The notes beneath the pieces were generated by a model. It saw nothing but the letters and a program-made list of their open reading frames with translations. It was not told the DNA's origin and did not search any database. A stretch of 64,000 nucleotides of DNA from a virus. The position numbers and the translations under genes are program-made. Position 1 is the stretch's first letter. Each line of letters begins with the position of its first letter. Shown in pieces: positions 1-64,000 of the stretch. The stretch lies in the IMG/VR virus record IMGVR_UViG_3300020039_000026; one strand, given 5' to 3'.

Positions 1-347
1 AAGGACGGGACGCCCGCCCGGACAGCCCACACGGGACGCCCGGACAGCGTTACCCGGTACACCGCCGCTCTTAAGACGGAAGGACGGGACGCCCGCCCGT
101 GAAAACACGCCATAAAGCCCCAAATTCCGGGGTTTAATGGATACATAAGGCCATACATCCCACCTATCATGCAAATTGACCTGTATGAAGTCAGAGGTGA
201 GAAGCCTAAAGCACCACACTATCAGGGTGGTGGCTCAACGGCCGGAAGGGTTGAGTAAACAGAGCCTGATGGAGCAAAGAGTGAGAGCGGCTAAGGCTCT
301 TAGGCTGCCGCGTGAGAATAAACACGCCTAAAGCCCCATATTTCGCG
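1..347. repeat. 5-prime noncoding direct repeats: GGAAGGACGGGACGCCCGCCCG at 1-21 and 79-100; about 28-bp imperfect repeat AAACACGCC(A/T)AAAGCCCCA(A/T)AT(T)TC(C/G)GG at 101-130 and 319-347
   Basis: Read directly. No convincing ORF on either strand across 1-1147 (only short antisense-looking ORFs). Confidence 0.5.
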
Positions 348-1168
348 GACATCTAAAGCCGTGGAATGTGGACACTCTTTCAAGCGATAACGCCATGTTC
401 CTGCGAAATGCAGGTCGGTAACGTCCTGAAAAGGTGAATCCGTAAAATGTAGAACGTGGGTCGCTTGAGAAGGTGCCACATCCAAGCAATCAACTAAAGG
501 CGTGATTTCGTGGGGCTTCTATTAGAGTGCTTCGGGTTGGGTGGTGCCCTCCTTCACCGCCCTCCCTTTAATGCGGCCAGTTCACCCAAAAGGTGCTGAC
601 AGTGACAAGCCTGTATAACGCAGAGTCAAAGGGTTTCTGATGAGCAATAATCGACCGATGAGCGCTATTTGAGCGCCACGCTGCACATGGCTATATATGT
701 GCCGCCTGGTTCCCCTGATGGGGCGTCGTATCGGAGTAGACGTGCGGCGTGCCGGGGCGTAAGTACGGCAATGGCCCGGTCGTGAAGTCCTGAGCTGACC
801 GGTGAACCAATCGCGGCTTGCGTGATAGGCTAAGCATGAGAATTTCAGATTCAAAATGATTTTGATGCGCCCTCTCTTGAAGCCCGCTTGTACCGTGGTT
901 TCTCAACGAGGAATTACGATAGGGTGAATGGAGAAAAGCAAGGGGTGATCCTCCTTGGGGCTGTGCTGAAATCCCAACGGGATGGATGTACGGATGCGGA
1001 GAGTCGTGAAGGGTTTGAAATTTGAGTGATACCCAAAGTTTGCACAATTCACGCATGGCGTGAAGTCTATATATCAAGCGCCCCGGTCTTTGTCCTGTAA
1101 TGGGACAGCCGGGACGCTTTCATATGGGCTTCGGCCTATAAAATGAATTGATGAAAGGGGTTTGCACC

Positions 1169-2068
1169 ATGGTATCCGAAAAAAGCCTTGCGCAGATTGA
1201 ATCGGAAATCAATGGTTCCATTAAGGAATGGAACAATGCCTTCAAGAAACAGGATTTGAAAGGCATGACCGCCGCCGAAGCCGCCCTGAAGGCCAGTGAA
1301 GCGGAGTATCTGGAAGTCAAGCAACATGAGGTCTTTTGTGAACTCAAGAAGGCTGAAAAGCCCGTGATTGCCGCTGTGACGCGGTACAGTTTCCCGGTTT
1401 TGAAGCACAAAACCGTTCGTGAGGACGGTGTTGAGGTGGGTATTGAACTCACCGAAAAAGAACGCCAGATTGACCTGGTGAAGTTCTGTAAGTTCTGTGA
1501 GCTGGATACGCTCTGGGCGTATAAGGTCGAAAAGTTCGGCCAGCTTCTGTGCCTGCGTGCGGCGAAGGAATTGAACATGAGCGCCGCTGAAATCAAGCAA
1601 ATCGCGTCCACCTACTACATGAAGGAATTGGCCCGGAAAGAGAATCTGGGTGAAACTCCGACCAGCAATACCCAGATCGTGAAGGCTTTGCAAAAGGTTA
1701 TTGATGCCTTCATGTTTGAAGCCGGTGACAACGGTGCCAACATCTATAAGGTCAACAACCATGACGTGGCGTATCTCCTGATGTGCTACACGAAGCGCTC
1801 CAATCGGAAGGAATTGACTGTTCAGGTTTCCAAGACTGGTTTCGTTCATGCCCTCCTGATGGACATTTGCCACCGTATCGTGACCGGCGGGGTTTATGGT
1901 CTGGATTATCGGCAGGAAAAGGCCAAGCCCGCGCAGGGTTCTGAGCCCAAAAAGGAATCGAAGCCCGCCGCCAAGAAGTCCGATGTGAAGCCTGTTGAAC
2001 CCGAACAGGTTGAGGTTGTGAAGGTTCCTGTCCCCCAGAAGGCCAAAAAGAAGGGAGAAGCGGCGTAA
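1169..2068 (+). CDS. Hypothetical protein with Lys/Pro-rich C-terminal tail (KPAAKKSDVKPVEPEQVEVVKVPVPQKAKKKGEAA)
   Basis: Long ORF with a GC3-rich codon pattern like neighbouring genes. ATG at 1169 follows AAAGGGG. The antisense 406-aa ORF is judged spurious. Confidence 0.5.
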   Translation: MVSEKSLAQIESEINGSIKEWNNAFKKQDLKGMTAAEAALKASEAEYLEVKQHEVFCELKKAEKPVIAAVTRYSFPVLKHKTVREDGVEVGIELTEKERQIDLVKFCKFCELDTLWAYKVEKFGQLLCLRAAKELNMSAAEIKQIASTYYMKELARKENLGETPTSNTQIVKALQKVIDAFMFEAGDNGANIYKVNNHDVAYLLMCYTKRSNRKELTVQVSKTGFVHALLMDICHRIVTGGVYGLDYRQEKAKPAQGSEPKKESKPAAKKSDVKPVEPEQVEVVKVPVPQKAKKKGEAA

Positions 2069-2095
2069 AGCCGCCTCCCCTGGGTTCTGAGGTGA

Positions 2096-2311
2096 ATGAT
2101 GAATCAGGTTCTGAAGCGGGTTTCGATCTTGGTTTTGTCCCTGATCGTTCTGCTGCTCGTGTGGTTTACCGGTTACCGTAGCGGCATGGATCATGTTATC
2201 TATAATGCAGAGCTTTTCATCGTCGATCTCCCTGAAGTCGGTGATGATTGGTTTACCGTGTACGTCGAAATTGATGACCAAACTCATGAGTATGAAGGTT
2301 TCATCGGCTGA
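2096..2311 (+). CDS. Small protein with an N-terminal transmembrane helix
   Basis: 71-aa ORF with a hydrophobic N-terminus, placed right after the previous gene. Confidence 0.35.
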   Translation: MMNQVLKRVSILVLSLIVLLLVWFTGYRSGMDHVIYNAELFIVDLPEVGDDWFTVYVEIDDQTHEYEGFIG

Positions 2312-2779
2312 AATAAATCGCCTGAAGCCCTGTTGTACACCTTTTAACACAGTCAATGTGTTAAAAAGTTTCAGAACCCCAGGAAAATCAAGGGTTTCAG
2401 AGGTCTTTCCTTAAAGAATAATAAGACCTAAGTTACAAAAAGAGCTAAACATAAACCTGGCTCCGCCCAGGAGACTGGAAGGGCGAGGCTGCTCTGTTCT
2501 CTGACACATAGTTTTTAATGCTCCCTACTTTCCAGAAGGAAAGGTTCCTGATGGATTTTCAATCCCAGGTTAAAGCATGGCAATGTAGGATCGGTGGTGT
2601 TCAGATGTCTAAAGCCCACAGGAAATTCGTTGAAACAGTTTTTGAAATGGAAACCGATTTGAGGGGAACCATCATCAAAAGGCTGGGGTTTCATCTGTAT
2701 CTAATACAAACCGAAGCAGGTGAACAGATTCAGTTCAAATGCTGAGGATTTGAATTCAAAATTAAATAGAGGTGAGCGC

Positions 2780-3004
2780 ATGACCTACTTTGAATCCAAA
2801 GGCGTGGAGATCCAGGGTAATTGCCTGAACGAGTTTCAGGCCAGGAAACAATTCGAGCGGTCATGTGAATGTTGCTGTATGCGAGGTCTCAGAATCAATT
2901 GCGATTCGTGCGCAGTGAAAGCCGCCCATGAACAGGTTCTTGATGCTTTCGCATCCAGTAAGCTTTCCTCACGTATCGCTTCGATCCGGCATTGCCAAGC
3001 GTAA
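2780..3004 (+). CDS. Hypothetical Cys-rich small protein
   Basis: ATG at 2780 preceded by GAGGTGA RBS. Several Cys residues (CECCCM...CDSC). Confidence 0.35.
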   Translation: MTYFESKGVEIQGNCLNEFQARKQFERSCECCCMRGLRINCDSCAVKAAHEQVLDAFASSKLSSRIASIRHCQA

Positions 3005-3046
3005 CCGAATGTGGTATAATTCCCCTGAAAACTAAGGTTTAAGGGG

Positions 3047-3355
3047 GTGATGAAATTGCAAATGTTGGAAAGGAGTGAGGAACGGACCGTCGAGGCAATG
3101 GCTCGAATGGTAAAAAACTTTATCCCAAGGAAATGCAGCATTAACTATTCAAATCTCATGTATTGGCTTGGGGTTGAAGAGTTTTTGAAGGATGTTACTT
3201 TTCTTATGGATGAAGGTTCTATAGTCGACGATCAAACCCTATTGAACATAATGCAAAACATCTACGATTCAAAAGAAAAACAAGGTGATACAGGGTTTAG
3301 CCTTTCTAAGGCGAGGAGAGGGATCAATCAACTCAAACGCGCTCTGAACGCATAA
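3047..3355 (+). CDS. Hypothetical protein
   Basis: 102-aa ORF preceded by GGGGGTGA RBS. Confidence 0.4.
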   Translation: MMKLQMLERSEERTVEAMARMVKNFIPRKCSINYSNLMYWLGVEEFLKDVTFLMDEGSIVDDQTLLNIMQNIYDSKEKQGDTGFSLSKARRGINQLKRALNA

Positions 3356-3398
3356 TATAGGCAATATAGAGTGCACGCCGTAAGGCAGGAGGAATTTC

Positions 3399-3977
3399 AT
3401 GCTCAAGAATATCATTAAAGGTCGTAAAGCAAATTCCAATGTAGAAATCTTCAACAACCGTTCTGTGAACGATTTGATGCCCAGCCTGGTTCATCTCAGT
3501 GATGAAACCTGCCGCGATGCCTTGAAATCCGTATGCGGAAAGGATTTCGACTCCCAAAAGGTTCTCAGTACCAAGGATGTCTGCGAGGCTCTGAACATGA
3601 ACGAACTCACTGTTCGTGACGTGTTGTATGGTGATGCCAGCGAGATTCTCCGCCGTCATATGGTTCAGACCAAGAGCCGCGTTAATCTGTGGACTCCCAG
3701 GTCTGTGGTAATTCTGGCAACCATCCTGCATTATCGCAGCGAAGCCTGCCGCGGTATCTCCATGAAGGTTGCTTCTCACTGTGCAATCAAAGCTCCCAAA
3801 GCCGAAAAGCACCTGGATGCAGAGGTTCTTCCCGCTCCCGTGCTGGCAAAAATCGATGCCCAACCCGTACCTGCCGAGGCTCATGCAATTCCTGAGCCCG
3901 CCAAGGCTCCTAAACCCAATGAAATTTCCATGGTTATCCGTCCTGGAACGATTATGCGGGTGGTGGCAGCGTTCTAA
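3399..3977 (+). CDS. Hypothetical protein with Ala/Pro-rich C-terminus
   Basis: 192-aa ORF with AGGAGG RBS upstream. Confidence 0.5.
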   Translation: MLKNIIKGRKANSNVEIFNNRSVNDLMPSLVHLSDETCRDALKSVCGKDFDSQKVLSTKDVCEALNMNELTVRDVLYGDASEILRRHMVQTKSRVNLWTPRSVVILATILHYRSEACRGISMKVASHCAIKAPKAEKHLDAEVLPAPVLAKIDAQPVPAEAHAIPEPAKAPKPNEISMVIRPGTIMRVVAAF

Positions 3978-3980
3978 GAG

Positions 3981-4352
3981 GTGAATTCTTTGACAGACGC
4001 TGAATTCTTAACTAAACTTTCTGCCCTGTACAAGATTGTCCTGAGCTTCCGTAAGGATGATGATTATGAAATCAATCAGACACAGATGGATAAGCTTTGT
4101 AATCTGTACAGGTTCTTCCTGGATACTGCCGGAAAACTGGATGGCGAGGTTGAACCCTTCAAACTGGTTCCGAAGGAAGAACATGGCGGTGTCGTAGCAA
4201 AGTTCCTTGTATTCGATGTGTATGGCGAAAACGTAAAACGGTTTTCGGATGCAATCAGCGCATGTTCCGCAATCGGTGTCGAAGCCCTGGCTGATGGAAG
4301 GGTTTGCATCGACTGCACGGTACCCAATGTTTTCGTGGAGAAAGCCAACTAA
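3981..4352 (+). CDS. Hypothetical protein
   Basis: 123-aa ORF with GTG start and AGAGGTG RBS, tightly packed after the previous gene. Confidence 0.4.
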   Translation: MNSLTDAEFLTKLSALYKIVLSFRKDDDYEINQTQMDKLCNLYRFFLDTAGKLDGEVEPFKLVPKEEHGGVVAKFLVFDVYGENVKRFSDAISACSAIGVEALADGRVCIDCTVPNVFVEKAN

Positions 4353-4436
4353 AGTCAGGAGAGCGTTCAGAAATGGGCGCTCTCCTTTCCGGTTCTAAGG
4401 AGGGTTTCGGCCCATGAAGAAAAATCGAGGGGTCTT

Positions 4437-4754
4437 ATGAACGGAATGTTTCAGGTCGGAGATGCCGTTCGTGTAAAATCCTGGGACGAAATGGAACGTC
4501 AATATGGCTTTGATGGCCTGAATAGGATTTGCAACCCGGGCGACAATGTATGCTTCATTCATTCCATGAAAAGCCTGTGCGAGAAGGAAGCTGTAATCGA
4601 AAGCCTCGAGGAAGAATATGGTGGGGTTTCGTATCACCTGAATATTGACTCTGGTGGTGATTGGCGGTTCCGCGATTGGATGCTTGAGCCCGCAGAGATC
4701 CATGTTCCAGAAGAGTTTCAGACCGATAGTTTTCTCAATCTCATAATAAAATAA
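4437..4754 (+). CDS. Hypothetical protein
   Basis: 105-aa ORF. Confidence 0.4.
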   Translation: MNGMFQVGDAVRVKSWDEMERQYGFDGLNRICNPGDNVCFIHSMKSLCEKEAVIESLEEEYGGVSYHLNIDSGGDWRFRDWMLEPAEIHVPEEFQTDSFLNLIIK

Positions 4755-4948
4755 TGGTTTGTGATTCCAAAGGCGCTTGAAAGAGCGTCTTTTTTCATGC
4801 GAATTTTGAAAGGATGTGCCGTTATGATTCGCTTTCTGAAGGGGTTCCTGAATTGGTTGAGGGTTCTCATCATCTATGGTGATTTGTATCTTGACCCTGA
4901 ACAGCTTCGCGTCGAAAGTGAAGCTAAGTTCCTCCAGGCCGAGGTGAT

Positions 4949-5362
4949 TTGATGAAACTTACGATTCTGAGCGAGGAGGAAAATCTCGCAAAGCAGGAGG
5001 CGCTTGAAAAAGCGAAAGCTCAGGAAGCGGAAAAGTCCAAGGCCGAAACCAATTCCGCCGTTACAGTCCATGAAATTGATGCGGATTTTGAAACTGGTTT
5101 AACCGCAATTGATGTCGCCGAGCGCGAGGATGATCTGGAACAGATGACAGCCGAATATATCCTGAACCTGATCGACGCCGAAGATATCGACGCCGAGGAA
5201 CTTGGTCTGGATTCCAATGAGCTTTCGTCTATCATTGATGAATTCGAGCAAATTCTCGCTGTTCGCGGCATCCAGGTATACCGCCCGGCTTTTGTCGAGG
5301 ATGATGACGGCACGATTCATATCGCTTATAGCAGATTCGATCAAGAGCTGAATTATCTGTAG
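4949..5362 (+). CDS. Hypothetical acidic protein
   Basis: 137-aa ORF, strongly acidic with a coiled-coil-like N-terminus. Confidence 0.45.
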   Translation: MMKLTILSEEENLAKQEALEKAKAQEAEKSKAETNSAVTVHEIDADFETGLTAIDVAEREDDLEQMTAEYILNLIDAEDIDAEELGLDSNELSSIIDEFEQILAVRGIQVYRPAFVEDDDGTIHIAYSRFDQELNYL

Positions 5363-5375
5363 TGGAGGGTTTTAT

Positions 5376-6149
5376 ATGAAAATCGATCCATGGCCGGCTT
5401 TTGATCGTCTGGTAATGGGTGAAACCGCAAAGCTCAAGCCGTCCGAAATCAAAGCCCTCGAAGCGCAACTTGCTGAGGACAAAATCTTGTGTATGCCAGG
5501 TTTCGCTCCCGTTGCAAATCAACTTGCCATAGGTAATATTGATAAATTCCATGTTGGCGATAAATTATCGACCTCAACTGAAACAGGTCTTGATCTTGAC
5601 TGGATTATCATCGGGAAAAATCAGGACGGCGATAATACGCTGACGGTTCAAACCGAAAAGGCTTTCGGAAAAGTTCGATACTGTAAGCCGACCATCACAC
5701 ATCGTTATGGGTGGAATCACCCTTTGCATAACGATATGACTGGTTATCTGCAAACCGTTTTTGCGAAAACATTTTTTAAGCAAGATCTCGAATGCCTGAC
5801 GAATGTTCAGAAAAAGACGAGAACGTGCGATGAAGATGGGGGCGAAATCATATCTACAACAGATATGTTCTTTCTCCTCTCTGCAAGCGAAGCCGGTTTT
5901 GAAGTCGATGATGAATACGTTTACGACGAAGGTTCCGCATACCAGTTCTACGCTGATAATGATGATTTTAAGCGTATGAAGGTTGATTTTAACAACGATC
6001 GCCGTCTCTGGTGGTTGCGGAGTCCGTACCCGTCGTACGCGTACCACGTCCGTCTCGTCGGTACAGACGGCAGCTTGATCAGCCTTAGTGCGGACCTCGC
6101 GAGCAGCGCGGTGGCCCCAGCTTGTGTAATCAAAGCGAAGCGCATCTGA
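5376..6149 (+). CDS. Hypothetical protein with C-terminal RLWWLRSPYPSYAYHVRLV segment. Paralog of 10573-11334.
   Basis: 257-aa ORF. The two paralogs share a G..G...W.IIGKN..DG core and a C-terminal W(W/T)RS(P/G)...Y.Y(H/V) block. Confidence 0.5.
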   Translation: MKIDPWPAFDRLVMGETAKLKPSEIKALEAQLAEDKILCMPGFAPVANQLAIGNIDKFHVGDKLSTSTETGLDLDWIIIGKNQDGDNTLTVQTEKAFGKVRYCKPTITHRYGWNHPLHNDMTGYLQTVFAKTFFKQDLECLTNVQKKTRTCDEDGGEIISTTDMFFLLSASEAGFEVDDEYVYDEGSAYQFYADNDDFKRMKVDFNNDRRLWWLRSPYPSYAYHVRLVGTDGSLISLSADLASSAVAPACVIKAKRI

Positions 6150-6153
6150 AAAT

Positions 6154-6180
6154 CCGCACCGATAGGTGCGGTTAAAGTTT
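6154..6180 (+). terminator. Rho-independent terminator candidate
   Basis: Hairpin CCGCACC-GATA-GGTGCGG followed by TTAAAGTTT, immediately after the stop at 6149. Confidence 0.45.
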
Positions 6181-6775
6181 CATGGGAGACCTCCAATTAA
6201 CCCAAAGGGCAATGCGCAGGAACATTGCCCGCCCTAAAGCCGCCAAAGCCGGTTCAAAGCCCGGTTGGGAAAGGCTGATGAGGGTCTTGGCGTCGAATTG
6301 AGTTGCCTTGAGAAAGCGGTTCACTAACGTCACTATCCTGTCCGTACATCGCCGCCGAACATCCGGTGGCGCGCTTAGAATAGAGTGTACGGCAAAAGCG
6401 CAAATGATATGGCGCACTTACCAATCTCCGTCCGGATAAGGCAGCGGACGTAAAGAAGATTGATGCCCAGTCGTGCAGATGTCAGAGGGTACACGGCAGG
6501 AGTCAGGGTGGTTTGGAGGACGCTCCCGCCATCCGGTCCTAAAGCAGCCAATGACGGTCTCAAGCCCGTATGAAAAATGCCGAGAGGGGCGTTCCAAATT
6601 CCAATGTGAATTTTGGTTCGATTCGTCGCACCGCTACACCATCAGAACGCAAAGTGAGAAAGGATGAAGTGTGATGTACCATGCGAGGTCGCCCACTAAG
6701 TTTCTAGAAGTTCGCAGAGAAGTCTGAGTTTCAAAATCAATCCCAATCTACATAGAATTAAAGGAGATATGAATC

Positions 6776-7393
6776 ATGATTAACGTCACCATCGGCAACA
6801 ACCTGAAGCGTTCCAACATCATCGTGTCTGAAGCCACCACCATCCGCAAGGCTCTGGAAGACAATGGCATCGACTACACCCGTGGCACCACCTCCCTGGA
6901 CGGCGCTACCCTGGCTCCCGGCCAGATGGACAAGACCTTCGCCGAACTGGGCGTGACCGAAAAGTGCTACCTGCTGAACGTGGTCAAGGCCGATAACGCC
7001 GCCGTGATCAAGATCGTCGGCAACGCTGCCGTGGTTGAATCCGGCCACAGCCTGGAGGATCTGAAGAAGGTCGAAAAGTACCGTCCCGACAGCCTGCGCC
7101 TGTATGAAGGCGATGGCAACAGCAAGCATGTGGTTTTCGCCGTGGGTACCACCAAGGGCAACGGCACCATCAACAGCGTCGGCGCTGAATTCGGTGAAAC
7201 CACCACCGAAGACGGCAAGGCTACTATCTCCATGCTGATGCCCGAGGGCACCAAGGAACCCAAGAAGTGGGTCGAGGAACACATCGGCGTGGCTATCCTG
7301 AAGCTGAACAAGATCGAAGCCCAGTATGCTCCCGCCCTGGCCGACGTGGCTGAGGAGCAGGCCGCTGTGCAGGCCGCCATCACCGTGATGTAA
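6776..7393 (+). CDS. Hypothetical protein with highly-expressed-like codon usage, possibly structural or abundant
   Basis: 205-aa ORF with strongly biased codons (CTG/GGC/ACC/AAG, near-uniform G/C third positions), unlike most neighbours. GGAGATATG RBS. Preceded by a 620-bp noncoding region. Confidence 0.6.
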   Translation: MINVTIGNNLKRSNIIVSEATTIRKALEDNGIDYTRGTTSLDGATLAPGQMDKTFAELGVTEKCYLLNVVKADNAAVIKIVGNAAVVESGHSLEDLKKVEKYRPDSLRLYEGDGNSKHVVFAVGTTKGNGTINSVGAEFGETTTEDGKATISMLMPEGTKEPKKWVEEHIGVAILKLNKIEAQYAPALADVAEEQAAVQAAITVM

Positions 7394-7491
7394 TCCAGGC
7401 ATCCGGCCCGGTTTTGAAGCGCCCTGGGGTTTCGGCCCTGGGGCGCTTCCTCTCTCAAGCCCGCTGGTATACTCCTGAATAGAGGTGTCAT

Positions 7492-8958
7492 ATGTTCGGT
7501 AAAAATCTTGGCGCTGTTGCGCCATTCATCTCCGAAGTTGCAGACAATCTGTTTGCAAACATTAACGGGGAAAGCTTCAACGACGACTGGTCGTTTTTGG
7601 CAGCGCTTCGTGCCATTCTGTTTAGGCGTATGCCAGAGGGTAATACCATCAATCTGTCGATCTACCGTAAGGACTACGGCAAAGATACGATTCATCGTTA
7701 CGAAGAAAACCCGGCTCCGCTCCTGAACGATCTGTTCGGCGATTCTCGTGACGCCATTCGCGTTATTAATTATCGGGCAGATGATGAGACGATCGCCGCG
7801 CTTTTTAAGCTCCTTGACGACGAGGAAAAGGGTTACGCGAAGTATTCCGGTTCTGAAGAACAAAAGGATATTGATTATTTCGTCAAAAATTACGTCAATG
7901 TCAGGTTCTATACGAACCGCGAGAAGCGCTCCGCAGTAATCCTTGTTCAGAACATGGATCTCCGGAAGTATCATTTCATCCAATGCTTCATCCCCAGGGC
8001 TCTGCCGTGGTATTTTGACGGGGAAGAAAATACCCTGGACGAACAGGAAGCTAAGCTGATTCGTTCTTTCCGTGAGAAGTATGCTCCGGAATACGAGGCC
8101 GCTATCGCTGCGCTCGGCGAACGCTTTGATTTCCGGAATGCCGCTATCAAAATGGTTCTGGGCAACTTTGAGAGGTATGCCAAGGAAGCGGAGGTCGGAA
8201 CGACCAGAAATACAATCAATGATATTCGCCGCCAAATCGCTGACAACGAGCAGCGATATAAGAATCTTCTTCAGACGCTGTATGATGCCAATATCCGGCT
8301 GAACGGACTGTTGAAGATGGCCAGTGATTGCGGCGATGAGTCCGAGCTTATTGATTATTTCAACCATAACAAGGCCATTACGCCTATTTCGACGCAAGGC
8401 ACCGCCCTCACGTTCATCGTCAAGACCTTCATTGAATTGTGGGACGAAAACATGTATGAAAAATACGCCGAGAATGGAGTGTTTTACAGAAACATCGGCG
8501 GAATTACCAACCCGGCTTTCGTCGATGTTGAAAAACGCAAGCGTTTCGCCGAGGAGCTTTTCTCTGACGACCCGCAATTCCGCGTGAAGGTCTGCGGAAT
8601 CTATACAATTGACATGCGCGGCGATGTTAATAGCGTGCGCAATTATACCTACCCGGCCGACTGCGCGGATTATCTCCCGAATCCGCATCTTCAGATTTTT
8701 GCCTGCATCGGCACCAACAGGCCGCACATCAAAGAGCTTCTCCGAAATGGGGACCCGATCACCGCCATCGAGCAGTGTATTGCTTCTTCCAAGGGGCTAA
8801 ACCTGTCCGAGGTCGAACAAACGATTCAGCCTTTTATGAAGTGGATTTTCAACTCCACCAAGAATATCATCCGCTTAAATGACGGGAGCGATGTAACTCC
8901 GGCTGAGGCTCTTGAGTGGCTGGACGAGCAGAAGAAAAAGAAGGAGGAAGATAAGTAA
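7492..8958 (+). CDS. Hypothetical 488-aa protein, translationally coupled to the downstream JAB gene
   Basis: Long ORF. Its stop overlaps the next ATG (TAATG). A C-terminal YLPNPHLQIFACIG segment is weakly reminiscent of an E2 HPN...C loop (unproven). Confidence 0.55.
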   Translation: MFGKNLGAVAPFISEVADNLFANINGESFNDDWSFLAALRAILFRRMPEGNTINLSIYRKDYGKDTIHRYEENPAPLLNDLFGDSRDAIRVINYRADDETIAALFKLLDDEEKGYAKYSGSEEQKDIDYFVKNYVNVRFYTNREKRSAVILVQNMDLRKYHFIQCFIPRALPWYFDGEENTLDEQEAKLIRSFREKYAPEYEAAIAALGERFDFRNAAIKMVLGNFERYAKEAEVGTTRNTINDIRRQIADNEQRYKNLLQTLYDANIRLNGLLKMASDCGDESELIDYFNHNKAITPISTQGTALTFIVKTFIELWDENMYEKYAENGVFYRNIGGITNPAFVDVEKRKRFAEELFSDDPQFRVKVCGIYTIDMRGDVNSVRNYTYPADCADYLPNPHLQIFACIGTNRPHIKELLRNGDPITAIEQCIASSKGLNLSEVEQTIQPFMKWIFNSTKNIIRLNDGSDVTPAEALEWLDEQKKKKEEDK

Positions 8959-9872
8959 TGCGACGGCCGATCGTATTGACGGATGAAATCATCGAAAAAA
9001 TGTCCCAGGAATTCATGGCGGCTTTGAAGGCTGCGAAACTGACTGACGGCGGCGTAAAGTACGAAAAAAAGTTCGTATACCCGGAAGAAGCCGGGAAGGA
9101 CAAGGCGATTGTCCTGTATGAGCCGAAAGCCTGGATCAAGCAGAAGCTCCTCCTGTATGAGTTCAGCACAGAAGTTGCCTGGCACGCCGTAGTAGAGCGC
9201 CGCGACGAAATCACTTTCGTTATCAAGGACATTTTGGTCTATCCCCAGGAAGTTACGGGAGGCACGGTCAACACCGACCAGGAGCTTTATCAGAAATGGA
9301 TGATGGAGCTTCCTGACGATGTGTACAACAACCTTCGCGGGCAGATGCATTCCCATGCAATTTTCGCCACCACCCCCTCCAGTGTTGACCTCACCCACCA
9401 GGAACGAATCCTGGACATGATGGGCGGCGACGACTACTATATCTTCTTCATTTGGAACAAGAAAATGGAGAAGACCGTCAAGATCTACGACATGGAAAAC
9501 AATATTCTCTACGAGAACGACGATGTTCTGGTAGAGGTAATCGACGAAGGCAGCGAGATGAACGAGCTTATCAGCTTCATCGGCGATTCCAACAACCATG
9601 TCAAAGCGAAGTCGTACACACAAGCCGGTTATTATTCCGGTTCCGCATACGGCGGCTCTGGTTACGATACCACCGGTAAGAAAGCGAAAGAGCCGAAGGC
9701 TGGCAAAAAGAGCAAGGAAACCGGGAAGGTTGCTGCCCAGCAGACCGCCCTTGCCCCATATAACGCAGGGAATCCGAATGTCGGCTATCAGGGGCAGACA
9801 CCCGGTAGTATTCTCGACCGTCATGATTCCTGGTATCGCAACCTTGTCGGCGACGGCGACGACCTGGATTAA
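8958..9872 (+). CDS. JAB/MPN (JAMM) metalloprotease-domain protein with Gly/Tyr/Ser/Lys-rich low-complexity C-terminal tail
   Basis: Exact JAMM motif H-x-H-x7-S-x2-D (HSHAIFATTPSSVD) with upstream Glu (EVAWHAVVE). 304 aa. Confidence 0.6.
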   Translation: MRRPIVLTDEIIEKMSQEFMAALKAAKLTDGGVKYEKKFVYPEEAGKDKAIVLYEPKAWIKQKLLLYEFSTEVAWHAVVERRDEITFVIKDILVYPQEVTGGTVNTDQELYQKWMMELPDDVYNNLRGQMHSHAIFATTPSSVDLTHQERILDMMGGDDYYIFFIWNKKMEKTVKIYDMENNILYENDDVLVEVIDEGSEMNELISFIGDSNNHVKAKSYTQAGYYSGSAYGGSGYDTTGKKAKEPKAGKKSKETGKVAAQQTALAPYNAGNPNVGYQGQTPGSILDRHDSWYRNLVGDGDDLD

Positions 9873-9884
9873 GGAGGTATCCTT

Positions 9885-10556
9885 ATGGACCTGAGTAAAT
9901 CCTACGATTTTTTCAAACCTGAAATGTTACAGGGACGGGTTCATATCATCGGCTGTGGGGCGATCGGCTCCACAGTCGCTGAAAACCTGTGTCGCTTTGG
10001 TGTAACCAAAATGACCCTGTACGATTTCGACATTGTCGAACCTAAAAACATCGCAAACCAGATGTTTACGTCCGAGGATATTGGCAAGAAAAAGGTTCGT
10101 GCGGTTGCCGAGTATCTTCGGAAAATCAACCCTGAAATCGTTGATGACCTTCGCGTTTGTGAAAATGGTTATACCGATCAGCGGCTTTCTGGATATATCT
10201 TCCTGTGCGTCGATAACATTGATCTTCGCCGGAAGATCGCGGAGTCCTGCCGTGGAAATCCCTTTGTGAAGGGCATGTTCGATTTCCGGATGAGGCTCAC
10301 AGACGCGCAGCACTATGCGGCGGACTGGAGTGACGAGGGAATGATTCAGGCTTTCTTGAACAGCATGGCCTTTTCCCATGAGGAAGCCAAAGAGGAAACG
10401 CCCGTTTCTGCCTGCAATATCACCCTTAGTGTCTGTACCACGGTTCGTTCGGTTGTAGCGGCCGGTGTATCCAACTTCGTAAATTTCGTCAAGGGTCAGG
10501 GAATCAAAAAAATGATCCTTTGCGATTCCTTCTCGTTTGGCCTGGATGCTTTTTAA
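9885..10556 (+). CDS. Minimal E1-like ThiF/MoeB-family adenylyltransferase domain protein
   Basis: Rossmann motif HIIGCGAIGS, then LYDFDIVEPKNIANQ (E1/MoeB DxDxVExSNLNRQ-like), GKKKVRAVAEYLRKINPEI (MoeB INPxI motif) and LCVDNIDLRRKI (DCxDN-like). 223 aa with no CxxC zinc motif. AAGGAGG RBS. Confidence 0.65.
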   Translation: MDLSKSYDFFKPEMLQGRVHIIGCGAIGSTVAENLCRFGVTKMTLYDFDIVEPKNIANQMFTSEDIGKKKVRAVAEYLRKINPEIVDDLRVCENGYTDQRLSGYIFLCVDNIDLRRKIAESCRGNPFVKGMFDFRMRLTDAQHYAADWSDEGMIQAFLNSMAFSHEEAKEETPVSACNITLSVCTTVRSVVAAGVSNFVNFVKGQGIKKMILCDSFSFGLDAF

Positions 10557-10572
10557 TCGATGAGGTGAGTAT

Positions 10573-11334
10573 ATGAAACTGAAAGAACTGCCGGTTGGAA
10601 ATCAAGTAGTTTTCGGCAGCTATGCCATGGATGGAAGTCATACATCCAAGGAATTGATTTGGACGAAGGTCACAGAAGACGGAAAATGCGTGTTAAAGCC
10701 AGATCAATTGAGCGGAAAGTTCGATTATCCGGAGCGTGGCGACGTTAATCGTGACCGCAAGGCGCATGGTTATAATTACTTCCCGATGGCAAACGTATTT
10801 CAGTTCATAAACTCGCCTGAAACTCAGTGGTTTCATCCGATGCATGAAGGCGACCGCGCTGGATACGATGCCAATCGCTGGGGTTTCCTGGCCTCATTCA
10901 CATCGGATGAAATCCGGCAGCTTCTTCCGCACGAAATCGAAATTGGCGTACCGGAAGGCTCCAGGAAGCAGCATGGCCGAAAAAACAAGCTGAAGTGTCT
11001 GGTTTCGCTCCCGTCGGCATCTCAATACCAGGAGACGGTCGATGATTATCTCCAGTGTGAGGGGGAGGTCATTCCTCTCCTGCAAAGAGACGGTGTTTTC
11101 CGTGGCTGGACGAGGAGCGGTGTTCTCGATTCGTGCCATGCATATGTGGCCAAATACGGATGGCTGGATGCATATCATTGTGATAATTCATTCACTATTT
11201 GCCCCATGGTCGTAATCAATCCTGAAAGCGAATTGACCCTTGATCCGGAAACCGGGCGTTATTACGTGAACATTCAATCGCAAGAAGAAGCGAGAATCAT
11301 GACTGATGATTTTCTCAATATGATTTTGAAATAA
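10573..11334 (+). CDS. Hypothetical protein, paralog of 5376-6149
   Basis: 253-aa ORF with GAGGTGAG RBS. Shared motifs with the paralog (FRGWTRSG vs RLWWLRSP; AYHCDN vs YAYHVR). Confidence 0.5.
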   Translation: MKLKELPVGNQVVFGSYAMDGSHTSKELIWTKVTEDGKCVLKPDQLSGKFDYPERGDVNRDRKAHGYNYFPMANVFQFINSPETQWFHPMHEGDRAGYDANRWGFLASFTSDEIRQLLPHEIEIGVPEGSRKQHGRKNKLKCLVSLPSASQYQETVDDYLQCEGEVIPLLQRDGVFRGWTRSGVLDSCHAYVAKYGWLDAYHCDNSFTICPMVVINPESELTLDPETGRYYVNIQSQEEARIMTDDFLNMILK

Positions 11335-11336
11335 AA

Positions 11337-11696
11337 TACTGCAATGCATAACCCGTTCTTTGAACGTGTGCTTTGTGCGTTACGCCAAAGTATCAAGATG
11401 CTGGAAAGAAGGATGACCGACCGCACTGGCAGCCGAAAGCACACCCTGAAGGCGCCATCCCCGGCAGGGTCTAATACCCAACCGACAGCAAACGTCGATC
11501 CCGGGATCCTACCATGCAACGATTTCACATGTACAACCTGGCAGCCCAATACAGCCATACGGAACATGCGAAAATCGTAAAATAAAATGCAATCGTCCGA
11601 AGACCGGCGCGTCGCCTCCAGGACAACCCAGATGACGACATCTCTACGATCGGACTCCTCTTCAGCAAGATCACCACAGGTACTCAGATTGCAGTA
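11337..11696 (+). ncRNA. Candidate retron msr/msd noncoding RNA. A 360-nt region bounded by inverted repeats a1 TACTGCAAT (11337-11345) and a2 ATTGCAGTA (11688-11696), ending 17 nt before the RT start.
   Basis: Perfect 9-bp inverted repeat (12 bp with one bulge) flanks the whole intergenic region, which is the retron a1/a2 layout. The interior is A/C-rich with a GATCCCGGGATC palindrome. No credible ORF. Confidence 0.4.
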
Positions 11697-11713
11697 ATTG
11701 GAGATGAATCAAA

Positions 11714-12856
11714 ATGCCTTATATCACGGTAAGACAGCCTCCTCCCACACAACAGATTACATTCGATGATCTGTTTCTTTCGCCAAACGCCATTCCAAAT
11801 CTCCCGATGGCGGTAAAGCGGGATATGTCAGGTACGATCACGAGGTTCGTGAAGTGCCCTAAAAAGGAATTAGTCGAGAGAATCAACGTTCAGTCGCTTA
11901 TTGATGCTCTGGAAATTTTCAATACGAAATACGGTCAGCTTCATGCGGCAAAACGGCAGGATCTTTACCATACTTTCTATATCCCGAAGCACTCCGGCGG
12001 TTTAAGAAAAATCGACGAACCCAACGAAGAACTGATGTCTGCTCTCAGGGAGCTAAAGTCCATCTTTGAAAATAAAATGGGAGCTTTATATCATACGTCG
12101 GCGTTCGCCTATGTCCCTGGTCGTTCCACCGTGGACGCAATCAAGCGCCACCAAGCAAATGAGAGCAGGTGGTTCTTAAAAACGGATTTCTCCAATTTCT
12201 TCGGCTCTACAACCGAAGAATTTTTATTTGAGTCCACTTCTCTTATCTTTCCGTTCAGCGAAATGGTCAGGTACACGAATGGCCGGGTTCAGCTAAGGCT
12301 CGCCCTGTCCCTCTGCATGTTGAACGGCGGCTTGCCCCAGGGTACGCCCATTTCACCAATGCTCACCAATCTGATGATGATCCCGATTGATCACAGGATC
12401 TTCAACGAGCTTTCCAAGGAGGGTTTCGTATATACCAGGTACGCTGATGACATTCAGCTTTCCCATAAATTCGAGTTCGATTATAAAGGGAAGGTCGATT
12501 ACATCAATACCGTCGTCAAGAGCTTCAGAGGGCCGTTTGAAATAAAGCCTGAGAAAACGCGGTATGGTTCTTCCTCCGGACGAAACTGGAACTTGGGTTT
12601 GATGCTGAATAAGGACAACGATATAACTGTCGGATATCAGCGCAAGAAGCAATTCAAGGCCATGACGAATAACTTTATCGTGGATTATCTGAATCACACG
12701 CCATGGCCGAAGGAAGATGTCCAGCATTTGAACGGTCTCAAAAGCTACTACCTTATGGTCGAGCCTGAATACTTCAAGTATATGCTCAGCCATCTTGAAC
12801 AAAAGTACAGCATTGATTTTGAAACTATGATGAAAGCGGCCTTAAACGCGGAGTGA
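11714..12856 (+). CDS. Reverse transcriptase, retron-type by motifs
   Basis: RT motifs: FYIPKHSGGLRKI (motif 2), AYVPGRSTVDAIKRH, KTDFSNFFGS (motif A), LPQGTPISPMLTNLMM (motif B-prime), VYTRYADDIQLS (motif C, YADD). 380 aa, retron-sized. GGAGATG RBS. Confidence 0.75.
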   Translation: MPYITVRQPPPTQQITFDDLFLSPNAIPNLPMAVKRDMSGTITRFVKCPKKELVERINVQSLIDALEIFNTKYGQLHAAKRQDLYHTFYIPKHSGGLRKIDEPNEELMSALRELKSIFENKMGALYHTSAFAYVPGRSTVDAIKRHQANESRWFLKTDFSNFFGSTTEEFLFESTSLIFPFSEMVRYTNGRVQLRLALSLCMLNGGLPQGTPISPMLTNLMMIPIDHRIFNELSKEGFVYTRYADDIQLSHKFEFDYKGKVDYINTVVKSFRGPFEIKPEKTRYGSSSGRNWNLGLMLNKDNDITVGYQRKKQFKAMTNNFIVDYLNHTPWPKEDVQHLNGLKSYYLMVEPEYFKYMLSHLEQKYSIDFETMMKAALNAE

Positions 12857-12865
12857 GGTGATTTC

Positions 12866-12973
12866 ATGCGAAGCGGATATTATGTAGGTTACGGTTACAA
12901 GGGTCTCGTTCGCGGCGTTTGGATGCTGTTCGCAACGGAACAGGAGTATATCGAGTACCTCCAAAACGACTAA
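12866..12973 (+). CDS. Small Tyr/Gly-rich ORF (35 aa) immediately after the RT
   Basis: ATG preceded by GAGGTGA RBS. Short, so uncertain. Confidence 0.25.
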   Translation: MRSGYYVGYGYKGLVRGVWMLFATEQEYIEYLQND

Positions 12974-12991
12974 ATCGAAGGAGGCCGCATC

Positions 12992-13747
12992 ATGAAGCCG
13001 CATAAATACAAGCCGATCTGCAAGGCTGGAGCGATGCTGCTCACAGAAGCCATCCTTTGGCAAGCTGGCCTTGATTGGCGAGAAAGTGACAGAATCCTCC
13101 AGCACAAAAATCGAAAGGACTTGCTGAGGCTGAAAAAGAACGTGGAGAGATTTTTCCGTTCTCAGTGGTTCGAGGATTTAACAGGGCTGGATGGGCGGGC
13201 GGTATTCCGCGAGCTCAGCGGCGGAAAGGATTTTATGAGCAAACCGTTTTGCACAGGCATGTACGGCGGAAAGTTTATGCCCATGCATAAAGGGCATCTG
13301 TACTGTCTAAAACAGGCATCGCGGCTGTGCGATAAAGTATATCTTATTTGCACGACAGGCGGTACGGACGAAGAAAGAATTGCGGGTGAAATTGAGCGCG
13401 GAGACACGGAGATCGGGGAATATCTTACCCCGGAATTTCGGCTGGAGCAAATCAAGCGTGCGGCCGCTATGCTTGATAACGTCGTCCCGGTCATGGTAGA
13501 TTTATCTTCCTGCCGCGATGAAAATGGCAATGAGGATTGGGATATGGAAACGCCCATTATCCTTGAAGCCTGCGGCGAACCCTTCGATGCCGTTTTTGGC
13601 AGCGAAGAATCCTATGCTCCGTACTTCAACCGGGCATATCCCGGTGCAGAGTACGTTTTGATAGATTGCGACCGGGCAGAGGTTCCTATCAGCGCGACAA
13701 AAGTTCGCGCCATGTCCAAGGACGAAGCGAAAGGATGGATGGTGTAA
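12992..13747 (+). CDS. NadR-type nicotinamide-nucleotide adenylyltransferase (NMNAT domain only) with about 85-aa N-terminal extension
   Basis: GGKFMPMHKGHLYCLKQASRLCDKVYLI matches the E. coli NadR NMNAT segment [34 protein letters not shown] matches ISGAQIR. No ribosylnicotinamide kinase domain. GAAGGAGG RBS. Confidence 0.65.
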   Translation: MKPHKYKPICKAGAMLLTEAILWQAGLDWRESDRILQHKNRKDLLRLKKNVERFFRSQWFEDLTGLDGRAVFRELSGGKDFMSKPFCTGMYGGKFMPMHKGHLYCLKQASRLCDKVYLICTTGGTDEERIAGEIERGDTEIGEYLTPEFRLEQIKRAAAMLDNVVPVMVDLSSCRDENGNEDWDMETPIILEACGEPFDAVFGSEESYAPYFNRAYPGAEYVLIDCDRAEVPISATKVRAMSKDEAKGWMV

Positions 13748-14467
13748 GTGTTTCATCTGGATTTCAAAAGAAGTTTCAAAAGCCTGAAATGGTACGAATG
13801 GGTCATGGCGATCATTATGATTGCCATTGCAGCTTGGGCGATGGTCTCCGCGTTCATCCATCCCAGTCCCAACGGGAACCCCGCCTGGTTGACCGTAATC
13901 AACTTCGTTAGCGCAGTGTGCGGGGTGATCTGCATCTTCTTCTGCGCTAAGGCAAACATCGGCAACTACATATTCGGCATCATCAACACGGTCGTATATG
14001 CCATTTACCTGATGTACTGGAAGATATACGGCACTTTCTTCCTGGAGGTTCTGTACTACCTGCCCACCAATATTGCCGGATGGTATCTCTGGACATGCTA
14101 TCGCGATTCCGATGATAGGAATATTACCATGTCCAAAAAATTGACGCCGAAACAAAACGCAATCGTTGCATTGTTCGTTGCTGCGACAACGGTGTTATAC
14201 CATGCAATTCTCGTTGCTGTGGGCGGCAATGTTGCCTGGTTGGATGCGGCCACCGTTGCCATCGGCCTTGTAGCCACATTCCTGCAAATGAAGCGATACA
14301 GAGAACAGTATGTATGGTGGCTTATCACAGACGTGGTTGCTGTCGCCATGTATATTGTTCATTTCGATCCCGTGTATCTCACGAAGAAATCAATCTATCT
14401 GATTATGGCGATTATCGGCTTAATTAACTGGGTTAAACTCAGCCAGAAAAATGTCGCCAACGAATAA
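13748..14467 (+). CDS. pnuC: PnuC-family nicotinamide riboside transporter
   Basis: 239 aa, about 7 predicted TM helices, PnuC-like aromatic-rich pattern (WYLW, NxxxW). Classic pnuC-nadR adjacency. Confidence 0.6.
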   Translation: MFHLDFKRSFKSLKWYEWVMAIIMIAIAAWAMVSAFIHPSPNGNPAWLTVINFVSAVCGVICIFFCAKANIGNYIFGIINTVVYAIYLMYWKIYGTFFLEVLYYLPTNIAGWYLWTCYRDSDDRNITMSKKLTPKQNAIVALFVAATTVLYHAILVAVGGNVAWLDAATVAIGLVATFLQMKRYREQYVWWLITDVVAVAMYIVHFDPVYLTKKSIYLIMAIIGLINWVKLSQKNVANE

Positions 14468-14761
14468 AGGATGAGCAGAAATGAGTCGGCAAGAACAGCA
14501 ATTTCAGACAGGGGATAAAGTTCTTGTTACGGAACGTATCCGTCCATGCAATGAATGCTATGAGTTTCTTGTCGGAGAACTTATACAGTAAGCGGTGTCG
14601 TTTTGCATCACGATCGCTACTACTATAAATTCCGTGATAATCCCACAGGAAATCGATCATTTGCTATTCTGGAACACTGTCTTGAACTTGTCGATGAAAC
14701 GCCCGTACCCAGTGAGATTCTTGCCGACTCTTTCTGTGATTTGATCTTCGGAGGTGATTAA

Positions 14762-15079
14762 ATGGATTTTTGTGTTGGTGATCGCGTTCGCTTTAAGGAT
14801 CTTGAAACGATCAAAGATCTTGAGGCGCATGAGAAAATTCGCTATGGCTGGCATCCACGTATGAATCCTCTTTGCGGCATGGAGTTCACGATCAGCAAAA
14901 TAGATCAAGACGGTGAAATCCATTTTAAAGAAGACGCGCCAGAACTGCACTGTAATATTATTGCATGGAAAGACCACTGGAATATATCAGAAGATATGAT
15001 CGAATATGTCGATAAAAATCCAGGAGCGGCAGACGAAATCATTGCCGACAATCATTTCTTTGATATGTTGCTGGTATAA
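14762..15079 (+). CDS. Hypothetical protein
   Basis: 105-aa ORF with GGAGGTGA RBS. Confidence 0.45.
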   Translation: MDFCVGDRVRFKDLETIKDLEAHEKIRYGWHPRMNPLCGMEFTISKIDQDGEIHFKEDAPELHCNIIAWKDHWNISEDMIEYVDKNPGAADEIIADNHFFDMLLV

Positions 15080-15082
15080 CTT

Positions 15083-15159
15083 CTGGGTGTAGCGAAGCTT
15101 GGTATCGCGCTTGATTTGGGATCAAGAGATCGCGGGTTCAAGTCCCACCACCCAGACCA
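15083..15159 (+). tRNA. tRNA-Pro (anticodon TGG), CCA encoded
   Basis: Acceptor CTGGGTG/CACCCAG, D-stem GCGA/TCGC, anticodon stem CTTGA/TCAAG with loop TTTGGGA, T-arm GCGGG-TTCAAGT-CCCAC (one C-A mismatch), ACCA end. Confidence 0.7.
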
Positions 15160-15556
15160 TTGGAAAGCGCATCTTTCCAATCTGTATGAAAGACTACCGT
15201 GAGCGGAGGACGCAGCGGATAGGCACCATGATGTCACGTCTTTTGTATAGAAAACGAATCAAAATACGATATATGATAGGCGTAGGCTACTGCGGCTTTA
15301 TTAAGAAGAAACGGATGCTACCCTGATGCGCGGGGAGCGGCAGTGAAAAGTTCCGTGTCGCATGATGATTCCTGGTTACATATGTAGATTGGGTGGTACG
15401 CGAGATCATCCAGGGCGAAGAAGCTGAAGTTCGTTCCGGATAGAAGAAACTGAGCATACGAGGAGCGGTCCGGAGAGGGTATGGAGAACCTCTGATATAA
15501 GTTCTGCCATGCGTTGTAGTTTGCTTGGTTTCGCCAGGATTCATCATGCAATGTGA

Positions 15557-15629
15557 GGGGCCGTAGCTCAATCGGCAGAGCGCCTGCTTTGCAAGCAGGA
15601 GGTAAGGGGATCGTAACCCCTCGGCTCCA
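15557..15629 (+). tRNA. tRNA-Ala (anticodon TGC) with non-canonical T-loop ATCGTAA
   Basis: Acceptor GGGGCCG/CGGCTCC (G3-U70 pair typical of tRNA-Ala), D-stem GCTC/GAGC, anticodon loop TTTGCAA, T-arm AGGGG-ATCGTAA-CCCCT. No CCA encoded. Confidence 0.6.
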
Positions 15630-15659
15630 TTCCTATTTGACTGTTCCGGAGGTTTTCCC

Positions 15660-15833
15660 ATGGCTGAATCGCAAGAGTATACGATCGTGTTTACGCCGGA
15701 TTGCTTTCACCCGGATATCAAAATCACCATTGCAGTACCGGCCGACCATGACGCGGAAGAATACATCGACCAGTATCTGGAATCCATTCTAAATAATAAT
15801 ATCCTGTATAACTGCGAATGGTCGTTTGCTTAA
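15660..15833 (+). CDS. Small hypothetical protein (57 aa)
   Basis: ATG ORF below the ORF-track size cutoff. Plausible acidic small protein between tRNAs. Confidence 0.3.
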   Translation: MAESQEYTIVFTPDCFHPDIKITIAVPADHDAEEYIDQYLESILNNNILYNCEWSFA

Positions 15834-15919
15834 TTGACCGCTTCAACATTTTGGGATATCAAACGTAATAAACACGTTACCTGCTGGATGCCGCTTCCCG
15901 AACATCCGAAGGAGAAAAC

Positions 15920-16105
15920 ATGAAGTGCAAAGACTGTAAATACTGGCAGATGGAAGATGAACCACCCGGCATCTCAGAGTTTATGGAATGTACACGCATT
16001 GACGAAAACGACCCTGACTGGTGGAAGAAGTGGCATTTTCGCGGGCCGGAAGATTCATGCGAATACGGGGAAAAGAAAGGAAGTTGGCAATCGCCCTTTG
16101 GATAG
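15920..16105 (+). CDS. Small Cys-rich protein
   Basis: 61 aa with GGAGAAAACATG RBS. CKDCKYW...C...C pattern suggests a zinc-binding fold. Confidence 0.35.
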   Translation: MKCKDCKYWQMEDEPPGISEFMECTRIDENDPDWWKKWHFRGPEDSCEYGEKKGSWQSPFG

Positions 16106-16162
16106 AGCCCTGTGTGAAATCCTCCGCATAGTGCAGAATGCTTTTCAGTTACGCAGCTCTAT

Positions 16163-16247
16163 GTCCCTGTGGTGGAATTGGCAGACGCGGGGGAATTAAA
16201 ATCCCTCGTCTTCGGACGTGTGAGTTCAAATCTCACCAGGGACACCA
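16163..16247 (+). tRNA. tRNA-Leu (anticodon TAA), class II with long variable arm, CCA encoded
   Basis: Acceptor GTCCCTG/CAGGGAC, D-arm GTGGTGGAATTGGCAGACGC (Leu-like), anticodon loop ATTAAAA, variable hairpin CGTC-TTCG-GACG, T-arm GTGAG-TTCAAAT-CTCAC, ACCA. Confidence 0.7.
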
Positions 16248-16249
16248 AA

Positions 16250-16570
16250 GGAATAACTGAAAAACGGGTTGGGAGGAAACAAGCTTTATTCTCGCTGCCA
16301 CCCAAAGGCAGAGAAGCAGATGGCGTACTGCACCCGTCACATAGCGTAGGTTATTCCATCCTGATGTATCCCGGCGAACAGGCCAAAAGCCGGGTGGTGG
16401 AGTGGACCCAGAGGGACGACGCGTGGGGGTGGTATCCTACGCAAATAAACCGCCAGCACAACGACTCCCTGTAGCTGGTAAACCAAAAGGCAGGCGTTTT
16501 CGTGGAGGGATACCGTAGAAGCGGAACGCAGAAGGCCAATGGTATGGGATTTACATTCATGCGGTTTGCC
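16250..16570 (+). ncRNA. Structured noncoding region with a conserved hairpin motif (16362-16398) and nested inverted repeats
   Basis: No ORF. GGAATAAC (16251) pairs with GTTATTCC (16349). GCGTAGG (16342) pairs with CCTACGC (16439). Motif TGATGTATCCCGGCGAACAGGCCAAAAGCCGGGTGGT recurs at 16652 with compensatory stem changes. Confidence 0.35.
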
Positions 16571-16575
16571 CATAA

Positions 16576-16648
16576 GGCTCCTTAGCTCAATCTGCAGAGT
16601 ATCTGACGATTAATCAGTATGATGTTGGTTCAAATCCAGCAGGAGCCA
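16576..16648 (+). tRNA. tRNA-like gene with non-canonical anticodon loop CGATTAA (G at position 33, nominal anticodon ATT). Identity unassigned.
   Basis: Perfect 7-bp acceptor GGCTCCT/AGGAGCC, D-arm GCTC-AATCTGCA-GAGT, T-arm GTTGG-TTCAAAT-CCAGC, 73 nt. Anticodon stem TCTGA/TCAGT has a terminal T-T mismatch and the loop lacks U33. Confidence 0.4.
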
Positions 16649-16649
16649 G

Positions 16650-17010
16650 ATTGATGTATCCCGATGAACAATAAAAATCGGGTGGTATGCTGTGGCTACA
16701 GGCGGAGTAGCGCTCCGCAGGGCTCCCGTTCCTAACCCTGGCCATGAATGCCTGTGGGGCTCATGGCCAAAGAACGGCTTCTGTGCGGGTAGCCTGGCGG
16801 CGATGGGTTCGATTCCCATGACTCGCGCAAGTGGCCGGGTAGCGCCCGGCTGATGTGAGCGTCCGCGCAACACCTCACAAAGAATGACAATGGCCGCTGA
16901 AAACGTACTTCGGCACATGTCCGGTCGCATGACTTCCCTCGACCGTCAGGGTGCATGACACGATCCGTCAGCGAAGCACGATAATCTAAGCGGCAAGCGC
17001 CCATTTCAGT
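16650..17010 (+). ncRNA. GC-rich structured noncoding region starting with the second copy of the covarying hairpin motif (16651-16686) and containing a tRNA T-arm-like element ATGGG-TTCGATT-CCCAT (16808-16824)
   Basis: Only antisense-looking ORFs. Multiple local hairpins (GGCGGAGTAGCGCTCCGC, GGCCATGAATGCCTGTGGGGCTCATGGCC). The T-arm-like element is followed by GACTCGC, which could pair with GCGGGTA upstream as a minihelix. Confidence 0.3.
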
Positions 17011-17094
17011 AATTCATTTGAAAGGTGGTATACATATGGAAATCCTGTTAACCAAGAAATCCCCTATGTGTATGCACGCCAGTAAGGAGTCACT

Positions 17095-17499
17095 ATGAGC
17101 AATTGGACACATGTAGCGGCCATCGTCCGCCTGGACTGTATTCGTCCACTGTATGACAGGGATCCTAATATGGATGACCTGTTCGGAAAAGAATGTTTGT
17201 GGGATGCGCCGGGAGAAGTTCGGAGCGACGCGGAGAAGCATCCTGAAAACTACCTGCCAACCGGAAGCGAGGGAAGCCTGCATAAAAGCGTGTGGATTAA
17301 TCCGAACCGTCAGGAGATTCCCGCCTTTGTCATTTCCATTTTCGGTGATCTGCGCGATCATGATTCTTCCCAGGAAATCATTGAGTGGTTTAAGAAGAAA
17401 TGCGAAAAGGCGATGGAGTTCCATTGCTTTATTCGCAATGCTGTGATTACTGCGGAGAATGAATGCAATGGTTCCGCGCATTGGGAGTACGAAGAATAG
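17095..17499 (+). CDS. Hypothetical protein
   Basis: 134-aa ORF with AAGGAG RBS. Confidence 0.5.
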   Translation: MSNWTHVAAIVRLDCIRPLYDRDPNMDDLFGKECLWDAPGEVRSDAEKHPENYLPTGSEGSLHKSVWINPNRQEIPAFVISIFGDLRDHDSSQEIIEWFKKKCEKAMEFHCFIRNAVITAENECNGSAHWEYEE

Positions 17500-17574
17500 G
17501 CCGAATGATCCCGTACATCAAACGTTCCCGAATTACGGTGGTAAGCTGACCGGCGAAAGCCTACGCGCCGAAAA

Positions 17575-17596
17575 TCGGATTTATGCCCGCCCGGTT
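17575..17596 (+). terminator. Hairpin terminator candidate just upstream of tRNA-Gly
   Basis: GCCCGCC-CGGTT-GGCGGGC followed by TTTG. Confidence 0.4.
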
Positions 17597-17668
17597 GGCG
17601 GGCTTTGCAGCCGTAGTGTAATGGCAATCACACCGTCCTTCCAAGTCGGGTTTGCGGGTTCGAGTCCC
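17597..17668 (+). tRNA. tRNA-Gly (anticodon TCC)
   Basis: Acceptor GCAGCCG/CGGCTGC, anticodon stem CCGTC/GTCGG (one T-T mismatch), loop CTTCCAA, T-arm GCGGG-TTCGAGT-CCCGT. No CCA. Confidence 0.6.
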
Positions 17669-17673
17669 GTCGG

Positions 17674-17775
17674 CTGCTTTTATGGGAGAGTAACCAAGAG
17701 GTCAAAGGTGCGAGACCGTAAATCTCGCGTTCTGATATGCCGCGCTAAAACAGAACTTCGCTGGTTCAAATCCAG
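17674..17775 (+). tRNA. tRNA-Tyr-like (anticodon GTA) with unusually long 28-nt variable arm and C at position 33. About 102 nt, possibly aberrant.
   Basis: Acceptor GGGAGAG/CTCTCCC with one extra nt before it. Tyr-like D-arm AACCAAGAGGTCAAAGGT. Anticodon stem CGAGA/TCTCG with loop CCGTAAA. Variable arm GTTCTG-ATATGCCGCGCTAAAA-CAGAAC. T-arm GCTGG-TTCAAAT-CCAGT. Confidence 0.4.
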
Positions 17776-17783
17776 TCCTCTCC

Positions 17784-17872
17784 CATTTTCTTTGGAAGGT
17801 TGGCTGAGCCTGGCTGAAAGCACCGGTCTTGAAAACCGGCAGCCCCAAAAGGGGCTCGTGGGTTCAAATCCC
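17784..17872 (+). tRNA. tRNA-Ser (anticodon TGA), class II
   Basis: Acceptor GGAAGGT/ACCTTCC with G73 discriminator, anticodon stem CCGGT/ACCGG, loop CTTGAAA, variable hairpin AGCCCC-AAAA-GGGGCT, T-arm GTGGG-TTCAAAT-CCCAC. Confidence 0.7.
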
Positions 17873-17905
17873 ACACCTTCCGCTTTTTGATTGGAGGAAT
17901 AAATC

Positions 17906-18325
17906 ATGACGGAATATCAACGGCAGGCAGAAGATTTTTTAGCCCGCAGCGGGACGACCATGAAAATCACACGCGACGGCGATGTGCGCGGCTTCCCGTT
18001 TGACAAAAGCGATCATCATATGCATGAGAAGTATCTCATCTCCATGCGTCGCGGCTGTCGCTCCTATGAGTTTCCTTTTTATGACTGTGCGGCGAACTTC
18101 CACACAAACAAGCGGCCAACCGCATATGATGTTCTGTCTTGTCTGGAAAAGTACGAAGTACCATCGGATGATTGGGATTTTGCACATGAGTTCGGCTACG
18201 ACATCCACGATAAAGAAAGCTTCAATCGCGTGTCCAAAATCCGTAAGGCGTGTGAAGAGCAATATGCCGCCCTGTATCTTATGTTCGGGGATCAATGGAT
18301 GGAAGAACTTAGGCAAATCAACTAA
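17906..18325 (+). CDS. Hypothetical protein
   Basis: 139-aa ORF with GGAGGAATAAATCATG RBS. Confidence 0.5.
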   Translation: MTEYQRQAEDFLARSGTTMKITRDGDVRGFPFDKSDHHMHEKYLISMRRGCRSYEFPFYDCAANFHTNKRPTAYDVLSCLEKYEVPSDDWDFAHEFGYDIHDKESFNRVSKIRKACEEQYAALYLMFGDQWMEELRQIN

Positions 18326-18382
18326 CCTATTGTCTGTTCATGAAAAGGATTAAGAATAGATAATCCAAAGCAGGTACTCCTT

Positions 18383-18787
18383 TTGGTTGTAAATGGGGGA
18401 ATATCTTTGTATATCCGAAAAAGTATCCATTCCATTGAGTCCGTCTACGAAGCCGTTCATGATACGATGTTCAATCCGAAAACCACATACATCCTATTCG
18501 ATGGCGATGAAATCAAAAGCACAAGTCAGCGCTATCAGGTATTTTTTACAAAAGGGATTCGCTGCGTTTCGTGCGGCATCGAAGGGAAATATTTTGCCAA
18601 GGAAAAAGGGCATGGTTCATCACAAGATCGCTATCACCTTAATTTATACGCCATTGACGAAAATGGCAAGGAAGTCCTGATGACCAAAGACCATATCATC
18701 CCAAGATCAAAGGGTGGTTTGAATCGTCTGGAAAACTATCAAACGATGTGTCAAATCTGCAATAGCAAAAAGGGAAGCGAACATTGA
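18383..18787 (+). CDS. HNH endonuclease, free-standing
   Basis: C-terminal HNH motif HIIPRSKGGLNRLENYQTMCQICNSKKGSEH with CxxC zinc ligands. Confidence 0.6.
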   Translation: MVVNGGISLYIRKSIHSIESVYEAVHDTMFNPKTTYILFDGDEIKSTSQRYQVFFTKGIRCVSCGIEGKYFAKEKGHGSSQDRYHLNLYAIDENGKEVLMTKDHIIPRSKGGLNRLENYQTMCQICNSKKGSEH

Positions 18788-18794
18788 TAGGTCT

Positions 18795-19595
18795 ATGGAT
18801 AAAGCATGGGTACAAGAAAAGGAAGCACAAAGGGCTGAAGAAATACGGCTTACCAAAGAAACTATCCGCCGGAAAATCTTAGACGCAGGGCTTCAGGAAT
18901 ATGTCGATGTTCTCTTAGCTGGCGTAGATAAGAGCTTTGATCTTCACGTATCATTTTTGTGCGGTTCAATAGAAATACTTGACGCAATTAAGAAGAAAAC
19001 TACTGGCAACAAAGAGCTATTTGCTTCTATTATCGAAAAGTATTGCTTGTTTGAGCATAGCATCCGCGAAGAGTTGGAAAAACTTTTTCAGCTTAAATAC
19101 AGCTTCCAGCAATTTTCCGACTCAGATCTGGTCGAGTTTGATGGGGATATTATCATTACAGATCCTTGCTATGTCATGCGAGACGACGCCGAAGATGATT
19201 GGGAAAAGTGTTCTTGCGGCGAGAACATGGACGAACTCGGCATCCATCACTTCATGAGCCGCAGTACCATTATTGGCGACTGGAGCTGTACTGTCTACAA
19301 TACAGATAATCATAGGAAGATAGGTGAGTTCTGCGCCGATGCGGGAATGGTTTCTGTTCTCCTGCTAAATGAAGTCCTTCAATACAATCCGTCCTTCGAC
19401 TATCATATAAATAGGAAGTGGACGACGGCGCTGATAAAGAATTTCAAAGGAACCGTTCAGTTTGTTGTTCACGAGGTACACTTTGAGTACAATGGCGAAG
19501 ATCATGTGGGCTACGAGGTGGAAGTAGTTGGGCATGGTGTCAATAAGAAAACCGGCAAGCCTTTCAACTTTTCGTCAAGACAAACCGGGTTATAA
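18795..19595 (+). CDS. Hypothetical protein
   Basis: 266-aa ORF. Confidence 0.5.
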   Translation: MDKAWVQEKEAQRAEEIRLTKETIRRKILDAGLQEYVDVLLAGVDKSFDLHVSFLCGSIEILDAIKKKTTGNKELFASIIEKYCLFEHSIREELEKLFQLKYSFQQFSDSDLVEFDGDIIITDPCYVMRDDAEDDWEKCSCGENMDELGIHHFMSRSTIIGDWSCTVYNTDNHRKIGEFCADAGMVSVLLLNEVLQYNPSFDYHINRKWTTALIKNFKGTVQFVVHEVHFEYNGEDHVGYEVEVVGHGVNKKTGKPFNFSSRQTGL

Positions 19596-19631
19596 AATTA
19601 CGCTTTTATTAATCGATAAGGAGGTAAACCT

Positions 19632-20042
19632 GTGGCATTTTGGAATAAAAAGAAGAAAAAAGATGAAAAGCAGGAACTTCCTATTAAAATATTATCCCCT
19701 TGCGAGCGTGGTGAACACCGTTACAAGGATTTTGATTGGTATATCAAAACATATGTTGATCAGTCCTATTATAACAACCGATATGTCGTTACGGTGATCG
19801 AACCATATGTCTGCATCCATTGCGGGCACCGCGAAGATCAGGAACTCGGCAAATGGATTTTTGCAAAGAAAACGGATAAAACCGCATTCGTTGAGCATCT
19901 CAGCAAGAATCCAAACATCAAGCCAATCATCGAAGTGGAAGACGCCATTCACGATATGCAGCTTGTCGATCGAGAGTATCTTTCAATTTTTCAGCAGCTC
20001 CATCCAGATAAAAAGATTTTGGATGAAGCCAAGCCGGATTAA
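19632..20042 (+). CDS. Hypothetical protein with Cys/His pairs
   Basis: 136-aa ORF with AAGGAGG RBS. CERGEHRY...CIHCGH suggests a zinc-binding fold. Its 3-prime end overlaps the tRNA-Thr start. Confidence 0.5.
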   Translation: MAFWNKKKKKDEKQELPIKILSPCERGEHRYKDFDWYIKTYVDQSYYNNRYVVTVIEPYVCIHCGHREDQELGKWIFAKKTDKTAFVEHLSKNPNIKPIIEVEDAIHDMQLVDREYLSIFQQLHPDKKILDEAKPD

Positions 20043-20105
20043 CTCAATTGGCAGAGTGCCGCTTTTGTACTGCGGAAGCTGCGGGTTCAATTCCTGTATC
20101 CGGCT
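20033..20105 (+). tRNA. tRNA-Thr (anticodon TGT)
   Basis: Acceptor GCCGGAT/ATCCGGC, D-stem ACTC/GAGT, anticodon stem CCGCT/TGCGG (terminal T-T), loop TTTGTAC, T-arm GCGGG-TTCAATT-CCTGT. No CCA. Confidence 0.55.
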
Positions 20106-20107
20106 CT

Positions 20108-20181
20108 GCCCCTGTCGCCTAAATGGAATAAGGCACCGGTTTCGTACTCCGGAGATGCTGGATCGTACCCAGCCAGGGGCT
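20108..20181 (+). tRNA. tRNA-Thr (anticodon CGT) with non-canonical T-loop ATCGTAC
   Basis: Acceptor GCCCCTG/CAGGGGC, D-stem GCCT/AGGC, anticodon stem CCGGT/TCCGG (terminal T-T), loop TTCGTAC, T-arm GCTGG-ATCGTAC-CCAGC. No CCA. Confidence 0.5.
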
Positions 20182-20205
20182 TTTGATTTGTAATGAGGTG
20201 ATATT

Positions 20206-20994
20206 ATGCCAGACTCCCTCGGTGACCGAATGAAAGCATATGAGAATATTTCCAGAATCTATCTTACGAAACGCCTGCCGGTTATTATCCGAATCGACGG
20301 GCGTGCGTTTCATACTCTTACTCGCGGTTTTGACCGTCCGTTTGATACTGTGTTTTCACGCTCTATGTGGGATACGGCGGCAGAGCTATGTAAGGAAATT
20401 GGCGGTGCAAAATTAGCTTACACCCAAAGCGATGAAATTTCCATCCTCCTCACCAATGACGATAACCTCGAAACCCAGCCGTGGTTCGATAATAATCTGC
20501 AAAAGCTGGTCAGTGTCGCCGCTTCGACCGCCACCAAGGAATTCAATAATATCTTCGACTGGTATTGGATCAATAATGATCCTGATGGAGAATTGCGGCT
20601 TGCTTATTCCAGAGCCTCCGGCGAAGCTACATTTGACGCCAGGGCATTCGTTCTTCCTCATGACGAGGTATGCAATTATTTCATTTGGCGGCAGCAGGAT
20701 GCCGTCCGCAATTCTATCCAGATGGCGGCTCAAAGCGTCTATTCTCACAAGGAACTGCAAGGGAAAAATCAAAACGACCTTCAGGAAATGTTGTTTCAGA
20801 AAGGAATCAATTGGAATAATTATGGTCCGTGGCACAAGCGCGGCGTGTGCGTAATTAAAAAGTTTGCGGAAGAGCAGGCCACCGGCGAGGAACAGGCACG
20901 TCTGCACTGGGTAGTGGATATGAATATTCCTATCTTCACTCAGGATCGTGGCTATATCGAAAACGCTTTGAAAGGGAATCAGAATGACACTTGA
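20206..20994 (+). CDS. Thg1-like protein (tRNA-His guanylyltransferase family 3-prime-to-5-prime polymerase)
   Basis: N-terminal MKAYENISRIYLTKRLPVIIRIDGRAFHTLTRGF matches the Thg1/TLP signature (FEYV...P.VVRIDGR.FH.F). 262 aa. Immediately downstream of the tRNA array. Confidence 0.6.
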   Translation: MPDSLGDRMKAYENISRIYLTKRLPVIIRIDGRAFHTLTRGFDRPFDTVFSRSMWDTAAELCKEIGGAKLAYTQSDEISILLTNDDNLETQPWFDNNLQKLVSVAASTATKEFNNIFDWYWINNDPDGELRLAYSRASGEATFDARAFVLPHDEVCNYFIWRQQDAVRNSIQMAAQSVYSHKELQGKNQNDLQEMLFQKGINWNNYGPWHKRGVCVIKKFAEEQATGEEQARLHWVVDMNIPIFTQDRGYIENALKGNQNDT

Positions 20995-22006
20995 AGAAAT
21001 CAAATCCACAATCGCAGGAAGCTCGTATGATTTTCTTAGAAATGATGAGCATTTGGTCGGCAGGATTGCTTTCATATGTCTCGGTGGTTCTTATGCATAC
21101 GGTACGAATGTAGAAGGTTCTGACCTGGATATTCGCGGCTGTGCATTAAATAGCGCAAGCGAGCTGATCGGCTTTCATCGTTTCGAGCAGCTTGTCGATT
21201 CCAAAACCGACACGACGATTTACGCCTTCAACAAATTGATCCGTCTCCTCCATTGCTGCAATCCAAATGTAATAGAGATGCTCGGTTGCAAACCTGAGCA
21301 TTATTTTTTCATGTCGGATGTCGGCAGGCAAATGATCGAGAACAGAAAAATGTTCTTGTCGAAACGTGCCGCCTATACATTCGGTGGCTATGCGTTCTCA
21401 CAGCTTCGTCGCCTTGAGAACGCCATTGCCCGTGACAGGCTTGATCAAGGCAGGAAAGAAGTTCATATCCGAAACAGCATTGATAAGGTTGTCAAGAATT
21501 TTAATAACGAAGGAAGAGCCATCCCTGTTTCATACACGCTTGATTTAGGCGCAGCCGTCCATGATGACCTGGAAACCGAAACATATATCACCATGGATTT
21601 AGGATATTATCCCGTCAGGGATTTAAAGGCGCTGGTCAACGAAATCAATAATGTCATTAACGACTATCAGAACGATCTGCATGGAAGAAATAAAAAGAAA
21701 GATGATTTTCATCTGAATAAACACGCCATGCATTTAATTCGCCTGTATTTGATGGCCATCGATATTTTGGAAAAGGAAGAAGTCGTCACATATAGAGAGA
21801 AGGATCACGACCTTTTGATGAGCATTAGGAATGGAAAATTCCAGCACGAAGACGGTACGTTCGACAGCTCATTCTTCGATTTGGTGCACCATCTTTCTCA
21901 TCGCATGGAATACGCGAAGGAAAACACGTCTCTTCCAAACAGTCCAGATGCAGACAAGATTGAAAAATTTGTAATGGATGTTAATCGACGAGTTATTTGT
22001 GATTAG
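20984..22006 (+). CDS. Pol-beta-superfamily nucleotidyltransferase (GS...DxD), specific family unassigned
   Basis: ICLGGSYAYGTNVEGSDLDIRG is the minimal NTase G[SG]x9-13DxD motif, followed by a roughly 250-aa helical region. Start overlaps the Thg1-like gene. Confidence 0.5.
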   Translation: MTLEEIKSTIAGSSYDFLRNDEHLVGRIAFICLGGSYAYGTNVEGSDLDIRGCALNSASELIGFHRFEQLVDSKTDTTIYAFNKLIRLLHCCNPNVIEMLGCKPEHYFFMSDVGRQMIENRKMFLSKRAAYTFGGYAFSQLRRLENAIARDRLDQGRKEVHIRNSIDKVVKNFNNEGRAIPVSYTLDLGAAVHDDLETETYITMDLGYYPVRDLKALVNEINNVINDYQNDLHGRNKKKDDFHLNKHAMHLIRLYLMAIDILEKEEVVTYREKDHDLLMSIRNGKFQHEDGTFDSSFFDLVHHLSHRMEYAKENTSLPNSPDADKIEKFVMDVNRRVICD

Positions 22007-22014
22007 ATTGGAGG

Positions 22015-22386
22015 ATGAATTCAGTGCCGGTATGCCGTGATTGGTGCGTCGAAGCGCAAGTTATTTCCAAAAGAGAGGCGGACGCATTGTCTATCGCCCT
22101 CGGAAACTATCTTGATGAGCCCGGTAACTGGGATAACGGGTTTTATCAGGCATCATTCTTTTCGGAAGGGATTCGAGATGATGAAATAATCGAATCTGCC
22201 ATAAAGGAATTCTCTTTGCAGCATCCGACCCTGACTATTTCAGTCTATGTAAAGCAGGATCCTGACGATTGCCCCGATAAAATGAAATTCCGAAACGGCA
22301 CAGTCAGATACTACACAGGGATCGTCAAATACTACGAGTACGATCCTCAGACCGGGCAAACCTCTGAAATTCCGGATAAGGAGTAG
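22015..22386 (+). CDS. Hypothetical protein
   Basis: 123-aa ORF. Confidence 0.4.
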   Translation: MNSVPVCRDWCVEAQVISKREADALSIALGNYLDEPGNWDNGFYQASFFSEGIRDDEIIESAIKEFSLQHPTLTISVYVKQDPDDCPDKMKFRNGTVRYYTGIVKYYEYDPQTGQTSEIPDKE

Positions 22387-22421
22387 AAAGCGCCCTAATT
22401 GATCAAAGAAAGGATAACAGA

Positions 22422-23009
22422 ATGGCAATAAAGAATAAGGCTTTCCTTCACCTCAGAAAGATCATCCAGCATCGTAAATGGGTCCGCCATTACTGCTTTA
22501 TGATCGGTCTGTACCGAGAAGGGATCACGCATGACCTTTCCAAGTTTTCGCCAGCCGAATTCCTTGAGTCAGCCCGTTTCTACCAGGGGACAAGCTCGCC
22601 TATTGACGCTTGCAAGAAAAAGAATGGCGTGTCTGTCGCCTGGCTCCATCATCGCGGTCGAAACAAGCACCACTGGGAATACTGGGTGGATGATTTCCAA
22701 AAAGGGATGCGGCCCGTCTGTATGCCATACAGGAGCGCGGCCGAAATGCTCTGCGATTTTCTTGGAGCGGGCCGTGCTTACATGGGCGCTTTGTTCACTT
22801 ATGAAAATGAATACGCATGGTGGGAAGAAAAGCGCGAGGTGATCATCGTCCATCCTGCCATCCGGATGTTCCTCGATTGGTGCTTTGAGGGGCTCAGAGA
22901 ATACGGCGAGCGCTGGCTCACGAAAGAAAACATCACACAGGTTTATCTCAGCACTACTCAGATCAAGGGCGCGGATTGTGAATTTGAACCGCGCTTTCTT
23001 TATAATTAA
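22422..23009 (+). CDS. Hypothetical protein with His-rich motifs (possible HD-like metal site)
   Basis: 195-aa ORF containing ITHDLSKF and HHRGRNKHHWEYW. Confidence 0.4.
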   Translation: MAIKNKAFLHLRKIIQHRKWVRHYCFMIGLYREGITHDLSKFSPAEFLESARFYQGTSSPIDACKKKNGVSVAWLHHRGRNKHHWEYWVDDFQKGMRPVCMPYRSAAEMLCDFLGAGRAYMGALFTYENEYAWWEEKREVIIVHPAIRMFLDWCFEGLREYGERWLTKENITQVYLSTTQIKGADCEFEPRFLYN

Positions 23010-23026
23010 GGAAAGAAGGTTTGATA

Positions 23027-23274
23027 TGTCCAGGGCGCTTCAATTTCCGAATGGGTTCAAGGCAGAACTCAATTATAATGAAATCACTAAGTCCGATACG
23101 CTCAGGCTCTACTCCCCTGACGAAACGTTCCTGGCAAGTATCCCATGCGAAGAAAGAAATTTTCATGCGGCAGCCGAGGGGCTTCTCAACGGATACTTTG
23201 CTGGATGGCGGGACTGTAAGTATCGGCTGACAGACGCAATAACGAACGCTTGTAAAATCGACATCACAGGATAA
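23027..23274 (+). CDS. Hypothetical small protein
   Basis: ATG at 23027 within ORF-track entry 22885-23274. 82 aa. Confidence 0.3.
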
Positions 23275-24274
23275 AATAAGAATTTTTGATTTAGAAGATA
23301 TAAAAAACAATGGAAAACACCACGATTTCTCATACATTGTCACTCCCGCTATAATGCAAAGATCATAAAATACAAGTTTCAATTGCAATGAAAACTGCTC
23401 TTAGGTACATAGTGTATTTTGAGCGCTTCATGTGATACGCTGAAGTAACACATAGTCCGGAAAGGGAACGCGGGCCGCACGACGAAAAGCGCACGAGCTA
23501 ACCAGGCTAAGCATGTAATCCGAAAGCTCAGACACGGAACACAATCAATGAAAACAAGCCAAAAGAAAGCAAAGGCCTGAACAATATACAAAGAACCGAA
23601 ACATCAGAACCACAAACTACACCTGAACTCGCCCCTCCAGCGCCCACTCCGCCTTTCACACACACATATATTAGATTGCAATGAAACATTATTTGATATA
23701 CACGCTATGAAAATTTTCGATTGTTCCGCGTTTATTCATACATATAAGCAATCGAATCTTCCAGGTTTAATCGGGAGAGTGAACTTAATGTACTCATTCA
23801 CGAGTAAAAGCTTGGCCTTCATTTAAATAAAACATTATGCTCCCCTAATTCTCGGGCTGTGAGTAACACACCCACGAGAATTAGGGTCACATATTCTTTT
23901 ATTTAAATGTGGCAGCTATCAGATAGCGTTTATACACGTTTGCACCATGCAATTTTCGCCATGATTTCTGGCGAGCCTTTTTGGTTTAACCGGAAGGAGA
24001 AACGAAAGTTTCTATCTCGATCGCACTCTCGGCCCAATGTTAGTACGGCCGAGAGATACGCAGATGGTGCGGCATCACACACAATATCAGGAAAGGGGAT
24101 TTAAGCCATGCTCATGACGCCAGGAAGGAAGCTTTGGTGCTATGACCGTTACGGACTCACGAAATATGCAGTACGATTCGTCAAGGATCTTGGCAACGGA
24201 TATGCGTCTGTCCAGCGCAAGGGGTGTTCTAATGTAATCATGGTTCAGAAAAGCTCTCTGCGCAAGGTGCATTT

Positions 24275-24916
24275 TTGCGAAAGGAAGCTGTGGTCAACGT
24301 GGTAATGGAACACGTCCATATTTCTCATGGTATAACCAAGCTTGGAGCGGATATTCCGTCCGTAAGTTTCCCCGCTGGAATTACATGCGATCCAGACGCG
24401 CCTTGCTTCAAAAAGTGCTATGCGCGAAAGGGCAGATTCTCATTCCCGAATGTAAAGAATCTCCTCGCTTTGAATCTCATGATCTGGAAAGAGGCGCCTG
24501 AACAGTTTGAGACAGATATCAAAATCTCTGCGTTCCATTCAAGGTTCTTCCGCTACTTTTCATCCGGCGACATTCCGGACGCTTCGTTTTTCGATATGAT
24601 GGTCCGCGTAGCAAATGAACTGCCAAACACGCAATTCCTCGCTTTCACAAAGAAAGCATGGATCGTCAATACATATGTCAAACAGCACGGTGATATCCCC
24701 GGAAATCTGCGTGTGGTATTCAGCGCATGGGGAGATTGGGCTCCGGATAATCCGAACAATTTCCCTGTAGCTTATATACGCTTCAAGAACGGAGATAACA
24801 GCGGCATACCCGATTCCGCCTGGCAATGCCCAAAGTATTGCGGAGATTGCGTCATGACGGGCTGCTCCTGCTGGGATCTCCAGAAAGGAGAGTCCGTATG
24901 CTTTGCTGAGCACTGA
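24275..24916 (+). CDS. Hypothetical Cys-rich protein
   Basis: 213-aa ORF with Cys clusters (CDPDAPCFKKC ... CPKYCGDCVMTGCSC). Confidence 0.45.
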   Translation: MRKEAVVNVVMEHVHISHGITKLGADIPSVSFPAGITCDPDAPCFKKCYARKGRFSFPNVKNLLALNLMIWKEAPEQFETDIKISAFHSRFFRYFSSGDIPDASFFDMMVRVANELPNTQFLAFTKKAWIVNTYVKQHGDIPGNLRVVFSAWGDWAPDNPNNFPVAYIRFKNGDNSGIPDSAWQCPKYCGDCVMTGCSCWDLQKGESVCFAEH

Positions 24917-25331
24917 CCAGTTCTATGAAGATCGGAGACTACATTCAACAGCTTCAGGCCACATGCGACAAAACAATCGACAAGAAGGTCATCGTTGATA
25001 CAACGGACAGAGACGGGAAACTCATCGCGGCATTTCTATCGTCCAATTTTGGGCAGGATCAAATCCTTGCCTTGTCCAATGAGAGCGAAAAACGGGAGGG
25101 TAACAATGGACGATACTGATATAAAACACGCAGCCAAATGCTTTTGTGATGGCTCAGAAAAATGTTCTGATTGCCCAGCAAACAGCGACGCCGATCACTG
25201 CCTGATCCATGCCATTATCGAATCGCCTATGGACGCAGTGAGAACATTCCGATTCCTAATGAATTATGCCACCTGCAATCCTGTTGTGGCGCTCGCCGAA
25301 GGAACCGTTACATAATGAAAGGAAGATGCTT

Positions 25332-25970
25332 ATGAATCTCAAAGAGTCATTTCGTTATCATAACTACTTGAACCAGATGATGAACCAAACATCCGGCTAC
25401 CTGGGCATCAACAACAACGTTACCAGAACAGTTCAGGTTCATCAGCGTAAGAAAGCCAATCCTGACGCAGAAGATGAGAAATTGGACGCGACGGCTGAGC
25501 GCACGCTTGGGGATTACAAAGTTGATGAAATCGTGCGGTTTTTCCAGGCGCTGGTCAATGAAAAGGTTCGTCTGTGCCATGCTGTCGAAACAGCAAAGCG
25601 TGGTTACAAACCCGCGTGCTTTGACGCGGAAATGGAGGCGAACAAAATTCGCCAGGACGCTGCGAGGACGCTGCGCCGAATGGCCGCTATCAAGAATACG
25701 GAAGCCTTGATAAACGGTCGCGATTATAAGTTCAACGCCAATGGAGATCAAGTCCCCTATATCTACGAAATCAAGTCCGTTACCACGATTGACTTCGACC
25801 GCAACCTTGTCCGCAATCTCGCAAAGGGTTTTACCGATGAGGCGAACAAGATCTCTGAAATGCTTGATCACGCTATGCTGGATATCGAGGTTGTTATCGA
25901 CCCGGTATTCAATATGACTGAAAGCTTTGAAGAATCTGTTGAATCATTCTTAAGCGCGGAAACCGCCTGA
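25332..25970 (+). CDS. Hypothetical protein
   Basis: ATG at 25332 (MLMNLKESF) preceded by AAAGGAAG. 212 aa. Confidence 0.45.
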   Translation: MNLKESFRYHNYLNQMMNQTSGYLGINNNVTRTVQVHQRKKANPDAEDEKLDATAERTLGDYKVDEIVRFFQALVNEKVRLCHAVETAKRGYKPACFDAEMEANKIRQDAARTLRRMAAIKNTEALINGRDYKFNANGDQVPYIYEIKSVTTIDFDRNLVRNLAKGFTDEANKISEMLDHAMLDIEVVIDPVFNMTESFEESVESFLSAETA

Positions 25971-25994
25971 TTTTACAAGGCGCTTTCGTGCATT

Positions 25995-26438
25995 GCCCGC
26001 CCCTTTCAGGGCTGAAGATTATGCGAAGTGAACACCGCTTCAGCCGCAGATGAAGTATGATGCTGCGGAAAATAGGGATTCAACTCTTCCCGAATGGGAA
26101 AGGTTTTGTTCCGTCTTTCGCGTGGGAAGTCCTACGTTCCAGAAATGCAAATGTTTTAGTTGGGTTGATTTCCAACTACTGTATGTATTTATTATTAATG
26201 CAAGATAAAAAGCACTTCTTAAGCTTTTTAGAAGATAACAATATGCGTTTCGTCATACATCCAACGTTCGTTCACACATCGCAAATACTACATTACGAAA
26301 TCCGTTATTCACTCAAGCGTTTCGTTATTCGCCATTTTTAAAGCAGATATTGGCTGTATAACAGTCGCTATATTTTGAACAATTAACAATTTTCGGGTGT
26401 AAACTAAACATCTTCTTCAGTCCTGAAAGGGGCGGGGC
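25995..26438. repeat. AT-rich 440-bp noncoding segment bounded by 16-bp long-range inverted repeat GCCCGCCCCTTTCAGG / CCTGAAAGGGGCGGGGC. MITE-like or regulatory.
   Basis: Inverted-repeat arms at 25995-26010 and 26422-26438, read directly. Interior has no credible ORF and is more AT-rich than its flanks. Confidence 0.4.
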
Positions 26439-26466
26439 TTTTCTTATCTGAGCGAAAGGAGGCTTT

Positions 26467-26688
26467 ATGAGGTCACAATTGGTTTATAAAAAAATCGGCC
26501 ATGAATTGCTGGCGAATAATATGGATACACAGATGCTCGCAGAGGCGACCGGGATCCCATATTATACGCTAAGAAGCCGATTTCGAGGGGAGTCTTCTTT
26601 CACCCTGGATGACGCAATCAGGATACATAAAGTCATCGGTTCGCACATGTCTATTGAACAATTATTTGAGAGAGATGATGTCCATTGA
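26467..26688 (+). CDS. Small helix-turn-helix DNA-binding regulator candidate
   Basis: 73 aa. LAEATGIPYYTLRSRFRGESSFTLDDAIRI looks like an HTH recognition region. AAAGGAGG RBS. Confidence 0.4.
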   Translation: MRSQLVYKKIGHELLANNMDTQMLAEATGIPYYTLRSRFRGESSFTLDDAIRIHKVIGSHMSIEQLFERDDVH

Positions 26689-27833
26689 TCTATTTAGACA
26701 ACGCGGCTACCACGCCATGCTCAAGGCGTGTCGTCGAAGAAATGCTCCCTTATTTTGAAACCAACTTTGGAAATCCGGAAAGCCTTCATGAAGCAGGGAG
26801 CATTTTACATGATCCAATCTATCAGGCCAGGATGTATGTCTCCGGCCTGTTTGGCGATCATCAGTGGCCTCATGTTGTATTTACATCAGGCGGCACAGAA
26901 GCCAATAATTTGGCTATTCTCGGCGCATCCAGGCGTCTTCTGGCGTCCGGAAAGACGCACTTGATAACTTCTATGACCGAGCACAAATCCGTTCTGGAGG
27001 CGTTCAGAAGGCTTGAAAATCAAGGCTTCCAGGTGACTTACCTAAAGCCTATCGAGCATGGTCTTATTACCGCTGAGCAGGTAAAGAACGCTCTTCGTTC
27101 CAATACCGGTTTTGTGTCCATTATGTTTGTAAATAACGAAACAGGGTGTGTCAATCAGGTAGCTGCCATTGGCAGGCTCCTCGATAAAAGGAATGTTTTA
27201 TTCCATGTTGACTGCGTCCAGGCGGCCGGATGCTATGAGATCAACCATAGGAGTTTGTGCGCTGATTTTCTGACGGTTTCCGCTCATAAAATCAACGGGC
27301 CAAAGGGAATTGGAGCGCTTTGGGTCAGATCGGCTGACCTAATCAACCCCATTCTTTGCGGCGGAGAGCAGGAGATGTTCCTTCGTCCAGGCACGCAGAA
27401 CGTACCGGGTATTATCGGGTTCGGCGAGGCAGCCAAGGCCGTCACCTCATTGCAGTTTGAACGCGCCGTTCACATCAGGCAGCTTGAAGAGCATTTATTC
27501 CGCCTGCTCAAAAACGGCCTGGAAGGATTCTACAGGAATTTTTCTTCCACATTTACCTGCCCAAAGGTTGCCAGCTACTTTTTTGACGGCGTTGACGGGG
27601 AAACGCTCTCAGCAGCCCTGAGTCTTCGCGGTGTTTGCGTATCCACAGGCGCTGCCTGTAACTCTCAGTCATCGGAGCCGAGCTACGTTCTTCTGGCATC
27701 CGGGCTGACTCCACAGGAAGCCTCCCAAACAATCCGGGTGTCTTTTTCGGACCAAAATACAATGGAAGAAATGGAAGAAGCCGCCGATATTATTATCGAT
27801 ACGGTCAGTTTTTTAAGAAACAGAGCCGCTTAA
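26685..27833 (+). CDS. Cysteine desulfurase (NifS/IscS/DndA-type aminotransferase class V)
   Basis: IYLDNAATTP N-terminus, PLP-lysine motif SAHKINGPKGIGAL, C-terminal active-site-region Cys (TGAACNS). 382 aa. Confidence 0.75.
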   Translation: MIYLDNAATTPCSRRVVEEMLPYFETNFGNPESLHEAGSILHDPIYQARMYVSGLFGDHQWPHVVFTSGGTEANNLAILGASRRLLASGKTHLITSMTEHKSVLEAFRRLENQGFQVTYLKPIEHGLITAEQVKNALRSNTGFVSIMFVNNETGCVNQVAAIGRLLDKRNVLFHVDCVQAAGCYEINHRSLCADFLTVSAHKINGPKGIGALWVRSADLINPILCGGEQEMFLRPGTQNVPGIIGFGEAAKAVTSLQFERAVHIRQLEEHLFRLLKNGLEGFYRNFSSTFTCPKVASYFFDGVDGETLSAALSLRGVCVSTGAACNSQSSEPSYVLLASGLTPQEASQTIRVSFSDQNTMEEMEEAADIIIDTVSFLRNRAA

Positions 27834-27847
27834 GGAGGTGAAGACGA

Positions 27848-28306
27848 TTGACCAAAGATCAGTGCAAGCTCGAAACGATCAAGCATATTGAGAATGTGCG
27901 AAGATATATCCGCATGTTCACGGACAGGCTTACACAGCGCGGCGTAGATCATGACAAACCGAAGCTGGAGCCGCCTGAGCTCGATATTTTCACTCAGTAT
28001 ACGCCTATGCTGGCGGAGCTGCAGTATGGGTCCGAAGAATATCAGGACTGCATCAAAAATATGAATGTCGCTCTTGAGCACCACTATGCCAATTGCCGTC
28101 ATCATCCTGAGCACTTTGCCAACGGCATCAATGATATGGACTTGATTGATATCGTTGAGATGTTCTGCGATTGGAAGGCCGCGACGCTCAGGCAGAACAA
28201 CGGAAATCTGCTCAAGAGTATCGACATTAACGCCGAAAGGTTTGGCTATGATGAACAGCTCAAGCAGATTTTCATCAATACGGCCAGAATTTTCGACGAC
28301 ATATAA
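27848..28306 (+). CDS. Hypothetical His-rich protein
   Basis: 152 aa containing HHYANCRHHPEHF. GGAGGTGAAGACGATTG upstream (TTG start per ORF track). Confidence 0.4.
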   Translation: MTKDQCKLETIKHIENVRRYIRMFTDRLTQRGVDHDKPKLEPPELDIFTQYTPMLAELQYGSEEYQDCIKNMNVALEHHYANCRHHPEHFANGINDMDLIDIVEMFCDWKAATLRQNNGNLLKSIDINAERFGYDEQLKQIFINTARIFDDI

Positions 28307-28317
28307 GAATTAAAGGA

Positions 28318-29253
28318 GTGGTTAGCTTGGGATTTTTCATTATTGGTATCATTATCATTTTAGCGGGTATCGTTGGATGCGTATACGGAGCGATCGAGCA
28401 TGAGGGAGGCCCGAAGGCCGTCGGAGCGATCGCAGCGATCGTCGGCGTTGTCGTGTTTGCCATCAGCTTTTTCGGTCATGTGCCGACGGGGTATACGGGC
28501 ATCGTCACAACATTCGGCAAGGTTCACGATACCACACTGGATGCCGGTATCCATACAAAATCTCCGTTTGATACCGTCGTGACGATGGATAACCGGGAAC
28601 AGCGGCTGCCATTTGAGCTTCAGGCGTTCTCGTCCGATATTCAGGAAGTTTCCGTCAAGGGGTCTGTCACGCTGAATATCGATAAATCAACTGCTATGAC
28701 TCTGTACCGGGATGTTGGCACAGGGTATCTTGATATTCTTGTCAGACCGCGCATCGAAGAAGACGTAAAATCTATCTTTTCCAAATACACCGCAGAGGGT
28801 CTGATCTCCAACCGAAACGATTTGTCGGCATCAATCCTCTCTTTGATGCGCGGAGACCTTTCCGGCCGTGGGCTCAATATCATTTCCGTCGCCATCGAGA
28901 ATATTGACTTTACCGACGCCTTTACCAACGCTGTAGAAGCAAAGCAGGTTGCCAGCCAGGAACTTCAGAAGGCTAAAACGCAGCAGGAGCAGCAAACAAT
29001 GGAGGCGCAGCAGACTGCGGAACGGCAGAAGATCAAAGCCCAGGCCGACGCAGACGTAGCAAAAATCAACGCGGACGCGGACGCCTATGCTATTCGCACA
29101 AAGGCAGAAGCGGAAGCAGACGCAAATGAAAAGATTGCTAAATCCATCACGAATGACCTGATTGAGTACAACAAGTCCCTGCAATGGGATGGAAAGCTGC
29201 CAAGTGTTTATGGCGGAGGCGGGCTTCTTCCAATTCTGACCGGCGATGATTAA
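28318..29253 (+). CDS. SPFH/band-7 (stomatin/prohibitin/YqiK-like) membrane protein
   Basis: N-terminal TM helix, SPFH-like core (GYTGIVTTFGKVHDTTLDAGIHTKSPFDTV...), then an Ala/Gln/Glu-rich coiled coil. Confidence 0.65.
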   Translation: MVSLGFFIIGIIIILAGIVGCVYGAIEHEGGPKAVGAIAAIVGVVVFAISFFGHVPTGYTGIVTTFGKVHDTTLDAGIHTKSPFDTVVTMDNREQRLPFELQAFSSDIQEVSVKGSVTLNIDKSTAMTLYRDVGTGYLDILVRPRIEEDVKSIFSKYTAEGLISNRNDLSASILSLMRGDLSGRGLNIISVAIENIDFTDAFTNAVEAKQVASQELQKAKTQQEQQTMEAQQTAERQKIKAQADADVAKINADADAYAIRTKAEAEADANEKIAKSITNDLIEYNKSLQWDGKLPSVYGGGGLLPILTGDD

Positions 29254-29334
29254 TCAATAATCGCATAAATCCATAGGAATGGTAGTTGACTTTCATGAGC
29301 TGATCGAATACAATGAAAGTGGTGTTCACATTGA

Positions 29335-29565
29335 ATGAATAGTAAAAGGCGGGAGAAATTGCAAGCAGCTGTCGATCATCTCGGTCAGGCGGTATCTATC
29401 GTCGAAAGCGTTCGCGAAGAAGAAAAGGATTGCCTTGATAATATGCCGGAAAATCTACAGAATTCAGAACGTTACGAAGCGATGGAAGAAGCCGTTGACG
29501 CTTTGGAGGAAGCCATAGAAAGCATTAACGAAGCGAACGAGTCAATTGAACAGGCTTGCAAGTAA
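29335..29565 (+). CDS. Small acidic helical protein
   Basis: 76-aa ORF. Confidence 0.35.
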   Translation: MNSKRREKLQAAVDHLGQAVSIVESVREEEKDCLDNMPENLQNSERYEAMEEAVDALEEAIESINEANESIEQACK

Positions 29566-30413
29566 GCAAAATGGATTTTTTATGGGTTGTTGGAACCATT
29601 ATTCTGATTGGTTGGAAGATACACAAACGGTATCCTTGCGTAGTATCCTATATTCTTATCTATTTGGCGCTCACGGTTGGTCCGGTGGTGATTTGGGGGC
29701 ATAGCAACGAAATACTTGCAGGGATTCTTTCTGCTACGGGGATATGTTTGACGTATCCGTATATACAGCTTTTTTTGCACTGCATGGAGTTTCATCCGCA
29801 AGTAATAAAGGAAAGGATTGAAAAAATTGTAAAAGACAAGAAATGGGATATCGAACAATCCGTCCCCTCAGATCAGGAAATCTATGAGATCGTCAGCGAC
29901 GATGAATATTTCCACAAATACTATGACCAATTTTTCCACCATTCAATCCAGGATCATAATCTTCTTATCGATCCAGAAAGCTCATTTTACTATTTGAAAG
30001 ACAATATTGTTAAACAAAGAGCGACCTGGTTCTGGAGACAAAAGAAAATAGAAGAGATCGATAAATCTCTGGATCAAATCGAGGCAGAATACAGACGAGA
30101 GCTTGACTCGAAACGATGGTTTAAAAGGAAGCATAAGCAAACGGCTCCGCTCAAGGAATCAAAATTCTTTTCAGACGAGGTTCGCGAAAGAGTACAAAAG
30201 ATTGCCCCAACCAATAAACAGCTTGCTCATTTCATGTCCAAGCGTTATGTGCAGAATCGCAACGGTGCAATGAAAATGCATTCTCAGCAAGAATGGATAG
30301 AAATTTTTTCGTCCGACAGCCAAGCGTATCAGATTGCGCTCTCCTTATGGAGAGAGGAGTGCGCCAGAAGGATCATTGCGTCTGGCGAATGGCCTAATGG
30401 TTTTCACGAATAA
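29556..30413 (+). CDS. Hypothetical membrane-anchored protein
   Basis: 285 aa with two N-terminal TM helices. Lower GC than the core genes. Confidence 0.45.
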   Translation: MQVSKMDFLWVVGTIILIGWKIHKRYPCVVSYILIYLALTVGPVVIWGHSNEILAGILSATGICLTYPYIQLFLHCMEFHPQVIKERIEKIVKDKKWDIEQSVPSDQEIYEIVSDDEYFHKYYDQFFHHSIQDHNLLIDPESSFYYLKDNIVKQRATWFWRQKKIEEIDKSLDQIEAEYRRELDSKRWFKRKHKQTAPLKESKFFSDEVRERVQKIAPTNKQLAHFMSKRYVQNRNGAMKMHSQQEWIEIFSSDSQAYQIALSLWREECARRIIASGEWPNGFHE

Positions 30414-30437
30414 CTGAAAGGAATTAGTGCAGCAACG

Positions 30438-31103
30438 ATGGAACTTGTAGCCGGTGTGTTTTGGATCGCGTTAGGGATTTTTATCATTATTAAGAAGGGG
30501 GTTGCCGATGAAAGCAGATCCTCTTTGCTCGGTGCTGCCTGCGCGATATGGGCTTTCCTGAGTTTCTTCGTTTGCGGTAAAATCCTTGAGTTCACAGAAG
30601 GTTCTGTTATCTGCTTTTTCTTTGCGTCGCTGTCATGCGTATTCGCGCTTGTGTACGTGGCTTCAAATGACAAGCAGGGCGTTATGCGCCTGTTTCTCCG
30701 GCTGTTTGGATTCATTTTCACACCGATTGGTTTCATTGTCGAGTGTCTGAAATTCTTCACCGATCACACGTTCAATCCGTTTTCACTGGCGATATATGTG
30801 TTCTTCGCCTGCTATGATATCTATTGGTTCATAAAGAAAAAAGAATCAGAGTCCAAAGAGCAGGATAAGTTTTGCGAAGAAACAAAGAAAGAACATGGGG
30901 AATCAAATGATCGGCCTGCGGAATGTGATACCTGCGACCATTCTGAAAGAATTTGGATGAATGGCAGATTTGTAGAATCGGCGCAAGAAGAGGAGCACGG
31001 CGCTATGAATGAGCAGATCGCGAATAATAGCGACGAATATATATCCGACTATACTTCTTGTTATTCATCCTATCCGTTTAACGGAGACTCTCAAGATCCG
31101 TGA
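30438..31103 (+). CDS. Hypothetical multi-pass membrane protein with acidic C-terminal tail
   Basis: 221 aa with about 4 TM helices. Confidence 0.45.
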   Translation: MELVAGVFWIALGIFIIIKKGVADESRSSLLGAACAIWAFLSFFVCGKILEFTEGSVICFFFASLSCVFALVYVASNDKQGVMRLFLRLFGFIFTPIGFIVECLKFFTDHTFNPFSLAIYVFFACYDIYWFIKKKESESKEQDKFCEETKKEHGESNDRPAECDTCDHSERIWMNGRFVESAQEEEHGAMNEQIANNSDEYISDYTSCYSSYPFNGDSQDP

Positions 31104-31282
31104 TTTACGATTTTCGTAAATAATATACAATATTGCAACATTTTGTAGTGATTGTTCATGAAATTTACTCAAAACGCATATTATATCCAAATGAGCATCG
31201 AAATATATGATTCCTGAATTTTGGGTTTTAGGTGGCCCGTGGTATACTCAGCCCGTAATCAAGAACGAGCGAGGTATTCACT

Positions 31283-31714
31283 ATGGCTATCTATCCAAAC
31301 GACACAATCAGGAATCCCAAGATCGGCGATATCTATATGATGTCATTCGACGGGGAGGGCAGCGAGCAGGGCGGTTTGCGGCCTGGCATCGTTTTCCAAA
31401 ATAATATCGGCAACGCCCACAGCCCAAATCTGATTGCTCTCCCCCTTACATCCGCAATCAAAAAGATCAATCTTCCGACCCACGTTTATCTTCCGGCGAA
31501 AGATACAGGGCTTAGGCGGGACAGTATCGCGCTTTGTGAAAATCCGCAGCGCATGTCAAAAGCCCGCCTCGGCCGTTATATTACCCATTTGCCGGATTCC
31601 TATATGAAGCAAATCGCCGTAGCCAATCTCGTGGCTACATCCGCTATTTCTTTCATTGATTTCGATACCCTGGTCAAAACATGGGAGACCAGTGTTCGGT
31701 ACAACGCATCGTAA
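31283..31714 (+). CDS. MazF/PemK/Kid-family (CcdB/MazF fold) endoribonuclease toxin-like protein
   Basis: GDIYMMSFDGEGSEQGGLRPGIVFQNNIGNAHSPNLIALPLTS matches the PemK/MazF N-terminal signature (GD...RP.LVV..N...VIV.P.TS). 143 aa. Extended -10 TGGTATACT at 31241. Confidence 0.6.
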   Translation: MAIYPNDTIRNPKIGDIYMMSFDGEGSEQGGLRPGIVFQNNIGNAHSPNLIALPLTSAIKKINLPTHVYLPAKDTGLRRDSIALCENPQRMSKARLGRYITHLPDSYMKQIAVANLVATSAISFIDFDTLVKTWETSVRYNAS

Positions 31715-31981
31715 TCATTTATTCTTTATCCAGACAGCCGTTCCTGGCTGTCTTTTTTCGTACAGAAAAATAAACTGGAGGTATTGCTGTGTTCTATTTT
31801 CTACCATGGCAGCTTGCCGCTCTCGCTCTGTTTCTTCTTGTCGTCGGTATGCTGATATGGCGCGGTATTCATCTGTCCTGTGTCCATCGGCGCCTGCGCA
31901 GTGAGGCCAGATACCGCAGGCAGCGAACCCATAGCTTAAATAATTGGCAGCGTGGCTATTATCAGCAAAGGAGCTATTGAT

Positions 31982-32422
31982 ATGCAATCGCCGGTAATGC
32001 TTCACCGTGAGGCGGAGTTTGATACGTGCCATCCGGAGGATCACCTCTGCAAGTTCCTCGAATTCTGTTCTAACGTAGTCAGCCGTTACGAAGGAAATCT
32101 CAGAGAATGCGACGAGATGGAAAATACGCTGCAGGATCTTCTTCATTATGTTGAAATGACGGACGATGATGATCCAAATATTTGCCTTGCTATCAGAAAC
32201 GCACGCAGGCAGCGCAGGCTTTGCAAGAATGAAAACGATCTGCTCCAGCCCTTCTATGAATTCATCAGCGATAAAACGCTTGTCAATAAGCTGTCTCAGA
32301 TCCTTGGCAAGGTTCGCGCAGCTGATGAGCGTGTTACAAAAAGAACCTACATCGCCAGAACTGACGCATTGGAAAAGATCATCGACCGGGAAGAAAAGAC
32401 TGAGGCTGACGAGACGACTTAA
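31982..32422 (+). CDS. Hypothetical protein
   Basis: ATG at 31982 within ORF-track entry 31952-32422. Confidence 0.4.
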   Translation: MQSPVMLHREAEFDTCHPEDHLCKFLEFCSNVVSRYEGNLRECDEMENTLQDLLHYVEMTDDDDPNICLAIRNARRQRRLCKNENDLLQPFYEFISDKTLVNKLSQILGKVRAADERVTKRTYIARTDALEKIIDREEKTEADETT

Positions 32423-32436
32423 ATGGAGGATATGAA

Positions 32437-32973
32437 TTGACTACCAAAAAATATCTTGTTGTTATCGACATGCAGAATGATTTTATCGACGGTTCTCTTG
32501 GCACCAAAGAAGCTCAGGCTATTGTCCCGCGTGTCGTTGATCGAATCAAGGAATGTATCAATGAAGGTTACGAGGTATTCGCCACGCAGGACACACACGG
32601 CAACGATTACCTTGATACGACGGAGGGTAAATACCTTCCCGTGCGACACTGCATTGACGGAAGTCCGGGGCATGAAATCCCGCAGGAGATTCTGGAACTC
32701 ATTCCGCAAAACAATATCATCATCAAGAATACATTTGGCTCCATCCCGCTCGGATATACCCTTCAATGGCGACCGGCGGCCTGCGAAAATGTCATTATTG
32801 AATTGGTTGGCCTGTGCACGGATATCTGCGTTGTCACCAACGCGCTGCTTCTTAAAACGTTCCTTCCAAACGCAATCATTCGGGTCAACGCGGCTTGCTG
32901 TGCTGGCGTAACGCCAGAATTGCACGAAGCCGCGCTTAAAACAATGAAATCGTGCCAGATTGAAATCATTTAA
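32437..32973 (+). CDS. pncA: Nicotinamidase / isochorismatase-family cysteine hydrolase
   Basis: LVVIDMQNDF (Asp), IIKNTFGS (Lys) and GLCTDICV (Cys) form the isochorismatase/PncA catalytic triad. 178 aa. Confidence 0.7.
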   Translation: MTTKKYLVVIDMQNDFIDGSLGTKEAQAIVPRVVDRIKECINEGYEVFATQDTHGNDYLDTTEGKYLPVRHCIDGSPGHEIPQEILELIPQNNIIIKNTFGSIPLGYTLQWRPAACENVIIELVGLCTDICVVTNALLLKTFLPNAIIRVNAACCAGVTPELHEAALKTMKSCQIEII

Positions 32974-32984
32974 TCGGAGGTTTT

Positions 32985-33770
32985 ATGACTTATCGTTTTG
33001 ATCCAGTTCGTGTGCGGGATGAGCTTGTCTCTCAAATCAGAGAATACATGAACGGCCAGGGGATTGAAAGGGTTGTTGTCGGAATTTCTGGTGGTAAAGA
33101 CTCCACCGTCACTGCCGCCCTGTGCGTAAGAGCCCTCGGAAAAGAAAATGTATTCGGCGTTATGCTTCCCGATAAGGTTCAGTTGGATATATCCGATAGC
33201 TTAAAGGTATGCCGTGTGCTGGAAATTCCTCATACAGAAATCAACATTGGGGCTGCGCACATAGAGCTGCTCAGGGCAATTGACTTGGCGAATGATCGCA
33301 GTGAGCATGAATATTTCGATGTCCTCTTCTCTCCCGAAAGCGACATCAATATCGGTCCCAGGCTGCGTATGACAGCGCTCCGGTATATTACACAGGCACT
33401 CGGAGCACGGCTTGCCGGGACAGGGAATTTGTCCGAAATTACCGTCGGTTATTGCACGAAGGACGGAGATACTTCATGCGACCTCTCCGTTCTTGGGAAC
33501 TTGACCAGCGAGGAGGTCGTGCAGGTTGGCCTAACCATGGAAGAGCTTCCGCGTGAACTGGTCGTGAAGACTCCGTCCGACGGTCTCTCTGGTATGTGCG
33601 ACGAAGAGAAGCTCGGTATCCTCTATTCAGATATTCATCAATATATCCGTTTTGGAACAAGCGGAAACAGCGAGATTGATCTGAAAATATACCAAAAGCA
33701 TTGTGCGAATCTCCACAAGTTTATGAAGCCATATACGCTGATCCCGCCCGTATGGAGTGATGAATATTGA
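32985..33770 (+). CDS. nadE: NH3-dependent NAD+ synthetase
   Basis: PP-loop VVVGISGGKDSTVTAAL. Size and overall pattern match NadE. 261 aa. Confidence 0.8.
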   Translation: MTYRFDPVRVRDELVSQIREYMNGQGIERVVVGISGGKDSTVTAALCVRALGKENVFGVMLPDKVQLDISDSLKVCRVLEIPHTEINIGAAHIELLRAIDLANDRSEHEYFDVLFSPESDINIGPRLRMTALRYITQALGARLAGTGNLSEITVGYCTKDGDTSCDLSVLGNLTSEEVVQVGLTMEELPRELVVKTPSDGLSGMCDEEKLGILYSDIHQYIRFGTSGNSEIDLKIYQKHCANLHKFMKPYTLIPPVWSDEY

Positions 33771-34387
33771 AAAGAATACTTGCCTTCTTTGGCGCGTTTA
33801 ATCCCCCAACAAAAGCCCATATCGAATTGGCAGAACTCGCCATGAAGAAAACCTGCAGCGAAGAGGTTATCTTTATTCCATCGCAAAGTGAATATATTAC
33901 CGAGATTCAAAAGAAGAATTTCGCTTTTGAAGATGGCGAACGCATATATATGTTAGATAGCCTCATACAAAACCATCCTTGGCTTAACGTTTGCAATCAT
34001 GATATCGTAGCCGATATGCAGCCAAGGACATATGAGACGCTATGCTGGCTTCGGGATAGGTTCGGCATCAAGCCAAAGCTGCTAATTGGCGAGGATCAAT
34101 TTCTACAAATGGAAACTGCTTGGAAAAATGTGCCCGAGATAGCCAAAGAATTCGGCATTGTCGTTATGTCTCGGCCGTTTTCTTTCGCAAACTCATACAT
34201 CAAAAACACTCCGTTCTATCAAAGTATCGCGCAATATGTCACAGAAATAGAAGCGCCGTCCGCATACAAAGGAATGTCGTCAACAGACGTAAGAGAGCAT
34301 ATTCAACAGGCAAAGGCACATATTGATTCAATTAAGCGTATCGTGCCGGAGGAAGTCCTCCGCTATATCAAGGAGAATTACCTATGA
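33767..34387 (+). CDS. nadD: Nicotinate-nucleotide adenylyltransferase-like cytidylyltransferase
   Basis: FGAFNPPTKAHIEL (HxGH-type), MSSTDVRE (ISSTxIR-like) and VLRYIKENYL C-terminus are typical of NadD. 206 aa. Translationally coupled to both neighbours. Confidence 0.7.
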   Translation: MKRILAFFGAFNPPTKAHIELAELAMKKTCSEEVIFIPSQSEYITEIQKKNFAFEDGERIYMLDSLIQNHPWLNVCNHDIVADMQPRTYETLCWLRDRFGIKPKLLIGEDQFLQMETAWKNVPEIAKEFGIVVMSRPFSFANSYIKNTPFYQSIAQYVTEIEAPSAYKGMSSTDVREHIQQAKAHIDSIKRIVPEEVLRYIKENYL

Positions 34388-35586
34388 AACTTGAACCAAT
34401 TATCCAATCTCTGCTTGACACCGACTTGTATAAGTTCAATATGAACCAGGTCATGTTCCATTTTCATTCGGATTTATGGGGAGAATATGATTTCAAATGC
34501 AGAAACCAAGGCGTGGTTTTTACGGAAGAAATGCTGCAGGAAATCTACGAGCAGATCAAGCACCTTTGTGCCCTCCGGTTCACCGACGACGAACTGAATT
34601 ATCTGCGTTCCATCCGCTTTATTAAACCGGATTACGTCGAATTCCTCCGTCTTTGGCATCCTATCGAAAAGTATGTTTCGATTGGCCTGTATGACAGCGG
34701 AGAATTGTCTGTCAGGGTTTCCGGCCCTCTGTTTTCCGCAATGCAATTCGAGATCTACCTGCTGGAAATTATCAATGAAGTGTATTTTCGTATGCATCCG
34801 GAATACTCTTACAACGCGCTGGTAGGAAGCGCGAGAGGTCTTTTGCACGATAAGATCTTGAATTTCAAAAATGGCAATTATACATTCAACTTTGCCGAGT
34901 TCGGCTGCCGCCGTCGTTTATCCCGCGAATGGGAGGACGAAATGATTCAGATGTTCGTCGATAACAACATCAGAAACATGGTTGGCACTTCCAATGTGTA
35001 CTTGGCCAAGAAATACGGTCTTACTCCAATCGGCACATTCGCCCATGAGTTCGTCCAAATGTACCAGGGAATTCCAAAAATCCCGCTGGCTTATACGAAT
35101 TATTACGCACTTAAGGATTGGTATAACGAATACAAAGGGGATAACGGCACAGCGCTTACGGACACGATCACTACCGATTTATTCCTTCTGGATTTCGACC
35201 GTAGCATGTGCAACAACTTTACCGGCGTCCGCCATGATTCCGGCGATCCATATGTATGGGGCGATAAGATGATTGCTCATTACCAGAAGTATGGCATCGA
35301 CCCAAAAACCAAAACACTTCTGTTCTCCGACAGCCTGAATTTCAAAAAAGCACAGGCGCTGTACGATTATTTTAAAGATCGCGCCAAGGTTTCCTTTGGT
35401 ATCGGCACATTTGTTTCCAACGATACCATAGCCACTCCTCTCAATATCGTTATCAAGCTCCAGTCCGTTAATGGGAACCCGGTTGCCAAGCTCTCAGATT
35501 CTGAAGGGAAAACCATGTGCCGCGATCCACAGTACATTGATTACTTAAAGAACGCGGTTCGGTTCAGGTTAAACCGTGACAGCTAA
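34384..35586 (+). CDS. pncB: Nicotinate phosphoribosyltransferase
   Basis: N-terminus IIQSLLDTDLYKFNMNQVMFHFH matches E. coli PncB ([22 protein letters not shown]). 400 aa. Confidence 0.8.
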   Translation: MKLEPIIQSLLDTDLYKFNMNQVMFHFHSDLWGEYDFKCRNQGVVFTEEMLQEIYEQIKHLCALRFTDDELNYLRSIRFIKPDYVEFLRLWHPIEKYVSIGLYDSGELSVRVSGPLFSAMQFEIYLLEIINEVYFRMHPEYSYNALVGSARGLLHDKILNFKNGNYTFNFAEFGCRRRLSREWEDEMIQMFVDNNIRNMVGTSNVYLAKKYGLTPIGTFAHEFVQMYQGIPKIPLAYTNYYALKDWYNEYKGDNGTALTDTITTDLFLLDFDRSMCNNFTGVRHDSGDPYVWGDKMIAHYQKYGIDPKTKTLLFSDSLNFKKAQALYDYFKDRAKVSFGIGTFVSNDTIATPLNIVIKLQSVNGNPVAKLSDSEGKTMCRDPQYIDYLKNAVRFRLNRDS

Positions 35587-35986
35587 AAAGAGTGATTTCG
35601 ACATTTTGCTGGAAATGCTCGATAGATCAATGTACAGAAACCACTATGAAGTGTTTGAGTTTGATAACAGATGCAGAGGAATTACGATTCATGACGCGGC
35701 GGACAGCATCGATTTGCTTTTCAACAAAGCCGGGAAGATAGAATAATGAAAAAAGGAGCGGTTCCATGTGTAAGACTCATTTGCTTAAATGCCCAACCGA
35801 CGAGGATGACGATCCGGATATGAATGGCGAAATGAATTGCCAGGACTGTGACTTTGCTGGTTGTGGTGTTTGCAACCATCCGGACGCTGTGTATGTAGAT
35901 GGAGACGGTAGATATACGTGATTTTGTAAAACGGACCGTTCTGTGTCTGAAACGCCGTTGTTTTCGCATCACAAGAGAGGTGTAGC

Positions 35987-36280
35987 ATGAAGACCAATGA
36001 AGAAAATCTTTTGGAATTGACTAAAAAGGGAGATGAATCGAAGTGTCCTTCTGATTTTCGAGAATGGGTGCATGGAGATTTGTCAGAATTATTCTGGCAT
36101 CACCTCGGCACATACAGCCATAATCCAACTGAACATTCTTTAAAAATCATGGAGCGAGCTTTCTTGTGGGCTGCCCATGATAATTACGGCCTTGCCAATT
36201 CTTTTCTCCATGCGTTTAAGTGGGTAACCGGTGGTAACGATTTCTATGATGAGGCCGTAAAACATGGATGGGAACAATAG
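35987..36280 (+). CDS. Hypothetical protein
   Basis: 97-aa ORF. Confidence 0.4.
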   Translation: MKTNEENLLELTKKGDESKCPSDFREWVHGDLSELFWHHLGTYSHNPTEHSLKIMERAFLWAAHDNYGLANSFLHAFKWVTGGNDFYDEAVKHGWEQ

Positions 36281-36305
36281 AAGCTATAATACGAGGAGAG
36301 TAGAA

Positions 36306-36797
36306 ATGCCGAAAATCAATATTCCAATTGAAATCAGCAATGATATTTTTGATGAAGCATCCATCCAGCTGCTGAAGTCCAAAGTTCGCAGTATCGCCGC
36401 AGCGGAAATTGATGGGAGGGTCCGCGAGCTGATCGACGAAGCAGTGAAAAAACAAATTGATAGAGTCGTTGACGAATTGAGCCGCTCCTACAATTACTAT
36501 GGAGCAAAGGAACTTCGCGAAAAGATGCGTGCAAAAATTGTTGATATTGCCGCTGAAAAATACGTCGATGAAAGGATCCTCATGAAATCGATTGATGATT
36601 TCCTCAAACCCATCAAAGACTACGCAAATCAAAAAACAAAAGAACTCGCGTCACAGGCGAGCTGGCTGGATACTCGGATTTCTGAGGAAATCAAATCACG
36701 GGTAGACAGTCTTTTTAATTCCAATCTTGTTGCGGCGTTGGCGAGCGTCGTTTTGAGTAAAACTGAAGGAAATGGTAAAAATGTCGGAAACGCATGA
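36306..36797 (+). CDS. Hypothetical coiled-coil protein
   Basis: ATG at 36306 (MPKINIP) preceded by GAGGAGAG. Confidence 0.4.
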   Translation: MPKINIPIEISNDIFDEASIQLLKSKVRSIAAAEIDGRVRELIDEAVKKQIDRVVDELSRSYNYYGAKELREKMRAKIVDIAAEKYVDERILMKSIDDFLKPIKDYANQKTKELASQASWLDTRISEEIKSRVDSLFNSNLVAALASVVLSKTEGNGKNVGNA

Positions 36798-37077
36798 TGA
36801 GAAATCGCGGGAAACTCCACAAGTTGAAATGAATAAAATTGACCTTTTATGCTGTACTGTTTCCAAGATGACTGATAAAGACTTTGAAGAAATGGAAGAG
36901 CTCATCAAAGACCAGCGCGAATGGAATATCCCTCTTCTTCCCAAAACAACAGCGTGGCAGCACGAGCTCGCTGAGTTTAACGCCCGCGTTCTTCTAAAAG
37001 TTCGCGAACTCAAAGAGCTTATCGCAGAGGGCGATTCCATCGTTCAGCCGGTTGAAACGCCGGAGTTTTTCTCATGA
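36772..37077 (+). CDS. Hypothetical protein
   Basis: 101-aa ORF. Confidence 0.4.
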   Translation: MVKMSETHDEKSRETPQVEMNKIDLLCCTVSKMTDKDFEEMEELIKDQREWNIPLLPKTTAWQHELAEFNARVLLKVRELKELIAEGDSIVQPVETPEFFS

Positions 37078-37203
37078 TTATTATATGCGCAATTATCTGC
37101 GGCATACTTAATTTCAGTGATTTGGCTGCTATTGGCGTTGCAATCTGTTTATTGGCAGATGTAATTTTGTTGAAAGATTTTGAAATAAAGGTGAAAATAA
37201 AAG

Positions 37204-38295
37204 ATGAGAAAATTGGCAAGCATTAAAACGATTGCCTCTATCTCCCCTATCGAAGGCAAGGACCGTATTGGTCTTGCCACGGTGGATGGATGGCAGGTCA
37301 TCGTTCAAAAAAGTGAGTTTTCTCCGGGGGATCGATGTGTTTATGTCGAAATCGATTCTGTTATGCCGGAGAAGCCGGAGTTTGAATTTCTGCGCAAGAA
37401 GGATTTTCGTATTCGCACCATGAAGATGGCTGGCGTTATCAGCCAGGGAATCTGTTTCCCGCTCTCCATTCTGCCTCCGAAGGAAAACGGAGAATACGAA
37501 TTGGAGGAAGACGTTACCGAAATCCTCGGCATCACCCAATACGAGCCAACTATGGACGCCGACCCAGAACCGGATGAAACCGGTAAGAGCAAGGTGCGAA
37601 AGTACCCTGCTTTTTTGATGCGTTTTAAATGGTTTAGAAGCCTTGTCCTGCCAAAGAAAAGGAACAAGGGCTTCCCGACCTTCGTCAGCAAAACCGATGA
37701 AATACGAATCCAGAATATTCCGAACATCGTTCATGATAAACGGGAATGGATCGCCACGGAAAAAGTGGATGGCCAGTCTGGAACATTCGCGCTGGTTCGT
37801 CACAAGAGCCGTATACCATTTAAAAAAGATACGTTTGAGTATATCGTCTGCTCCAGGAACTTGCGGCTATTGAAGCCGGATCGCACCCCCTATTGGCGGG
37901 TTTCCGATCGGTATCAGATCGAAAATGCGCTAAGAAATATGATCGGCGATCGCGATTGGATCGCCATCCAGGGAGAATGCGTCGCTCCCAATGTGCAGGG
38001 TAATAAATACAAGGTCAAGGAGCCAGATCTCTATGTATTTAATCTCATTTATCCAACGGGGAGAGTCGATTCCATTCGCGCAAAATCCATCATCGAGCAG
38101 CACGGCATGAAGTTCGTGCCTATCATTGGCACGGGTTACGTCCTGCCAGATTCCGTCGAAGAAGTTTTGGCTTATGCCACAGGTCAGAGCACACTGGCAG
38201 ATACGCTCAGAGAGGGAATTGTATTCCGGAGCAACGACGGGAAACATTCGTTCAAGGCTGTTTCGCCGGAATTCCTGCTGGCTTATAACGAATAA
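37204..38295 (+). CDS. ATP-dependent RNA ligase, Rnl5-like architecture (N-terminal domain plus nucleotidyltransferase domain, no C-terminal OB)
   Basis: Ligase motif I KxDG (WIATEKVDGQSGTF) about 190 aa into the protein. Motif IV/V-like LREGIVFRS...FKAVSPEF. 363 aa, matching the size and layout of DraRnl/NgrRnl-type ligases. Confidence 0.55.
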   Translation: MRKLASIKTIASISPIEGKDRIGLATVDGWQVIVQKSEFSPGDRCVYVEIDSVMPEKPEFEFLRKKDFRIRTMKMAGVISQGICFPLSILPPKENGEYELEEDVTEILGITQYEPTMDADPEPDETGKSKVRKYPAFLMRFKWFRSLVLPKKRNKGFPTFVSKTDEIRIQNIPNIVHDKREWIATEKVDGQSGTFALVRHKSRIPFKKDTFEYIVCSRNLRLLKPDRTPYWRVSDRYQIENALRNMIGDRDWIAIQGECVAPNVQGNKYKVKEPDLYVFNLIYPTGRVDSIRAKSIIEQHGMKFVPIIGTGYVLPDSVEEVLAYATGQSTLADTLREGIVFRSNDGKHSFKAVSPEFLLAYNE

Positions 38296-38303
38296 AGGAA
38301 AGG

Positions 38304-39041
38304 GTGTTGTATTTGCCTGTAAAAACAGAAGCGGCAGAGGGGCTCAACCTCCTCCAGAAGCTTGCTAAAATCCGCAAAGTAGTAGAGGTTCTGCAAAAGG
38401 ATAAACAGGGCTACGGCTACAAATACGTTACCGAAGAACAAATCCTGTCAAAGATCACCGGTCTCATGGATAGGCTTGGAGTTTCTTTGCTCCCTGGCAT
38501 CGTCCCCGGAACAACCGTTATGGAGCCTTATCATTACGAAAAAACGAAGGCGACAAAAGACGGAAAAGTATATCAGGAGCAAGTCAATGAAATTCTGATC
38601 AAAGCCGACACCACCTGGACATGGGTGGATAATGCAAATCCGGAAGATCGGATTTCGATTCCGTGGAGCCTCGTCGGCCAGCAGTCAGACGCCAGCCAGG
38701 CTTTCGGCTCTGGGTTATCCTATTCCAGCAGGTACTTCCTGCTTAAATATTTCAACGTTTCCACCACCGAGGATGATCCGGATAACTGGCGCACAAAACA
38801 GAAGGAAGCGGAAGACGCGGAGCAGCACGAAATCGCCAAGGGTATCGTGGAGCAAATCAAGGCGAAGCTCAGCCGATACATAGCCAAGCATCCGGAGGCC
38901 GAAAAGGACGTGATTGCCGTTATTAAACAGCACGTTTTTGAACGCGGCAAGCCAAGCACGAATTACCTGACGATCAAGGATCCAATCATTGCCACGAAAC
39001 TGATGGATGATCTGAATGATAAATTCTCGGAGGAAGAATAA
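38304..39041 (+). CDS. ERF-family single-strand annealing protein candidate
   Basis: KQGYGYKYVTEEQIL and GSGLSYSSRYFLLKYFNV resemble conserved ERF blocks. Sits beside a RecB/Cas4-like exonuclease, the usual recombination pairing. Confidence 0.5.
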   Translation: MLYLPVKTEAAEGLNLLQKLAKIRKVVEVLQKDKQGYGYKYVTEEQILSKITGLMDRLGVSLLPGIVPGTTVMEPYHYEKTKATKDGKVYQEQVNEILIKADTTWTWVDNANPEDRISIPWSLVGQQSDASQAFGSGLSYSSRYFLLKYFNVSTTEDDPDNWRTKQKEAEDAEQHEIAKGIVEQIKAKLSRYIAKHPEAEKDVIAVIKQHVFERGKPSTNYLTIKDPIIATKLMDDLNDKFSEEE

Positions 39042-39058
39042 CTGAATGAGGTGAGTTT

Positions 39059-39409
39059 ATGTCCGAAGAAGTCATTGCGCCTTATCGAAAGAAGAAAGAT
39101 TCAAGCACCAGCAAGTCGTCAAAGAAATCCGATCATAAGCACATTTGGGATGATTGTTTTATCCATGCCACGCTGCCGGAAAAATACTGCTGGGTTCAGG
39201 ATCCGATCAAGAAGAAGGAATTTCTTGACGCGCTCAGTCCGGGTTCGCGCTGTATCCTGTGCGGACGTCTAAAATTGAATTACCAAACAGAGCTTCGGTA
39301 TGCTCGCGAGGGCGGGTTTCTTCGGCGGCTCACGAATAATGAAATGCTTCGCCTTCACCCGAACTGGACAATTTACGAAGTACCGGGAGAAGACTGGTAT
39401 AAACTATAA
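39059..39409 (+). CDS. Hypothetical protein
   Basis: 116-aa ORF with GAGGTGAG RBS. Confidence 0.4.
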   Translation: MSEEVIAPYRKKKDSSTSKSSKKSDHKHIWDDCFIHATLPEKYCWVQDPIKKKEFLDALSPGSRCILCGRLKLNYQTELRYAREGGFLRRLTNNEMLRLHPNWTIYEVPGEDWYKL

Positions 39410-39805
39410 TTGGAGGAAAAACAAATGGGTTTTAGAACCGGTGCATACGGCACCGTATTTGGCGTAGAGCCCGGCAAGGGCAATTTTACAAAGGTTCGTC
39501 TCAGCATCTCCAGAAAAAATAAGGATACCGGCGCTTTCGAGCAGGATTTTTCTGGCTTCTGCACATTTATCGGCAATGCTCACGCACTGGCATCTCGTCT
39601 GAAAGAACGGGACCGCATCAAGCTCGGCGATGTTGATGTCAGCAATTCTTACGATAAGGAATCAAAGAAGGAATATGTCAATTACAAGGTATTTTCCTTT
39701 GAAATCGTAAACGGGACAGGCGGACAGGCCACGAAAACGGAAGCCGCGCAGCAGGAAGACAATCCTGCGGAAGGCGAAAACGATCCTGATAAAATCCCAT
39801 TCTGA
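39410..39805 (+). CDS. Possible SSB-like OB-fold protein
   Basis: 131 aa with a beta-strand-rich N-terminus and acidic C-terminal tail. Weak resemblance only. Confidence 0.35.
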   Translation: MEEKQMGFRTGAYGTVFGVEPGKGNFTKVRLSISRKNKDTGAFEQDFSGFCTFIGNAHALASRLKERDRIKLGDVDVSNSYDKESKKEYVNYKVFSFEIVNGTGGQATKTEAAQQEDNPAEGENDPDKIPF

Positions 39806-39813
39806 TATAACGC

Positions 39814-40575
39814 ATGTATTCCATCATCACTTCGCAGATGACCTGGAGCTATTCCAGGTTGTCTGCGTTTGAGACATGCCCTTATCGGTTTTATTTGAAA
39901 TATCTCCATGGGTGCGAGGAAAAGCCAAAGTTTTTTTCGCAGTACGGAGAGTTTGTTCATCAAATTCACCAGCTCGTCTTCAATTCCGAACTACCTAAAA
40001 AGTACGCTGCTCAATACTATGTCCGCCATTTCATGGAGCGCGTGACCGAAAAAGCACCGACTCAACAAGTTTTCTTATCCTATTTTCGTGGCGGGCTTTC
40101 CTATTTTGAAGACATGCCAGAGTTTGAAGGTTCTCCTCTCGGCATTGAAAAAGAATTCCGTTTTGAAATAGATGGCTTCCCTTTTATCGGATACGCGGAT
40201 TATCTCACAAAAAGTGACGGAATCATCTTATACGACCATAAGGCAAGAGCGTTAAAGCCGCGTAGCAACAGAAAGAAACCAACCCTGTCAGACAAAGAAC
40301 TCGACCAATATTTCAGACAGTTATACCTTTATTCAATTCCTATCAAAGAACTGTACGGCGAGTATCCAAGGGAACTGGTTTTCAATTGCTATCGCACAAA
40401 ATGTTTCATCAGGGAACCTTTTGATATAGAGAAATTGGATGCGGCGAAAGACTGGGCGGTTGGCTCTATTCGTAAAATTATTTCAACAGAAGACTGGCCA
40501 CCGTCCATCGAAGCGTTTCGTTGCAGAAATCTTTGCGGGATAGAAGACGACTGTTGTTATTATGATTTTCTATAA
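39814..40575 (+). CDS. PD-(D/E)xK nuclease of the RecB/Cas4 exonuclease family
   Basis: N-terminal YSRLSAFETCPYRFYLKYL with Cys, the IGYADYL...ILYDHK nuclease core, and C-terminal Cys cluster CRNLCGIEDDCC (Cas4-like Fe-S ligands). Confidence 0.6.
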   Translation: MYSIITSQMTWSYSRLSAFETCPYRFYLKYLHGCEEKPKFFSQYGEFVHQIHQLVFNSELPKKYAAQYYVRHFMERVTEKAPTQQVFLSYFRGGLSYFEDMPEFEGSPLGIEKEFRFEIDGFPFIGYADYLTKSDGIILYDHKARALKPRSNRKKPTLSDKELDQYFRQLYLYSIPIKELYGEYPRELVFNCYRTKCFIREPFDIEKLDAAKDWAVGSIRKIISTEDWPPSIEAFRCRNLCGIEDDCCYYDFL

Positions 40576-40578
40576 GAG

Positions 40579-41016
40579 GTGCGTATGTATTACCACGAAG
40601 AACAAATGAATCTTCTCAGCGTTCCACAAGGTTATATGCTTGCACATTGTATCAGCGGAGACTACGCCTTGGGTGCCGGGATTGCCAAACAAATCGATCA
40701 GGCATTCGGCATGAAGGACATGTTGAAAACTCGCTGGCGCTTTATCGATTACGATTCATGCGGGCCAATTTGCCTCACATGCGCAAATGTGTATAATCTC
40801 GTCACAAAACCAAAGTTTTGGAATAAGCCAACGCTTGGTACGCTGCGTGAGGCGCTTTTATCAATGAGGCGGAACGCGGAAACAGACGGAGTCAAGAAGA
40901 TCGCCATGCCGAAAATCGGCTGTGGGCTTGACAGACTTAATTGGGAAGATGTCAAAAAGATCATTATGGAAATCTTTGATGATATGGACGTGGAAATTCT
41001 CGTATGCTACCTATAA
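40579..41016 (+). CDS. Macro-domain (ADP-ribose binding/processing) protein candidate
   Basis: LAHCISGDYALGAGIAKQI and IAMPKIGCGLDRLNWEDVKKII resemble the macro-domain Gly-rich loop and the IAFPxISTGxYGxP block. 145 aa. Confidence 0.45.
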   Translation: MRMYYHEEQMNLLSVPQGYMLAHCISGDYALGAGIAKQIDQAFGMKDMLKTRWRFIDYDSCGPICLTCANVYNLVTKPKFWNKPTLGTLREALLSMRRNAETDGVKKIAMPKIGCGLDRLNWEDVKKIIMEIFDDMDVEILVCYL

Positions 41017-41031
41017 TCTGGTGGTGATTAT

Positions 41032-42378
41032 TTGATCGAGGGCTCAAGCGCGAGCGACATTAAGAATATCGAGGCAGAGGCTGGCGTCATCGCCTCGATC
41101 TTAATGAATCCAGAACTCACTTTTTACTCGGAACAACTTAAACCAAATCATTTCACAGACACGCAAAACGCATACGTTTATTGGGCGGTTCGTGAGCTTG
41201 CAAAAAAAGGTATCGATAAGGTTGACGCTTACAATATCAGAAACATGATTTCTGCGCGGCGCGGAACGGAAAAGGCTGCGGAAATCATTACCATCCAATC
41301 GTTGAACGATCTGATTGATGTCGCAAAAAATATTGCCAGGGGTTCGCCGGAAGATTATAAAGCCATCGTCGACCATGTTCTTGACGCTGCTTTCAGGCGG
41401 GATACATATTTAAAGCTTATCGAGTGCGAGCGCCTTTGCTTTAACAGCACGGAGACGGGGATCGAGCACAAGATTTATGAAACGCTCGATAACGTTATGA
41501 TGGAGTTTTCAACCGCAAACGAGGTACCTCAATACAAGGACGTTGTAGAACAATATTGGCAGGAAATCGAGGAACGCCAGTCGCCCGAAAACAATGGCGC
41601 TATACCGTTTAAATTCCAAAATCTTAATTCCTACGTCATGATTGAACGTGGGGAATTAGTTATTTTTGGAGCTGAACAAAAGATGGGAAAGTCCATGCTT
41701 TTGCTGAACTGCGCAGTTGATCTGCTCAGGCGCGGGCTTCGCGTCCTGTATCTGGACAGTGAATTGAATTCAAGGTTATTTACCTGCAGAATGATTTCCC
41801 ATTTGACAGGCATTGAGTTTCGCCGTGTTCGTTCCGGCCAGTACAACGAAGAAGAACATAAGCGAATCGAAGATGCCGTTGCGTGGCTAAAAACACGGGC
41901 ATTTACCCATCTGTATATGCCGGTATTCGATGAACAAAATATTTACACAGTCGTCAAAAAGGTTTATCACCAGCAAGGTATCGACGTTCTGATTATCGAC
42001 TATTTCAAGGGCGGTGATAACGAGGATGCATTTGCCACCTACCAAAGCCTCGGCGGCCTTACAGACTTGGTCAAGAATGAAATCTGCGGCAATATGAACA
42101 TCGCCGGTATCGGCGCGGCTCAGGCAACCGCCACAGGTAAGCTGGCAGACAGCGCGAAGATCGCCAGAAACGCCTCCACTATTATCATGGTACAGAGCAA
42201 AACACCAGAAGAAATAGAAGCTGACGGAGACGAGTGCGGAACAAAGAAGCTCTTTGTCAGGTTCAATCGCAACGGCCCGCAAATGACGGACGGAGAGTAT
42301 ATCGATATGGTGTTTAACGGCGATAGAATTTTGTACGAAGAAGCGCCAAAGCAACATATCCCAGATACCCCATACTGA
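41032..42378 (+). CDS. dnaB: DnaB-like replicative DNA helicase
   Basis: DnaB N-terminal-like region (EAEAGVIASILMNPE), Walker A FGAEQKMGKSMLLLN and RecA-like core. 448 aa. Confidence 0.7.
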   Translation: MIEGSSASDIKNIEAEAGVIASILMNPELTFYSEQLKPNHFTDTQNAYVYWAVRELAKKGIDKVDAYNIRNMISARRGTEKAAEIITIQSLNDLIDVAKNIARGSPEDYKAIVDHVLDAAFRRDTYLKLIECERLCFNSTETGIEHKIYETLDNVMMEFSTANEVPQYKDVVEQYWQEIEERQSPENNGAIPFKFQNLNSYVMIERGELVIFGAEQKMGKSMLLLNCAVDLLRRGLRVLYLDSELNSRLFTCRMISHLTGIEFRRVRSGQYNEEEHKRIEDAVAWLKTRAFTHLYMPVFDEQNIYTVVKKVYHQQGIDVLIIDYFKGGDNEDAFATYQSLGGLTDLVKNEICGNMNIAGIGAAQATATGKLADSAKIARNASTIIMVQSKTPEEIEADGDECGTKKLFVRFNRNGPQMTDGEYIDMVFNGDRILYEEAPKQHIPDTPY

Positions 42379-42387
42379 GGAGCATAT

Positions 42388-42744
42388 ATGTACGTTAAGG
42401 TTATAAGAGGAAACAGAACTGATGTGCCATATCCGGAAAACACACTAATTCCTCCTGCTATCATACATCACGGGGGTAGACCTGATGATTACAAGGAAAT
42501 AATTAACCAGGCAAGAATAAAGCTCCATTTGCGAAAACAAAATTATAATCTGCTGAAGTATTACGCCGACAGCGCATCAGGGTTTACGCCTTCACTTGCC
42601 TTGATACAAAGAGAAACAGGAATACACGCAAAAGAAGTTAGCGCCGTCAGAAAACGTCTCGTCGATAAGGGTCTCATTCTTTATGATAGGAAAATCCATA
42701 TGGTATGTATTTTATGGAATGCTATAAAGGCATTAGCAAATTAA
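42388..42744 (+). CDS. Hypothetical protein with winged-helix-like region
   Basis: 118-aa ORF (IQRETGIHAKEVSAVRKRLVDKGLILYD). Confidence 0.4.
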   Translation: MYVKVIRGNRTDVPYPENTLIPPAIIHHGGRPDDYKEIINQARIKLHLRKQNYNLLKYYADSASGFTPSLALIQRETGIHAKEVSAVRKRLVDKGLILYDRKIHMVCILWNAIKALAN

Positions 42745-43233
42745 GTGCAGACAGAGGAGGAATATATGAGAGTTATCTTTCTCGATATTGACGGTGTCCT
42801 GAATGAAGCCTATTCGCATTCCAGAGCGCCAAATGGGTGTATCGGCGTCGATGATGATAAGGTGCAAAGGCTACGGCAAATTGTTGATGCCACCGGGGCA
42901 AAAATCGTCCTGTGCTCCACCTGGAAATCTGGTTGGAGCCGCGATCCGGAGCTTTGCGACCACGACGCGGAGTATTTAAACAAAAAGCTCAGCCGTGAAC
43001 ACCTTCGCATCCTTGATAAAACGCAGGATCAGATTATAGATCGTGGCGCTGGTATTCTCCGCTGGCTTGAAAAAAGAAGCGACAAGCCAGCATGGATCGT
43101 TCTGGATGACGATATCTTCAAGGATTATGAAGAATGTGGTGTCATGTCGCATTTGGTCAAAACGTCTTTCTATAAAGGCGGATTGCAGGACGAGCATGTG
43201 AAAAGGGCGATCGACCTGCTGATGGAGGGGTGA
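42745..43233 (+). CDS. HAD-superfamily phosphatase (DxDG motif I), Pnkp-phosphatase-like
   Basis: VIFLDIDGVLN is HAD motif I. Motif II/III candidates LCSTWK and WIVLDDD. 162 aa. Confidence 0.5.
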   Translation: MQTEEEYMRVIFLDIDGVLNEAYSHSRAPNGCIGVDDDKVQRLRQIVDATGAKIVLCSTWKSGWSRDPELCDHDAEYLNKKLSREHLRILDKTQDQIIDRGAGILRWLEKRSDKPAWIVLDDDIFKDYEECGVMSHLVKTSFYKGGLQDEHVKRAIDLLMEG

Positions 43234-44240
43234 TGCCTTTGGAGGTTTCCGATATTCTTGATGCCGTAGATATGGCTGAGTATATTTCTCAGTATACAGA
43301 TCTAAAAGAAGAAAACGGTGAGCTTTGGGGGCTTAGTCCCTTCAAGGATGAAAAGACGCCATCCTTTTCTGTTCGCCCTGAAACAGGATATTTTTATGAT
43401 TTCTCCGCAGGGTTCGGCGGGAATCTGCTTGATTTCATCATGCGGTATGACAATATTTCCCTTATCCCAGCGATCAATAAGCTGAAGGCATACGCCCATA
43501 TCACGGACGCTCCTGCCGGAGACATTGCTTCAGGGAGAATGACGGCTACCAAAATTGCCAAGAAATATAGGCAATCCGCAAAACCACAAACAAAATGTAC
43601 TGCAAAAATCCTTCCGCCTTCTTATATGAATCAGTTTGAGTTCAGAAAAGATAAGCTGATGCCGTGGTATGAAGAGGGAATCCCGTGGGAGGTCATGTGG
43701 GAATACGGCGTCCGTTACGACGCCCTTGACAACCGCATCGTCTATCCAATTAAGGATCTGCAGGGCAATATTTTCTGCGTTTCCGGCAGAACGTGTGATC
43801 CTGATTGGAAGCAAAAGAAAATACGGAAATATACATATACAAGTTCAATCGGCGCATTGCCAACCATCTATGGTTTTTCAGACCATCTTCAGTACATCCG
43901 AGAAAGCAAGGAGATCATCCTTTTTGAAGGATGCAAGAGTGTTCTTAAGATGGTCGGGTGGGGAAAGAAAAATGCTGGAGCACTGCTCACTTCCCATTTG
44001 TCTCCGGCGCAATTTGATTTTTTGGTAAAGCTCGCGTCTTTCGACGGGGTGCGGATCGTGTTCGCATTAGATTCAGACGTAGATCTTACCAAGGACGACA
44101 ACGTGAAGCGGCTTTGCTCCTATGCAAGAGTGGAGTGGGTCCGTAATATAGATGGCTTATTGAACGATAAGGACTCCCCTGTTGACAAAGGGAAAGAAGT
44201 TTTTGAGAAGTTGTATAAAGAAAGGAGGCGGCTTAACTGA
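43230..44240 (+). CDS. dnaG: DnaG-like DNA primase (zinc-less N-terminal domain plus TOPRIM)
   Basis: GLSPFKDEKTPSFSV...YFYDFSAGFGGNLLDF parallels the CPFHxEKTPSF...CFGCGxGG primase block without the Cys ligands. TOPRIM-like ILFEGCKSVLKMVGWG...ALDSDVD. Confidence 0.6.
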   Translation: MMPLEVSDILDAVDMAEYISQYTDLKEENGELWGLSPFKDEKTPSFSVRPETGYFYDFSAGFGGNLLDFIMRYDNISLIPAINKLKAYAHITDAPAGDIASGRMTATKIAKKYRQSAKPQTKCTAKILPPSYMNQFEFRKDKLMPWYEEGIPWEVMWEYGVRYDALDNRIVYPIKDLQGNIFCVSGRTCDPDWKQKKIRKYTYTSSIGALPTIYGFSDHLQYIRESKEIILFEGCKSVLKMVGWGKKNAGALLTSHLSPAQFDFLVKLASFDGVRIVFALDSDVDLTKDDNVKRLCSYARVEWVRNIDGLLNDKDSPVDKGKEVFEKLYKERRRLN

Positions 44241-44284
44241 GCGAAAGGAATTATGTTGCCATTCACGTTCACAGCGACTACAGC

Positions 44285-46424
44285 TTGCTGGACAGCTGTA
44301 CGGACTTTAAAGAATATGTCGATCTCGCCAAGAAATACGGCCAGAAAGCCATCGCCACAACCGAACACGGTATGCACAAGGGCTATATTGCCAAGAAGCT
44401 CTACTGCAATGAGGTCGGCATGAAGCTTCTCATTGGCGTAGAGGTTTACTTAACTGAGCAGCTTGAGCCAAAGGTCAGGGATAACTACCACACTATCCTG
44501 ATCGCTAAGAACGAAGAGGGCTTAAAGGAAATTCATCGGCTGATCCGCATGTCCACCCAGGACGATCACTTCTATTATAACAACCGGATCTCATTTGATG
44601 AGTTCCTGAATATTTCCGATAACATTATCAGCACCAGCGCCTGCCTCGCTTCCCCTTTAAATAAGCTTCCGGACGATCATCCGTATTATATGCGGCTGGC
44701 GAGAAAGTATAATTATTTAGAGGTTCAGCCCCACAACCACCCGGAACAAATCGCGTTCAATAAAAGGCTGCTTTTATTATCACAGAAAATCGGCACACCG
44801 CTGATCGTTGGCACAGACACGCATAGCTCCACGCCTTATATGGCAGAATGCCGCGCCGTACTGCTTGCCGCCAAAGGCAAAAAGTACCACGACGACGAAT
44901 TCGATCTTACATATAAAACCTACGATCAGCTTGTTGAAATGTTTCGTATCCAGGGCGCTCTTCCGGAAGAGGTTTACCTTGAGGCGCTTGAAAATACCAA
45001 CGTACTTTCAGACAGCGTCGAAGATATTCCTCTGGATACCTCCATTAAGTATCCTATTCTGTACGGCTCCCGCGAAGCGGATGACCAGAAGTTTGCCGAA
45101 ACAGTAGAAAGCAAGTTCCGTGAAAAATTGGAATCCGGCATCATTCCTCAAGAGCAGGAAGCAGCCTTCCGTTCGGCAATTGATGAAGAAATGCGCGTGT
45201 TCAGAAAGCTGAAAATGACGGGCTTCATGCTCTCCATGTCTGAGCTTATCAGCTGGTGCCGCAATAACAATATCGCTATCGGCACGGCTCGCGGTTCCGT
45301 CGGCGGTTCGCGCATCGCATATGTCACCGATATTATCGACCTGAACCCAGAGCAATGGCATACGGTCTTCTCGCGGTTTTGCAACGAGGACCGGGTTGAA
45401 ATCGGGGATATCGATATCGACTGCATTGAAACAGACCGCCCGCGCATCTTCGAGCATATCATTTCCAGATTCGGCGCGGATAAATGCGCCCGCGTGGCTT
45501 CTTACGGCACTATCCAGGATAAGAAGGTCGTCGATGAAGTTGGCCGCTATCTCGCGGATCAATGGAAAATAAAGCATCCTGATGGCGGCGACAATCCATA
45601 TTCCATCAAGCAGCTCATGAAGATCAAACAGGAGTTCGAGAGCAATCCAGAAAAAACAAAGGAAAAGTATCCGGAAATTTTCTACTATTTCGATGGCTTG
45701 ATGAATACGAAGATCAGCCAGAGCGTTCACCCTGCCGGTATGGTTATCAGTCCGATTGTGCTAAGTGAAAATTATGGCACTTTCATGAAAGACGGCGAAT
45801 GGTGCCTGATGCTTGATATGGAGGAGGTTCACGACGGCTGCGGGCTTGCCAAATACGATTTTTTGATTCTGAAAACGGTCCAGGTAATTCGCGATACATG
45901 CCGTCTGATTGGCGTGCCGTACCCAAGAACACACGAAATCAACTGGAACGATGAAGCGGTCTGGGCAGATATGCGAAAAAATCAAACGGCGATTTTCCAG
46001 TTTGAAAGTGTATTTGCAGCAGATTGCTTCAAAAAATTCAAAACAGACAGCATCGAAGATATGTCTCTGGTTACTGCCTGTATCCGCCCGTCCGGCTCCT
46101 CCTACCGTGATGAACTACTGGCAAGAAAGGTTCATAAGAATCCGTCCGCCATCATCGACGAGCTGTTAAAAGACAACCTGGGCTGGCTTGTATATCAAGA
46201 GGACACCATCAAGTTCCTCCAGCAGATTTGCGGGCTGTCAGGAAGCGAGGCCGATAATATCCGCCGTGCCATCGGCCGTAAGCAAAAGGATCGTCTGGAT
46301 AAGGCTATGCCATCCATTTTGGAAGGATATTGCAATAAGTCTGATAAGCCAAGAAAGGAGGCGGAGGCCGAAGCAAAAGAATTTTTGCAGGTTATCGAAG
46401 ACAGCGCCAGCTACCAGTTTGGGT
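44285..46424 (+). CDS. dnaE: DNA polymerase III alpha subunit, exon 1 (PHP domain and polymerase core). Ends ...SYQFG plus one nucleotide before the intron.
   Basis: PHP motifs IHVHSDYSLLDS and ATTEHGMHKGY, plus the DnaE palm/fingers region. The ORF stops at TAA 46424-46426, just inside the proposed intron. Confidence 0.75.
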
Positions 46425-47255
46425 AAATGATTTGCCCTTTGCAGCAGAGATGTTGTATTATAACGATGTGAACACATATCAAAGTGGTGTATCAGCAACG
46501 AAAGTAACTGCAGGAAATGGCAGTGTATGCTGATGCTAACAGGGAAACCTTCTCGTAATTTACGAAAGGCAATCCTGTGCCAAGCTGAGTTCTAAGAAAG
46601 GAGGATGTGTTTATGTGGAAGTCTATTAAAGGATATGAAGGTTACTATGAAGTTAGTGACGATGGCCGCGTTAGGAGTCTCGATAGAATAGTCAAAAACT
46701 TTGGTGATTACCAACGTCATCTCAAAGGGAAAGAGATGAAATTAACTATGGCGAACAACGGATATTATGTTGTCAATCTTCGCAAAAAAAGATCAGCTAA
46801 GGTTTTTACCGTTCATACTCTTGTGGCGCAAGCATTTATAGATAATCCAAATAATTACCCGACCGTAAACCACAAAGACGGGAATAAGCTAAACAACAGA
46901 GTCGATAATCTCGAATGGGTTTCTTACGGCGAAAACAATGTTCATGCTATTGTGCATAATCTTCGTAGACCACGAGGAGTATCAGTCTCGCAGTTCGATC
47001 TCTTCGGAAATATAATTGCCGTATTTCGTTCTGTCACAGAAGCCTCAAGGCAAACCGGTGTTTCGAGAGAAAGCATTTCTTTGTGTGTAAACCACTATAC
47101 ACATTCAGCCGGAGGATATATCTGGAAAAGGGACTCAGAAGGTCAAACGACTATCTCGAAAGAGAGTACACCGGAGACTGATGCCGGTGGAAGCGCATCG
47201 CATCCGTAATGGATGAAGATATAGTCTATACCATCAGAAATGATGGAATAATATG
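46425..47255 (+). other. Group I intron candidate interrupting dnaE, carrying an HNH homing endonuclease ORF
   Basis: Exon 1 ends in U (46424) and the intron ends in G (47255). Joining 46424 to 47256 gives a seamless frame ...SYQFG-Y-NHSIAYCLLGYL... that aligns with E. coli DnaE [19 protein letters not shown]. Candidate internal guide GCCC (46435) pairs with exon GGGU, giving a U-G wobble at the splice site. Confidence 0.55.
46607..47209 (+). CDS. HNH homing endonuclease (NUMOD4 plus HNH plus C-terminal DNA-binding module), intron-encoded
   Basis: GYEGYYEVSDDGRVRSL (NUMOD4), VNHKDGNKLNNRVDNLEW (HNH), ASRQTGVSRESISLCVNH (IENR/NUMOD1-like). Confidence 0.7.
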   Translation: MFMWKSIKGYEGYYEVSDDGRVRSLDRIVKNFGDYQRHLKGKEMKLTMANNGYYVVNLRKKRSAKVFTVHTLVAQAFIDNPNNYPTVNHKDGNKLNNRVDNLEWVSYGENNVHAIVHNLRRPRGVSVSQFDLFGNIIAVFRSVTEASRQTGVSRESISLCVNHYTHSAGGYIWKRDSEGQTTISKESTPETDAGGSASHP

Positions 47256-48235
47256 ATAATCATTCAATCGCTTACTGCCTGCTTGGTTATCTGTGCGGAT
47301 ATTACAGGCACTATTACCCAGGCGAGTTTATCACAGCCTTTTTGAATAACGCCGCCAACGACGACGACATCAGCAACGGCACATTACTTGCCAGGGTCTA
47401 TGGTATCAAGGTCACGCCGCCAAAATTCGGCGCATCGCAGAGCGAATATTCCTATAACCCAGAAACTAAAGAAATCGCAAAAGGTCTTTCGTCCATTAAG
47501 TTCATCGGGGAAAAGCTTGCAATCTCTCTGTATGAAATGTCCAGGCAACATGAGTATACATATTTTTCAGATGTGCTTGCCGACGCCCATACATACTGCG
47601 GAATCGACGCCAGACAATTGGATATTCTTATCCGAATCGACTTTTTCAGCAAGTTCGGCAACCAAAGGGAACTGAAACGCATTGTCGATCTATATGATAT
47701 GTTTTCTGGTGCAAGCCAAATTAAAAAAAAGAAAATCGAAGGATCCTATTTTGAAGAAATCGTCGCCAAGTACGCGAACGGCCTTACAAAAACAGGAAAG
47801 GAAGCGGCCTCCTGGACGATAATCGATAACGCAGCTATCATCCATGACTGTGAAAAAAAGATATTAAGTCTTGATCTTCCTGATATGAACATCGTTTCCA
47901 AGGTAAGGAGTTTCGCTGAAGCTATGGGATACGCGGGGTACATTTCCGGCAGCGACGAGGACAGAGCAAAGCTGTATATCAGAAAGGTTTTCCCCGTAAA
48001 AAGGAAAAAGGACGGGAAGCAATTCGGCTACAGCATCCTCACGCAGTCGATTGGATCTGGGAAGGAAAGCAGATTTACGATTTTCAATCCAGTTTTTGAC
48101 GCCGACCCTATTAAAGAAGGCGATGTAATTCTTTGTAAAGGATGGCGTCGCGACAACGGTGGTTACTTTACTATGACTGCCTACAAAATTTTGCGCGGTG
48201 ATGACATGGACGAAATTGAGGAGGAAACAGCGTGA
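47256..48235 (+). CDS. dnaE: DNA polymerase III alpha subunit, exon 2 (C-terminal region). ORF track shows it as 47342-48235.
   Basis: The frame is open from 47252. IAYCLLGYLCGYYRHYYPGEFITAFLNNAANDDD aligns with DnaE [37 protein letters not shown]. No independent RBS and ATG at the junction. Confidence 0.65.
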
Positions 48236-48927
48236 TCTACGTTACTGGCGATACGCACAGAGACTTTTCGCGTATCAGCGCGTTCTGCATGGAACACGGC
48301 ACAAATCAAAACGACGATGTTATGATCGTCCTTGGAGACGCTGGCATCAATTACTTTGGAGACCAACGGGATGATGAGTTCAAGCGGTACCTGAAAAAGA
48401 TCCCCATCACGTTTTTCTGCATCCATGGCAACCACGAGATGCGTCCATGGCACTTTCAAGAAATGATTATAGACGACTGGCACGGAGACTTGGCTTATCA
48501 TCAATATCAGTACCCCAATATTTTCTACGCAAGAGATGCCAGCGTTTACAATTTCGCCGGGTATCACTGTCTCGCCGTCGGCGGGGCGTACAGCGTAGAT
48601 AAGTATTATCGCCTGCGGCGCGGGTGGCGATGGTTTTCTGACGAACAGCCTACAGATCAAATCAAAAAGCAGGTCGATCAATCCATCGCGAAGCATCCAG
48701 AAATATCAGTCGTCCTTTCCCATACCTGCCCTTATCGGTATATCCCAAGAGAAGCGTTCTTGTCAAGTATCGACCAATCAACGGTAGATGACAGCACGGA
48801 GCGTTATCTTGATACCGTCGAAGAACGTGTGAATTACCAAAAATGGTACTGCGGCCATTGGCATATCAACAAATCCATCGATAAATTGCATTTCCTATTT
48901 GACGACATCAGGGAAATCGGAGGGTGA
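48232..48927 (+). CDS. Calcineurin-like metallophosphoesterase
   Basis: Motifs YVTGDTHRD, VLGDAG, FCIHGNHEM. 231 aa. Confidence 0.65.
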   Translation: MIYVTGDTHRDFSRISAFCMEHGTNQNDDVMIVLGDAGINYFGDQRDDEFKRYLKKIPITFFCIHGNHEMRPWHFQEMIIDDWHGDLAYHQYQYPNIFYARDASVYNFAGYHCLAVGGAYSVDKYYRLRRGWRWFSDEQPTDQIKKQVDQSIAKHPEISVVLSHTCPYRYIPREAFLSSIDQSTVDDSTERYLDTVEERVNYQKWYCGHWHINKSIDKLHFLFDDIREIGG

Positions 48928-49166
48928 TACATATGGCAAAACTGTGTAATAGGTGCGGAAAAGAATTTGACGTGTGGGACGACCAGGAGGATTTCGGCAT
49001 CGACCATTACTTTGGTTACGGCTCTAAGCATGATATGGAACATATCAACGCGCATTTCTGCTGTAAGTGCTTTGATGATATCCTGGATCAAATTATTCCT
49101 CAGTTGAATATTCCTATGGATGTTGAGGAGTATACGTTCATAAATGACGTGGTCCCGGAAGAATAA
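48924..49166 (+). CDS. Hypothetical Cys/His-containing small protein
   Basis: 80-aa ORF (CNRCGKEFD...HFCCKCFDD). Confidence 0.4.
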   Translation: MIHMAKLCNRCGKEFDVWDDQEDFGIDHYFGYGSKHDMEHINAHFCCKCFDDILDQIIPQLNIPMDVEEYTFINDVVPEE

Positions 49167-49186
49167 TACATAATAATGAAAGAGGT

Positions 49187-49462
49187 GTGCGCATGGCAAG
49201 GAAAAAGGCTCCTAAGCACAATGATGAGTTGTTTAGGAAAACATTTGAAGAGGGATTTCGCAAACAGTTCCAAAACGGGCTGCTCCAAGGCTCCCGCGCA
49301 ATTTGCAAGGTTGTTTTCGATAAAGCGTCCGATGAGAAGAAAACCATCCAGGAGCGGATCGACGACATTAAGAAGTTCTGTGGAATCCTCACCGGCCTCC
49401 CCATTAAGGAGGAAGAAGCTACGAATGAAGCAGGCGAAACAGAAGACAACCAGTCTGAATGA
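49187..49462 (+). CDS. Hypothetical protein
   Basis: 91-aa ORF with AAAGAGGTGTG RBS. Confidence 0.4.
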   Translation: MRMARKKAPKHNDELFRKTFEEGFRKQFQNGLLQGSRAICKVVFDKASDEKKTIQERIDDIKKFCGILTGLPIKEEEATNEAGETEDNQSE

Positions 49463-49604
49463 TATTCTTGTAGCGATTCGGAAAAAGTGCCTTGACTGCT
49501 GCGGCAATCAAAGCAAGTACGTCAAAGCCTGCCGTTCAAAGGATTGCCCGCTTTATCCGTTTCGCTGCGTCGAAGAGTTAGAAAAGCTTGCAATCAAAGC
49601 ATAA
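49444..49604 (+). CDS. Small Cys-rich protein (53 aa)
   Basis: ATG at 49444. CLDCCGNQSKYVKACRSKDCPLYPFRC suggests a zinc-ribbon. Confidence 0.3.
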
Positions 49605-49610
49605 CGCGGT

Positions 49611-50351
49611 TTGCCGCGTTTTTTGATTGCGGAAAGGTGTGAGGTACATGAAGAAATTATGAAATTTGAAAACACGGAAGTCATGAATTTTCGTGCCGCA
49701 TTACGCGGCATGAGAAACCCAAAAAACAGTTGGGCAAAATCCGATAGTTTTGATTTGCCAATCGATGATCCGGATTTCGCAAAGCTCGGCGAATATTATA
49801 TTGGGCCGAACGATATGAAGCTGGCACAGACGCTTATCCGTTCCGGCAGCGAACATCGCAAGTTTCTTCGTCAAATCTTTGTGTCTGTTGATATTACAGC
49901 GCCACTGTATTGGTGGAAGGAATTTGATACATACAAGGTCGGCACAGTAGCAAATTCGTGCTCAACCATGCACAAGATCCATTCTGCCCCCATCACTATG
50001 GATAGCTTTGAGCTCGGAGATTATCACCCGGACGTTAAGCTGATTGACGGAAGAACGTTAGGGGATGTCATGAACGCCATCGCAGACACCATGGAGGTCG
50101 TCAGGCAAACATACCTGAAAACGAAGGATAAGTCATGCTGGAAAGAGCTGATCCGCTGGCTGCCAGAAGGCTGGCTCCAGAAGCGCACCGTGACGATGAA
50201 TTATGAAAATCTTCTTGGCATCTGCTCAAAATCACAGCGGAGGTTCCATAAGCTGGACGAATGGAGCCAAGACTTTATTGCGTGGGCTCGCTCTCTCCCT
50301 TACGCACAAGAATTTATTTTTATTGACGAATTGGAGGGAGAAGATGAGTAA
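49611..50351 (+). CDS. ThyX (Thy1)-fold protein lacking the canonical RHR...S..RY dUMP-binding motif
   Basis: Alignable by eye to T. maritima ThyX in two blocks ([25 protein letters not shown] vs [47 protein letters not shown] vs [22 protein letters not shown]). Where ThyX has RHRIASYNELSGRY this protein has [16 protein letters not shown]. Confidence 0.5.
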   Translation: [246 protein letters not shown]

Positions 50352-50559
50352 CGCGGTAGACCTTCCTTCCCACTATAACCGTGGGAAAATTGAAGTGATC
50401 GATTTTATCGAAGATCAGAATCTGAACTTTAACCTGGGCAGTTCCATTAAATATATCTGCCGGGCTGGATTCAAGGATGACATGATTCAAGATTTGCGGA
50501 AAGCCGCCTGGTATATCAACAGGGAAATCGAAAGGCTTTCCAAAGGAGGAGAAGAATGA
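50347..50559 (+). CDS. Small hypothetical protein
   Basis: ATG at 50347 (MSNAVDLPSHYNRGKIEVIDFI), 70 aa. Overlaps the previous stop. Confidence 0.35.
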   Translation, partial: SNAVDLPSHYNRGKIEVIDFIEDQNLNFNLGSSIKYICRAGFKDDMIQDLRKAAWYINREIERLSKGGEE

Positions 50560-50768
50560 TCGTTCTTTACACTATCGGATGCCCCAAATGCAACGTGCTC
50601 AAAAACAAGCTCGACAGTAAGGGCATCCATTATATCACCTGTACAAGCATTGATGAAATGAAGCGGCTTGGTATTGACGACAAGCCCTTTCCAATGCTCC
50701 GCGTAGGAGAAAACATTCTGAACTTCCATGATGCGAACGAATGGGTAAATCAATGGAAGGAAGAGTGA
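50556..50768 (+). CDS. Glutaredoxin/NrdH-like redoxin
   Basis: CPKC active-site motif near the N-terminus (VLYTIGCPKCNVLK). 70 aa. Immediately upstream of nrdD. Confidence 0.55.
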   Translation: MIVLYTIGCPKCNVLKNKLDSKGIHYITCTSIDEMKRLGIDDKPFPMLRVGENILNFHDANEWVNQWKEE

Positions 50769-50772
50769 CAAT

Positions 50773-52737
50773 ATGAATATCCCAATCAAAACCGATAAAG
50801 ACTTTGAAAAGCACATGCACCTACTCAGCGAAAAGTATGGCGAGGATTTTGATATGCTGAACGGCTTCCACGAATCACAGCTTAACTTTTCCGATTTTAT
50901 CGATGGGTTCGTCGATAAAAATGTGGCGGATGTTACCATTGACGCTAACGCGAACGCGAGCAATAAGGACATCCGGAGCATGATAAATGAAAAGGGAAAG
51001 CCATTGGATAAGCTGTTCGCTTTCAGCAAAATTTTCTATGAAACCAAGAAAATGTACAATCTTCGCACGGCTAAGGAATGGCTGGAGCAGGAGTACAGCG
51101 GCGGTTTTTACCTCCATGACGCCCCCTCATCTACATATATTCCGTACTGCTACGCATACGACCTGACACGCCTCGCAATGGAAGGCTTGTTCTTTCTCAA
51201 AAACTATAATAATAAAGCGCCAAATCACCTTACCACCTTCCTGGATGATGTAATTGAATACATCAGCTACATGAGCAACCGATCCAGCGGTGCCGTCGGC
51301 ATTCCCAACGTCCTGATCTGGACGTATTATTTCTGGAAAAAGGACTGTGAGAACGGCTATTATATCAAGAATCCAGACTACTATATCCGTCAATCCTTCC
51401 AGAAGCTCATCTACCGCCTGAACCAGCCGTTTATGCGCATTGATCAAACAGCCTTTGTAAATGTTTCTATTTTCGATCGAAACTACATTGAATCTTTGTT
51501 CGGCGGCGTCCAATATCCGGATGGTTCTTATGTTATCGATAACATTGAGGAGCTCATCCGCCACCAGAAAATCTTTATGGAAGTCGTATCGGATATTCGC
51601 AGCGAAAATATGTTTACATTCCCCGTATTAACATACTCTTTACTCAAACGCGGCGATATTACATACGACGAGGCGCAGGAAATGATGCGCACCCATAATT
51701 ACCATGTATTTGTTGACGAAGAATTTGCCCGCTGGTGTTCCGACCACAACTGCCTGTGGAATGACAGCAACTTCTTTATGAGCGACGATGTCACGACGCT
51801 CAGCAATTGCTGCCGTCTGCTATCCGACACGACGAAGCTCAGCGGGTTTATCAATTCTATCGGCGGCACGGCACTATCTATTGGCTCCGTAAAGGTCAAT
51901 ACGATCAATCTCATGCGTATTGCCCTCGAAACGGAATGCAAGGAAGAAGATTATCTGAGGCTCCTTCGCAGGCGGGCAATCCTTTGCTGCAGAACGCTGG
52001 ATGTCGTGCGGCATATTATTAAGCGAAACGTTGAGAAGGGTTTGCTGCCAAACTACCAGGACGGCGCGGTGGAAATGGACAAGCAGTATTGCACCATTGG
52101 TATCCTCGGTCTGTTTGAAGTGATCGAGGCTTTCGGCTACACCAGACAGGATGAGTTTGGCAATATCTACTACACGGACGATGGCATCCGTTTTGCCAGC
52201 AAAATTTTCGAGGTTCTCAATGATGTGAAGGATAATTTCACCAAGGAATATTCTTTCAATATTGAGTCAGTCCCCGCAGAGCGTGCCGCCGTTATTCTTT
52301 GCCAAAAAGATAATAAGCTGTACGATCTGAACGAGAAGTTTATCTATTCCAACCAGTGGATCCCGCTGTCCGCAAAATGCACCATTCAGGAAAAGCTGAG
52401 GCTCAGTGCCATCCTGGACGCCAAGTGCTCAGGAGGTTCTATTGCCCATATCAATCTGGAATCCAATTTCCCTAATACGGACACCGCCTGGGAAATGCTG
52501 AACCAGATCGCCCTCCAGGATGTGATTTACTTCGCGTTCAATACACGCATCAATGAGTGTAAAAATCACCACGGTTTTGTAGGTCAGGATCATTGCCCTG
52601 TCTGCGGAGAACCGGTAAGCGATACATATCAGCGAATCGTAGGCTATTTGGTTCCCACAAGAAGTTATTCAAAGGACCGTTTCCGGGAATTCAATACCCG
52701 CAAATGGTATGAATACGCGGAGATGATGCGCGAGTGA
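50773..52737 (+). CDS. nrdD: Anaerobic ribonucleoside-triphosphate reductase (class III)
   Basis: 654 aa with C-terminal glycyl-radical motif RIVGYLVP and Zn-ribbon Cys (CPVCGE). Confidence 0.85.
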   Translation: MNIPIKTDKDFEKHMHLLSEKYGEDFDMLNGFHESQLNFSDFIDGFVDKNVADVTIDANANASNKDIRSMINEKGKPLDKLFAFSKIFYETKKMYNLRTAKEWLEQEYSGGFYLHDAPSSTYIPYCYAYDLTRLAMEGLFFLKNYNNKAPNHLTTFLDDVIEYISYMSNRSSGAVGIPNVLIWTYYFWKKDCENGYYIKNPDYYIRQSFQKLIYRLNQPFMRIDQTAFVNVSIFDRNYIESLFGGVQYPDGSYVIDNIEELIRHQKIFMEVVSDIRSENMFTFPVLTYSLLKRGDITYDEAQEMMRTHNYHVFVDEEFARWCSDHNCLWNDSNFFMSDDVTTLSNCCRLLSDTTKLSGFINSIGGTALSIGSVKVNTINLMRIALETECKEEDYLRLLRRRAILCCRTLDVVRHIIKRNVEKGLLPNYQDGAVEMDKQYCTIGILGLFEVIEAFGYTRQDEFGNIYYTDDGIRFASKIFEVLNDVKDNFTKEYSFNIESVPAERAAVILCQKDNKLYDLNEKFIYSNQWIPLSAKCTIQEKLRLSAILDAKCSGGSIAHINLESNFPNTDTAWEMLNQIALQDVIYFAFNTRINECKNHHGFVGQDHCPVCGEPVSDTYQRIVGYLVPTRSYSKDRFREFNTRKWYEYAEMMRE

Positions 52738-53216
52738 GAGTCAAAGCAATCGTCGATGAAGATTTTGTCAACTACAAGAAAGCGTCCATGTTCATCGGCA
52801 CTTGCTTTTGTGATTGGAAATGCTGTACGGAAAGCGGGTTCGGCAAAGAAATTTGTCAGAACTCGCCAACCGCACAGCAACCGAATATAGAGATAACAAA
52901 TGAACAAATCTATAATCGGTATATTTCAAACCCAATTACAAGCGCAATCGTCGTCGGTGGCCTCGAACCATTCCTGCAGTTTTCAGAACTGCTTAGCTTA
53001 GTTATTTATTTCAGATCACACGGATGCCAGGATGATTTTGTTATCTACACTGGATATAGGTTTGAGGAAATAACGACATTCGTTTTGTATCTCGCAAAAC
53101 AAAAGAATATCATCATTAAGTACGGGCGTTACGTTCCTGGCGATACGCCACATTTCGACGATGTCCTCGGGGTAAACTTGGCAAACAAAGAACAATATGC
53201 GAGGAAAATTTCATGA
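52734..53216 (+). CDS. nrdG: Anaerobic RNR activating protein (radical SAM)
   Basis: Overlaps the nrdD stop. Cys cluster GTCFCDWKCC (non-standard spacing). SAM-binding GGEP-like AIVVGGLEPF. Confidence 0.65.
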   Translation: MRVKAIVDEDFVNYKKASMFIGTCFCDWKCCTESGFGKEICQNSPTAQQPNIEITNEQIYNRYISNPITSAIVVGGLEPFLQFSELLSLVIYFRSHGCQDDFVIYTGYRFEEITTFVLYLAKQKNIIIKYGRYVPGDTPHFDDVLGVNLANKEQYARKIS

Positions 53217-53467
53217 ACGAAGAAAAACATGGCGGGATCCCCGGTACATACAAAGGCCGGGAAATCCGCGTCACCTTTTCGGATGATAAAGAGTTCAACG
53301 ACATTATCCGCAGCTCTCTCAAAAAAAACGACGGCTACTGTCCATGCAGAGCCGTCAAAACAAAAGACACAAAATGTATGTGTAAAGCTTTCCGCGATCA
53401 AATCGAAGCCGGTATTCCGGGCCCGTGTCATTGCGGACTCTATGTAATAACAATCACGGAGGATTAA
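53213..53467 (+). CDS. Hypothetical Cys-rich small protein
   Basis: 84-aa ORF (CPCRAVKTKDTKCMCKAF...CHCG). Confidence 0.35.
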   Translation: MNEEKHGGIPGTYKGREIRVTFSDDKEFNDIIRSSLKKNDGYCPCRAVKTKDTKCMCKAFRDQIEAGIPGPCHCGLYVITITED

Positions 53468-53667
53468 TTTATGTCGCATTCATACGATGTTCGATATGAA
53501 AAAGATAACTACGGAGAAAAACCAAATTACACCATCAGCGTAGAAACATCGAATTTCAGCTGCTATTCGGAATTGAAGGATCTCGTAACGACCACTGTCG
53601 CCCAGTATGAGCTTAAAGAGTCCGCAGCGGAAGATAATAAGTCTGAATAAAATCAGGGTTTTAAGAG

Positions 53668-54999
53668 GTGAAAATGTTCATCAATAAGCTTAGATGGCAG
53701 GTAAAAACCATCAAGGACGCCTTGGAGAAGATCGCCAGCGCCAAGGGAAAGGCAGAAAAGGAAGCTGCCATTTCCGAGTGCCTTCAAAACGAAGTGGCCG
53801 CCAAAGGGCTTCGTTATCTTCTTGACCCTGGCATTGTCTTTCATTGCGGAGAAAAAACTTTCGGGAAGGACGTTGGCTTCGCCGGTACCATTTACGAAGA
53901 TTTCTTTGAGATGCTGGATGAATTGAACTCCATGCCAGCGCTTTCTTACGCGACGATCTCAAAAGTCAAGTCCACGCTTAACGTCCTGAATGGGAACGAT
54001 TGGTATGATGAGGGGCTTATGGGATTTGCCTATAATTATCTTTGCAAATCATTGAAAATCGGCGTCACGGCGAAGACGGTCAACAAGATCTGCTACACTG
54101 AATTTATACCAGAGTTTCGGTGTATGCTTGCTAATAAGTATTTCGACCATTCCGATAAAGTTGAAGGCAAGCATTTCTATCTGACGGAAAAGCTGGACGG
54201 CATCCGGTGCGTGGCGCTCGTCACCCCGGATTCCGCAAAGCTGTTTACCAGACAGGGTCAGCGCATTGAGGGGCTGCTGGATGTGGAAGCAGAGCTTATT
54301 GAAGAAGCGTATAACCTAAATGAGTCATTCGTGCTCGACGGCGAACTGCTGATTGCCAACCGAACAGGCATCCCTTCCAAGGATCAATATAAAGTGACTA
54401 CCATGATCGTCCGAAGAGACGGCACAAAAACAGGTATTACCTACAATGCCTTTGACATTCTTGACTACAATGACTTTACGGCCCGGAAATGCGAGGTTCC
54501 TTATGTGGAAAGGCGCGGCAGACTAAACAGCTTGTTTAAAACATCCAAGTATGTTAGGGTTCTGCCCGTTCTATATCGCGGCAGCGATACAGCAAAGATC
54601 ACTGAGTTTCTGAATGCCCAGCGCAGGCTCGGCCATGAGGGAGTTATGATTAACATCTCCGAAGCGCCATATCAATTCACGCGAACAAACGCGCTTTTGA
54701 AAGTGAAGGTCATGCAGGATGCGGATCTTCTTGTGACGGATGTTCAGGAGGGCGCTGGCAAGTATAAAGGAACGCTTGGAGCCTTGATCGTTGATTATAA
54801 GGGAAGCCCCGTAGGTGTAGGCTCCGGCCTGGATGACGATACGCGATTCGAGGTTTGGCAGCATAAGGACAAGTATATCGGGCGCGTAGCAAAAATCCAA
54901 TATTTCGAGGAAACGCACGGGGAGGACGGCCTGCCGTCCATTCGGTTCCCTGTGTTTTTGGAATTCAGAGAAATTGGGAAAGAGGTTTCATACAACTAA
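53668..54999 (+). CDS. ATP-dependent DNA ligase
   Basis: Motif I KLDGIRCVALV (KxDGxR), motif IV/V LGHEGVMIN...LLKVK. 443 aa. Confidence 0.8.
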   Translation: MKMFINKLRWQVKTIKDALEKIASAKGKAEKEAAISECLQNEVAAKGLRYLLDPGIVFHCGEKTFGKDVGFAGTIYEDFFEMLDELNSMPALSYATISKVKSTLNVLNGNDWYDEGLMGFAYNYLCKSLKIGVTAKTVNKICYTEFIPEFRCMLANKYFDHSDKVEGKHFYLTEKLDGIRCVALVTPDSAKLFTRQGQRIEGLLDVEAELIEEAYNLNESFVLDGELLIANRTGIPSKDQYKVTTMIVRRDGTKTGITYNAFDILDYNDFTARKCEVPYVERRGRLNSLFKTSKYVRVLPVLYRGSDTAKITEFLNAQRRLGHEGVMINISEAPYQFTRTNALLKVKVMQDADLLVTDVQEGAGKYKGTLGALIVDYKGSPVGVGSGLDDDTRFEVWQHKDKYIGRVAKIQYFEETHGEDGLPSIRFPVFLEFREIGKEVSYN

Positions 55000-55229
55000 T
55001 GAAAGAAAAATTCACCATCTACCGTGAGGATGGCTTTGACGAAGAAAGCCAGAAAACAAAGTATGCCGTTTTAAAAACCATGAAGCGAGAGCCAGACGCT
55101 GTCGCATACATAAATGATCTCAAGAACATCCGGGAATATGGGTATCTCAGGCTGGAAAAGCGCGGAGAGGACGGCAGCAGCTACCTCTGGAACGAGTACC
55201 CCGAAGGGTGGGAATTGATTCATGATTAA
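54999..55229 (+). CDS. Hypothetical protein
   Basis: 76-aa ORF, translationally coupled to both neighbours. Confidence 0.4.
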   Translation: MKEKFTIYREDGFDEESQKTKYAVLKTMKREPDAVAYINDLKNIREYGYLRLEKRGEDGSSYLWNEYPEGWELIHD

Positions 55230-56070
55230 ACTCGGAACGGACTATATCGGTTATAAGTATTTATTCGACGACGATCCAATCCTGCCAAACCTTTATGCGG
55301 ACAAGACCACAAATTGGTGTGACCTTCTGGAAAACGAATACCTGCTTGTCGTAACGCGCGACGGCTGTGTGGTTGACCGCTTCAAATGGCAGGACGGGAA
55401 GCACAAGCAGGTTTACAGGAAGCCTGTTGAAAGTTCAATGCTCGGTAAAATCAAGGCAAAGAACCCTGAGCAGGAATTTGCAATCGATTTGCTGATGGAT
55501 GATTCCGTTACCGTGAAGCTCATTACTGGATCATTTGGATCGGGTAAAACCTTCTTGGCTTGCTGCACTGCGTTCCAAATGCTGCAGGAGAATCGCTATG
55601 AAAAGATCGTTTGGGTTCGCAACAACATCGAAGTAAAGGACAGCAACCCAATTGGAGCACTCCCTGGCGATTACGCCGCAAAAATGAATATTTGGGCAAT
55701 GCCGCTTGCCGACCATCTTGGAGGCCGCGACGCTCTGGATATGCAAATTCAGCGCGGCAAAATCGAAGTTGAGCACTTGGGTTTTATGCGTGGCCGTGAC
55801 ATCAAAAACAGTATTATCTTTGTGTCGGAGGCAGAGCATCTTACCAGAGAACATGTTCAGCTTCTGCTGGGTCGTGTCGCGGAAGGCAGTGTTATTATCT
55901 TTGAAGGCGACTGCCGACAAATTGATAAGAAGGCTTTTGAAAACAGCAACGGTCTTGTTGCGGCCATTGACCGTCTCAAGGGGAACCGCTTGTTTTCATA
56001 CGTCCATCTGCGGGAATCCGTCCGCAGCGAAACGGCGAAGCTCGCCGATCTTTTAGACCAGGAGGATTAA
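55222..56070 (+). CDS. phoH: PhoH-like ATPase
   Basis: Walker A ITGSFGSGKTFLA and PhoH-like core. 282 aa. Confidence 0.75.
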   Translation: MIKLGTDYIGYKYLFDDDPILPNLYADKTTNWCDLLENEYLLVVTRDGCVVDRFKWQDGKHKQVYRKPVESSMLGKIKAKNPEQEFAIDLLMDDSVTVKLITGSFGSGKTFLACCTAFQMLQENRYEKIVWVRNNIEVKDSNPIGALPGDYAAKMNIWAMPLADHLGGRDALDMQIQRGKIEVEHLGFMRGRDIKNSIIFVSEAEHLTREHVQLLLGRVAEGSVIIFEGDCRQIDKKAFENSNGLVAAIDRLKGNRLFSYVHLRESVRSETAKLADLLDQED

Positions 56071-56073
56071 CCT

Positions 56074-56712
56074 ATGTCAGAAATCTTCGATCTGCCGCTT
56101 TCCGTCTTCGGAGAGAACGGCGAACTGCAAGGGCAGGTATTGCCGCTCCCTGACGACATCAGCTACTATGTTCTGGAGAAGGAGCGAAAAATCTATTTGG
56201 ACTACGATGTTTCCCCGGACATCATGGCTCTCCAACGAATGATTCTTCGATGGAATATTGAGGACTCAATTGATGGCGTGCCTATTGGCGAAAGGAAACC
56301 AATCCGTATTTATATCATGAGCTACGGCGGCGATATGGACTACATGTGGAGCATGGTCGATGCAATTGAAACGTCCGTCACTCCTGTATACACCATCAAT
56401 ATGGGAACAGCGGGGTCGGCGGCCGCTCTGATTTTTATGGCGGGCCATAAGCGGTTCTCCATGCCTCGTTCCCGTGTCGTTATCCACGAAGGCAGCGCGT
56501 CAATGTCTGGGGACTCCACGAAGGTGCTCAATGCGTCTGACAGTTATCGCAAAGCAATCAAGCGCATGAAGCAGTTTATCCTGTCCAAAACGCAAATCCC
56601 CCCGGCCACCCTCAATAAAAAGCGTAATGACGATTGGGAGCTTGATGCTGAAACATGCGCTAAATATCATATCTGTGATTCGATCGTTTACTCGATGAAC
56701 GAAATCATCTGA
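56074..56712 (+). CDS. ClpP-family (S14) serine protease-like protein
   Basis: IYIMSYGGDM, GTAGSAAALIF (Ser region) and RVVIHEGSA (His region) parallel the ClpP blocks IYINSPGG / GQAASMG / RxMIHQP. Confidence 0.65.
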   Translation: MSEIFDLPLSVFGENGELQGQVLPLPDDISYYVLEKERKIYLDYDVSPDIMALQRMILRWNIEDSIDGVPIGERKPIRIYIMSYGGDMDYMWSMVDAIETSVTPVYTINMGTAGSAAALIFMAGHKRFSMPRSRVVIHEGSASMSGDSTKVLNASDSYRKAIKRMKQFILSKTQIPPATLNKKRNDDWELDAETCAKYHICDSIVYSMNEII

Positions 56713-57047
56713 TACATATTGCGGGTAGCCAAGCACTAATAGGCGAGAAGAAAATATAGCTCATACGGTGGGACACCAGCGGAGAGGACCGCGTCACCAA
56801 CATCCGTGCAACCCAACCTGAGACGCGCGTGATTGCGCATATACAGAGGACGGAACAGGCAGCCGTCGCCATAAATAAATAGGAGATATGGAAGTGTCGC
56901 TCCATCTGTATATGCAACTGCACGCCCCGCAGAGAAAACGAGAGCGGCACACCGGCATCGTGTTACTGTACTACCTCGCAGTAACCATAGCGGTAACTTT
57001 GACCTTTCGGTGCGCCCTCTTATTCATAATAAACAAAGAAACCACAC

Positions 57048-57959
57048 ATGTTAATGTATGGAAAGGAAATATTGACTATGGCTACCATTATGGACTGCAA
57101 AGCACTGGCAGAAGAAATCTATGACGATTTAAGGGCCCGTGTTCAAAAACTAAATAGTAATAAAAGGTCTGTCGGCCTCGCCGCCATTCTCGTCGGTGAC
57201 GATCCGGCCAGTCAGATCTATGTCAATAACAAAGAAAAAGCCTGTCGTGAAATCGGTATTATTTCCGAAACCCATCACCTTCCGGCATCCGCAAAACAAA
57301 GAGAGCTGGAAGCGCTTATTGATAACGTCAGGCATGACAAACGAATGAATGGCATTATCGTTCAACTTCCTCTGCCAGACGGGCTGGACGCCGACAAAGC
57401 GCTTGCCAGGCTCACACCAGAAGTGGACGTGGACGGTTTGCACGCCGCCAACATCGGTCGCTTATCAAAAGGTCTGGACGGTTTTATGGCCTGCACACCC
57501 AAAGGTATCATCAGAGTCCTTGAAGAGTACGAGATTCCATTGGAGGGAAAGCACGCTGTCGTCGTAGGCAGAAGCAATATCGTTGGTAAGCCTATCGCAA
57601 TGGCGCTCCTGAATAAGGACTGCACAGTCACTATCTGCCATTCCAAAACGCAGAACCTCGCCGATATTACCAGCCAGGCGGATATTCTTGTCGTAGCCGT
57701 CGGTCAACCCAAGTTCGTCACCGCCGATATGGTAAAGGAAGGCGCTGTTGTTATTGATGTTGGCATTAACCGTACAGACGATGGCATTGTAGGCGATGTA
57801 GACTTCGACGAAGTCGAGCCCGTCGCGGGTTATATCACGCAGGTCCCTGGCGGAATCGGTAAAATGACCGTCGCTATGCTGATGGAGAATACAGTAGAAG
57901 CTGCAGAAAACATGCACGCTGAAGCTTATAGCGGTAATATTTATGAGTATTATCAGTAA
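57048..57959 (+). CDS. folD: Bifunctional methylenetetrahydrofolate dehydrogenase/cyclohydrolase
   Basis: Full-length match to FolD pattern (ILVGDDPASQIYVNNKEKAC, IVQLPLP, VVVGRSNIVGKPIAMALL, VIDVGINR). 303 aa. Confidence 0.85.
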   Translation: MLMYGKEILTMATIMDCKALAEEIYDDLRARVQKLNSNKRSVGLAAILVGDDPASQIYVNNKEKACREIGIISETHHLPASAKQRELEALIDNVRHDKRMNGIIVQLPLPDGLDADKALARLTPEVDVDGLHAANIGRLSKGLDGFMACTPKGIIRVLEEYEIPLEGKHAVVVGRSNIVGKPIAMALLNKDCTVTICHSKTQNLADITSQADILVVAVGQPKFVTADMVKEGAVVIDVGINRTDDGIVGDVDFDEVEPVAGYITQVPGGIGKMTVAMLMENTVEAAENMHAEAYSGNIYEYYQ

Positions 57960-57976
57960 TTCACGGAGGAAGAAAA

Positions 57977-58405
57977 ATGGAAATCAGAATTAAGTACCAC
58001 GACGACGAAATTGCAAAAATGGGCTTGGAACAGCATGGTGACTGGATCGATCTTCGCGCAGCAGAGGATGCTGAGATTGCGCCTGGCGGATTTAAGATCA
58101 TCTCGCTGGGCGTATCCATGAAACTGCCAGCAGGCTATGAGGCGCACCTCGCTCCGCGTTCCTCTACATATAAAAAGTGGGGCATCCTGCAAACCAATTC
58201 TGTAGGCGTTATTGATGAACTTTACTGCGGAGAAGACGATGTTTGGGGCTTCCCGGCTTATTCTCCAAACGGTTCCGTTATCCATAAGGGAGATCGCATT
58301 GCTCAGTTCCGCCTCGTCGAAAAGATGGATATGGTTGACTTCGTGCGCGTAGATCACCTGGATGATACCTCTCGAGGCGGATTTGGTTCTTCGGGGGCGA
58401 ACTAA
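57977..58405 (+). CDS. dut: dUTP diphosphatase
   Basis: dUTPase motifs APRSS, GVIDELYCGE and C-terminal RGGFGSSG. 142 aa. Confidence 0.8.
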   Translation: MEIRIKYHDDEIAKMGLEQHGDWIDLRAAEDAEIAPGGFKIISLGVSMKLPAGYEAHLAPRSSTYKKWGILQTNSVGVIDELYCGEDDVWGFPAYSPNGSVIHKGDRIAQFRLVEKMDMVDFVRVDHLDDTSRGGFGSSGAN

Positions 58406-58578
58406 TGACTTCTGATATTTACATTGGCACTCTGTCGCTGGTTTGTATGTTCTTATCGCTGGTGTCAGCAGAAAATGAGAGGGCGTTTTACTATCGCAAC
58501 CGCGCCAATATCATCCTAAACTGCCTGGCGGCCTTATGTGCCGTCATTGCCATTGCTGCTTTTACGGGGGCATTACGA

Positions 58579-58958
58579 TGAACGACAATCGTTGTGTGTG
58601 CTGTGGAGAAATCATACCGGAGGGCAGGATTGTCTGCCCCATTTGCGCTGGTGATGTGGAAAAGGGAGAACCATATCCTATTCCCAGCGTTAATCGTTTG
58701 GAAGAAGTATCAACCATTCTCAAATCATGGGCGAATTATTTCAGACACTCACACAAAAACAGGGCTTATGATCCGGCCTTTACAAAATTCAATAAGCTAT
58801 TCCCAGTGCTCGCGAGCAGAATGGCGGATGTCATCGACTCAGCCCTGCTCGACGGTGAACAGATTTCTATGGCTGACCAAAGGCGAAGTTGTCACTCATT
58901 TGGCACCGCTTCCGATCATGGAACAGGACAAAGGGAAGCATCTGTGGAACGCACAGAA
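58579..58958 (+). CDS. Hypothetical protein with N-terminal zinc-ribbon
   Basis: ATG at 58579 (MNDNRCVCCGEIIPEGRIVCPICAG). Confidence 0.4.
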
Positions 58959-59186
58959 CTAACAATTTAATGGCTAATTAGGGCGTGACAAGCTACAGGC
59001 GGTATACCGCACAGCGTACTATGTCATGATGGAGGGATACTATCCAACCCAACCTGAACAGGGGGTAGGGGTTCAGGGTTTGTTCCATAAAAAAGTATTG
59101 ACTTTTATAATGCAAAGCTATATAATTAAAGTGTGGAAACCCAAATGGTTGCCCGAGTAAACAACAGCAGCAATGAGGTCAAAACC

Positions 59187-59313
59187 TCAACCCTGTGAGT
59201 CGTCTGCCGCGAACAGACGGCTCACTTTCTTTAATAACGTAACAGTGCCTTTGCGGATCGCATAAGCGAACATAACAAGAGTGGCAATATCAGCCATAAC
59301 AGAAAGTGTCATG
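59187..59313 (-). CDS. Small hydrophobic protein (42 aa) on minus strand, divergent from xis/int
   Basis: Minus-strand ATG preceded by GGAGGA RBS. MTLSVMADIATLVMFAYAIRKG is a single predicted TM helix. Confidence 0.3.
59196..59235. terminator. Hairpin terminator candidate (12-bp stem) with T-tract on the plus strand
   Basis: GTGAGTCGTCTG-CCGCGAA-CAGACGGCTCAC followed by TTTCTTTAAT. Confidence 0.4.
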
Positions 59314-59579
59314 CATCGTCCTCCTATGGGGTTATTCCAGTTCTCCGGTATATCCCACGAGGGCGGCACAATCGCCTCCTTACCCGCACCTCGCGGGAGT
59401 CCGAAGGCAACCGTCTTTTTAACCTCCACCAGAAGAACAGAAAAGAAGGTGTGGTGGTGAGTTTCCACGGATTTATTATATGGCCTATGTCGAAAGAAGT
59501 CAATAAGAGAAAAAAGAACGGCTTGGATTTTGAGTCCAGGCCGTTATTTATTTATCTAACCAAGAAAGGAGATTTCAAA

Positions 59580-59918
59580 ATGTCAAAACAATTTGACAGT
59601 AGCATCCAGATTCTATATAATCAAGAATTGGAGCAGTTCATAGAAAGAGCCGTTGAAAAGGCGGTGTCTCATGTGTTGTCTGCTCTCATGAATCTTGACA
59701 ATGGAACAGATGTACACGACCCGCCGTTGTGCGTTAAGCCTACCTTAACCGTGGATGAAGCGGCAAGGCTTATCGGCATCTCGAAGCCAAAGATGTATGA
59801 GCTCACGAAATCGCCGGATTTCCCGGTCATACATATCGGCAGAAAGATCCTGATAAACCGCCAGTCGCTCCTCCGATGGATGAAAGGAGAAATCAATCAT
59901 GGCAAAAAGACGCGCTAA
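59580..59918 (+). CDS. xis: Excisionase/HTH DNA-binding protein
   Basis: LTVDEAARLIGISKPKMYELTKSPDFPVIHIGRKILINRQSLLRWM is a typical excisionase-family HTH. Start overlaps the integrase. Confidence 0.55.
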   Translation: MSKQFDSSIQILYNQELEQFIERAVEKAVSHVLSALMNLDNGTDVHDPPLCVKPTLTVDEAARLIGISKPKMYELTKSPDFPVIHIGRKILINRQSLLRWMKGEINHGKKTR

Positions 59919-61035
59919 CGGCGAAGGGACATTAAGGAAAAGGAATAATGGCGTGTGGGAAGGCCGCTTCTCCGCAAACGGTGAGCAGCACTCTGTATAC
60001 AGCAAGTCGCAATCCGTTGTCAGGAAGAAGATGGTAGAAGCGTTTTCAGACATTGAGAATGATGAGTTTCTTGTTGAAAGCAACCAATCGCTGGAAGCAT
60101 GGCTGATGTTCTGGCAAGACACTTTCCTCGACGATGTAAAGCAGTCCTCTGCCGATCGGTATAGATCCTGCATCAAAACCCATATCATCCCTGCTCTCGG
60201 GAAAATCTGCATCGCTGATTTGAGGCCGTCTGTCATTCAAAGGTTCCTGAACAACTGTAAGACGCAGAAGGAGCTTTCCAGAAAGAGCGTGCAGAACATC
60301 CGGCTTGTTCTCAGCAAGGCTCTCGATAAGGCAGTCGATGATGAACTTATCAAGAAGAATCCCTGTCTGAAAACTAAGCTTCCAGCCTATAATAACCCGC
60401 AAAAAGAAATGCGCCCTATAACCGGAAGCGAAATATCTCAATTTCTCGAAGCAATCAGCGGAACGGAATACGAACAAATGTTTTACATTGGCCTTTTTAC
60501 CGGAATGAGGGAGAGCGAACTTATTGGATTATCTTGGGACTGCATCGACTTTAAAAAGGGAACGATTCACCTTTACAGGCAGCTAAAACGAGCGCGTGGA
60601 GGAGATAACTGTTACGCTTTTTCTTCTTTGAAGACGAAGCAGAGCAGGACATTCTCTGTCCCCAAAAACGTGCTGGATGTCCTGAAAAAAGTGAGGACGC
60701 GCCAAGCGGAACAAAGGCTGTGCGCCGGAAGCTCATGGGCTAACAAAGATAATCTTGTCTTCACAAATGCGTTAGGTGAGCACGTCCACACCAAAACGCT
60801 TTACAGAAGGTTTAAGAAAGTCGCGTCAGACATAGGAATACCAGAGCTTCGTTTCCACGATTTGAGGCACTCCTACGCCACACTGGCGCTCGAAAACGGG
60901 GTAGACCCTAAGACCGTATCGACAAATTTAGGACACGCCACAGTGGCCTTTACGCTCGATAAATACGGTCACGTCAGCCAGGCAATGATGGACGACTCCG
61001 CCTCCAAGATGCAGAGGTTCATAGAGTCCCTCTGA
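59899..61035 (+). CDS. int: Tyrosine-type site-specific integrase
   Basis: N-terminal ANGEGTLRKRNNGVWEGRFS (Firmicutes phage/ICE integrase type). C-terminal catalytic block RFHDLRHSYATLALENGVDPKTVSTNLGHATVAFTLDKYGHV (R..H..R..H..Y). Confidence 0.85.
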   Translation: MAKRRANGEGTLRKRNNGVWEGRFSANGEQHSVYSKSQSVVRKKMVEAFSDIENDEFLVESNQSLEAWLMFWQDTFLDDVKQSSADRYRSCIKTHIIPALGKICIADLRPSVIQRFLNNCKTQKELSRKSVQNIRLVLSKALDKAVDDELIKKNPCLKTKLPAYNNPQKEMRPITGSEISQFLEAISGTEYEQMFYIGLFTGMRESELIGLSWDCIDFKKGTIHLYRQLKRARGGDNCYAFSSLKTKQSRTFSVPKNVLDVLKKVRTRQAEQRLCAGSSWANKDNLVFTNALGEHVHTKTLYRRFKKVASDIGIPELRFHDLRHSYATLALENGVDPKTVSTNLGHATVAFTLDKYGHVSQAMMDDSASKMQRFIESL

Positions 61036-61262
61036 TTCCAATTAGGGTACTAATTAGGGTACTAAGCCTCCAAAAATGGAAAGAAGCCTTGATTTACAAG
61101 GCTTCCAGATGGTCTGGGTGGAGAGATTTGAACTCGCTGGTTCTCGTACAACTTGGTATAATACCGTGTAATATCGTACCATATTGTACATAAATCTATG
61201 GTTCCAGACAACAGAAAACAATCTCGATAAATGCTGGTTAGGGTACTAATTAGGGTACTACG
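61036..61262. promoter_or_regulatory. attP-like attachment region. A tRNA-Pro 3-prime fragment (minus strand, 61110-61150) is flanked by two perfect 23-bp direct repeats TTAGGGTACTAATTAGGGTACTA (61042-61064 and 61238-61260), candidate arm-type sites.
   Basis: The reverse complement of 61110-61137 is GCGAG-TTCAAAT-CTCTC-CACCCAG-A-CCA, which is a T-arm, acceptor 3-prime strand and CCA ending in the same CCACCCAGACCA as the phage tRNA-Pro. No anticodon arm upstream. Repeats read directly. Begins 7 bp after the int stop. Confidence 0.5.
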
Positions 61263-61432
61263 GCGGGCGTGTACTGTTCCATAGAAGCAGGTTTCTACCA
61301 AAGCACCATAAAGGTGATGTTTTGTTAGGAATCTCAGAAATACGCCAAATGGGCCCTTCGACCCCATACGCTTGTTTGTGAAGGATTAACGCTAAACGCT
61401 TTTTGAAAAATGTATTGATCTTACCAGAGTCA

Positions 61433-61711
61433 TTACTCTAACCTAAGCTTCTTTCTCCAAAGCGACTTTAATCTTTTTTCTGCTTTTAGTCGAGGTTCAA
61501 CAACCATAAAATCATATTCATCGTCGTAAATAACTGGTTGTGACGAATTATCATGTGTATCTGTAATTTGCTGTATGTGCACAGGGTTATACTGTTCTTC
61601 AACACAAACAACTCGAAAAACGATATTTGATCTTTTTCTCAGATCCCTGTAATTTTTTGATGGTACTCTTTGCTTATCAATCATTATAACTACCCCCAAA
61701 TTCCATTTCAC
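61433..61711 (-). CDS. Hypothetical protein, AT-rich cargo gene
   Basis: 92-aa minus-strand ORF in a markedly AT-rich block. Confidence 0.45.
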   Translation of the reverse strand: MKWNLGVVIMIDKQRVPSKNYRDLRKRSNIVFRVVCVEEQYNPVHIQQITDTHDNSSQPVIYDDEYDFMVVEPRLKAEKRLKSLWRKKLRLE

Positions 61712-61751
61712 TTTCTAATATATCAAAGGTGGTTCTGTTCTATTCTTGATT

Positions 61752-62708
61752 TCAAGAAATAGGCGACGGTGGTAAAGCTATTGCAGCTTTTTCAGCCTTG
61801 TGTAAAAGTACAATAATAGATGAGTAGATTCTTAGCAGTTTTTGTATATTCTGCATTTCATATTCATTTTCGGCAATACGGCTCCCGGCGGCTACAAGGA
61901 TTTCTATAAGACCTATCATGTTTTGCTTATCACAAGATACAGGAATGAATAAAAACTGTTCTATTCTGCCTGATTCTTTTTCTCGGTCATCGTAATAGAA
62001 CACCTTATCTACTTCATCAGCCGTTAGACGATATTCCGCGTGGATTTTTTTCATCGCAAACATTTGAATGTCGAAATATGTATCTTTGGCATCTACAACA
62101 TCTCTTTCGACTCCATTTATCTTTGGTGCATCACCAAACTGATTTGAACAACCAACCATTTTTATCCTTGTTCCTACATCATTAATTGTTCTAACATAAT
62201 AAACATTTATAGATGTCTTAGTATAATCTTCGATAAATCGGGCAATCGATTCGCATACTTCATCGATGGCCGGATTAACAAAAGCCCATCTGTTTTCTGA
62301 TACAATTCCATTCGTCGTAATATCTTTTGCTATGTGATTTAGCCCTTTTGCTTGTTTAAACAAAAGGGGCGGAAGGTATTGGAAATACTTTTGATAAATC
62401 TTTATCTTTCGTTCCATTTCATCAACGGTTAATTCTCTGAGCTTGTCTATATTGGTACAGCGAAGAGAGAAAATAACCTGTAAAATAATAAAAATAACTG
62501 CGAAAACAATAACGAATACTTTCAATGTATCATCCATAGGTACTGATATCAATCCACAGAGAATTGCTGGAATACAAGTAAATGCTATAGTAAGAATTGC
62601 GCGTGGTACTTTTTTATCAAACCAAAGAATTCTATGCGATTCCGCATTTTTCTTTTTCAAGGCCATAAAATCTTTCGCTCTCTTTCTGTTGTACAAATAA
62701 ATGTTCAA
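61752..62708 (-). CDS. Hypothetical membrane-anchored protein (2 N-terminal TM helices plus about 230-aa cytoplasmic domain), AT-rich cargo gene
   Basis: 318-aa minus-strand ORF, opposite in orientation and about 33% GC against about 50% for the phage core genes. Confidence 0.5.
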   Translation of the reverse strand: MNIYLYNRKRAKDFMALKKKNAESHRILWFDKKVPRAILTIAFTCIPAILCGLISVPMDDTLKVFVIVFAVIFIILQVIFSLRCTNIDKLRELTVDEMERKIKIYQKYFQYLPPLLFKQAKGLNHIAKDITTNGIVSENRWAFVNPAIDEVCESIARFIEDYTKTSINVYYVRTINDVGTRIKMVGCSNQFGDAPKINGVERDVVDAKDTYFDIQMFAMKKIHAEYRLTADEVDKVFYYDDREKESGRIEQFLFIPVSCDKQNMIGLIEILVAAGSRIAENEYEMQNIQKLLRIYSSIIVLLHKAEKAAIALPPSPIS

Positions 62709-62993
62709 TTATTCTAATCATCTAAAAACTAATACCAATACGCTTATTTTCCATCCTCTGCGGGTTCTACTTCTACCTGCTGTCTCTGGAGTTCTGTGGA
62801 ACACTCGCTCCACCGTGTTATTATAGCATAGGCATTAAATAATTGTCAACATTTTTCCCACATAAAACATTGACAAATGGCGAGGAAAACACTATACTTT
62901 CTAATTATCTGAAAAATCACGGGACAGCATCGTGAACTGCACCCCATTTGTTAGACAAGTATGGTATACTACTAACAAATGGGGTGATTTATT

Positions 62994-63344
62994 ATGCCGA
63001 GAGGGAAGCCAAACAAGAAGTACACGCCGGAATTCAAACAAACGGTAGTGGAAACAATGCAGAGGGAGAAGCTGAGTTACAAAGAAGCAGCACGAGAATT
63101 TCAAGTAAATGGTCACAGTCGCATACAAGAATGGGAGCGCATTTATTTGGAAGAAGGGCCAGAAGGTTTCCAGATAGAGCGGCGAGGACGGAAAAGCACA
63201 GGACGTCCGCCCAAAAAGCTAAAGCCAAAGGTTGAGGAGGATCTCATAGCAGAGGTTCAAAGGCTGAGAGCGGAGATAGCGTACCTAAAAAAATTGAATG
63301 CCTTGGTTTTAGAAGAGGAACGCCAAAGCAAAAGGCGCAAGTGA
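62994..63344 (+). CDS. IS3-family transposase OrfA (HTH)
   Basis: MPRGKPNKKYTPEFKQTVVETMQREKLSYKEAAREFQV is the canonical IS3 OrfA N-terminus. Leucine-zipper-like C-terminus. Confidence 0.8.
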   Translation: MPRGKPNKKYTPEFKQTVVETMQREKLSYKEAAREFQVNGHSRIQEWERIYLEEGPEGFQIERRGRKSTGRPPKKLKPKVEEDLIAEVQRLRAEIAYLKKLNALVLEEERQSKRRK

Positions 63345-64000
63345 TCTGGGAACTGAGGCATGAATACAAGGTAGCGCTGTTGCTGGATGTAGCGAAGCTG
63401 GCCCGGTCAACGTATTACTACTATGCGAAGCACCGCCAGGAGCCGGACAAGTACAGCGAGATCAAAGAACAGATCACGAACATCTTTCATGAGAACCGGG
63501 GCAGATATGGCTATCGTCGGATCACAATGGAAATGAAGAACCGGGGCTATTGTATCAACCACAAGACTGTGCAGCGGCTTATGAAGGAATTGAAACTGGA
63601 ATGCAAGGTCCGGATGAAGAAATATCGTTCCTATAAAGGTGAAGTAGGAAAGATCGCTCCTAACCTGCTGGAAAGAGATTTCAGTACTACAGCTCCCAAT
63701 CAGAAATGGGTGACAGATGTCACGGAATTTGCGCTGTTTGGGCAGAAGATTTACCTCTCGCCAATCCTTGATCTTCATTCCAGTGACTTGGTCAGCTACG
63801 TGATCTCCGACAGACCTGTACTGTCCATGGTTACGGATATGGTGAAGAAGGCACTTCCTGTCCTGCCAAAGAAAGCATCACCAATCCTTCATTCAGATCA
63901 GGGCTGGCAGTATCAGCATAAACATTACCAGAAGTTGCTGAGAGATAACGGCATCCAGCAAAGCATGAGCCGAAAGGGTAACTGTCTTGACAACGCTGTG
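63290..64000 (+). CDS. IS3-family transposase OrfB (DDE integrase core), partial. Expressed by -1 frameshift from orfA.
   Basis: Frame translation includes YGYRRITMEMKNRGYCINHKTVQRLMKEL, NQKWVTDVTEF (first D), HSDQGWQY (second D) and GNCLDNAV. No stop before the window end. Confidence 0.7.

Follow-up and report, generated by a model that had tools for sequence, protein, structure and literature searches.

An insert in the dnaE gene of an uncultured gut-type phage is very probably a mobile subgroup IA group I intron

The td intron of phage T4, which carries I-TevI, is the archetypal IA2 intron: it includes P7.1 and P7.2, and the open reading frame (ORF) in its P6a loop is served by a separate ribosome-binding site beside a ribozyme helix. 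In phage DNA polymerase genes, group I introns have been described from Bacillus phages SPO1 and SP82 (I-HmuI and I-HmuII), Bastille (I-BasI) and other Bastillevirinae (PMC11878797). The A-family polymerase genes of the Bastillevirinae are intron targets at multiple sites, and the HNH enzymes encoded by these introns belong to phrog_59 (PMC11878797). For phage dnaE, a literature search turned up no description of such an intron. Here, we report an 831-nt insert that interrupts dnaE, the replicative DNA polymerase gene of a gut-type phage of roughly 110 kb, of which a 64,000-nucleotide stretch (the window) was analysed. The insert, at 46425-47255, is very probably a mobile group I intron of subgroup IA (IA2-like), for which splicing and homing are predicted from the sequence. 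Features are collected in Table 1.

The insert resembles the SPO1, SP82 and Bastille introns in combining a phage IA2-type ribozyme with a phrog_59 NUMOD4-HNH enzyme and in occupying a conserved polymerase block. As in those systems, relatives carry several introns per gene, and Rfam sees partial cores that are split by the ORF loop. However, the host gene in the window encodes a C-family PolIII-alpha (DnaE) and not an A-family, PolI-like enzyme, hosts of the window type are uncultured phages of ~100-140 kb, probably of gut Clostridia, and there is no detectable nucleotide similarity to the Bacillus phage introns outside the universal 3' core. Like that of T4 td, the ORF is looped out from P6a and has its own ribosome-binding site by a ribozyme helix, and P7.1 and P7.2 are present; unlike td, the endonuclease is of the HNH and not the GIY-YIG type, and the ORF leaves its loop to read P6a', P7, P7.1, P7.2 and P3' into P8. 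The HNH ORF is also about 40% identical to the endolysin-interrupting ORF of the lysK gene of Staphylococcus phage K and relatives (Twort-like phages); both host gene and insertion site differ. Within dnaE itself, introns of the related phages L078 (1999-2315 and 3094-3370) and L069 (2017-2296) have the same core blocks as the window (GCCAAG..., AAGGUUCAACGACUAUC, GAGUA, GAAG and GAAGAUAUAGUCU), but interrupt the gene elsewhere, near aa 381 and aa 641. Those of L078 are without an ORF, and that of L069 has a LAGLIDADG-like ORF upstream of the core.

Table 1. Features of the interrupted dnaE locus, in window coordinates.
Feature	Position	Strand	Basis or remark
dnaE exon 1	44237..46424	+	PHP, DNA_pol3_alpha catalytic and finger domains (Pfam); last base is the T of the split Tyr codon
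Probable group I intron, 831 nt, subgroup IA (IA2-like)	46425..47255	+	frame restoration, sub-threshold RF00028, covariation, match to ORF-less introns
P1	GGGU/AAA 46421-27 with UUUGCCC 46431-37	+	sequence; U46424·G46434 at the 5' splice site
Internal guide sequence	46428-46437	+	part of P1 region
Peripheral P2 domain, three hairpins	46439-58, 46464-46500, 46507-24	+	RNAalifold
P3	UGAUGC 46531-36 with GCAUCG 47195-47200	+	100% paired in four close homologues
P4	46539-44 with 46573-78	+	Rfam local match 46539-46616, 16.3 bits
P5; J4/5 = AAA	46548-56 with 46562-69	+	compensatory changes
P6	G46579, C46580 with G47142, U47143; CAA bulge	+	analogy with L078 introns (GCCAAG...AAGGUUCAACGACUA)
P6a, 9 bp	46585-93 with 47130-38	+	encloses ORF; double-sided changes in 5/5 tested pairs
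Shine-Dalgarno sequence AAGGAGGA	46598..46605	+	5' base of P6a loop; AGGAGGA invariant in seven homologues
HNH homing-endonuclease ORF, 198 aa	46613..47209	+	NUMOD4, HNH_3, NUMOD1/I-HmuI-NUMOD-like (Pfam)
AAG between P6a' and P6'; J6/7 = CAAAC	within 47130..47153	+	Rfam consensus AAGGUUCAAaGACUA, L078 introns
P7	GACUA 47149-53 with UAGUC 47222-26	+	invariant in seven sequences
P7.1	UCUC-GAAA-GAGA 47154-65	+	compensatory changes in two pairs, 100% of cells paired
P7.2	CACCGG 47169-74 with CCGGUG 47184-89	+	compensatory changes in two pairs, 100% of cells paired
P8	CAUCC 47201-05 with GGAUG 47211-15	+	compensatory change; ORF stop TAA 47207-09 in loop
J8/7 AAGAUA, then P7'	UAGUC 47222-26	+	Rfam alignment, blastn
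P9.0	AUA 47228-30 with UAU 47252-54	+	3/3 pairs covary
P9	CCAUCA-GAAA-UGAUGG 47231-46	+	GAAA loop; three pairs covary
Terminal omega-G	47255	+	invariant in seven homologues
dnaE exon 2	47256..48235	+	starts AT, finishing the Tyr codon; HHH_6 domain (Pfam)

The interrupted gene and its restored product

The window holds a replication module in which a DnaB-like helicase (41032-42378) and a primase (43230-44240) are followed by dnaE, a metallophosphatase and then later genes. A protein search with the HNH ORF located a contig with identical sequence, of 106-114 kb, in JGI 3300011008 and ENA ERZ3810914. No cultured phage matched the dnaE region by megablast. The likely start of dnaE, judged from the sequence, is the CTG at 44237 and not the TTG at 44285 that ORF callers choose; in an N-terminal comparison, the intron-less P0122/L137 has TTG at the homologous codon, and L136 has CTG, as in the window.

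A preliminary description of this locus had proposed that the DnaE frame stops one nucleotide after GGGT and resumes at 47256, and this holds: the exon 1 frame is closed by a TAA at 46424-46426 and the downstream frame is open from 47252. Joining 46424 to 47256 creates a TAT (Tyr) codon and yields the product ...EDSASYQFG-Y-NHSIAYCLLGYLCGY..., with the junction-spanning protein stretch ...SYQFGYNHSIAYCLLGY... and the predicted ligated exon nucleotides ...CAGTTTGGGT joined to ATAATCATTC.... Two uninterrupted DnaE proteins, from C. difficile phage LIBA6276 (EYQFGYNHSTGY) and from a human-gut phage contig, align to the joined product without a gap. Furthermore, three intron-less, syntenic, single-ORF alleles (P0121, P0122 and P0124) are identical to it across the junction for at least 25 residues and are 80-84% identical to the spliced DnaE over the full length, so that the restored SYQFG-Y product originally suggested is what uninterrupted DnaE proteins contain. 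Intron-less alleles also give the nucleotides at the predicted target site, which read CAATTTGGGTATAACCATTCAATCGC in L137 and have GGC in L136. Splicing would unite the PHP, DNA_pol3_alpha and finger domains encoded by exon 1 with the HHH_6 domain encoded by exon 2 in one PolIII-alpha polypeptide, predicted at about 1055 aa. Gene callers cut this polymerase into fragments of 713 aa and 297 aa, from which the N-terminal HxH motif and the conserved NHSIAY...PGEF block are missing.

Within the window alone, the boundaries are ambiguous by 1 nt, as GGGT/A...G/AT and GGGTA/...GA/T give the same joined sequence. In the three most distant homologues (L139, L141 and L142), the introns start with A or U, and those of L141 and L142 start with U. 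Therefore, only boundaries that follow U at the 5' end and G at the 3' end restore TAT throughout, and the ambiguity is resolved.

The annotation of three separate ORFs by gene callers, and of 'DNA polymerase (x2)' together with 'HNH endonuclease' in related cultured phages, could instead reflect a free-standing HNH gene that has split dnaE into two independently translated, assembling polypeptides, in the manner of Aeh1 nrdA/mobE and other 'fractured genes'. Nevertheless, the exon 2 frame contains no ATG, GTG or TTG before 47342, which is 29 codons into the exon, and the junction lacks a ribosome-binding site, as first reported for this locus; so late a start would delete the conserved NHSIAYCLLGYLCGYYRHYYPGEF block. 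In addition, the codon is split as T/AT alike in every homologue checked. This includes the three most distant carriers (L139, L141 and L142), examined for independently translated fragments, in which tblastn places the end of exon 1 at ...SYQFG and the start of exon 2 at NHSIAY, even with exon-2 proteins that are only 50-54% identical. The ORF is moreover flanked by a covarying group I core, which would be needless in an intergenic spacer. A split gene is thus most improbable, and self-splicing, which the preliminary description had preferred over two independent polypeptides, is supported by the full core, by covariation and by intron-less alleles that equal the predicted ligated product.

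A covarying group I core

Matches of the insert to the Rfam group I model RF00028 are partial, at 24.7 bits (47052-47247) and 16.3 bits (46539-46616, P4 to P6), and do not reach the gathering score of 50 bits. We attribute the low score to the ORF-bearing P6a loop of 536 nt, which splits the core. The 24.7-bit match is meaningful only over P8, J8/7, P7' and P9; the Rfam alignment of 47052-47200 to P1-P3 is spurious, as this stretch is coding sequence. By blastn, the 3' core block is similar to many phage group I introns already known, and ORF-less dnaE introns of related phages score 71-87 bits in Rfam, above the gathering threshold. The structure of the window intron was solved by block-for-block comparison with these ORF-less, Rfam-passing introns in related IMG/VR dnaE genes. 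A manual fold with GACUG 47176-80 as the 5' strand of P7 was abandoned, since the Rfam-aligned L078 introns place P7 at GACUA 47149-53. Likewise, a long-range UGCAG/CUGCA helix considered for P2 gave way to three local hairpins on the basis of covariation.

Homologues for covariation analysis were found by protein search with the HNH ORF. Hits were 85, 78, 72, 64, 56 and 55% identical, and every one that was examined lies inside dnaE. Six homologous introns in other metagenomic phages occupy the identical split codon. An alignment of four sequences offers 346 cells, of which 98.8% pair; double-sided changes affect 19 pairs, compared with 0-3 when the 3' partners were slid by 1-3 columns. Extending the alignment to seven sequences and 63 core pairs, 94.4% of cells pair and 25/63 pairs change on both sides; slid partners gave 36-44% of cells paired and 1-7 double-sided pairs, and shuffles reached the observed result in 0/500 trials. 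Compensatory changes are seen in P2, P4, P5, P6a, P7.1, P7.2, P8, P9 and P9.0. Three pairs are affected in the first hairpin of P2 and four in the third, and the third pair of P4 is found as A-U, G-C and C-G. P3 is 86% paired in the seven-sequence alignment, and its own alignment is poor in the two most distant homologues. The insert therefore contains the elements of a group I core, namely P3-P6, P7-P9, the P3/P7 pseudoknot and covariation to support them. P7.1 and P7.2 between P7 and P3' are reportedly regarded by Michel and Westhof as marks of subgroup IA, and their presence places the intron in this subgroup, as IA2-like. The G-binding pair is presumed to be G47149-C47226, and J8/7 with P7' reads AAGAUAUAGUC, as in known phage introns, with P7 and J8/7 both invariant.

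At the 5' splice site, the proposal that this site follows a U able to pair with a candidate GCCC guide is borne out. GCCC 46434-46437 pairs with GGGU 46421-46424 to form the U·G wobble (U46424·G46434) within a 7-bp P1, and GGGU/GCCC is kept in all homologues whose sequence reaches the 5' end (6/6). An intron-side pair of P1 changes from A-U to U-A in L141. The exon side of P1 lies partly in a Gly codon, and this codon is GGG in 6/6 intron-bearing alleles versus 19/70 intron-less alleles (GGC 25, GGG 19, GGT 13 and GGA 13). The terminal G of the intron, also predicted earlier, is invariant (G47255). A candidate P10 would pair UGAUU 46428-32 with AAUCA 47258-62. This helix is weak, of 5 bp and offset by one nucleotide; covariation in the alignment lends it no support, and neither does a U-to-C change in L135 and L142.

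The sub-threshold Rfam scores, and an ORF that runs into the catalytic core in a way that could look like erosion, might be taken to indicate a decayed relic that no longer splices, with this dnaE copy a pseudogene and replication served by another polymerase. However, all core helices are intact, and substitutions across the seven lineages are compensatory and not disruptive. The invariance of P7 and J8/7, the two open and conserved exons, and the strong purifying selection on the ORF also argue against decay, which leaves this explanation very little probability.

The endonuclease reading frame and its overlap with the ribozyme

The preliminary description had recognized a NUMOD4/HNH endonuclease ORF in the insert, and Pfam agrees, finding NUMOD4 (E = 7.7e-18), HNH_3 (2.6e-7), NUMOD1 (2.3e-6) and an I-HmuI_NUMOD-like domain (2.9e-3). 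Translation most likely starts at ATG 46613, located 7 nt past the Shine-Dalgarno sequence, and not at GTG 46607. The product is assigned to phrog_59 (7.6e-52), and its closest solved structure is I-HmuI (PDB 1U3E, E = 4.5e-14), to which it aligns over the HKDGNK..NN..NL.WV block; the catalytic His is preceded by Asn in the window ORF versus Asp in I-HmuI. Going by these domains, the ORF is an I-HmuI-type NUMOD4-HNH-NUMOD1 endonuclease, and homology to I-HmuI is the ground on which its endonuclease activity, nicking as opposed to double-strand cutting, and its target site are predicted.

That the HNH ORF lies in the frame of exon 1 (46613-46424 = 189 nt), and that inteins classically occupy dnaE in cyanobacteria, might suggest an intein removed at the protein level; but the in-frame TAA at the junction (46424-46426), the ORF's own Shine-Dalgarno sequence and ATG, a 3' junction that is out of the ORF frame and preceded by a stop codon, and Pfam hits that comprise only NUMOD4, HNH and NUMOD1 with no Hint/intein domain refute it, the in-frame stop and absent Hint domain being decisive and the residual probability negligible.

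Comparison with the homologue L135 gives dN = 0.086 with synonymous sites near saturation over the ORF body, or a dN/dS of about 0.04; by this measure, the ORF is under purifying selection. At the nucleotide level, the ribozyme flanks are 93-95% identical to those of L135 and the ORF body is 78% identical; the corresponding values against L133 and L134 are 77-84% and 68-73%. The ORF tail at 47130-47209 (~26 codons, ~80 nt) also forms P6a', J6/7, P7, P7.1, P7.2, P3' and half of P8. Here dS is low and dN/dS is 0.4-1.0, indicating that it is the RNA, and not the tail of the protein, that is constrained. The position of the ORF stop drifts, being in the P8 loop in the window and L135 and after P9 in L134; in L133, the ORF runs to the 3' splice site and its stop codon spans the junction as TG/A.

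Predicted splicing and homing, and dnaE as an intron target

From these features, we propose that the dnaE pre-mRNA would fold into a P1-P9 ribozyme, in which free guanosine bound at the P7 site (G47149-C47226) attacks the bond after U46424, held as U·G46434 by UUUGCCC. The freed 3'-OH of U46424 would then attack the bond behind the terminal G47255, which P9.0 and a weak P10 would position. T and AT would thereby be joined as a Tyr codon, and the mRNA would encode a single full-length polymerase of about 1055 aa. Either unspliced RNA or the excised intron would serve as template for the endonuclease, whose gene has a Shine-Dalgarno sequence of its own. As I-HmuI and I-BasI suggest by analogy, the enzyme should nick the intron-less dnaE of co-infecting relatives near CAGTTTGGGT/ATAAYCATTC, and repair of the nicked allele would copy the intron in. 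The same intron family is found at one site in diverged phages, beside intron-less close relatives, in indirect support of homing.

The element is an ordinary kind of phage mobile element, in which an IA2 ribozyme and an HNH endonuclease of the I-HmuI type are combined in textbook fashion, and finding it in dnaE leaves current understanding unchanged. It does extend the pattern of group I introns with HNH enzymes in phage polymerase genes beyond the A-family polymerases known from Bacillus and Staphylococcus phages in culture, and into the C-family DnaE of uncultured phages that probably infect gut Clostridia. Recognition of the intron also restores a single PolIII-alpha annotation, of about 1055 aa, to an essential polymerase. 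In addition, the seven introns at the same site, together with the intron-less alleles, offer a system in which to study homing-site recognition and the overlap of coding sequence with a ribozyme.

Given that the ORF tail forms part of the ribozyme core, translation should compete with splicing: a ribosome on the endonuclease ORF would unfold the ribozyme, making the two processes mutually exclusive for each RNA molecule. A further-reaching proposal is that this competition makes the intron a timing or dosage switch for the polymerase and not a neutral passenger, and that dnaE of this gut-phage clade is an unusually dense intron hotspot with at least seven distinct sites; we put this forward tentatively and consider it, as a whole, rather unlikely. 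Among 80 IMG/VR relatives, codon 722 is free of an intron in every case (0/80). The retrieved region shows no interruption in 62 of them, and 18 are broken at other positions (approximate aa 37-49, 381, 445-468, 527-553 and 641, and aa 64-68). In cultured phages of Thomasclavelia and Lysinibacillus, dnaE is broken at still other sites. With so many break positions among relatives, dnaE of this clade appears to be a target for introns at multiple sites, as are the A-family polymerase genes of the Bastillevirinae.

Translation start of dnaE

The gene callers placed the start of dnaE, the phage Pol III alpha gene, at TTG 44285, the first canonical start codon in the frame, and the HxH motif of the PHP domain (IHVHSDYS; window 44220-44290) is found upstream of this position. 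The open frame reaches back to CTG 44237. This codon shares bases with the stop of the preceding primase gene (CTGA), and 8 nt upstream of it lies a strong Shine-Dalgarno motif (GAAAGGAGG, 44220-28). Two relatives whose dnaE lacks the intron have a potential start at the codon exactly matching CTG 44237, TTG in L137 (MSDKNYVAIHVHS...) and likewise CTG in L136. Taken together, the open frame, Shine-Dalgarno spacing, primase overlap and the codons in both relatives indicate that dnaE translation likely initiates at CTG, coupled to termination of primase.

The codon-722 intron and its homologues

In homologues of the group I intron that splits the Tyr codon 722 of dnaE, the stop codon of the HNH ORF shifts along the ribozyme, falling at a different structural position in each of three metagenomic phage loci (see the table). 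This indicates that the C-terminal tail of the HNH protein is merely whatever the ribozyme core encodes. On the exon side of the 5' splice site, all six alleles with the intron use GGG for Gly721 (46421-46423), and in 70 intron-less loci this codon is a mix of GGC, GGG, GGT and GGA. Such a GGG bias is consistent with either P1 pairing or a target preference of the endonuclease.

Related phages carry group I introns at further dnaE codons. Those of L078 are ORF-less, and in L069 a LAGLIDADG-like ORF (motif ...YWLGFLYADGYI...) precedes the ribozyme. Besides the codon-722 intron, L139 and L142 each have one more dnaE interruption, at aa 381/382 and 534/535, respectively.

Other RNA elements in the window

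All three matches to the type-P1 twister ribozyme (E-values 4e-8 to 1e-4) fall below the RF03160 gathering score of 67.2; they may be self-cleaving ribozymes of the phage genome. The skipping-rope RNA match exceeds its gathering score of 36.7. Within the cluster of nine tRNA genes, the gene at 17685-17784 may contain an insertion or intron, because it is 100 nt long and its score is just 34 bits.

Features in the window and in related phage loci (locus coordinates where a locus is named)
Feature	Position	Strand	Score (bits)	Detail
HNH ORF stop, L135	990-1010			TGA, P8 loop
HNH ORF stop, L134	700-760			TAA, directly after P9
HNH ORF stop, L133	1590-1620			TGA made across 3' splice site (TG before, A after)
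Group I intron, L078	1999-2315		86	ORF-less
Group I intron, L078	3094-3370		71	ORF-less
Group I ribozyme and ORF, L069	1150-2296		87 (ribozyme)	
Type-P1 twister match (RF03160)	565-632	+	49.9	sub-threshold
Type-P1 twister match (RF03160)	6231-6285	+	37.5	sub-threshold
Type-P1 twister match (RF03160)	6536-6590	+	44.1	sub-threshold
tRNA gene cluster	15083-20181	+		nine genes
Skipping-rope RNA (RF02924)	56839-56913	+	57.6	above threshold
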